A program made the translations under genes and the position numbers. 64,000 nucleotides of DNA from Eledone cirrhosa (Eukaryota): NCBI GenBank assembly GCA_964016885.1, contig OZ024743.1, positions 122,636,001-122,700,000 of the forward strand. Reading direction: 5' to 3'. The notes below the pieces were generated by a model. That model had not been told where the DNA came from. It worked only from the letters and a program-made list of their open reading frames with translations, and did not search any database. Positions 1-64,000 of the stretch are shown here, in pieces. Position 1 is the stretch's first letter. Every line of letters begins with the position of its first letter.

Positions 1-1272
1 AAGGGGAGCTCTTTCTTTTTTTTCCTGAGGGTTTTCCACTCTTCATCCTCGTCACAATCTGTGGCATCGAGGAGGGATATATCTTCCATAGGCGTTGGTG
101 TTGCAGTTAAGGGTGGAGTTGGGGGCCTTGTTGTTGCCGTTGTTGGTGGTGATGCTGATAATTTTGCTACAACTGAGGCGCTGCATGAAATCCGCCACGA
201 GAAGGAGAGAGGGCCTCGTCCTTGCCTTTGTTTGTTGTGGGCAGAAAGCTTTTAAGTGTTTTTTCTCCACACGGATGTGGCACTTTGGCCTTCTACCCTC
301 GACGGTCACATTGAGGTGGGAACCATCGTCGACGTTTATGATATCAGGGATGGCCTCTATATTTTCCTGGACCGTTTGGATCAGTATCTCCATTCCTGAT
401 TTAGACCAGTTTTCCGTCTTCAGTCAGAGTATCGCCAAAATTGTACTTTCCTCGGTGTCGGCGAGGACAGCCGCCATCAGCCAAGGTATGGCTATTACAG
501 GTAGAACATGGGTCACTCGGATTTTGACCAGTTTTTGGTCACAATAGTTTGGCACCAAAGTGAGCTCGTCGCTCTTCAGTGGTGTCATGGAATATGCCCT
601 GGCTTCCTATGGGAAAGAGAACGTCCACAGTTACATATTTTTTTCCACGGACTATGTTGTGTTTTTTGTGTCTCCAAACAGCATCGAAAGCCTTCTGTAT
701 TTGGGAGTCGGACACCCGCGCTACCTGGAGAGTTTTTACACAAATTGTACGGTATGACACCGTACAAAGAAATCGGTTTTCCGTGACGTCAGATGTAAGC
801 TGACTTTGTAGCCATTCTTTTTCACTATCAGCCTGGCCTCCTTTATCTCGACATCGCTTACCGAGATCGTTTCATCTTTGTTGGCAGCTCTGACGAAGGA
901 GACCTTTGGTTTTAGGGTTTTAGTTTATTTTGAAGCCGCATCATCGCTGCTGCTGCAGTTGCTGTTCTTGTTGCTTCTGTTGTTGTCGCTGTTGCTGCTG
1001 CTGTTGCCATCGCCGCTGCTAATGTTGTTGGTGGAGCTGTTACTGGTGCTGATGGTGTCGCTGTTGCTATTGTTGTCCGTGTTATTATTGTGTTTGTTGC
1101 TGTTATTTTTATTTACTTCTGTTATATTTTTCGTTCCTACTGTTGTTGCTGTGATGGTGGTGATGGTGGTGGTGGTGGTGGTGGTGTTTGCAATACAGTT
1201 GTTATTCATTTCTTTTTTTTTTATAGTTACTTTTCTGTTGCGGCGGTGGTAAAGAGGGAAAACTATTTTCAT
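1..1272 (-). mobile_element. Decayed Tx1/L1-like LINE, ORF1 (gag-like, zinc knuckle) region, truncated by window start
   Basis: ORF 52..393(-) ends ...NVTVEGRRPKCHIRVEKKHLKAFCP, a degenerate CCHC knuckle. It aligns with the minus-strand remnant at ~16.05-16.23 kb (WSKIDLEILLQ...YLCGSTGHLRAFC) and at ~59.5 kb. The N-terminal part is low-complexity Asn/Thr/Ser. Confidence 0.7.
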
Positions 1273-1363
1273 ACTTATTCCGTACTAAGCGATACGTCCT
1301 GAATATCTGAGGGTGCAGGTAGCGGCCTGATATTCATTTGAACAAACCTTCCAGATAAATAAC

Positions 1364-1544
1364 TGTTTCTACTGTAGGCACAAGGCCAGCAAATTACCCA
1401 GTGCATTACTGGTACTTTATTTTATCGACCCCGTAAGGATGAAAGGCAAAGTCAACCTCGGCGGGATTTGAACTCAGATCGTAAAGGGACGTAACTATGG
1501 TGGAAAGCATGGCGTCCGACTCTCTACCGATACTGCCAATCCAA
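1364..1544 (-). mobile_element. tRNA-derived SINE (family A) with 16-bp TSD
   Basis: Minus strand has an A box (TGGCAGTATCGG) and B box (GAGTTCAAATCCC). TSD CTTCCAGATAAATAAC at 1348-1363 and 1545-1560. Many other copies in the window. Confidence 0.9.
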
Positions 1545-1720
1545 CTTCCAGATAAATAACATTAATGACTGAGACTCCAAGAATAATAACAACATTAATA
1601 ATAAAAATATAAATGTTCTCCGAAATCGATTCCTTAATGTATGACTGTGTTCAAAGGTAAACCAAAGTAAAAGGGTTTAATTTGCAGAATGTAAAAATAT
1701 TCTCTAAACAAAAATGATTT

Positions 1721-1724
<4 letters not shown>

Positions 1725-1772
<48 letters not shown>

Positions 1773-1817
1773 GTGCCCCAGCATGGCCTCAGCTGGATGG
1801 CTGAAACAGGTAAAAGA

Positions 1818-1850
<33 letters not shown>
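1725..1850. repeat. (TA)n microsatellite interrupted by a short SINE 3' fragment (1770-1818)
   Basis: Directly visible. It forms the left flank of the 310-bp array. Confidence 0.9.
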
Positions 1851-1853
<3 letters not shown>

Positions 1854-1988
1854 TGGAATAAATGCTCTGAAATAGCGATATATATGTGAATATAGACATA
1901 GAATATTCGAAAATATTCTGTATGTTTATAATAAACATTTTGAAGACCTAATCGCTATAGAATAGAATACGTCACGTATTACAATTAG

Positions 1989-2077
1989 ATTCTCGATAAA
2001 AGCAAGGGAAGTAATCTACGCGTTTCATTCTCGTTAGAAATCATCAGGACTACATATCCAGTGCTTTTATCGAGAAT
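1989..2077 (-). ncRNA. Type I hammerhead ribozyme, left-arm copy (also 2299-2387, 2609-2697)
   Basis: Exact reverse complement of the motif at 2967-3055. Confidence 0.85.
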
Positions 2078-2966
2078 GACACAGCTAGAGACTTATAGAA
2101 TACTTAGCTGTGTACAGGAACTGGTTTGAAAGAGCGGTTGCCGGTCCGGCAGAAATTAGAAATTGGAATAAATGCTCTGAAATAGCGATATATATGTGAA
2201 TATAGACATAGAATATTCGAAAATATTCTGTATGTTTATAATAAACATTTTGAAGACCTAATCGCTATAGAATAGAATACGTCACGTATTACAATTAGAT
2301 TCTCGATAAAAGCAAGGGAAGTAATCTACGCGTTTCATTCTCGTTAGAAATCATCAGGACTACATATCCAGTGCTTTTATCGAGAATGACACAGCTAGAG
2401 ACTTATAGAATACTTAGCTGTGTACAGGAACTGGTTTGAAAGAGCGGTTGCCGGTCCGGCAGAAATTAGAAATTGGAATAAATGCTCTGAAATAGCGATA
2501 TATATGTGAATATAGACATAGAATATTCGAAAATATTCTGTATGTTTATAATAAACATTTTGAAGACCTAATCGCTATAGAATAGAATACGTCACGTATT
2601 ACAATTAGATTCTCGATAAAAGCAAGGGAAGTAATCTACGCGTTTCATTCTCGTTAGAAATCATCAGGACTACATATCCAGTGCTTTTATCGAGAATGAC
2701 ACAGCTAGAGACTTATAGAATACTTAGCTGTGTACAGGAACTGGTTTGAAAGAGCGGTTGCCGGTCCGGCAGAAATTAGAAATTGGAATAAATGCTCTGA
2801 AATAGCGATATATATGTGAATATAGACATAGAATATTCGAAAATATTCTGTATGTTTATAATAAACATTTTGAAGACCTAATCGCTATAGAATAGAATAC
2901 GTCACGTATTACAATTAGATTCTCGATAAAAGCAAGGGAAGTAATCTATAAGTCTCTAGCTGTGTC

Positions 2967-3055
2967 ATTCTCGATAAAAGCACTGGATATGTAGTCCTGA
3001 TGATTTCTAACGAGAATGAAACGCGTAGATTACTTCCCTTGCTTTTATCGAGAAT
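2967..3055 (+). ncRNA. Type I hammerhead ribozyme, first of 15 plus-strand copies (every 310 bp to 7307-7395)
   Basis: Stem I GUAGUC/GAUUAC; core CUGAUGA (2997-3003); stem II UUCU-AACG-AGAA with a U.U base; GAAA (3018-3021); palindromic minimal stem III ACGCGU; GUA cleavage triplet (3025-3027). Outer 16-bp helix AUUCUCGAUAAAAGCA/UGCUUUUAUCGAGAAU. Confidence 0.88.
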
Positions 3056-6000
3056 CTAATTGTAATACGTGACGTATTCTATTCTATAGCGATTAGGTCT
3101 TCAAAATGTTTATTATAAACATACAGAATATTTTCGAATATTCTATGTCTATATTCACATATATATCGCTATTTCAGAGCATTTATTCCAATTTCTAATT
3201 TCTGCCGGACCGGCAACCGCTCTTTCAAACCAGTTCCTGTACACAGCTAAGTATTCTATAAGTCTCTAGCTGTGTCATTCTCGATAAAAGCACTGGATAT
3301 GTAGTCCTGATGATTTCTAACGAGAATGAAACGCGTAGATTACTTCCCTTGCTTTTATCGAGAATCTAATTGTAATACGTGACGTATTCTATTCTATAGC
3401 GATTAGGTCTTCAAAATGTTTATTATAAACATACAGAATATTTTCGAATATTCTATGTCTATATTCACATATATATCGCTATTTCAGAGCATTTATTCCA
3501 ATTTCTAATTTCTGCCGGACCGGCAACCGCTCTTTCAAACCAGTTCCTGTACACAGCTAAGTATTCTATAAGTCTCTAGCTGTGTCATTCTCGATAAAAG
3601 CACTGGATATGTAGTCCTGATGATTTCTAACGAGAATGAAACGCGTAGATTACTTCCCTTGCTTTTATCGAGAATCTAATTGTAATACGTGACGTATTCT
3701 ATTCTATAGCGATTAGGTCTTCAAAATGTTTATTATAAACATACAGAATATTTTCGAATATTCTATGTCTATATTCACATATATATCGCTATTTCAGAGC
3801 ATTTATTCCAATTTCTAATTTCTGCCGGACCGGCAACCGCTCTTTCAAACCAGTTCCTGTACACAGCTAAGTATTCTATAAGTCTCTAGCTGTGTCATTC
3901 TCGATAAAAGCACTGGATATGTAGTCCTGATGATTTCTAACGAGAATGAAACGCGTAGATTACTTCCCTTGCTTTTATCGAGAATCTAATTGTAATACGT
4001 GACGTATTCTATTCTATAGCGATTAGGTCTTCAAAATGTTTATTATAAACATACAGAATATTTTCGAATATTCTATGTCTATATTCACATATATATCGCT
4101 ATTTCAGAGCATTTATTCCAATTTCTAATTTCTGCCGGACCGGCAACCGCTCTTTCAAACCAGTTCCTGTACACAGCTAAGTATTCTATAAGTCTCTAGC
4201 TGTGTCATTCTCGATAAAAGCACTGGATATGTAGTCCTGATGATTTCTAACGAGAATGAAACGCGTAGATTACTTCCCTTGCTTTTATCGAGAATCTAAT
4301 TGTAATACGTGACGTATTCTATTCTATAGCGATTAGGTCTTCAAAATGTTTATTATAAACATACAGAATATTTTCGAATATTCTATGTCTATATTCACAT
4401 ATATATCGCTATTTCAGAGCATTTATTCCAATTTCTAATTTCTGCCGGACCGGCAACCGCTCTTTCAAACCAGTTCCTGTACACAGCTAAGTATTCTATA
4501 AGTCTCTAGCTGTGTCATTCTCGATAAAAGCACTGGATATGTAGTCCTGATGATTTCTAACGAGAATGAAACGCGTAGATTACTTCCCTTGCTTTTATCG
4601 AGAATCTAATTGTAATACGTGACGTATTCTATTCTATAGCGATTAGGTCTTCAAAATGTTTATTATAAACATACAGAATATTTTCGAATATTCTATGTCT
4701 ATATTCACATATATATCGCTATTTCAGAGCATTTATTCCAATTTCTAATTTCTGCCGGACCGGCAACCGCTCTTTCAAACCAGTTCCTGTACACAGCTAA
4801 GTATTCTATAAGTCTCTAGCTGTGTCATTCTCGATAAAAGCACTGGATATGTAGTCCTGATGATTTCTAACGAGAATGAAACGCGTAGATTACTTCCCTT
4901 GCTTTTATCGAGAATCTAATTGTAATACGTGACGTATTCTATTCTATAGCGATTAGGTCTTCAAAATGTTTATTATAAACATACAGAATATTTTCGAATA
5001 TTCTATGTCTATATTCACATATATATCGCTATTTCAGAGCATTTATTCCAATTTCTAATTTCTGCCGGACCGGCAACCGCTCTTTCAAACCAGTTCCTGT
5101 ACACAGCTAAGTATTCTATAAGTCTCTAGCTGTGTCATTCTCGATAAAAGCACTGGATATGTAGTCCTGATGATTTCTAACGAGAATGAAACGCGTAGAT
5201 TACTTCCCTTGCTTTTATCGAGAATCTAATTGTAATACGTGACGTATTCTATTCTATAGCGATTAGGTCTTCAAAATGTTTATTATAAACATACAGAATA
5301 TTTTCGAATATTCTATGTCTATATTCACATATATATCGCTATTTCAGAGCATTTATTCCAATTTCTAATTTCTGCCGGACCGGCAACCGCTCTTTCAAAC
5401 CAGTTCCTGTACACAGCTAAGTATTCTATAAGTCTCTAGCTGTGTCATTCTCGATAAAAGCACTGGATATGTAGTCCTGATGATTTCTAACGAGAATGAA
5501 ACGCGTAGATTACTTCCCTTGCTTTTATCGAGAATCTAATTGTAATACGTGACGTATTCTATTCTATAGCGATTAGGTCTTCAAAATGTTTATTATAAAC
5601 ATACAGAATATTTTCGAATATTCTATGTCTATATTCACATATATATCGCTATTTCAGAGCATTTATTCCAATTTCTAATTTCTGCCGGACCGGCAACCGC
5701 TCTTTCAAACCAGTTCCTGTACACAGCTAAGTATTCTATAAGTCTCTAGCTGTGTCATTCTCGATAAAAGCACTGGATATGTAGTCCTGATGATTTCTAA
5801 CGAGAATGAAACGCGTAGATTACTTCCCTTGCTTTTATCGAGAATCTAATTGTAATACGTGACGTATTCTATTCTATAGCGATTAGGTCTTCAAAATGTT
5901 TATTATAAACATACAGAATATTTTCGAATATTCTATGTCTATATTCACATATATATCGCTATTTCAGAGCATTTATTCCAATTTCTAATTTCTGCCGGAC

Positions 6001-7491
6001 CGGCAACCGCTCTTTCAAACCAGTTCCTGTACACAGCTAAGTATTCTATAAGTCTCTAGCTGTGTCATTCTCGATAAAAGCACTGGATATGTAGTCCTGA
6101 TGATTTCTAACGAGAATGAAACGCGTAGATTACTTCCCTTGCTTTTATCGAGAATCTAATTGTAATACGTGACGTATTCTATTCTATAGCGATTAGGTCT
6201 TCAAAATGTTTATTATAAACATACAGAATATTTTCGAATATTCTATGTCTATATTCACATATATATCGCTATTTCAGAGCATTTATTCCAATTTCTAATT
6301 TCTGCCGGACCGGCAACCGCTCTTTCAAACCAGTTCCTGTACACAGCTAAGTATTCTATAAGTCTCTAGCTGTGTCATTCTCGATAAAAGCACTGGATAT
6401 GTAGTCCTGATGATTTCTAACGAGAATGAAACGCGTAGATTACTTCCCTTGCTTTTATCGAGAATCTAATTGTAATACGTGACGTATTCTATTCTATAGC
6501 GATTAGGTCTTCAAAATGTTTATTATAAACATACAGAATATTTTCGAATATTCTATGTCTATATTCACATATATATCGCTATTTCAGAGCATTTATTCCA
6601 ATTTCTAATTTCTGCCGGACCGGCAACCGCTCTTTCAAACCAGTTCCTGTACACAGCTAAGTATTCTATAAGTCTCTAGCTGTGTCATTCTCGATAAAAG
6701 CACTGGATATGTAGTCCTGATGATTTCTAACGAGAATGAAACGCGTAGATTACTTCCCTTGCTTTTATCGAGAATCTAATTGTAATACGTGACGTATTCT
6801 ATTCTATAGCGATTAGGTCTTCAAAATGTTTATTATAAACATACAGAATATTTTCGAATATTCTATGTCTATATTCACATATATATCGCTATTTCAGAGC
6901 ATTTATTCCAATTTCTAATTTCTGCCGGACCGGCAACCGCTCTTTCAAACCAGTTCCTGTACACAGCTAAGTATTCTATAAGTCTCTAGCTGTGTCATTC
7001 TCGATAAAAGCACTGGATATGTAGTCCTGATGATTTCTAACGAGAATGAAACGCGTAGATTACTTCCCTTGCTTTTATCGAGAATCTAATTGTAATACGT
7101 GACGTATTCTATTCTATAGCGATTAGGTCTTCAAAATGTTTATTATAAACATACAGAATATTTTCGAATATTCTATGTCTATATTCACATATATATCGCT
7201 ATTTCAGAGCATTTATTCCAATTTCTAATTTCTGCCGGACCGGCAACCGCTCTTTCAAACCAGTTCCTGTACACAGCTAAGTATTCTATAAGTCTCTAGC
7301 TGTGTCATTCTCGATAAAAGCACTGGATATGTAGTCCTGATGATTTCTAACGAGAATGAAACGCGTAGATTACTTCCCTTGCTTTTATCGAGAATCTAAT
7401 TGTAATACGTGACGTATTCTATTCTATAGCGATTAGGTCTTCAAAATGTTTATTATAAACATACAGAATATTTTCGAATATTCTATGTCTA

Positions 7492-7495
<4 letters not shown>

Positions 7496-7536
<41 letters not shown>
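7496..7536. repeat. (TA)n microsatellite
   Basis: Directly visible. It separates two ribozyme-bearing elements. Confidence 0.95.
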
Positions 7537-7538
<2 letters not shown>

Positions 7539-7897
7539 CAATATATTAACAAATGGAAACTATATTTATAAAACCATATTTATTTCATTATACATATTTC
7601 AAGGACACCAAAGCAAATTATGGTGCGCTTTCATCAGATAAAATATAATATAGATCAGTTTTATAAACAAATATTGACATACCCTTAAAGAATGCAACCA
7701 TGTCGGTTGGAAGCTGCCGGATAGTGGGGTTACTAATTTTATTATTGGTCTATTATGCAAATTAGTGCCGGAAAGGTTTAAATCCCATACATTTGTTAAT
7801 ATATTGTGTTTTTACTCCAAAAATTTGTTGAGTGCTCTATATCAGTTATAAAAATATTTGCTTGTTGTATCCCAACAAATTAAATATAACTTCTACA
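7537..7897 (-). mobile_element. Short non-coding hammerhead-bearing element (Penelope pLTR/retrozyme-like) between (TA)n tracts
   Basis: Contains the hammerhead at 7582-7644 and an 18-bp inverted repeat (7538-7555/7790-7807). (TA)n on both sides. Confidence 0.7.
7582..7644 (-). ncRNA. Type I hammerhead ribozyme
   Basis: Minus strand reads AUUUUAU-CUGAUGA-AAGCGCACCA-loop-UGGUGUCCUU-GAAA-UAUGUA-UA^AUGAAAU. Stems I, II and III can all form. Confidence 0.82.
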
Positions 7898-7903
7898 TAT
7901 ATA

Positions 7904-7990
<87 letters not shown>
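7898..7990. repeat. (TA)n microsatellite
   Basis: Directly visible. Confidence 0.95.
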
Positions 7991-8274
7991 GCAACTATAT
8001 AAAGAAGTGTCTAATGGCTGAGTAAAAAAACCCATTGTTAAATAATATATACTTTATAAAGAAATGAATAAATAAATATCAAATAGTTAAAATATACATA
8101 TGCATGAGATATTTAATATAGGAGAAGATAAAAAATAATCCAGAATTAATTATAAAAGTTGCACCATTAAAAAATACAGAGAATAAAGTAGAGTATTATT
8201 AAATATAAAAATATAAAGGAAAATATGGTTAACTTACATAGAGGGACTTATAAAGGAAGGCCATTTTCACAACC

Positions 8275-8311
8275 TTCTTCTTCTTCTTCTTCTTCTTCTT
8301 CTTCTTCTTCT
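8275..8311. repeat. (CTT)n microsatellite
   Basis: Directly visible. Confidence 0.95.
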
Positions 8312-9049
8312 ATTCGTGTTGTTGAGTCTCTGTCGACGAGGTTCTCATCGGCGGATTAAGTTCATGGTTTACTAATGTGTTTTTAAAACATTTTTGTATG
8401 AACATTGGATAAGAAGATGGTTGGTTTCCCTATATCTGTAGTCCTTAGGCGCTACATTTTTGTATTTCTTTTCACAAACACGCACCTTATTATAAAAATA
8501 GACATCACCGTTGACAACATTTTCACTGCTGAATTGAAGAACGGGCTCCACTGCCACTCGGGCCCAACGAATAGCTTTCGTTTCTTCGTGTCTTACTTCT
8601 TACAATGCAAACTTTCACATTGAATAAATGGTCTCGTCCCATTTTCACAACTAGCATGTTGTTTGTAATGACAAGCCTAATCACCATTTCTAGTTTAGCT
8701 ACTAATTCCCCCTCTGCTCTATGTTTTTATTGCTTCTTCTTTACTAATCGCTGTCTTGAGAGCGCCCCACCACTTGTTGACGATTGATCCTGTAAACTGA
8801 TGTTTAACTAATATGCTAAACCAGTCCCTATAAGATTTATGCTATGGGAACCATGTGTTAAGTGTATGCGTGTTGAAGGTATCATAGTATCTTGAGGCTA
8901 AATGAACCCGGATCATAGAGAACCGGTTGGTCAGTTCTTGTTTCCAGCCCTTCAACCAATATTTGTGTTTTAAATACAATATACGCTCCATTCTTAAGTT
9001 AACAAAATATGGGGTTGCGGAATAATAGTTAAGAAGTTATCTTCATCAT

Positions 9050-11740
9050 GGAATACATCCCCGATGGTTATCAGCCAAAAGCACCACTGCCACTACCACC
9101 AGTCCCAGTTTAAATGCAAGAGAAAGCCGCCTATATTATATTTGCAAACAAAAATAATAATATTGCCACTGTGTCGGTAACAAACTGTGGGAACAGTGAT
9201 GGCAACTCTATTAACACTACTAACTAATTACAAAGGACCGTTTAACCAACTTTGTATCCGTTGTATCCACTTCAGCACGGTCAACTAACACAACCATAGA
9301 ATTATAATAATTTAAAAAAGGTTTTAAGAATTCAAAGTAACTGGTGAAAAGGGGGATGAACAATGTTCTTGACTGTGTTGAAGCAGGTTCTTTGGGGGAC
9401 GTAAAGTAGCATGGTCATTTGCAGGTGCATTGGAGCAAAATCCAACACCTAAAATTCAATATCATCAATAGCAGAAGCAGCAACAGAAACAGGAGAAAAC
9501 AGGAGCAACAACAGCAGCAGAAACGGCAGTAACACCATCAATACCAAAACGACCAACACATTCAGCAACAGGTATAACATTTCCAACATCAGTAAGAGAA
9601 CCCCCCCCCCCCGCAACTAAAAAACAATCTCACAATATATACCTCTTCCCGCTTCAGACCTCTCTGATTTGTCATATAAAGAGGGCGATACAAAAGAGGA
9701 ATGGCCTATTCGTTGAGGGGAGCTATCGTCAACAACAAACGGTGGTTCGCCCTGAAAATGTCAAATATGCAGAATCAATAAAATTTAGTAAGGTTGTAGC
9801 AATCAGAGAAACTAGATTAGATAGTCATGTAGTTAAAACTTTAGAAGAGGCATTTAGGAAGAGGCATCCCGTCCAACGTGCTTATGGCAAGTTGGGCCTC
9901 CAACACGTTTTAAACGCGAAGCACACATTCAGCGTTGTAAAAGTTAAGGCGCATGTTCTAAGACACAAAAGAAAGAAAGCCATTCGATGGGCCCGAGTGT
10001 CAGAAGTACGACAGGGAAACAAAACCACAATTCAACCTTTGAAGAGCTATGATGTGTTCGTGCTCTTCGATACCAAGTAGATATGTGTGACTTTTCAGCG
10101 ACATTTCGCTCGAATGTTCAGGGTGATTGGTGCACCGCATTGCAGAGTGGACTTCAATGCCGACTTCAATGACTTCAAACAACTCTTGGCAAGAATGCTG
10201 AGTGTTGCGAAAATCCAATAACAACGAGGGAGGTGATTGGTGGCTGCACGAGGGGTAATTTATCAGATTTGGATGGCTTGTCATACGAGTTTTACACTTA
10301 ACTGCCAGACATATGCGGTGAGCTTTTGGAAGATGTTTACCCCACTGATAGCAGAACGAGAAACTTCCCAGTTCTGTGAGCTGCGTAGTGGTAGCACTAC
10401 TTTGAAACCAATCAATCAAGAGGAACCACATTGGTAATATTTAGTTTGTATCGATGATTTGAGGATTTAGACTAGGTTTTTAGCAAATTGATTGGTGGTT
10501 ATTGTCAGAAATCCTATTGGTGATGCGCTGATCTATCTAATATAACCTCCACATCATGAGAGGGTAGATATGGAACATCATATAAAGGGTAGATATTGAA
10601 CCTGGCACGAGTGGGGCTCTGATAAACTTAGGTCCACTGAAAGCATTCGATAAGGTTGACCATCAATATTTGGTAACTATTTTCACAGTAGCCGGTTTCA
10701 GACTCACATTCCGGTGGTAGATGTTCAGCGGCAGCTAATCGAGCAAGATTAACTAGAAAAATGGATGGCCTGAAGTTCGGCATTTGGAGAGCTAAATTAA
10801 TACCGTGTCTTGGGACGCTTGACGGATGGACGAGCTGAATTGTTTGGGGACTAGTTTGGTACAAAACTCGTGGTGGACAAGAACTGGGATGAAGTTAAAA
10901 GCAGGGTGGCCAGTCCTATCCAGGAATGAACTGAGAGGAAGCTATCCTTAAAGTTCCGGACAGATGTGACAAACGCCTTTAACGCTTCTGACATCTATTA
11001 CCATCTGATTATTGTGGATTGGCCCTGTACACGCCAGAATGGTCTGGAGCGTCTGCTCTTTCGTTTTTGTGGAAGTGATGCGTTCCACTGGTCAACATCT
11101 ACGTTAAGAACTGTCGCTGCACGGGAGAATGGGCATGTCGTGATTGATGATGCATAGACATGCGCTGAGGCTGAATCATCTTTGCTGGTGAAATGCTGTG
11201 GTCACTATTTTCTCTGACACACTTTCCCCAGCTCGTCTGACAGGACTGCAGTTTTGGGTCAAACAAAGACAGAGTGAAGGCATTTGTAATGTATCAACAA
11301 CGCACAGCCTTTTCCCAGTTGGGTAATGCGGTCAGTGGTAGTTCTACTTCGAAGTTCTATCGAGTATGGGTGGCGGGTAAAACCGGTGAGCGGCTCGGGA
11401 CAACGGCGACGAAATTCAATTTGTTGGTGGTTTGTTCCAGAAGATTTCGATCGAAGTCACATGGAAAATGTCCACCAATCGCTGACCTTCAAGTACTACC
11501 GGAGGGCGTTGCTGGTTCGAGATAGACTCTACAGACAGGAAAGAGTCAAAGATGCGGAGTAATGTTGAACAGCTGTAGGGTGGATCCGACTATCAACTGA
11601 GTCCAGTATGAAGAACGCTCCACTGCTTTTCATTGTCCATTGAAGGGCAGGCAGTTTCTATCTCTCCGATGTTCATGGCGAAAGAGGTTGCGTGGTGGTT
11701 GAGATGAAAAGGGTTGAAGAGGGACATATTTCTATTTCGC
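9050..11740 (+). mobile_element. Highly decayed Tx1/L1-like LINE (low-complexity ORF1 remnants and ORF2 fragments)
   Basis: 9742..10080 (…KTLEEAFR…GNKTTIQPL) matches the post-endonuclease linker of the copies at 14.4 and 57.6-57.8 kb. ~10850-11030 reads FG..LVVDKNWDEV…RKLSLKFRTDVTNAFNASDIYYHL, typical of the post-RT region of L1/Tx1 ORF2. Many stops; boundaries approximate. Confidence 0.65.
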
Positions 11741-12406
11741 CAAACTCTCATGAACTATTTCACGCTATTCCAGTAAGCAAAACTGAGTTGTACCTGTAAT
11801 TCAAAGAGCAGGTGTTCACATATTGTGTCATGCTGAAGGCATCTATGTCTGTAGAATATTCTGCCAATAGTATGTTAATTGTATGAGCAGACATAGATTT
11901 AAAACAAAACTGAAACAGTTGACAACCGAATCGAAGGAGGTCAAATAACAACATATATAAAAGTAACTACGAGCCTGTGTGTGTTGGTATGTGTCACCGA
12001 GATGGAAACTAGGTATGGCATTTATGTTTAACGAAAACACCAAACCACTCTTTCTATCGTATAGTGCACGACTGCAATATCAATTACACCAAAGAAACCA
12101 TGTTTTCTAACTTTCAAATTTCTCCGTAAGCGAATGAATGTTATTTACATTTTCTAGCCTAACAGTTAAGTCACATGAAAGACGATTGAAGGTGTCTAGG
12201 AACGCTTTGATGTAATTGTTATCACAGTTGTTCGGATGTGATAGTTGCATATTTCGATTCTCGCAAGAATCTTTTTTTTACCGTTTACAATGATTAATTT
12301 TCTCCACTTATTCACATATTGTTGAAAGCTCATCTGCATGAGACGGTCTTTCAAAAGCAAGCATATTATTTAATTTTCAAATTTGTCCAATGCCTCGTAA
12401 ACAAGT

Positions 12407-12407
<1 letters not shown>

Positions 12408-12484
<77 letters not shown>
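12408..12484. repeat. (TA)n microsatellite
   Basis: Directly visible. Confidence 0.95.
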
Positions 12485-12486
<2 letters not shown>

Positions 12487-13759
12487 CCTAAATTTTACCA
12501 TATAAGGGAAGAAATACATAACGAATTATTGCGCAAATGTAAATCTAATTATAATATATACAGTAGTTTTTGGCAGGCCTTTCAGACGCGACTAACGCAT
12601 TGCTTTTGATGTTATATTCCTCACAAGTAGAGGAAATTTGTAAAACTATATGATGCTCATTGTACATGCTGTAAAATATTAGCCTTTTCATATTGTCAAA
12701 CTAACAGAAATAGTTTTCAGCTAACATGTTTCAATCGCTGTACTGTAATTCATGTTTAATTTATGGCTCACACATTTTCTTTGTATAATATGCAAACTCT
12801 TCTCTGTAGATAGGTTCAATTTATTTTCTGAATAAACAGATTTGTATAGGTATGATTTTATAACGACTCTGAAATCTCTTTTCAAGATTTTTTCCAATAC
12901 TATTTCTATGAATATTATATATACATTTGATATTCTTGATATTCTAGTAAGCCAAATATTCTACATTACATTGTTACTTTGAAAATAGCATCCGGGTATA
13001 ATAGTGATTTCATTACTTTTAGAGATGCAAATCATAATTTTTTATATTTATTTCTTCTGTTGTGTATGTTTTTCTTTTTTCTTTTTTAATTTGAATGTTT
13101 GAAATTAGTTCCTTTGGGGGAAGAATAAGTATTCGGTTGAATTATATTGGTAATGATTGGTTATTCGTAAATGTCTCAAAACGTTGATTTTTATCACAAA
13201 TAAATTACCTCATAATAATGATATTGTTGGCACAATGTTGCTTTAAATTATCGGAAGCTAATGATGTTGCAAAGACAATTCGTTATTGCTAGAAAGACAA
13301 AATTACTCAATTGGAAAAGTAATTCGTATTTTCATCCTGACGAACTATGGCGTGTCTCCTTTCATGAGGCTTTCAAACTGATTTATCATTATTTTCCGTA
13401 AGCTTCTCAGTATGTCGTATGTAATTTAATGGTGGTTGTCCTCAGCTGTGTTTTGTCATGTGATACATATAGCGTATATTTCATAATGGTAAAACCACCG
13501 TAGTGGACATAATTGTTGTCGGTAAACAATTTAGAGCATGCCATCCAGAAACTGAATTAACTTCCTTATAGACTAACATAGATATAAGAATGCTTTGAGA
13601 CATGATCTGACCCGAATAAAGTTTTGTTTCTGATATGTCAAAGCAGAAATAATTGTTATGACAACGAAACACCATATCAGACCTCCTTCAATTCCCAGTG
13701 AAAGAATCTTGGAATAAGAACAAAAAAAAACCCCGCTTTTATAACACAGCTTATACATA

Positions 13760-14097
13760 ATTGTTTCTACTTTTGGCACAAGGCCAGCAATTATCCCAGT
13801 ACATTACTGGTACTTTATTTCATCGACCCCGTAAGGATGAAAGGCAAAGTAAACCTCGGCGGGAATTGAACTCAGATCGTAAAGGGACGTAACTTATACA
13901 TAATGTTTTCTGATTTAAGCACAAGGGGAAGGGGTAAGTTAATTCAATCGACCCCAATGCTTTATTTTATCGACTCCGTAAGGATGAAAGACAAAGCTAA
14001 TTTCGGCGGGATTTGAACTCAGAACGCAAGGGGCCGTAACTCTGTGCCACGAAGCAGAGTATCCGACGCTCTACCGATACTGTCAATCCACCGCCCT
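13760..14097 (-). mobile_element. Two adjacent family-A SINE copies (13760-13894 truncated; 13904-14097)
   Basis: Match to the 1364-1544 and 48785-48970 copies. Confidence 0.88.
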
Positions 14098-14309
14098 TAA
14101 TACATCATTTTCATAAGTTACCACTTGAGAATTCTAACAACACCTTGTCATTTTCATCAGTTAATTACATAATGAGATGATTTAGAAGGTATGAAGTAAA
14201 ATATTGCAATAGATCTGTGTAACAGAATCAATATTTTTCATACCTACTTGGTTGTAATGTAATACCAATATTCATGTAAATAAGACGGCAAATTGGCAGT
14301 GAGAAAGCT

Positions 14310-17300
14310 TTGCGGATGTTGTTCCGACCATGAGACAAGTCGTACTCCGGATCGAATAACATGCCCCCGTCGGGGTCCGCCAAAGACGGGGTCCATGGAA
14401 CAGCTTTCATAAAAGCCTCTTCTAGCTTTCTAACTAGCTCACCCCTAGTCTAGTTTTCTCTATCACAACTCATTTACTAACCCCATTTGTTGCTGACGAT
14501 TTACTCATTCACGTCCACTTAGCTAATTCACTAATCCGGTCTCTGTTGGGCTTACGAGCCGCAAAGGACGCGTTCAGGATCCAGTAACCATGTTCCTGTC
14601 TATGAAGCCTAAATCGACTGTACAGATTACAAGTTTCTGGTCTGTGAAGTCGACTATGTTGAACTGTCGACAGCTTATGGTAGCTTTATCTACTTCCCCA
14701 CAAAATACCCTATCTAGATACCATCTGGATGACTCGGTGCGGTTTGTCCGTGGCACATTCAGGAAGCCAAGTCGGTACTTGTCAGAAAATTGGAAACCTC
14801 TGAGCAGGTTTGCGAGGCCTTTACACTCTTTTCACCTATCTGCTAGCGACGCACAGTCTCAGCGTTCGTCAAATATACCGTTCTAGTCACGCACTATCAC
14901 TAAAGAGAGGGATGATCCTAGAAATGTCGCGAGGCGTCTGAATAAATCACGCCATCCTGTCTTTGTTGGGGCATATGCAGACATTAGCTTTCCCTACAGG
15001 TCACATCCAGAAGATGGTCCATGTCTAAAGATCCAAGCCTTTCCCAAAAACATAGCGACTCCACCTATATATCCCGAACGACTTGGACATGCGTACACAT
15101 TTTAGCCGCCGAAAATGAATCCGGCTTCGGAAATTCTGGTCTAGTTGAGCACACAGCTCTGCTTCCAAGACGACCGCAGACCATGTGTATTTATACTGCC
15201 TATTCTGAGTAAGGCTATGTGAGATAAAACGTAAGAAAAGTAAGAAAGGGTTACATATACTGTTCGTATCCACGGAGGGATGAATGTCCCTCCTTCTGGC
15301 CAGTTGAAGGCACATGAAAAAAGACGTCATAGTATATCCCTTTCCATAGAATGGCCGGGAAGTCTCTAAATTGCATGGGGAAATTTCTCTTCTAATTTAG
15401 TGTATGATTCTTGTGTGATACGTATATTTTGTATGTGCGTAGCGTAATCATTTGAGGAGTGATGTACTCAGTTTCTGCAGTTTTACTGTTGTTTTCTAAG
15501 TGGTGCATTAGTTTTTGACTGTATTTATTGTGTAACGTGTGGGTTTTGTGTTATTTTGTTGAGCTTTGTTGTTTTTACTCTTGTAGATGAGGGTCTGTTT
15601 GTGATGGGAATGTTGCTGTTGCTCTCTGTAGTAGAGTTGATGGTGGGTGTGGAGGTAGGGTTGGTGATGATGCTGTTGCTATTGTTATTTTGGTGGTTGT
15701 GTGTGTATTGGCATTACTTGGCTCATTATTTGGCTTTAACTTTTTTTATTTCCTTCTGTTTCGCCCTCTTTTTTCTTTTTCCTTTTTTTTTTGTGGCTGA
15801 ACTATGTGCCATCGGGAAGAAGCATGTGTTCCATAGGTGTTGATTGCGTTGTTGATGGTTGTGGTGATGTTTCTGTTGCTGATGTTGGTACTGTTGTCGT
15901 TTCAGCTCCCAGTCTTGTTGGCTTTACAGCTGCTAATGTAATAGTTGTTGTTAGTGGTGCTGCTGTTGCAAGAGTGGTAAACTGTCAATGCTATTGCTTT
16001 TGTTGAGGTGATGGTATTTCCAGCAGCGGTGGCCTTTTGCCTCCTATTTTCTGTGTGCAGAAGGCTCTTAGGTGACCTGTGGACCCACACAGATAACTCT
16101 TATTTTTTTTTGGTTTCATTAATTATCACGAGATCTACCCAGTTTGGCAGATGTATTTGGTCCAGGATTTTGTCAATTTGATCTGGCTTTACCTGGAGCA
16201 GAATCTCCAGGTCTATCTTGGACCAATTTTGTCTTTTATTCTTTTTGGCCTCGAGGAGTGTATCCGTGTCTCCAAGGACAACACAGACTAAGGACCATCA
16301 GATTTATAGGCCCGGCGAAATACCTGTTATTCTCAGCCTGACAGTTCTTGAAAGATACGTTGGATAGAGTATGAACTCCTCACTCTAATGAGGGCCGACC
16401 AAATGTTTTCGCGCCTGGTCTTCACATTTGAGAGGACCTCGCGACTGGAAAATTGTTTTCTTTATTGAATATGTGCCACATGGCACACCCTCTTTTATAG
16501 CTTTCTCCATCTGAACAGCTGTGGCTGGTTCAGCTCGCCAGAACTGCAGCGACGGTTGTTTCTCTATCTTCCATTATTTTAGGTGGCACTATCACTGTTG
16601 CTTTCCCACCTTCAAATTTTCTTAATTTTTGGCGATTGAACCAATTCAACTCTTTTGTTTGTAATGTTGATTTATGCATTTCTGTTTTAGTGACAATGTC
16701 TGAAAAACGATTTTGCTGTTATGTTGTTGATGCTATTAATATTTCATTGTTTTTGTTGCTTGTTTGTGTTGTAGTTTTTGTTGTTAACATGGTGGCGATG
16801 ATGGTGGTGGTGATGATGATGGTGTTATTAGTGTTTACTGTTGAGGCGGTGGAGGTGGTAATGTTCACGATGGTGGACTTTGGCAGTGGAGGAAAATTAA
16901 AATCATCACCTGCTTCACAACATCTTTAGTTTTGGTTGTTGGTACAGTTACCGTTAGCCACGCCTGCCGGCACTGTTGTTGTTGTTGTCGTTACTGCTGT
17001 TGATATTGTTGGCGATGTCTGTGGTAGTTGTGCTGACGTTGGTGGTGACGTTCCTGTTCTTGTTTTTCACTTGCATGTTGAAGATATTCTTAGCAGATGA
17101 AGCTTCGTTATCCGCCAATCTTTTAAAAAGAATTAGGGGTGATGGTGGGTGGGTGGGTGGAGTGTAGAGGGGGACTCTATCCGCAAAACAAATGCGAACT
17201 TTAGCCCTTTGGGGGCTAAAGATATGGGGAAACGACCAACGCTCTCGAAAGTTGGTCGCGTTAGATCCAAAACTTAGATTCAGAACTAGGTTGTTACAAC

Positions 17301-17360
17301 AGGTGAAAAACAACAAACTTATAGGAGCCGATATATAGACATCTAATGTAAACAGGGGCA
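14310..17360 (-). mobile_element. Decayed Tx1/L1-like LINE (ORF1 zinc knuckle and AP-endonuclease remnants)
   Basis: 14574..14756(-) has SRWYLDRVFC…DFTDQKLV, the APE C-terminal DR/SDH motifs. ~16050-16230(-) has YLCGSTGHLRAFC. Colinear with 56.9-60 kb. Confidence 0.75.
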
Positions 17361-17936
17361 ATACTAATAATAATGATAATTATAATAATGATAATGATAA
17401 TAAATATATTAGTCATCAGCTAATATTGATTTTTTTCTCACTACATATTTTATTCTACTTTATGTTTTAATGTTTCATGTATTAGACACCATGTTATCAC
17501 GAAGATGCCGTCTCATAATTATTTATTTTCTTGATAATGAAACATAAAGTACCATGAGCTGAATAATGTCACAGTAGGATAGGTAACAGCAGCCCCTATA
17601 CATTACAAGATGTCATTTGGCGGAAGTAGCAGGTTAAAATGGAGCATATTAAGTTCACCTAGGAGATATTCATGGGGTGAATTTAGAGAGCCGTAGGAAA
17701 GAAAATCGTAAACAGATAGAGAAAAAAGATAAAAAGATATAGATTGGGAGATATAACGATATGGTATGGCTTTAAAAGGTTTCAATTACATTCTTAGATT
17801 TTTGTTATCTACTTTGCTTATCGAGATAAGGCGTGTAATTAGTGTTTGCACTAACAATTAGGGTTACCCAGTACAACCTTAATGCCGTTGTTGTTACTGC
17901 TGCCGCAGTTAACATTATCACTACACAAGGAAGAAG

Positions 17937-17971
<35 letters not shown>

Positions 17972-18354
17972 TATTTTTTCGTATTACCTCCTAATGACTG
18001 TTTTCTGTCTTCGTTAAGAATACCAGTGCATTGCTTTTACGATACATTACATATCTATTAAGAACTTCGGCTGATCTATTCGGTTAATATAATACTAATG
18101 ATTAATATACCAAAGCTTCATTTTCAATACTTATTTGTTACATCCAGAATTTCGACTATTGCGTGTATGTCCATTCTCAGTTTGCAATATAAATTTAGAG
18201 AGTCTCTGAAATGGAATCATTTCATAAATAGGTCAATACTATTTTGTGTACTTTGTTCTCGTTTGCAAAGAGAACCTAAACACGTAATCTTATGAATACA
18301 ATACCTCTTAAAACTGCATCCTCTGTATACATTCCATCTATATAGATTCACCTT

Positions 18355-18460
18355 ACATACACACACAGACAGACAGACACACACACACATATATATATAT
18401 ACATACGTATATATTATATGACTCTCTGTTTCTCCCATATATATATATATATGTATATAT

Positions 18461-18498
<38 letters not shown>

Positions 18499-18590
18499 AG
18501 AGAGAGAGAGGGGGAGAGAGAGAGAGAGAGAGAGGGAGAACGAGAGAAAGAAAAAGATAGAGAAATAGAGAAGTAGATATACATATATAT
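18355..18590. repeat. Compound (CA)/(TA)/(GA)n microsatellite
   Basis: Directly visible. Confidence 0.95.
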
Positions 18591-18844
18591 GTCACGTTAA
18601 CTGTGTGGCGTAGATAACGATCTTTTGGGATATAGGTTGTATGTTTGCATGTCATAAAATTATCCGTGAATACGACAGTGAAACAAACTTCAGAGGATAT
18701 TTGACGCCGAACTGACTGACCCAATAGTTGCCACTCAATTGACTGACAGGTAAAGCAAAATATGCAGAAAATGCTCTTTACCTATGTGGGGAATTGAATT
18801 GCCATATTATTTTCAAAAGGCTAAAATTCTGTCTCAAGCCAAGA

Positions 18845-19040
18845 GACCCATTAGGCCGGTGTTTATATTTGTTTCCTTGGCGTTAAGACCTCCCACTAGA
18901 CCTGACGCCAGTCCACCGCAGGGTTAAACCCGCAGCTGCTACTGGTACCGATTGTCAGTTGACTATACAGGAACAACGTGAAATGAAGTTTTTTGCTCAA
19001 AAACACTCAATCCAATCAAAGAATGGAATCCATGACTTTA
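18845..19040 (-). mobile_element. Decayed SINE (family B)
   Basis: GAACAACGTGAAATGAAGTTTTTTGCTCAA matches the reverse complement of the 24660-24890 SINE core. Confidence 0.6.
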
Positions 19041-19059
19041 TAATCATACGGCCCCGTGA

Positions 19060-19372
19060 GGATGAAAGGTTAACTTTGCCTTTCATCCTTACGTGGTCGA
19101 TAAAATAAAGTACCAGTAATACACTGGCGTAATTGTTGGCCTTGTGCCAAAAGTAGAAACAATTATAATCATATGTCCAACACATTAACCACTAGTCGAC
19201 ACGTCTTGTAGTTTAGGTTGTGAGTAAACAATTGTTTCTACTTTAGCACAAAGCCAGCAATTATCCCATTGTATTACTGATACTTTATTTTATCGACCCC
19301 GTAAGGATGAAAGGCAAACCTTAAAGAGCCGTAACTCTATGCTGTAAAGCATGGCGTCCGACCCTCTACCGA
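19060..19372. mobile_element. Two partial family-A SINEs in opposite orientation (19060-19165 +, 19230-19372 -)
   Basis: Sequence match to family A. Confidence 0.8.
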
Positions 19373-22300
19373 AATGAAAAAAAACAAAACATGGCCCAGT
19401 GATGACAACAGGAAACATGGAAACGTTTTAATCCGTATTGTTAGTTTTGAATGAAACATCTTATGTTAGGTATGGAAACAAAGGAGCCCAATGTCAGATT
19501 GGACCAAGCAGATCATATCTCCATTGGCTTTTCCATTGTTGCAACTCTAGGCAGAAACGTCACTACTATTTCGGTGACGAGAAACAGGATTTAAATTCAA
19601 GACGTACCGAGTCGGAACAGATATTTAACAATTCCACACAAGCACCATCCCTAACCTGTTAGTTTTTTATTTAGTGGCCCCGAAAATACGTAGGCAAATT
19701 GACATCGGTGGGATTGGAACTCAGAGTATAGAAATGGAACAAATACCCACTCTGTGAATTTATCGCCTATGTTGGTGATAGTGAAAGAAAACGGTTGACA
19801 GAATACTGGAGGAAGAGGGAAAACTCGGAATCCGTGGAACATGGTCTGCACCAGCAACATTTAGTCCACAGGAAAGTTCCTAAAATAGTTTAAGCTCTAT
19901 CACAATAAGCGTTCAATAACTACTATTCGATTGTAAGTGTTGATAAAAGAGAAAGTGATGTGATTACTTTGGTTGAGGAAAAATAATCGATAAGAAAGAT
20001 GTTGGTGAAAGGTGGGGAAAAAAGAAGTTGTCTTTTGAGACCGTGGTTAGTTTACTGTTTTGATATTGAATCCCCAAAACAGTTCATCTTGAATTTACCT
20101 CACGAATATATAGGTGAACCTTAGTTGCCGAAAATACCAAGCTTATACATTTACAATTGTACCCATAATCATTGTTGTATGTGACTAAATATTTTCATAA
20201 TTAAGTAGTTACAAGTATAGATATGTAAGCTAGTTATCCTTTTGAAGAGAGTTTACAGTTTCAAAATTAAATTCTGAAAATACTTCATCTTCTGTTAACC
20301 TCACGATTACATAGGTAAACATTAGTTTCAAAATATCTTAAAAACATCGTGAAACGTCGAATAGAATGAAATGGAAGATGGAATAATATAGACGAACACA
20401 ACTTTCTGCATAAAATGAGAAGTTTGAAATAATGTATTTATCAACAGGGATGAGCAGATGTAGTTGTCTTCTAGATATATAGATTAATAGATTTCATATA
20501 TCTTAGTCTATTCCTATAAAGTAATTTTACTCAGACAAAATGATACATTGTATATGGTATCGTAATATTCCCCAGTTTCCGTATTGTATTCCATAAATGT
20601 ATGGCATATTCGCCATTTACGACAGGAAATTGGTAGTCTAAATGCTTCACTACTCTTCAGCTAGTATTTATTAGATATCTCTTCACCTTGTTATGTTAGA
20701 TATCTCTTGCTCTTCGCAATGTAATGAGTCAAAGGGAGGTTACACTTCTTGATGATAGTTTCCTGGAAACACATCCCCGCATATCTTCTTGTATGCGAAA
20801 TATTTCTTTGTCAGGTATTCGTTGGTATAGTTTCGTTCAACAGTTCAGCGGTTACACAACATTCTCTGGAAATAAATGCCTTAGGATGATTGGTTTATTG
20901 GTTTTTCTGTTGTGCTGTCTGAGTGATACCATGTCTTTTCACCTGAGAAATCACGTTTTCTATTCAAATTTTCCGTTAATGTCATACGATTATTGGTTTT
21001 TATATCAATTGACCAGATTTTACTCTATAGTAGGAGTTAAGTATTCTAAATCTTGGTAACAGAAATGGTATTCTAAAGTCATTGTGGAATGCAGACTTAT
21101 TTAAATGCGAAAGCATTTATAGACATTTTTTAAACATATGGTATAATAATAGTGAAGTAACTCATCTTTGTTCATCACATCTTCTTATGAAACAGTTTTG
21201 CCAATGTATTATTTGTGGCACTCATGTGGAAACAGGCGAGATAGAACGAACATCAACGTAAATGATTTTGGTATCAAAGTCTGTTTTCCCACGTTCAATT
21301 AACAAGTATAAACGTTTCTTTCAAGAATATTCTAATCCTATATCAGGTGGAAATACTATTAAATTTAATTGCTTCTCAGAGTTTTCCAGTAAAGCTCTAT
21401 ATATCACCAGGAAACGAATTATTTTTTACATTGGTGTTTCCTGATATCCAACAGATAATCACTGGTAGTAGAACTAATACCAAAATAGATAGAAACAGAT
21501 AACTGACTGACTCTTTGGAATATTTCTTTCGGAAGATCTACAGCGCCAGAAACAAGCATTGGAATTAAAAACTATTGCTGCGACTAAGGCAGCAGATACT
21601 TTTATGAAATGCAATGATTCTACTAAACATAAAGTATTTGTGTGTGTGGGGGATGGGGGGGGGGGAGGGATATATATTTAAACGTTCTGAATTCGTTGTG
21701 CGTTTTTACTTCAGTCCTCACAGCTTTTAAAATTAGGAATGAATCAACACATCCTACAAAATTAGGAATGAATCAACACATCCTACAAAATCCCTTCATT
21801 CACACTGTACTGTCAGTTGTTTAATGCTAAATGAAACTGCGATAAACTCTATGCTGATGAACTTCCGCGAGTGTGTCAGACGTTACATTTCTTTTTCTTT
21901 CAATTAATGGTTACATGTATCTTAAATTTAGAATGTATATACGTTTAACGCAAACACATACTATGAAAAGCACAACAGAATGTCAGTGGATTAGCCTATA
22001 TAAAATGAAGATTGAAATGTGTTTGAACAGGTGTGGTTAAAATGGCTTATTTTCTTCTGAAGAAGAACATAACTAATATTTCTGAACCATCGTATCTATT
22101 GCCTATTGCCAGTAGTTTTTTCCCCAGATAATTATCCAGTTAATCAGTCAATTATGAACACACAGCAATGGATTTTAACTGAAATCGGTCACGAAGGAAT
22201 TACGTAATTATCAAAATGTATCTGTTGAAGATGGAAAACGGATAACAGTCTTTGAGGAGATAGTCAGGTTTCTTGTCTAATTCTGGAATAAATAAAGAAA

Positions 22301-24372
22301 AATATTAGAAAGCAATGATTAGTAAGTTAGAAATGTGAGCAGAGAATATGTTTTTGTGAACTTTGTCCATAGAGGAAAAAACAGAATGTTTAAGATAGCG
22401 ATACAATGTTTCTCCTCAGTTACGCATTAAGATAAAGTATGTTGTCATATGCCAATTTAACAGTGTAACTTTGTTGCCAGCACACAAAGGAGCCAAATGC
22501 TACTCATTGTTGAAATACTGTCTCCTATGCATCTCAACAACAAAATAAAAACTGCAATCCTACCTATATGTACGAACTTGCTCACCAGAATGTGGCTGAA
22601 GAGTTCTAGAAATGTATTTGCTTGTTCATCATATATAACTGTTTTTCTGTGAGCAGATTTTGCTGATACAATATATATAATGTATATATAGAACCTATTT
22701 TTATATTGGTTTATACACATCGTATGCGTCTAGAAAAGCATATTGATTTTTAAAAGATAAACATGTAACTAGTAAGCGAAAAATATATTCTCTTACTTAA
22801 AATCCTCCTTTTTATGATAAACAACACCATCTTTGAGTAGGATTGGAACTTTATTAAAAAGTAAAGGTGATAAATAAATAAATAAACACGATGAAATGAT
22901 TATAGAAAATGAAATAACTCCTGTAAAAAAAAATATTGGAACGAAAAGATTACATCAATATATCACATTTAAACTATTACATCACATCGTATACAGAACA
23001 TTTTTAGAACCATTAAATCTGACAAACATGTTTTGTTATGCAATTATTGGAAAATGTTTCTAAGACATTTCGGTGAAAACAATGGTGATCTGAATCTATT
23101 CCTTATAATAGTTATATTTATTATCTTCTTTCGTCTTTATAAATGAAACGTAGGAACTGTTTAATGGCAGGCATTATAGGAAAACAGTGTTGTTGTTTAA
23201 AGTTTATGAGCTAACATCAAAACTGTTCAAGATTTATGTATATAAGAGAGTACCATATACAAGTTATAGAGACAGAATTTCTTTTGTTCTTTATTATGAG
23301 TTTGAAGAAAAACGGGAATGTCCATAACACCTTTATGGTCTGCATAGACTGAATGGTTTGTTGACATAAAAAATATGTGGTTACTGAATATATATATTTC
23401 AATTAAATTGTGACAGGTTAGCGGTTACAATGAAGTATTATCTGCGTGGAAACTAAGAGAGAAGTAATTTTCAAAGAAAGAAATACAAACTGTTTAGAAT
23501 GATGTTTAGTAGTGAAATATAGCGAGATTAAAAAAAAAATCAGTAAGAATTATTGAGCTCAGAGGTGCAGAGGCTTTAGTAGTGTTTCTATTAAAAATTC
23601 CGTAGAAGACTTGGGTATAATTTCTAGGTGTAGTTGGTGTATCTCTGTCAAGTTTGACCTTTTGAGGATAAGTTGTTTGGGAGGGAGGCTCAGGCTAAAA
23701 GGTTATGGCAGACAGATCTAGTTTGGAGAAGGAAAAATACTGTTAAGTATTAAATGCATTTGGATTGATAAATGGAGACACACGAGCACATTGACTAGTT
23801 TTGGAGAAGAAAGATATATAATTGGCACGTTAGGAAAATTTTAGGCTACCGTGAAAACGGTGATGACGCAGTTGGACGGCAGTACATCAAATGGGTAGAG
23901 TTTATCGGATGTTGAGAGAATGTATGATTGTTAGATGACAGACTTTACGTAGGGTACGGTTCATAATGTTCAAAATATATGATAATTGTTCTAATTCAGA
24001 GTGTGACACTGCTTTTTAGAGTTTCAGCAACTTATTGGGACTAAAAACTCTGCTTGTAATGATAGAGTGAAATAAAATATAGTGGTAGTTAATGTAGAAA
24101 AAGAAAAATGTTGCAAAATAAAATGACGGAGTTCACACATTTGAGTTATGCGTAGCAAATGGGGTAACCTCCTTATATTAAGCCTTCAAAGGAAAACCTT
24201 TCACAGCTAATATCAAACAGCCAGGAATTATACTGCTGTGGATTAGTAAAAACAATGTATGTTGATTTTGTGTGATGTGACCGCATTCAAAAGATTCGAT
24301 TCCATTGAAGGCACTCTAAATCTCCGAGTTTATAGCAATAAAATTGACAATATTTTAACTATTTCTAATTAA

Positions 24373-24527
24373 TTATTTCTACTTTTGGCACAAGGCCAGC
24401 AATTATCCCACTGCATTACTGGTCCTTTATTTCATCGACCCCGTAAGGTTAAAAGGCAAAGTTAACTTCGGCGGGATTTGAACTCAGACCATAAAGGGGC
24501 ATAAAGCCTCTACCGATCCTGCCAATA
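24373..24527 (-). mobile_element. Family-A SINE, internally deleted
   Basis: Sequence match to family A. Confidence 0.85.
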
Positions 24528-24654
24528 TACGAATAGGGTGTCAGTCAGTGGTTGCCAACTGAAGGCTCTCTAATTGGCTAAAGTTTTCTCGGAAGACATT
24601 TAGAATGTTGCATGTATGTAGTAAACATCGAGCCAAGTATATTAACAGTGGCTT

Positions 24655-24895
24655 TGTAGTGGAGGCGCGTGGATTCGATTCCTGGGCTGGGTTGCGTGTT
24701 GTGTTCTTGAGCAAGACACTTCATTTCCCGTTGCTCCAGTATACCCAGTTGAAAATGAGTACCAGCAATAACTGGGAGTTTAACCCTGCAATGGGCTGCC
24801 GTCCTGTCCAGGGAAGAGTCTTGTACTCTCAGTAGCTTCAATCCATGAAACCGGGATAAGTACCGGCCTAGCGAGCATTCTGGCTTAAGGCACAC
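24655..24895 (+). mobile_element. tRNA-derived SINE (family B)
   Basis: B-box-like GGATTCGATTCC followed by GTGTTCTTGAGCAAGACACTT…TTGCTCCAGT. Related to 18.9 kb and 40.6 kb copies. Confidence 0.7.
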
Positions 24896-25002
24896 TTTTG
24901 TACATAACATTTAGATTTTCGACATAATTAACTGCAGTATGTCTTAAAGAACATGCTGTTACCCTGGATGTACTCTCCACTCCGTAACGCTTTTATTACA
25001 CA

Positions 25003-25599
25003 CTAGCAGTGGTACCCGTTGTTGCACGGGATAAGGTATTGTGAAATATATAACCGCTTTAGCTAAGCTTAGTATTGCCACAACCCCGGCTGGCAAAGAA
25101 GTAAGGGACTGGTGGTACGTAAGTAAACAACACTGTGGCTTAAAACGTGAGGAAGAAGTGTGCACTTACCTGTTTGGAGAATCAGTGCGAGATTTGTCTT
25201 GAGCAAGGGTGGCAAAATAACCAGAGGCAGCAGACAGCCAGACATACAGACAGATATTATAAGGGCGCGTCCTGGACGCAGAGCGAATTGTAGGAAGTGA
25301 CGTAATGCAGACAGCTAGACACACAGACAGATATTATAAGGGCACGACGTAATATGTATGTATCTATCTAAAAAGAGAAATACTAAGAATTATAGAGAGA
25401 GATCGCTAAATCGCCTAATGCGGTCCCTAGGGCATTGAGAATTTGAAATCTTTTTTCCTCAGAACACTTCCTGAAACATAAGTATTACATGTGTAAAGTT
25501 TGAAAACAGTCGGTTGGGTGCTTCTCTAGTTTTAGGGATTCAGACTCACACACAGACAGACATCCTCAGTTTTATATATATAGAATATATATAAGTAGA
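25003..25599 (-). mobile_element. Non-autonomous Helitron
   Basis: On the minus strand: 5' TCTA… start (25599, alternative 25584), 3' hairpin CCCGT-GCAACA-ACGGG followed by CTAG (25003-25006), no TSD. Confidence 0.75.
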
Positions 25600-27949
25600 T
25601 AGAAACAATGCAATGTTGCATATATTTTGGTATGATATGAATAGTGTAATTTGCTATTGCAAAAAGAACTATATTTTCGAATGTATGGAATTTTTCATCC
25701 TAGCGAGTGTGGGAATTTGGGTTTACATTGAGGGGAAACATCTTGGAGAGAAACGTAAGTTAGTCTTGTTAGGTGTATTGCATTTGGAGTAAATGTAAGT
25801 TGAACTAATTGCTCATACCAAGAATTGTAGTGGAATTGATTAAAAGTTTCCGACCAGGATTTGGAAAGTATATATGTTCAGTTATAGGAGAGATGATGTA
25901 GGAAGTAATATTTCCTTATCACTCTAATTTGATTCGAGGTATTATATGTGAGAGCGTTAAAAAACTAGTTTAGGCGTTTGGTTAGTTACTATTCTTAGCA
26001 ATAACACACGCGATCACATATTCTAATAGAGAAAATAACATATTTCATAATTTGACATAAAATCATCTTTAATGTGAATTTGCGTTTAAGAAAAACTTAT
26101 TTGATAACAAAAACAATGTTGATCAAATTCCCAACGTGTTGAAACACGCGAAGTCTATGATTTATTATGGTAATTTGTGCAGTGTTTACTATATTAGCTT
26201 CATATATGATATAGTATTGAAATTTCAGTAAACGTTCTACTTGGTTTCTTCATTGTAAAATATAATCGCTAAAATAACAACATATACAACAGGGTTAATA
26301 ATTGGATATCAACAGTTAGCTTTATTTTCTAGTAAATATTCATAAAGTTCTTAACTTCATTATTGAAAAACAAGAAAGAAAAAAGATAATATTTGCATTT
26401 TTGCATCAATTTTTATGAGAAAATTGAACTTGAATTTAAATTTTGTAAAATTTCCTTTACTTTTTTCTTTCTATTTTGATTCCATTTATTTGGCACTTGT
26501 TACTTAAGCCTATATTTTCATAATATTAGCATAATCGATTATATCAAATTAAAATCCTCGAAACTGATCTTACTTTTGTCCGACATCTTTGGCCACGTAG
26601 TAAATTAAAAGTATCAAGCGATCTTTTCAAACAGTGACTTGCTCTCGCTTCATTTTCTGTTCTTTTGTCATTGTTTTTAAGATGTAATTAACAGCTTTCA
26701 GTTGTTGAAAATCTGCTTTTGACACCAGCTATTCATCTACTGAAATCATCTCATTAACGCTAATTGATTTCATAATGGATTCAAACTACAGGACTCTCTA
26801 ATTTGACGAGTTCAATTTATAATCTTATTTTATTATTGAATCAAAATGCTTCAATTGGATAATCAATTTATCGTTTAAAAGTTGGCGTGAAATTAAACTA
26901 TTTATATTGTTCAAGGAAAAAAACTGTTTGAACTAATCGGAAAAAGGCGTATTTAATATAATGTGGAAAAGGACACCATCTTTTTCTTGCATATTAATGA
27001 ATACTATGATCTTTTCATTTAAATTCCTATAACGATTAAACTTCATTTATATTTTTAACATGAGTAATTGGCTGTAATCGCTATAATATTATGTTAGAAT
27101 TTTGGCAGGATCCATTTTATTTATTTAAATTTTATATCTAAACGTCAATATATCAATCTCTCTATGTGACTGAAATTCATGTTTTTATTTTTCTTCTTTT
27201 GATTTAGCAATAGCCAGGGTTTTCATTTGAGAAAAAGGTTGATTAAATTGGCCACGTTACAAAACTTTATTTTATGACTCACACTTGATGAAAGAAAGCA
27301 GACTATGGTAAGATTTAATCTCTGAACAGCGAGATATCGTACAGAGAAGGGTAAATCAGAGTTCAACCGTCTTGGACACCCATGTTTTTTTTTTTACTAA
27401 AGAAATGAGACAAGATATTTCGAAATATTGTTCATCGTTAGAATGAAATATAAAACAATAAAAATATTCACCCAAATGTTCGATTTGAATTAATGAACGC
27501 AGCCCCCCCCCCCCCCCCCCCGCCCAGCCCAAAAGCGGATTTGATATATAAATAGGATTAAACTGCAAACAAACGTTAAATTAAAATCATATTTAATTGT
27601 TATAAAATAGTAAAACTGGGGAATAGCTTAAAATTATCGAACAAAATGTTCAGAAATATATTTGAGCGCTTTACGGTTTTAGAATTAAAATTCATAATTA
27701 GGCTTGCCAAAGGTAACTTCAAAAATATTTCATATAAATAACAATAATTATTGTTATATTTGGGAAGGGTCATGCTGTCCTAATATTGCCAGAAAAATAT
27801 AGTAAAACACACTCAATCTTTGGTTTGGTTTTTGCTTCAACATATTTTTATATTTCTATAAATAATTGAGCTGGCAATCAATGCCTATCATTGATTGTCC
27901 AACACTTAAAAATATAAATATAAATATAGTTTTTTCAAAGTTCTTTCCA

Positions 27950-40738: not shown

Positions 40739-41384
40739 TTTATTATTAAACCTAATATGTAAATAAATATTCAAAGGCAACGAAAATAGCATTAAGTATG
40801 ACTATACTCTAACTATATGACTCTTAACTACTATGATATATTTTTATTTGACGTACCAGTTCATTTATCTCTCTCCTATATATGATGTATCTACTCTTTG
40901 GAGATTGAGAAGACCACAAGACTAATAATAAATGTAGATGCATATATTGGCGCAGAGTATAGATTAAAATACAGTGAACTCCCAAAGAAGGGTCACCGTT
41001 TCGGCTTACATGTAGAGTAGCTGGATTGCAACGAATATCCCAGGACAAAATTTGAATAGCCTCATTATGAGATGAAGAGATGGAATGAGAGATACAGAGG
41101 GTAGGGAGTGAGAAGACGGGAGAGAGAGGGACGAGAGAGACAGATTGAGACAGAGAGGGATAGAGGAAGAAAGAGAATATGTGGCGGAGGAAAGATTTAG
41201 TGGTGAGAGGTAGAAATAGCTAGGCATTACTAAACGATTTAGGTCGGGCTTTATCATGATTTGAGCCCATGAGTATGGATTCTCTAACACACAGACAAAG
41301 AATTTTTTTTTTCTTTTTTTTAACACTTTAGTCTTTATTGTGTTGTATCAGATGAAAGAATGGTATTTAACTAATGTATTGGTA

Positions 41385-42505
41385 CGCGATGGAGCTGCAG
41401 AAAGTGTCGGTGCAAGTGGCATCCCAGACGAGGGGTTTGCCACCGCAGAACGGGAAGATGATCATGCCATCTGGCCTTTTGCCGTCCCCTCGATCCAGCC
41501 CCACCGGCTCGATCTGGGAAGGGAAGACTGCAGCGTCCAAGCCAAGCTTAATGACCTCATTGAGGGCAGCATCGCGTGGAATGCGGCCGGCACTGTGGCG
41601 ACAGGAAAGCGAGTGTAAGCCGAAAGAGTCCACGGTGGAACCGCAGCGACATTGGTGTGGCTGGCAGATCCGGAGGCCGAGCCTCAGGGAAACGCGGATT
41701 CGCAGGTTGTCTATGGTTGTCTAGCTGCGTGCCAGTGGAGAAGGAGGGCAGGGCATGGAGCCAGGCACCACTGTTGGGTTTGGAGGCCGAACGAAAACAA
41801 GCAAGGCGGTGCTGGTCGAGCTGGCGCGTGAGCTTGTCTGAGGCCAGGCTGCACTGGATGGAATCCCAAGTGCGTTGGGGGGACTTGACGTCAACAGGAG
41901 GAGAAGGAGGAGGGACGTCTACTGGGCTAAGTCCCAGCCGGTCCCACGTCTCACAGGCGGCCTCCCGTTCTCTGAACACAGAGGGTTCTGTTGTGTTTTG
42001 AAGGACACTGCTGACGAGGACGCGGCACGAGGTTACCGACGAAAGATACGCCGGCAAAGCTAGTGAGATCGGGGACCGGAGGCCAAGGCCGCCATACCTG
42101 ACAGGTAAAGTTGCCTGTTGCCACCCTATGTCGTCAAACGTGACGTTGCATATCCCCTCGGCTGCTGCTCGGATACAAGTATCGAGGTCAGCGAGGAGAG
42201 ATGTCTGGGTGTAGCATGGAGCGCTGCGGAGTGTATAGAGGAGCTTCGGCATGGCGAAGCAGTTCCTCAGCAGAAAGAGAGCTGGGTGGCCGTCAATCAA
42301 GCCCAGTCGGCTCGTGAGAGTCTGGAGCTGTTGAAGCCTGGACCCGATGGTGGAGCGGATGGCCGGCGGGTGGATCGGTGACCCGAGGATGAGGTCATCC
42401 TCTTGGGGGGGGGGGGGGTCACCTGAACCTGGCGGAGAATGGACCGCACGTCCAAGACGGAGGCTGCAAAGCTCGCAGCATCGAGGCTGACGTTCACCAC
42501 CTCCG
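41385..42505 (-). mobile_element. CRE-like non-LTR retrotransposon fragment (post-RT region and RLE)
   Basis: 41557..42300(-): WQQATLPVRYGGLGLR…SGAWLHALP. 41367..41633(-): HSLSC…GDGKRPDG…[10 protein letters not shown]. Frameshifted. Confidence 0.88.
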
Positions 42506-42631
42506 ACATAATTCGGGTATCGTTACTGATTTTTCCTGGTATCTGGTTGTTAGACCTCTAGAAATTCTCTATCTGTGTGTTAGAGAGATCATAACCTCTC
42601 GATGCAGCTAGGATGAAGCCTTGATCTAAAT

Positions 42632-43460
42632 CAGTGGATCTCAAAGTGGGCGCTACCACTCCTGAGGGGCTTTAAGAAGGTTCAGGAGGGCGAGCGGCCT
42701 AAGGGGGTGGTGGGTGGTAGAGATGATGTGATAGTATATTAAATATCGAATGATACATATTATATATAAATATAGTAAAATAAAAAAAATATAAAAAATA
42801 TAAAATATTTATTTAAATATAGTATATATTCTATTTGTTTTCATATATAAATTAACGATTTTATTTATTATATATTACCAGCAGAAAACCCACCCTTCGT
42901 GTGGTTTTCTGTTAGCATGTGTAGTGTACATATTGATATTATACGCAAGTAGATATGATAGTGTACATATTGATATTATATGCATGTAGATATGATACAT
43001 CAAATAAAATCGTAATTGGCAATATGTACAGAAATTGAACGAAGACTGTGTTACACTGCCTTATTTAATCAGTAACGTAATCCATGATACATTAAAAAAA
43101 AATAATATTATATATATAAACTGCATTAGGAGAAAATTAGTGACGGAAATATATGAATGTTTATTTAAGCGATCGCTAACCGGAAGTGTTCACAATTGAA
43201 AATTTTAAAGAAGTGAATCTTTAAATAAACAATAAAATATATTTAATCAACAGCTACGAAATTTAGTAGATAAATTATGTAAAATTCATTCATTATTTAT
43301 TCAAAGTAATCCAACTTATTTTACTAATGGGATAAACAATTATAAACCGTACGCAGTCCCGCACTCATTACTTTATTATAGTTTAGATTTACAATTTGCG
43401 TGTAGGTAGGTCTCTCTGGCCGTAAGGTGGGCGGTGGTCCTAAAAGTTTGAGAACCTCTG
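42632..43460. mobile_element. hAT-type (Charlie/Buster-like) MITE with 8-bp TSD
   Basis: Imperfect TIRs CAGTGGATCTCAAA / TTTGAGAACCTCTG. TSD ATCTAAAT at 42624-42631 and 43461-43468. Confidence 0.85.
42878..43387 (-). mobile_element. Non-autonomous Helitron nested in the hAT MITE
   Basis: Minus-strand 5' TCTAAACTATAATAAA, 3' GC-rich hairpin then CTGG (fits CTRR), inserted between A and T. Confidence 0.65.
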
Positions 43461-44585
43461 ATCTAAATGCTTAGTAGTTCCTGACTAAGCCTATATTTTA
43501 ACACAACATCTTTTTTCTTCTCACATTTTCCTTTTCTTTTGGTTTCTAGCTTCCATCATTTAACTGTCAGCTTAAAATATTTTTCTATAAACTTTTATTA
43601 GTTTTAGTCTTTATGTCCAATAATCATTTAAAAATCTGAACCAGGTAATAATCTCGCTAAATCCTAATATGAAAACAAAATTAATATTTCAAATGATATC
43701 AACGATATGGTAAAAAGAAATGAAGGGAGCCGATTGTCAGATTGGAATTAACAAACTTTATTTCTTTGGTCTTTCCATTGTTGATGTTCTCTGCCTGTCG
43801 CAAGTCCTGTCACAGACAGATCTAGGAAAAGTTCCGCAAAGTATAACAATTACGCTAATCCACCACCACTGGACTGGTACTTTATTTATCAACCCTGCTA
43901 CATTTTTATTACGTCTACCTATCACGCAGTGGTTTCCATAATTGGCTCATACATATATCATAAAGAAGACAGCAATGATATGATTTTGCTGCTATTTCTA
44001 CCATGTCGAGCTATATATATGACTGTTAACTGCTTTAATCCCGATTCTATTCACTGAACTAAATGTTTTAAGGTGAAATACGCCAGCTGCCCTTCCGAAT
44101 TTGAATTCATCCAAATACGTACTCTTTGTTGTGTAATTAACGACGGTGATATCATTCTGAGGAGAATTCTACGCTGCACGCTATACGAAATTGAATTTCC
44201 TGTAAATTACATTCAATGTTGACTCGATTAGGGTTTTGTAACGAGCTATTTATGTGAATGAATGTGTTATTCAGTTTGGTTCAAGCATACACCACAGATA
44301 TCAGTAGATGTGTATTGCGTAATAGCTAACTTGCCCTATGAATTCCTATTAGCATACATAATTATGAAATGTTAGTTCCAATTATAAAACTCCGCATTCA
44401 TCAATATTTTACCAATAAGACGGTAGATATGGATGGATGTAATGTATATTAAACCAAAGCAATATTATAAGTTTCTGAGATATGATGATAAACATTAATA
44501 TTTCATATGAATAATTAAACTAGCATTTATGAATAAGCGTACTTTTTAGGAGACATACTTTTTTATTTTCTCACATACACATCCA

Positions 44586-44592
44586 GAGATAA

Positions 44593-44689
<97 letters not shown>

Positions 44690-44730
44690 GATAGAGAGAG
44701 AGAGAGAGCGAGAGAGAGAGAGAGAGAGAA
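44586..44730. repeat. (GATA)n(GA)n microsatellite
   Basis: Directly visible. Confidence 0.95.
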
Positions 44731-46002
44731 GGAAAGAGGAGAGAAAGAAAGGAGTAGTAAGAGAGGAGGAACGACGACATTTAAAAATAATATATCCTCA
44801 AAATTTAAACATCATTGATCTGTTGACTAGTTTCAAATAGTTCTCTGATAATTTTTCTGGGTACCATTAGTATAAATTTTGCTTCACCTGTTATTTAGTT
44901 CCCAACTACTCTATCTACGTATGTTTACTCTTTTCATTAGTTAATATTTATTATATTGTACGAAAATATACCACGAATAAATAAAAAAGATAGCACTGGT
45001 CACGATTAAAGAATAGACGAAAACAAAAAAGACTGACAATACAAATTTCAGTCATTTGTAGATTTGAAATATCTATGTAGACAATATTTGAATAGGCACC
45101 AAAACATTTTTAATCTCAGAAGGAGCGATACTGTAAATATCACATCTGAACACCACTTTAGATAACTGCTGGAAGAAGACAAATAATAACAGCTTGATGT
45201 TACTGAAAATCAAATGAGATATATATATATTTTATTAAAGAGAAATATATAAATTTACTATGCAATATTGACCTTGCTCATTATTCATTTCAATTCTTTT
45301 TTAATCACTTTATATTATATTGGAAGTTAGTGTTTTATATCGTTTATACTGTTCTTGTTTGCTCTTGTTGATTGTAATCGACTACTATTTGACTCTGCTT
45401 ATTAATGTTGTTTACTATTGATTTCTTCTTCCCACTCTTTTGTCTCTTTTTATTGTGTACTGGTACATTTAGTTATTGCTTTTATTCTGTATGTTACTGT
45501 AGTGTCATAATCTATTATCATAACATAGCCATCATAAATTTTATGATCTACGAAATGTTATATTAGTAGAGAGAACAATATTTTAATAATGGTGTTATTG
45601 AACACAACTCTTTTACTCTATACCCTATGGTCTAAATAGTATTTTTATGTTGTGCTTTTCAAAGATATTCGTTATCATTCAGTAACATATGTTTCTAAAA
45701 TACATACTTTCTATTAATCGTCAGTTAAATATTATCTCTTTCCGAATTCGAAAGTGTTTATCGAAGTATTTAATGAAGATTATCAGGTTCATGTATTTCA
45801 TGCAAATGAGAGACAGCCCATCCTCAATCGGGCGTAAGAGACCTTCAGAACACCCTGCAGATTTCTGCCAAGAGGTAATCTTTATAAATAAGCCATCATT
45901 ATTAAATGCCATATCAGCAACATGAACAAATGTTGCTTCAACAAAGAGTCATCGTGGAATCGCACTTAAGAAGCTACTGTTTATTTCATACATGAGGGAA
46001 AA

Positions 46003-46186
46003 ATTGGCAGTATCAGTAGAGTGTCAGACACCATGTTTTGCAGCATAGAGTTATGGCCCTTTGCGTTCTGAGTTCAAATCCCTCTGAGGTTAATTTTGTC
46101 TTTCATCCTTACGGGGTCAATAAAATAAAGCACCAGTTATGCACTGGGATAATTTCTGGCCTTGTGCGAAAAGTAGAAACAATTAT
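46003..46186 (+). mobile_element. Family-A SINE
   Basis: Sequence match. Confidence 0.85.
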
Positions 46187-46639
46187 TAAGAAAGTGCAAA
46201 CATAATATCATGAACAGATAGGGTTGGGCATTTTTCAAGGGGATATAAGTATAAAGGGCCATATCAGCAGCATTTACAAACGTTGCTACAACAAAGAGTC
46301 ATCGTAGAATCGCACTTAAAAAGCTACTGTTAATTTCATACATGAAAATGTTTGCAAGAATCATTCCTAGAATCTCGGAAATGTCTATGCATTGGCATAG
46401 CACCTGAATACAAACAGATAATCCTTTCATTTTCCTGTACTTCTGACATGTCTTTTTTAATGAAAATATTGATTGCGCCTGTCTTGTGTTCCTGCATAAT
46501 TCCGGATTATGACTTTTGTAAACGACACGGAACTATTACAATATAAATCTTACAGTCGCCCTACTTGTTCCTGTGTCATACGATTTCATATCTATGCAAA
46601 ATGTAAAAATCAATTGCCTCTAAAGTGTGTAGCTTTTCG

Positions 46640-48665
46640 TTATTTGATGAAATATTTCAGAAAAGAACTAAACGGCTTCATGGTAATTGTATTATTAAGT
46701 CCCCAGTTTCGTTACAAACATAATTGTTACTTTGTCACTCAGAGTAGATGGAAAATTCACCGGAGTATCAAGGACCGCAGACATATGGATAAAAGTTTCT
46801 TTAAAATGTGCGCAGTGCCTAGCAAGACTGATGTTTGTATGCCACCAATCTTGTATGGTATTACCAACAAAGGTTTAGAGTTTTAATGGGATTGATCCTA
46901 AGCCCCGATTACAGCTGGTATCACTTTCAAATTATCCTCTCGCATTCCAAACAACATTTTCTATCTCCACTTTCAAATCGGAGTATTTGCCGGATTTTTC
47001 AACCTTTTACTCGCAATATTCATATCATTTGGTATGGCTACGTTTATGATCTGACAGTATTTGTCCTAGCGGCGATGCTTAATTATTCTATCAGTCTGAA
47101 AATCATAATCCAAGAATATCGTAACTTTCCCATCCTCGTGCATCTCTCTACAAGGTGCATGCTCATGCCAATTCTCTGTTACTTCATATTAGCTTTTATG
47201 ACATAACAACCAAAAGAAGGTACACACGGACGTTATCATGGCAGCGCTTGTATTATTTTACCGCAAGGCTCTCCCATCCTCTTACCAAGTGGGTTACATT
47301 TTACACATTTACTTCACAGATTCTACATTTCAGGGTGTCAGACGTTTTGTGGATGGTATATTTCAGTGAATTGGGAGCAAGAGCTTGGTCTTATGTTACA
47401 ATTATAAAGCTTTGAGTGGTACGCTTCAAATCCCCTTGCTTAAGTCATACCCGTGATGTTTATCCTCGATATACTGTGGATTTCTTTCAAACTATCTGTG
47501 CATGCTTTATAAATGGTTCTTTCTTTCCTGGTTGCTATATGTGCTATGACAAATGGTAATGGGGAAAATTAGTCACTTTGGAAGATACCTCTTTTAATAT
47601 CTATTTATCCAAGGAATACATTTGGTCTTCCACTCTAACATATTATTCTGTAGATTTGTGATGTCAGCAATACCAAACATCAGCAGGCATTCAACAATCC
47701 AAGATTGAGGCACCACATCAATCCAAGCTATAGGCATATTGATATGAACCTTTTTTACAATGTCCCAAAACTGTCTTATCGATCAGCAGATGATCTTTGG
47801 TACCCCAAGATCTTCTACATCCTTTTTGTTCCCTTGATAATATTTCTTCCTGTAAAAGAAAAGTATAAGACTTATCCGCAAATATTCCAGCAAATACCTT
47901 CCATATTATGTTCAGGCAGGCTATAGGACGGTAGTTTTCCACAAAATTTCTCCTGTTTTATCTTTTATTATAAGCGTTGTTCTCGTTACCATGCAAGAGG
48001 AACTGCACCGCGCTGGACACATTCAATTGAGTTGCAAGTCTTTCATGAACCGCATTGCATTTCTTCAATCAAAATCTATGGATCCCGTTTAGACCGAGAG
48101 CTTTCCAATTTGGTACTTTGGCCACTTGATCCTTCACATCAACTGTGTTTATGGTAATGCTTCTTTGTCTATTTTCTCTTCGCAATTCTGCCTTGATGGA
48201 TTTTATCCACTCGGCATCCCTTCTATGCATAACAGTGTTTCTCCATATTTCAAACTAGAATTACTTGGCCTGGTCATCATTAGCAAGAGCATACCTCCTA
48301 TTGTATTCTTCTAATGTGTGGAAGAATTGTTTTGGATTATTTTGGAACAATATATTCCCCTCGAGCTGCTTATTTCTGTTAATATATATCATCTTATCTT
48401 CTGAATTTTCGACAAAATCCTCTGTTTTAACTATTCCATTACTGTATTGAATCCATTCTTCCGTGTTTATACTTTTTGTCAAATATCGCTTGATCGGGCT
48501 TTTTCCGTTCTTCCATTTTCCTCTAAACCAATGCTCAGTTTTACTCCAATTTTGCTCTTTCATGACATTCAATGAGTGTAGTGTATTCTTCCTTCCTCGA
48601 CTTGTGTCTAGCTGAGCGCAATCTTTTGTGTGATCTGTTGCTGGGTAACGTTCGTCCAAGGCCAG
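46640..48665 (-). mobile_element. Old R4/Dong-like non-LTR retrotransposon remnant (RT region)
   Basis: 47718..47942(-): NYRPIACLNIIWK…EQKGCRRSWGTKDHLLIDK. 48261..(-): NILFQNNPKQFF. 3' end ACTAGGCACTGCGCACATT (LGTAHI). Many disruptions. Confidence 0.75.
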
Positions 48666-48671
48666 ATATGC

Positions 48672-48759
48672 ATGTATGTATGTATGTATGTATGTATGTA
48701 TGTATGTATGTATGTATGTATGTATGTATGTATGTATGTATGTATGTATGTATGTATGT
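48672..48759. repeat. (TATG)n microsatellite
   Basis: Directly visible. Confidence 0.97.
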
Positions 48760-48784
48760 TCTAGTTTCATTATTTTACAAATAT

Positions 48785-48970
48785 AGGGCGGTGGATTGGC
48801 AGTATCGGTAGAGGGTCGGACGCCATGCTTTCCAGCATAGTTACGTCCCTTTACGATCTGAGTTCAAGTCCCGCCGAGGTTGACTTTGCCTTTCATCCTT
48901 ACGGGGTCGATAAAATAAAGTACCAGTAATGCACTGGGTAATTGCTGGCCTTGTGCCTAAAGTAGAAACA
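48785..48970 (+). mobile_element. Family-A SINE, full length, 16-bp TSD
   Basis: TSD ATTATTTTACAAATAT at 48769-48784 and 48971-48986. Confidence 0.92.
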
Positions 48971-48986
48971 ATTATTTTACAAATAT

Positions 48987-50787
48987 TTACCAATAGAGAG
49001 AAAGTCGGTTTCTAATATAGACACAAGACTCATTGGAATTTAGACAAGATTAACTAGTTAAATATAAATGCATGTCTGCATGTGTGCGTGTCTGTTCAGG
49101 TATGGGTATTATTGTATGTGTGCATCTGTATGCTTTGAATTATAAGTGTACACATGCATATATTTTATATCTAAATATGTGTATTTGCAGTTATTACATG
49201 CAGATATTTTAGAATGTTTTACATAATTTTACAGTTACATTAATAGATTGTACTTTTAACTTCCCAACTAGTCGTGTTCTTTCTAGTTCTGTGAAGCCGC
49301 CTTCTCAAAATTTGTACTGAGGCAGTTAGTAACATATCCCAAAGCCCCGATAAATCACAGGTATAAATCTGATGGTATAGTTATGGTGGAGTATCTGCAC
49401 ATTTCTCATTAGTTCTACATAGATATTCTCCTTTTCGCTAAATATTAATATTATATTGGCAGCTGCTGGGCAGCTGAATTCCACTACTGTGCATGCCTTC
49501 TTTTCCATGTCCTATATCATTATATCTGATCTATTATGCTTGCATTTTATTGGGATTTTGACTGGAACATTCCGCCAGTACTCTTTCATATTATGTATGT
49601 ATATGTATACCACATTGGTGTAACTTTTAATATGTTTATTGTCTGGGATATCTTCTCTACGGATTGCAATGTACAGTGTTTTGGCCACTACATCGTGCCT
49701 CATTTGTAGATAATACCGTGATGACAAATTTGGAGAGCTGCGTATGATATGGGTGACATTTACGATGTTAATTCAGCAGAGTCTGCATTTCTTATCTCAT
49801 CTAGATGTTTTGCCTTCATCCCTATCTCTTGTGAATCAGGTATTTTGTATTGATTTCCTGTTCTTGAGTTGGAAAAAATATATACTTCAAATGTATGTTC
49901 TTCTGGTTTTATAATTTTATAAATGTTTACCAATACAGAGAGAGAGTCGGTTTCTAACAGATACAAGACTCTCTCATTGAAATTTAAACAAGATCAACTA
50001 GTTAGATATGTATACATGTTTGCATGCATGAATGTGTGTGCAGGTATGGATGTTAATGTATGTGTAGATGTATATGTTTTGAGTTATATGTGGGCATGTG
50101 CATATGATTTGTGTCTGTACAAGTGTATATGCAATTAATAGATGCAGAATTTTTGGAATGTTTTACATATTTTTTTACTGTTCCATTAATGGATTGTACT
50201 TATAATTTCCTAACTAGTCGTGTTTCTTCTGTTTCTGTGAAGTTTAGCTTCTCATGATTTGTACTGAGGCAGTTACTAATCTATCCCAGTGTCCCAATAA
50301 TCACAGGCATAAATCTGAAGGTATAGTCAGGGTGGAGTATCTGCATATTTCTCATTAGTTCTGTATAGATATTCTCCTTTTCGCTGATTTTTAATATTAT
50401 ACTGGTATCTGCTGGGCAACTAACTTCTACTACTGTGCATGCCTTCTTTTCCCTGTCTCATATCATAATCCCTGGTCTGTTATGTTTGCATTCTATTGGG
50501 GTTTTGACTGGAACATTCCACCAGTACTCTTTCATATTATGTATGTGTATGTTTTTAACATTGGTGTAACTTTTAATATGTTTATTGTCGGGATTTCATT
50601 TCAATGGATTACAGTGTACAGTGTTGTGGCCACTACATCGTTCCTCATAGATAGATAGTACCGTGATGATATCTTTGGACAGCTGCTTATGACATGGGTG
50701 ACATCTTCGATATTAATTCTGCATTTGTTGTCACGCCTAGGTGTTTTGCCTGCATCACTATCTCTTTTGTGAATCAGGTATTTTGTG
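48987..50787 (-). mobile_element. Two tandem 3' fragments of an R4/Dong-like element (48987-49865, 49925-50787)
   Basis: YYLQMRHDVVAK…EYWRN…KHNRSDIMI…CTVVEFSCP. Shared 3' UTR starting TTTACCAATA(C/G)AGAGAG on the plus strand. Third copy at 63.4 kb. Confidence 0.8.
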
Positions 50788-50800
50788 TATGTATGTATGT

Positions 50801-53640
50801 TATCTCTTTCTCTTAATTTCGAGTATATTTTTTTGACCGGCTACCTTCCTGTGGCAAGATTGTAAAAGAAAAGAAATTGTCGTCCTTTGAATCGCAAGAA
50901 TGTTTTGCAAACTTTGAAGGTGCCAGCTATCGCAGCCATTTGTAGACTATGAATTAGGGAGGTGCGCTTTTTGTCCGCAAATCCAAGTTCAGTCATACTT
51001 TGGTCCAAGCGGGTTGACATATAACCCGTAGCTCCAATAATGATGGGTATGAAGCTAAAGGTGTATGTTGGATACTGGATTTGTAAACTCCTCATCAATG
51101 GACCGTAGATGTTCTCCTTCTCCTGTATTTTTCTGACAACGTTTACATCAAGTGGGCAGCTGATCTCCACAACAGAACACGTTTTGAATGTGTGGTCCCA
51201 AACAACAATATCAGGTCTGTTGTGCTTTAATTTGGTGGCAGTTTTTATTTTCAGGTTCCACCAGTATTCCAGGGTGCCATCTGTCTCAATATATTCTTCC
51301 TCGTTTGTTGTTAATTTTGTTTTCCGAAGTGCGTTCCAAATGGTTCTAGCTATCCCACCGTGTCTCATGGGGAGGTAGTAGCGAGGTGACATTCTTTCGC
51401 AGCTGGCAACAATGTGGCTTACATCCTCGATCTTTGGTTTACATAGCCTATATTTATTGTCAGCTGCTGACCCTCCCCTTTTGTGCAGCAGATATTTGGT
51501 GGGGAGTTCTTGTTCCTGTATTGCATAGAGATATCCTTCAAGGTGTGATGTCATAAACTTGTCGGAACTCCATGCCAGGCTTTTTGAGTGGTTTATCCCC
51601 TCTATGGTCTGTGTTTTACGTCTCAAGTATCCATACACAACTTTTTCTGTAAATTGGTCAATTTTTTCATCTTGTTTGAACATTGAATAGGATCTTCCGA
51701 TTTCTCTGGGTGAGAGATTTATATCAGGCTTTATTCCATATCTCTCTTCCAGATCAGTCGCTATTCTAATGATATTTTTTTTTTCATGCTCATAAACCTG
51801 GGCAAGATGGTTGCCAACCTTTTTCCTCCGTTGAAGGTGTTGCTTCAGTGTTACTATCCAGGTCTCATATGTTGTTAATATTGATTTTAGACCCCGGCCA
51901 CCTTCCTTGCGTGAGAAGTATAGCCTATCCACATCACCATTGATGTTAAAGTTTCCAGCAACACTGAGAAGCTTGCGAGTTCTTACATTCATCTCATTTA
52001 ATTCTTGCAATGACCAGTTCAGCAGGCCAAATGTTGGCGTTAGGATTGGCACAGCATAAATATTACAGGCAATGTATTTGTTGTACGCTGATCGTTCTGA
52101 TTACCATATTTTCTTTACTATCCTGAGGTATTCTTTTCTGGTTCTCTCCTTATATATGGGTCCATCATATCTGACATTCTCACCCTGTCTAAGATATCTG
52201 TAGTTGTCCCCTGACTGTAAAGGTTGTATTGTTAAGCCGTTCATTTCTAGATTTCCAGAGGAGGGCACAACCCTTCCACGTTTTACTGTCAAATATGCAC
52301 ATTTGGACTCACACAATTTCATTCTGATGTCTGCAAAAAATTGTGTAATGAAGTCCAATTGTTTCTTGATGTCATTGATATTTGGCCCATACAACTTCAG
52401 GTCATCAACAAAGAAAAGATGGGAGATACTTCTGGAGCCACTTCTTTGTCCATCTTGTTTCCTGAGTAGGTAAGATAGTGGATTTAGTAAGAGAACGAAG
52501 AGTAGCACTGACAAGCTATCACCCTGAAAGATGTCATTCTGGTAATGTATCTTATCAGTCTTAACTTGCTCCTTCTCACCTCTAAGGATCAAATTGGTGT
52601 ACCAGTTCTTGGTCAGGCGTTCAACAGCAGCTACCAATGGTTGTGGGACTTTGGCTAACTGTAAAGCCTTAATAATCCACCCATGAGGTACACTATCAAA
52701 TGCTTTTTGATAGTCCAGCCACACCACAGTCATGTTTCTGCGAATCTTTGTTGTTTTTTCCTGAATCATTTTATTAGTTAGTAGGTGATCTATGCAACCC
52801 CACACCTCCCTCTTTCCACCAGCTTGCTCAGGTGTTATGATGTCGTTGGTAGCACAGTGATCCTGTAAGAACAGGTGAAGGTACCCAGTATATAATTTAT
52901 ACATGATGTTTTGGCAGGCTATTGGGTGGTAATTTTTAGCAAGGGTGGTTTGGCTATTTTGGGGAATGAGGAGAGTAGTGGCAGTTGATAACCATCTGGG
53001 CAGTTCTTGTGTGCCTTAATGGTTTCTGTAAACAGCCGTATGAGATCTTGCCGATAGAAAGTGAAATTCTTCAACCATTATCCTGTAATGAGGTCTGGGC
53101 CTGGTGATTTCTTATTCGACATTTTCTGTAGAGCTGTTTCCAGTATTGACCCATCTATGTCATATTGTTTTATCTGGACATGTTGGCAGTAGTCATGTTC
53201 CAGTTCTTTTAGCCAATTAGTTTGTCTGTTGAATCCGTCATCCGTTTCCCATGCATATCTCCAGTAGCTCTCAACCTGTTCTTTTGAAGGGGTGTCATTT
53301 ACAGGGATTGAGCTTTTGCCACCGAAGCTGCGATAAACTGATTTAGGATCTCTGGCAAACAATCAATTCCGTTAGATATATCAATTTACATCTAATGATA
53401 CGTTTTGCCTGTTCATTTAAATGCTTTGGAGAAAAGTCTAATTCTGGGTGTTTGGAGTTCCATAAAGTTTTTAGCCTTTGCATAAAACCGAACTTTTGGG
53501 GTTCAGATTGTTTGTATGCTTCATATAATCCCTTGTTAAGCTCGTAGCTCCACTGTATACAACGGTTGTAGTTGCGATTTGGTCGAAGGAGACTTGTACT
53601 TTTTGCTATGATGAGTTCGTCTATTCACTAATATTTCGTA
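50801..53640 (-). mobile_element. R4/Dong-like non-LTR retrotransposon, near full length but disrupted (RT and RLE)
   Basis: 52101..52904(-): WLDYQKAFDSVPH, FQGDSLS, FFVDDLKLY. 50841..52052(-): REGGRGL-like motif, degenerate CCHC, RH, NRPDIVV…EISCP…K..EK…Y. 3' end abuts (CATA)n. Confidence 0.92.
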
Positions 53641-53653
53641 TTTATTTTTCAAA

Positions 53654-53655
<2 letters not shown>

Positions 53656-53684
<29 letters not shown>

Positions 53685-53730
53685 TGTATGTATGTATGTA
53701 TGTATGTATGTATGTATGTATGTATGTATG
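53656..53730. repeat. (TATG)n microsatellite
   Basis: Directly visible. Confidence 0.97.
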
Positions 53731-56700
53731 TTTCTCTTTCTCTTAATTTCAAGTACATTTTTGACTGGCCACCTTCCTGGTGGCAAGGTTGTAAAAGAAA
53801 AGAAATTGTTATCCCTTGAATCGCAAGAATATTTTGCAAATTTTGAAGGTGTCAGCTATCGCAGCCAATTGTAGTCTATGAATTAGGTTGCTGCGCTCTT
53901 TTTCCACAAATCCAAGTTCAGTTATACTTTGGTCCAAGCGGGTTGGTATATAACCCGTACCACCAATAATGATGATTATGAAGCTGAAGGTCTATCTTGG
54001 ATACTGGATCTGCAAACTCCTCATCAATGGTCCGTAGATGTCCTCCTCTTGTATTTTTCTTACAACGTTTACATCAAGAGGGGAGCTGATCTTTACAACA
54101 GAGCACGTTTTCTATGTGTGGTCCCAAATAACAATATTGTTGTGCTTTAATTTGGTGGCAGTTTTTATTTTCAGGTTCCACCAGTATTCTTATTCATTTA
54201 TTTTTAATATTGCTTTCCTAGTGCGCTCCAGATCGTTCTAGCTATCACATCGTGTCTCATAGGAAGGTAGTAGGAAGACGACATTCTTTCGCAGTTGGCA
54301 ACAATGTGGCTTACATCTTTGATCTTTGTTTTACATAGCCTACATTTATTGTCGACTGATGGCCCTCCTCTTTTGTGTAGCAGATATTTGGTAGGGATTT
54401 CTTGTTCCTGTATTACATAGAGATATCCTTCAAGGTGGGATGTCATAAACTTGTCGGAACTCCATGCCAGGCTTTTTGAATGATTTATCCCCTCTGTGGT
54501 CTGTGTTTTTCGTCTCAGGTAACCATGCACAACTTTCTCTGTAAATTGGTCCCTTTTCTTAAATCTTGCTCGAACATTGAATACGATCTTCCACTTTCCC
54601 TGGGAAAGAGATTTATATCAGGCCTTATTCTATATCTCTCTTCCAGATCAGTGGCTATCTTAATGATATTATTTCCTTCAGTGGATTGGCAGTATCGGTA
54701 GAGGGTCGGACGCCATGCTTTGACGTACAGAGTTACGGCTCTTGCCATTCTGAGTTCAAATCCCGCCGAGGTTAACTTTGCCTTTCATCCTTACAGGGTC
54801 TATAAAATAAAGTACCAGTAATGTACTGGGTAATTGCTGGTCTTGTGCCAAAAGTAGAAACAATTATTTTCCATGTTGTCGTGGATTCTATGGTGGGTGG
54901 TGGATTTGCAATATCGGTAGAGCGTCGGACTCTATGCTTTGCAACATAGACTTTGGGCCCTTTACATTCTGCGTTCAAATCCCTTTCATCCTTACGGGCT
55001 CGATAAAGTAAAGTACAAGTAATGCGCTAGGATAATTGCTGGCCTTGTGCCAAAAGTAGGAACAATTATATTCTATGGTGCCTCTCAAATGAAACTAATT
55101 GGTCCATTCTTGTATGTTACAGTAACACTCCATATTCTAACTTCCCTTTGAAATGATGTGTCTCCCCACCGATTACGCCCCCACATGAATTTTTTTAAAC
55201 TTCAAAGTCCCTCTTTTCCTTATTTTTCCAAGTTCATGTGCTGTTTCTACCGTTTTCCTCTCTCATCCTCCAGCAGTTATTCTTTCGCCCGGCCCTGCAT
55301 CCTAATTGCTGGCCTTGTGCCAAAACTAGAAACAACTATTTCCTCCATGGCTTAAAAACTTGGGCAAGATGGTTGGTGAAATTTTTCTTCTGTTGAAGAT
55401 GTTTCTTCAGTGTTACTATCCGGGTCTCGTATGATGTTAATATGGATTTTAGGCCCCGGCCACCTTCCGTGCGTGAGAAGTATAGCCTATCCACATCACC
55501 ATTGATGTTAAAGTTTCCAGCAACACTGAGAACCTTGCGAGTTCTTACATTCATCTCATTTAATTCTAACAATGACCAGTTCAGCAGGCCAAATGTTGGC
55601 GTTAGGATTGGCACAGCATAAATATTATGGGCAATGTATTTGTTGTACGCTGATCGTTCTGATTACCATATTTTCTTTACTCTCCTGAGGTATTCTTTTC
55701 TGGTTCTCTCCTTATATATGGGTCCATCATATCTGACATTCTCATCCTGTCTAAGATATCTGTAGTTGTCCCCTGACTGTAAAGGTTGTATTGTTAAGCC
55801 GTTCATTTCTAGATTTCCAGAAGAGGGCACAACCCTTCCATGTTTTACTGTCAAATATGCACATTTGGACTCACAAAATTTCATTCTGATGTCTGCAAAA
55901 AATTGTGTAATGAGGTCTATTGTTTTTTGATATAGTTGGAATTTGGCCTATACAACTTCAGGTCATCAACAAAGAAAATATGGGGGATACTTCTGTACCA
56001 ACGTCTACAACCAGTTTGTTTTGTGAGCATGTATGATTGTGGGTTTAGTGAGAGGACGAAGAGCAGCACTGATAAGCTATCACCCTGAAATATGCCTTTC
56101 TGGTAGTGTATTGTATCAGACTTAATTTGCTCCCTCTCACCGCTAAGGATCAAATTGGTGTACCAGTTCTTGGTCAGGCACTCAACAGCAGTTACTAGTA
56201 GTTATGGGACTTTGGCTAACTGTAAACCCTTAATAATCCAGCCATGAGGTACACTATCAAAAGCCTTCTAATAGTCCAGCCACACCACAATCATGTTCCT
56301 GCGATTCTTTGCTGTTTTTTCGTGTAACATTTTATTTGTTAGTAGGTGATCTATGCAGCCCCACACCTTGTTTCCACCATCTTACTCAGGTGTTATAATG
56401 TTGTTGGTGGCACAATGATCCTGTAAGAACAGATTAAGGCACCTAGTGTATAATTTATACATAATGTTCTGGCAGGCTATTGGGCAGTAATTTTTAGCAA
56501 GGGTGGCTATTTTGGGGGATGAGGAGAGAAGTGGCAGTTGATAACCATTGGAGCAGTTGTTGTGTGCCTCTGATGGTTTCTCTAAACAGCCGTATGAGAT
56601 CTTGCCGATAGAAGGTGAAATTCTTTAGCCAGTATTCTGTTATGAGGTCTGGGCCTTGTGATTTCCTATTTGACATTTTCTGTAGAGCTGTTTCCAGTAT

Positions 56701-56740
56701 TGACCCATCTATGTCAAACTGTTTTGTCAGGTCATATTGT
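53731..56740 (-). mobile_element. Second R4/Dong-like copy, interrupted by SINEs
   Basis: Colinear paralog of 50801-53640 (GIFQGDSLS, FFVDDLKLY, CRLCK…HIVANC). Insert at 54680-55350. Confidence 0.9.
54680..55068 (+). mobile_element. Two family-A SINEs (54680-54868, 54897-55068); further tail fragment at 55303-55337
   Basis: Sequence match. Confidence 0.88.
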
Positions 56741-56778
56741 TTTGTTTGTCTGTCTGTCTGTAAGTATGTATGTGTATT

Positions 56779-56809
<31 letters not shown>

Positions 56810-56869
56810 GTATGTATTCAGTCATTTGTGTATGTTAAATGGTCCGAAAGTGAATAATTTTCACGGAGC

Positions 56870-59800
56870 AGATGTCGCTGTGCATTGCAGCGATGCAGCT
56901 TCTGAAAATGTTCCCGAAGCCGGCTGCCGCAAGACTCGATGCGACACAACTATGGTCAATCCTATAGAAAGCTTTCGATTGATCTAAGTTGTTTAGGGTT
57001 CAACTCTTATCAGGTTCCTTAGTCACACTCTCTATTATATGTCGCATGAGGAGGAAGTTGTCGTGCATATATTTGTTTGGGATACCGTATGTTTGCGCCT
57101 CTCCAACCAGACCACCAGCGCCAATTACGTCGCTAACACCATCGCCAATATTTTGATATCTGCATTTAGTTATGGGCCTAAAATTGTCAGTAGAGTTCGC
57201 CTTCTTTGGGCCCTTTCTTATCAGTGGAACTACCCCTCAGCTTTCAGACCTGGGAATTACCCCGTTTTACTGCCAGTTGCAGTAGACGTCTACCAGAGGA
57301 TACTGAACAAGTTTGGCATGTAAACTTAAGGTTCGTAAGGCAGAACATCTAAACTAGATGATTTGCCCCTCGTGCATTCAATCATTTAAGCGGTTGTTAT
57401 CGGACTTTCGCAACACTCCGTTTTCGTGGCCGAGAGCCATGGCAGACCTTTAAGCTAAGCACTAAAGTCCATCTCATGATCCGGCCCATCACCGTTCTCG
57501 AACTGTTGAGCGACGCGCTGCTCAAAGCTGCAGACATACGCTTGGGATCGAGTAACATGCGCCCGTCGTGATACGCCAAAGGCCGGATTGTGTCTTTGTT
57601 GCCATGATGCACTACTCCATTCAGGCCCATCAAACAGCTTTTGTCCCCTCGTGACCAAGAGCACGCACCCTAGCTCTGACAATGCAACCTTTGTGCTTTG
57701 CATCGAAGAATTGGTCGGGAGTCAATCCGCTGCAAATACGTTAGTTGCGTTGACTTTCATAAAGGCCTCTTCTATATTTCTAAGTAGCTCACGACCTAGT
57801 CTAGTTTTCTCTATCACTACTCCTTTACTAAACCTTATCAATTATACACTAATCGTCCTTTTCAAAGCAAACCACCATTTGTTTATTGTTGACGATTGAC
57901 CCACCAATGCCCGCTTAAGTAATGTACTATTCCGGTCTCTGTAAGTTTCGCGCACCGGAAAGGATGCATTAAGTTTCAAGTATCTGGGTCCCTGTCTATG
58001 AAGCCTATATAAATCGACTGTACAGATCACACATTTGCGGTCTGAGTAGTCGACTAATTTCAAATTTAGATAGCCCATGCTAGCTTTATCTACTTCCCTT
58101 CAGATTATCTAGATATGATTTAGATGACCCAGTGCAGTTTGTCCATGCCCACATCAGCCCATTCAAGAAATCCTGTCGAAATCTATCAGATAATTGGAAA
58201 TGTCTGAGCAGGTTTGCGGGGGTTTTACACACCCCTCTCCTATCTGTTAGCTCCACATAGTCCCAGCATTTAAGATACTCTTCCAGTCGCCCACTAACAT
58301 TAAAGAGCGTGACGTTCCAAGGTAGTTCTCGAGGCGCCTGAAGAAACCAAGCTCTCTTGCCCCTCTCGGAGCATCACACATCCACTAGCCTGAAAGCATA
58401 GCATTTGTTGCTGATCAGGTCCAGCACAACCACCAACTTACCTTCTTGGTTTGTACGGTGACATCCAAACCTTTCCGAAACAACTCAGCAATTCGTTTCC
58501 AGATCTCGGGCGACTTGGAAATGCGTATCTCCCTTAGCCACGGAAATTCTAGTTTCATTGTTGCTACCCCCCCCCCTCCCCAACTATGTTTAGTTGTTTG
58601 AGGTCATTCAGCAGGTGACTCTGCATCAAAGAGGATCCCAGGCTACGGGCTTTTATATTGCCTATTCTGAGTAAGGCCATGTTAGATAAAGAGAAAGAAA
58701 AGTGAGAAAGGTTACTTACCCTGTTCGTTTGGGGGTGGGGGGATGATGATCCTTCCTCCGGCCAGTTGCGTGCACCTCCACAATAATGTCGAGGTATATT
58801 GATTTTGATATGATCTATCGGAAATTTTGTTTAAGTGTGGTGTACGTTTTCTGCTTTATATTCATTTTTAAGTGTGAGCGTAGTGCACATTTTTTGCGTT
58901 GTATTTTTCTTTAACATTGGTGTTGTGTGGGATGTGCTGAATTAGTTGTCTGTTGTTTGTGTTTATTGATGTGTAAAGTGTGGAACGTGTGTGTTTTTGA
59001 TGGGCTTGCGTTTATTGTTGTTGTTGCAGAGGATGGTTTGGTTGTGTTTGGAATGTTGTTGTTAGTGTCTGTTGTGGAATTGATGCTAGTTGTGAAGGTT
59101 GGTTAGGTGGGGATTGCTGTTGGTGTTGCTGGTAGTAGACGCTGTGTGTGTGTTGGCACTATTTGGCTCATCGCTTTAGATTTCTATATTTCCTTCTGAT
59201 TCACCCTCTTTTTTGAGGGTGAAGACAGGGATTTTTCCTTTTTTTCTTTTTCTTTTGCCTGGCTGATTGGCACTCTTTGATTTTGTCCCAATCTATATCG
59301 AACTGTGTGCCATCGGGAAGGAGCATGTCTTCCATGGATGTTGGTGATGGTAATGGTGCTTCGGTTACTGATGTTGGTGCCGATCATGCTGGCTTTACAA
59401 CTGCTGCTATAATAATTGTTATTGTTGGTGTTTCGGCAGTCAGTTTCTTTGTAAGCGGCTTTCGGACTCACACAGAGGAGATATAGGCTTTTTGTCTTGA
59501 GTAATTATCCTTAGATCTATCCAGCAGTATTTCGTCCGGGATTTTGTCTATTTGATTTGGCTTCACCCGCAGCAAGAAATCTCCTCTCCAAATTTATCTC
59601 AGATCATCTTTGACTTCCGCTTCTTTTGAAATCGAAGAGTGTCTCTGGGTCACCAAAGATAACGTATGCGAAGATGCACCACATTTTCAGGCTCAACGGA
59701 AAACCTGGTATTCTCAGTCTAACAGTTTTCTTTAAAAATTGCGTTGGATAGAGGACAAAATCCTTACCTCAACGGGGTTTCACCGAATGTTTTCACGCGA

Positions 59801-59995
59801 GCTCCTAACATTTTAAGAGGACCTCGACTCGATGCTGGGACCATGTCTTGCTCGTTCTATATGCGTCACATCTGACATCACAGCTTTTAGATCCTTCCCC
59901 AGCTGAACAACTGTTACAGATTCAGAATCGCAGCAACACAGTTTTATAGATGACCGTTTCTTTTGCCCTTTCTTACACTATCTTGAGAGGCACCA
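56870..59995 (-). mobile_element. Decayed Tx1/L1-like LINE (ORF1, APE, start of RT)
   Basis: 57842..58078(-) has LVDYSDRKCVICTVDL (APE end). Linker GNKDTIRPL. Colinear with 14310-16600. Confidence 0.72.
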
Positions 59996-60019
59996 TCGAT
60001 GCCGCCTATTTGGGCGCTC

Positions 60020-60356
60020 GGTGGTGGTGGTGGTGGAGGTAGTGGTGGTGGTGATGGTGGTAGTGGTGGTGGTGATGGTGGTAGTGGTGATGGTGATGGT
60101 GGTAGTGGTGGTAGTGTAGTGGTGATGGAGGTGGTGGTGTAGTGGTGGTGGTGGTGGTGTAGTGGTGGTGGTGTAGTGCTGGTGGTGTAGTGGTGGTGGT
60201 GGTAGTAGTGATGTAGTGGTGGTGTAGTGGTGGTGGTGGTATAGTGGTGGTTGTGGTATAGTGGTGGTGGTGGTGGTGTAGTGGTGGTGGTTGTAGTGGT
60301 GGTGGTAGTGGTAGTGGTGTAGTGGTGTTGGTGGTGGTAGTGGTGATGGTGGTGTG
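60020..60356. repeat. (GGT/AGT)-rich low-complexity repeat
   Basis: Directly visible. Confidence 0.92.
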
Positions 60357-60549
60357 GGCGTAAATTTTAGATTTAAAGTTCATATATTTGGACTTTTGGC
60401 CCAAATAATATCGGATCTCCCTTCAGGGCAAACACTGATGTCTTATGTCCCCTTTGCAACAATAATTATCACAAAATACCATTTAAATGAGTGAAAGCAA
60501 ACAGGAGTGATCTAAAATATCTTTCAACAAATGAATGAAGAAAATAATA

Positions 60550-61393
60550 ATTGTTTCTACTTTTGGCACAATACCAGCAATTAACCAGTACATTACTGGT
60601 ACTTTATTTTATACACCCTGTAAGGATGAAAGGCAAAGTTAACCTCGGCGGGGGAAGACAATAATAATAAACATTCACAATTATTTTACATATATACTAT
60701 AATACTAACTTTTTAATGTTTTATATACATAAAGAGCCTAAACAATTATGTAGTATCCAACGCACATATGTTTGGCTCAACGAAAATACTTCTATTCGCT
60801 ATTAGATTAGTGTTTTTATCTCGAGCTCAGCCCTAATCGTCTTTCCCAACCTATGTAACCGTTCTGTCTGTCTATGGGTGTCTAATGCTACATTATGTAA
60901 TGTGCCCTTCCCTTTTTAACGATAATTGTTTCTACTTTTGGCACAAGGCCACCTAGTGCATTACTGGTACTTTATTTTATAGACCCCGTAAGGATGAAAG
61001 GCAAAGTTAACCTCGGCGGGATTTGAACTCAGAATGGCAAGGGCCGTAACTCTATGCGTCAAAGCATGGCGTCCGACCTTCTACCGATACTGCCAATCCA
61101 CCGCCCTTAACGATAATATGATGTCATTTGATGAACATTTGGCCACTATTTCTAGTAGAACGTGTGACTACGTACAGTCTCTCTCTGCGGGTTATTATTG
61201 GATCAATAGGACGGTGGATTGGCAGTATCGGTAGAGGGTCGGACGCCATTCTTTCCAGCATAGCTACGTCCCTTTACGATCTGAGTTCAAATCCCGCCGA
61301 GGTTAACTTTGCCTTTCATCCTTACGCGGTCGATAAAATAAAGTACCAGTAATGCACTGGGTAATTGCTGGCCTTGTGCCTAAAGTAGAAACA
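60550..61393. mobile_element. Three family-A SINEs (60550-60651 - partial; 60927-61106 -; 61208-61393 +)
   Basis: TSDs TTAACGATAAT (60916-60926/61107-61117) and ATTATTGGATCAATAG (61194-61209/61394-61409). Confidence 0.9.
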
Positions 61394-62689
61394 ATTATTG
61401 GATCAATAGTAATTAGCACAATTGTGTCTCATTGTTATCTACGTAACCATCAAATTAGTAGGGACACAAATTCGTATATAATAGGTAGCAGCTTGAAAAC
61501 TATTATCTAAAACTAGAGTTAGCTAATATTGTTCTTTAAATAACACATTGAAATGTCTTACAGGAACACTATTTAATGAATGAGAACTAAATTCAATTTA
61601 AAAGAAATGAGTTTCTACGCAAGGGAACACGAGTAAATTATTGGCAGATTCTATGAATGTAAAAGTAAATAAAATAATCTGTGCCCCCTAAACATAACAA
61701 AAAGATGAAGTGGGTTGAATAAAAATAATTGAGAAAGCATTATGTAATAATGATGATTAAATTTGTGTTTCTAATATGATACAAAAATGTGTTTTTCTCT
61801 TTCCGAGTATTTTTATTCTTCAGTTAGTTTTCCAACTAAAAATTATTGAAAAAAAAGTTTGCCTTATATAAATTCCTATAGAGACAAGGGTTTTATAGAA
61901 TTTTCATCAACGGCAAAATTTCTTAACAAAATCCTTAATTCGTGTGTATCTTTTAAAGAGAGACTAATGCTTTCTCAAAATATATTCTTACATCTTAGAT
62001 AGCCATCCATAATATGCAAACTATACCATGTATGTATTAGTATTTAGTTCCATGTGTTACTAACATGTACAGAATAGCAGATCGAAATTTAATATTTAGA
62101 ACATATAGTATAGTGGTAATTTTCATAAAATATTTTTGAAATTTATCAAAAGTAAGTTTATGTTCTTTCCATATGAATTTGTATACGATAAATAGAAGTA
62201 CATGTTGTGTTATTTATTGACATTCGTGAGCATTTTTATCGAAACAGAGTTTACAACTTATGGCAATGACTGAACAAAAGAAATGAATGAGCTCTGGGGA
62301 AATTAAAAAGACGTGCACACTTCACAATGTACGCAAACCTCCAGTTAATTGACTTTCAGAATGTGATAAATTTACAATGAAAATAGAAACTCCAAACATG
62401 TATTAAATGTGATATTAAAGAAAGCAATAATGTAATTTTATGGAAAGCTCTGAGGCAAAATATCGAGAAATTTAGAAAATCTCCAGAATATAACCAAGCG
62501 TAAATCTTCAATGACAGAGAACATTTAAATGGGAATTGAAAGTTCTATTCAACAGGATTAACGCAATATTACTAACAAAAATTAAACAACACCTTGTAAC
62601 TTATGGAATCAACCAAATAATTCTTCTAAATGTAACAGATTAAAAAAAAATATATACATTCTGTTGTTGCCTAGATAATTTAATTGACG

Positions 62690-63200
62690 TTTATGGGTAT
62701 CATAAGACAACCTCCATGTGCACAAACTGTTTAGCTTCTATATTGTGAATTACATGTGGTCCATATTCCCTAACTTCAATATTGGCCTCACCAGGATGAC
62801 GGTCTTATTTTCTCTCGACAATATGATAGTCAGACATTAGACTCCATGAGTAAAGAACTAATATCTACCTTACATAACCCATACTTTAAGATAACATTAG
62901 ACACTAACTCAACCAAAATGAATTTCCTAGATATAACAATTGCCTTAACAATTGCCTTAACAACTAGTACATATACGCACTTCGAAAAACCAAATGCGGA
63001 ACTTAGATATATTAATAAAAACCTTAGTCATCCTCTTTAAGAATCTTATCTCCACAATCAATCGTAAAATTTTTCTACTATCCTCCACCGAAATCACATT
63101 CGATAAGGAGGGCTACTATAAGATTTTAAAAGACTGCAGCTTCAAAGATTAGATTTTCTACACCCCTTCTGATATCCTGCCCAAGGACCCGGAAACATAC
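62690..63200 (+). mobile_element. Penelope-like element reverse transcriptase remnant
   Basis: QDDGLIFS (degenerate YRDDGL)…KITLDTNSTKMNFLDITI…KPNAELRYINKNLSHP. This matches the PLE RT motifs FLD+T+, KP and SxHP. Frameshifts and stops present. Confidence 0.8.
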
Positions 63201-63420
63201 ACAGAAAAGGCAACTGATTCACATCAGACTTGGATATGTGTCAATATATGTGTAACGTTGTCAAACGGCCTAGCCTAAAGCCATTTTGTTTTGGTCTCAG
63301 GTATACATCAAGTACAAGTTAGATTTGATGCCATAACAACTTGTTTGAGAGCTAAAAAAAGACAGTTCTATTGCATACCCACACTCATGTAAGTTTTTCT
63401 GGTTTTGTGATTTTATGAAT

Positions 63421-63862
63421 TTTTACCAATAGAGAGAGTCGGTTTCTAACATAGACACAAGACTCTCTCATTGTAATTAAACAACATCAGCTAGGTAGAT
63501 ATGTATGCATGTCTAGTTGTATACATGTGTGTGCAGGTATGGATGTTAATGTATGTGTGGATGTATATGTTTTGAGTTATATGTGTGCATGTGCATAGAA
63601 ATTGTATCTGTACATGTGTACATACCGTTATCAGATGCAGAATTTTTGGAATGATTTACATATTTTTACTGTTCCATTAATGGAATGTACTTGTAATTTC
63701 CTAACTAGTCATGTTTCTTCTGTTTCTGTGAAGCCCAGCTTCTCCGATTTGTATTGAGTCTGTTACTAACATATTCCAGTGCCCCAATAATCACAGGTAT
63801 AAATCTGAAGGTAACGTCATGTTGGAGTATCTGCAAATTTCTCATTAGTTTTGCATAGATTA
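63421..63862 (-). mobile_element. 3' fragment of the R4/Dong-like family seen at 49-50.8 kb
   Basis: Colinear with 49925-50370. Confidence 0.85.

Positions 63863-64000
<138 letters not shown>

What the first reader, a model, noticed from the sequence alone, without database searches (positions are those of the whole stretch)
2935..2960. Inversion breakpoint coincides with the predicted ribozyme cleavage site
Seen: the left arm stops at …GGGAAGTAATCTA, so on the minus strand it begins (TA)GATTAC, the sequence just 3' of GUA^. The cleavage position maps between 2946 and 2947, inside the 4-nt microhomology TCTA (2945-2948) that joins it to the right arm. Inference: the left arm is a cDNA that ran off the 5' end of a self-cleaved RNA. 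That would be a genomic record of in vivo cleavage and RNA-mediated mobilisation rather than satellite slippage.
Basis: partly seen in the sequence, partly recalled or inferred. Interest (0 to 1): 0.88.

Follow-up and report, generated by a model that had tools for sequence, protein, structure and literature searches.

The report
Retrozyme insertion primed from both ends
The seam of this back-to-back repeat does sit on the predicted RNA self-cutting site, but the seams of its sister insertions fall all over the repeat unit, so the match is likely chance; the insertions instead suggest that a Penelope-type enzyme likely copied one small, probably circular, RNA round and round from both ends of a DNA break.

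Summary
The inference fails its own test. In 97 head-to-head junctions of this 310-bp family, 3 of 194 arm starts lie at the cut (2.5 expected). Genome-wide, 7 arms stop there, against 6 at a control position and 4.4-5.4 expected. Arms cross about 1,069 intact cut sites. RNA-mediated mobilisation is well supported. All 92 classifiable insertions (of 95) have one outer end at unit position ~139 and the other at ~165, in (TA)n. Junctions are 170 head-to-head to 1 tail-to-tail. 25 of 97 loci carry variants fixed in both arms, and single-unit T>C changes outnumber A>G 24:3 in both arm types. Best reading: an animal non-LTR retrozyme mobilised by a Penelope-like RT-endonuclease; both break ends prime cDNA on one monomer, probably a circle, and the cDNAs join by microhomology. 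Two autonomous Penelope-like families here show the same end rule; the true partner was not found. This scan reached a similar model earlier on other copies (e1-8668780, e1-9563992).

The parts
1819..1849 (.). (TA)n target microsatellite, left flank
1850..2948 (-). Left (antisense) arm, 3.5 units of 310 bp, unit positions 309 to 167; outer end is the long 'B' end (tail present)
2016..2637 (-). Three intact predicted cut sites crossed by the left arm (2016^2017, 2326^2327, 2636^2637)
2939..2948 (.). Junction homology: 9-of-10 imperfect inverted repeat of the unit (u222-231 against u309-8), containing the exact 4-nt microhomology TCTA 2945-2948
2946..2947 (-). Predicted hammerhead cut position of the truncated fourth minus-strand unit (the finding)
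2945..7495 (+). Right (sense) arm, 14.7 units, unit positions 228 to 128, with 15 intact ribozymes; outer end is the short 'A' end
2991..3033 (+). First type I hammerhead of the right arm: stem I 2991-2996/3028-3033, core CUGAUGA 2997-3003, stem II 3004-3017 with U-U at its base, GAAA 3018-3021, 2-bp stem III with palindromic loop, cut 3027^3028
   Evidence: HH9 model, E=0.46, below gathering score; covariation
3167..3192 (+). One copy of the 26-nt 'tail' (u140-165) between the two fixed outer-end sites; its core motif is kept in subfamilies 72-99% identical
7496..7546 (.). (TA)n target microsatellite, right flank

Best explanation
This is one insertion of a young 310-bp hammerhead retrozyme, made of two oppositely oriented tandem arms joined head to head inside a (TA)n tract, likely built by a Penelope-like RT-endonuclease that primed cDNA from both ends of a break on one monomer RNA that is probably circular, and the junction's overlap with the predicted cut site is likely chance. 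Steps: (1) inferred: array transcripts self-cleave to monomers that are ligated into circles; (2) inferred: the enzyme cuts both strands of a (TA)n tract (shown: 1 to 8 matching T/A bases sit at the outer ends); (3) shown: one arm always ends near unit position 139 and the other near 165; inferred: these are two RT start sites, one per DNA end; (4) shown: arms run 87 to over 5,000 nt through intact cut sites and stop at scattered positions; inferred: rolling-circle synthesis; (5) shown: junctions are enriched in microhomology; inferred: the two cDNA 3' ends anneal and are filled in. Here they met at the unit's 9-of-10 inverted repeat, which happens to include the cut.
For: No junction hotspot: 3 of 194 arm starts at u308-1 against 2.5 expected; 1 of 97 junctions has the cut inside its microhomology against a mean of 1.69 per position; scan statistic P=0.43-0.94; genome-wide 7 (the window included) against 6 at control position u67 and 4.4-5.4 expected, P=0.16-0.30. 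About 1,069 passages through intact cut sites. End rule: 92 of 95 untruncated insertions have one A and one B end, 0 are AA or BB, 3 are unclassifiable; 16 of 20 diverged-subfamily loci resolved, all AB; all 5 further cut-site insertions fetched are AB. Orientation: 170 head-to-head against 1 tail-to-tail with the same anchor. Microhomology mean 2.06 against 0.75 null in 80 junctions without inserted bases. One template per insertion: 25 of 97 loci have variants fixed in the units of both arms, 15 of 23 such variants are private to one locus, and none is fixed in one arm and absent from the other where both arms could show it. Both arms look like first-strand RT products: single-unit T>C 24 against A>G 3 in element sense (p=0.0003), 11:2 in A arms and 12:1 in B arms; 50 singletons lie where a mirror position exists and are not mirrored. 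Arm lengths are unrelated (A>B in 42 of 92; rho -0.03). Ribozyme covariation: 7 of 11 pairs change on both sides, including the 3-8 pair C-G to U-A. Two autonomous Penelope-like families in this genome also have one short and one long end in head-to-head insertions: 10 of 12 and 3 of 4 resolved, none discordant. In vitro, a Penelope-like protein cleaves and extends both strands and starts at two adjacent internal sites (PMC11167929).
Against: No RNA data: cleavage, circularity and expression are untested. The autonomous partner was not found; neither autonomous family examined resembles the unit. Fixed private variants could also come from linear multimers of an already homogeneous source array, or from repeated end-to-end jumps on one linear monomer. 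L138 carries a 7-nt duplication once in each arm at mirror positions, and L052 is mosaic (2 of 6 left, 7 of 7 right); these need fold-back, conversion or a template switch. One junction (u52/u212) occurs twice among 97. A post hoc bump of arm starts at u11-30 (21 against 12.5, nominal p=0.014) would fit run-off followed by trimming, although it does not survive the scan statistic. Two near-cut junctions (L093, L130) both carry a CC insertion. The 9-of-10 homology is neutral, since most of it lies on the side a run-off cDNA would keep. At least one array has a single arm (L250). The covariation counts come from related sequences with a structure taken from one of them, which favours the structure.
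Confidence: 0.7

Rival explanations
1. One reading: this left arm ran off the 5'-OH end of a self-cleaved linear multimer and was then joined, so the junction records cleavage in vivo.
For: The cut lies inside the microhomology, and a run-off 3' end could anneal over 7 of 8 nt with the other cDNA. 7 arms genome-wide stop within 2 nt of the cut; the 95% upper limit leaves room for up to about 9 true events among roughly 700-850 arms. Nominal bump at u11-30. An unchecked note reports recurring cut-site starts in another genome (e1-9508044).
Against: No excess over control or expectation. Only 5 arm starts in u301-10 against 12.5 expected. This arm crossed three intact sites first. In the anole element, ribozyme cleavage was not needed for insertion in vitro and no RNA-seq reads began at the cut (PMC11167929).
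Confidence: 0.12
2. One cDNA folds back on itself at a microhomology (self-priming) and copies itself to make the second arm; the second fixed end is made by endonuclease resolution. Related to the self-priming idea in PMC3846280 and the resolution idea for the tail in PMC8557442.
For: Microhomology-rich head-to-head junctions; mirrored duplication in L138; mosaic L052. It explains shared variants in both arms without a circle.
Against: Neither end type is always the longer arm, loop sizes are uniform (KS p=0.96), singleton changes are not mirrored, and the T>C bias has the same polarity in both arm types.
Confidence: 0.12
3. Same double priming, but on linear templates: uncleaved multimeric transcripts of a homogeneous source array, or one linear monomer with repeated template jumps.
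For: Minimal stem III and U-U at the base of stem II predict weak cleavage as a monomer (PMC7229834 passages). Uncleaved RNA was the dominant substrate in vitro.
Against: A new variant can become fixed in every unit only through a monomer bottleneck, and 15 of 23 fixed variants are private to one locus. Shared mosaic patterns between loci were not seen. Template jumps would be expected to leave stops or scars at the cut; the only changes near it are inherited 1-nt insertions at u3-5 in 4 loci.
Confidence: 0.2
4. DNA-level satellite behaviour (slippage, unequal exchange, inversion) or an assembly fold-back artefact.
For: No read spanning this junction was seen.
Against: An inversion within an array gives both junction types, yet they are 170 to 1. 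Fixed A/B ends in (TA)n, 96 distinct junctions among 97, different flanks on each side, and a sense-polarised mutation bias.
Confidence: 0.02

Closest known systems
Animal non-LTR retrozymes (PMC7229834, passages read; bioRxiv 10.64898/2026.07.22.740005, abstract to discussion read)
   Same: About 300-bp, low-GC, non-coding tandem unit with a type I hammerhead; thousands of copies; circular intermediates and Penelope-like mobilisation proposed there.
   Different: The passages read do not describe head-to-head two-armed insertions, a one-short-one-long end rule or (TA)n targeting ('inverted' has 0 occurrences in PMC7229834). The 2026 preprint discusses local amplification by unequal crossover, which these data do not favour. 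Circles were shown there and are only inferred here.
Endonuclease-bearing Penelope-like elements (PMC8557442 and PMC3846280, passages; PMC11167929, abstract and main text)
   Same: Partial tandems, an inverted 5'-truncated copy head to head, a tail at only one end, microsatellite or AT-rich targets, a hammerhead upstream of two RT start sites, both DNA strands extended in vitro.
   Different: No ORF; tail 26 nt rather than 30-40; up to about 16 units per arm; no shared sequence found with the two autonomous families examined.
L1 twin priming (recalled, no call)
   Same: Two cDNAs primed from the two target strands and joined head to head by microhomology.
   Different: L1 uses a poly(A) 3' end plus a random internal site on a linear RNA, with non-overlapping segments. 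Here both starts are fixed, 26 nt apart, and both arms copy the same unit many times.
R2 elements with a 5' HDV-like ribozyme (recalled; mentioned in a passage of PMC4209133)
   Different: Here the 5' junctions are not tied to the cut.

Membership tests
Type I hammerhead ribozyme | Core CUGANGA...GAAA...NUH with stems I-III | tested here: met
   Rfam HH9 alignment E=0.46, below gathering score; no Rfam hit at gathering score
Type I hammerhead ribozyme | Compensatory changes in stems and the 3-8 pair | tested here: met
   15 sequences, 94.4% of cells paired, 7 of 11 pairs with changes on both sides; slid controls 17-39%; sequences are related
Type I hammerhead ribozyme | Self-cleavage at GUA^ | not testable with these tools
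   needs in vitro transcription of monomer and dimer
Animal non-LTR retrozyme | Non-coding 150-450-bp low-GC tandem unit with a hammerhead in each unit | tested here: met
   310 bp, about 35% GC, 15 + 3 intact ribozymes in this locus
Animal non-LTR retrozyme | Dispersed, high copy number | tested here: met
   4,204 exact core matches; 1,374 head-to-head matches with the shared tail motif
Animal non-LTR retrozyme | Expressed as linear and circular monomers | not testable with these tools
   no RNA holder listed; only indirect evidence from fixed variants
Penelope-like insertion footprint | Partial tandems with an inverted 5'-truncated copy, head to head | tested here: met
   170 to 1; 9 of the first 10 arrays listed are inverted
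Penelope-like insertion footprint | Tail at only one end (two start sites) | tested here: met
   92 of 95, 0 discordant
Penelope-like insertion footprint | Microsatellite or AT-rich target | tested here: met
   TA-rich flanks printed for the census loci
Penelope-like element (autonomous) | RT plus GIY-YIG ORF | tested here: not met
   arms consist of the 310-bp unit only
Non-autonomous derivative of a named Penelope-like family | pLTR or tail sequence shared with an autonomous partner | tested here: inconclusive
   no similarity to two families (30 loci each); other families not searched
Ribozyme-defined 5' junction (R2-like) | 5' junctions enriched at the cut | tested here: not met

The most novel reading that the evidence does not exclude
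These arrays are a genome-wide record of the Penelope transposition mechanism: a dimeric RT-endonuclease holds one RNA circle, primes from both ends of a (TA)n break at two non-equivalent sites, rolls round the circle twice over and joins the two cDNAs by microhomology. This would explain the inverted copy, the one-sided tail and the tandems of Penelope-like elements in a single scheme, and give population-level evidence that retrozyme circles are transposition templates.
Probability: 0.55. Interest if true: 0.75.

Novelty: new member of a known kind. Interest (0 to 1): 0.5.

Why it matters
The specific claim, a genomic scar of ribozyme cleavage, does not hold, which matters because this scan keeps flagging such single coincidences; about 1.7% of junctions will show one by chance. 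The family-level pattern bears on an open question: how Penelope-like elements make their inverted, tailed, tandem insertions, and whether retrozyme circles are real templates. A 310-nt, very young, non-coding family with hundreds of near-identical insertions gives sharp predictions (two starts at u139 and u165, one per DNA end; one template molecule for both arms) that an in vitro system like that of PMC11167929 could test.

Tried and rejected
DNA search of the own genome with the unit returned nothing, because common words are skipped; patterns were used instead. Rfam at gathering score: no hit. Sequencing runs: no RNA holder listed. Laying four runs on 2720-3026 gave one 340-nt contig in each of two runs, neither spanning the junction, and no reads from two Hi-C runs; the joints listed arise from laying a monomer on an inverted stretch, so this is no test. 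Partner search: two autonomous Penelope-like families were found through ORFs in fetched flanks, and neither resembles the unit; Pfam gave only a weak RVT_1 match for one fragment, so the clade names are not established. A-to-I editing of an antisense template as the source of T>C was rejected: neighbour bases match background. General imperfect homology beyond the microhomology is not enriched (1.24 and 1.43 against 1.35 of 5). Rows left out of the census statistics: the window itself, and a second junction at the edge of L057. L106 and L126 were left out of end counts because the fetched stretch cuts them.

Full report
Observation. The window holds a 310-bp unit as an antisense arm at 1850-2948 (3.5 copies) and a sense arm at 2945-7495 (14.7 copies), with (TA)n on both sides. 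Unit positions (u) count from the first base after the predicted cut. The left arm starts at u309, 2 nt before the cut, and the right arm at u228; they share TCTA at 2945-2948. The shared stretch is part of a 9-of-10 imperfect inverted repeat, u222-231 against u309-8. No side of 80 census junctions (160 sides) matches as far.

The ribozyme. Each unit carries a type I hammerhead with a 6-bp stem I, a stem II with U-U at its base and a 2-bp stem III with a palindromic loop. Rfam gives no hit at gathering score and HH9 at E=0.46. Across 15 sequences from subfamilies 72-100% identical, 7 of 11 pairs change on both sides, including the tertiary 3-8 pair. The sequences are related and the structure came from one of them, so this is support and not proof. 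Cleavage itself is untested.

The window is G000:C4:122636001-122700000 in a 3.0-Gb genome with 4,204 exact core matches. Three anchor patterns were designed to catch head-to-head junctions wherever the arms start. All 97 distinct places listed for C1 and for C2 up to 187.4 Mb were fetched and mapped; scaling suggests 350-420 junctions in this subfamily. The window and one extra junction at the edge of L057 were left out. Arm starts at u308-1 number 3 of 194 against 2.5 expected. One of 97 junctions has the cut inside its microhomology, against a mean of 1.69 for any position. Ten-bin chi-square gives p=0.14, and no window of 5-30 nt is a hotspot (P=0.43-0.94). A genome-wide pattern for arms that stop within 2 nt of the cut gave 7, the window included; the same design at u67 gave 6, two of which look like the same locus on two contigs. 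Expected from the census: 4.4-5.4, P=0.16-0.30. Arms pass about 1,069 intact cut sites. Against this reading: u11-30 holds 21 starts against 12.5 (post hoc, nominal p=0.014), and two near-cut junctions carry CC insertions. There is also a cold zone at u174-203 (P=0.009). Conclusion: the coincidence is what chance gives; true run-offs are at most about 1-2% of arms.

What the census shows instead. Outer ends fall in two clusters, A (u127-139, mode 139) and B (u160-172, mode 165), next to TA-rich flanks. Of 95 untruncated insertions, 92 have one A and one B end, none has two alike, two touch assembly gaps and one ends elsewhere. The rule holds in 16 of 20 loci of diverged subfamilies, with 4 unresolved, and in the five other cut-site insertions fetched. 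With one anchor, head-to-head junctions number 170 and tail-to-tail 1, which excludes simple inversion. Microhomology averages 2.06 nt against 0.75 in 80 junctions; 17 have inserted bases. Arm lengths are unrelated and loop sizes uniform. In 25 of 97 loci a variant is fixed in the units of both arms; 15 of 23 such variants are private; none is fixed in only one arm where both could show it. Among 89 single-unit substitutions T>C outnumbers A>G 24:3 in element sense (p=0.0003), in both A and B arms, and 50 singletons with an available mirror position are not mirrored. I read T>C as RT inserting G opposite U (inference). Exceptions: a mirrored 7-nt duplication in L138, a mosaic in L052, one repeated junction and a one-armed array (L250).

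Autonomous elements. Two ORF-bearing families were found through flanks: one with 784-aa frames in 3.5-kb tandems and one with frames up to about 1,290 aa. I class them as Penelope-like from recalled RT and GIY-YIG motifs and from their tandem and inverted layout; Pfam gave only a weak RVT_1 match. In head-to-head pairs picked from the hit lists, 10 of 12 and 3 of 4 were resolved, each with one short and one long end, 60 and about 80 nt apart. Neither shares sequence with the 310-bp unit, so the partner is unidentified.

Mechanism. Most likely a Penelope-like enzyme cuts both strands of (TA)n; each 3' end primes on the same monomer RNA, one at A and one at B; both cDNAs roll through the unit several times and stop at scattered places; their 3' ends join by microhomology. 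The ribozyme acts earlier, making the monomer; its likely trace is the homogeneity of the arrays and not the junction. The end rule, orientation, microhomology, variant patterns and junction spread are shown. Double-strand cutting, the circle, the dimer and the identity of the enzyme are inferred.

Literature. PMC11167929 (parts 1-2 of 4 read: abstract, main text, start of methods): both strands cleaved and extended, two adjacent internal RT starts equal to the tail, predicted dimer, ribozyme cleavage dispensable in vitro, no RNA-seq reads at the cut. PMC8557442 (passages): inverted 5'-truncated copy, tail often at one end only, (TA)n targets, mechanism undefined. PMC3846280 (passages): head-to-head structures read as self-priming on an antisense template. 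PMC4209133 (passages): circles proposed as templates for more-than-unit copies. PMC7229834 (passages): animal retrozyme circles; Penelope-like elements as candidate movers. bioRxiv 10.64898/2026.07.22.740005 (parts 1-3 of 5): retrozymes as non-autonomous Penelope-like sequences. Seven searches found no paper stating the one-A-one-B, one-template, two-cDNA model. No supplements were read; Fig. S9 of PMC7229834 and Figs S1-S2 of PMC11167929 may bear on this, and most subscription papers are outside the library.

Earlier notes. My reading was fixed before the look-ups. Notes on other copies of this family reach a similar model (e1-8668780, e1-9563992); they are unchecked and not independent evidence. 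A note on another genome reports recurring cut-site starts (e1-9508044), untested here, so the negative result is for this family only.

Verdict. Observation confirmed; cleavage-scar interpretation not supported; RNA-mediated mobilisation supported. New member of a known kind, with an unusually clean mechanistic record. Interest 0.5.

Noticed in passing
window 31672-35516: A second, unrelated array with a 593-595-bp unit, also two opposed arms between (TA)n tracts, junction near 34676-34739 with a 20-nt duplication. Ribozyme and sense strand not established here.
   Followed up: partly
unit positions u20, u259, u276 (L065, L070, L076, L085, L102, L103, L129, L133, L138): The same A>G variants are fixed in several loci on different backgrounds and lie in predicted helices; they may be A-to-I edits of the template RNA fixed by retrotransposition. 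Untested.
   Followed up: no
L103 u310; L131, L133, L134, L138 u284 and u3-5: Fixed variants inside the ribozyme fall on tolerant positions (GUA to GUU, N7, a stem I insertion), while single-unit changes also hit core positions. Too few for a test.
   Followed up: partly
L093 and L130 junctions: Both near-cut junctions with inserted bases carry CC; could be non-templated addition at a template end, or chance.
   Followed up: no
unit positions u174-203: Cold zone for junctions over the G+C-rich hairpin region (5 of 194 in 30 nt, scan P=0.009).
   Followed up: no
L138 and L052: A 7-nt duplication at mirror positions in both arms, and a mosaic array; signs of occasional fold-back, conversion or template switch.
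   Followed up: partly
L230-L241, L248 and L242-L246: Two very young autonomous Penelope-like families with intact long frames, (TA)n targets, head-to-head pairs and long tails of about 60 and 80 nt.
   Followed up: partly
L153:5128-5255: A small head-to-head insertion of a third hammerhead family in a TA tract, with a stem II similar to that of the young subfamily.
   Followed up: no
window 36508-36973 and 31062-31630: Further short perfect or near-perfect inverted repeats next to TA tracts (208-nt arms with a 50-nt spacer; 96-127-nt arms), probably other elements of the same insertion type.
   Followed up: no
runs X1-X20: 20 runs from 17 studies, under many different organism labels, hold 63-93% of the stretch's words; the two laid show a single 340-nt contig. 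Cause (relatives, carry-over or other) not examined.
   Followed up: no
window 1399-1478: A SINE-like stretch that from memory resembles octopus SINEs; no call tested this.
   Followed up: no
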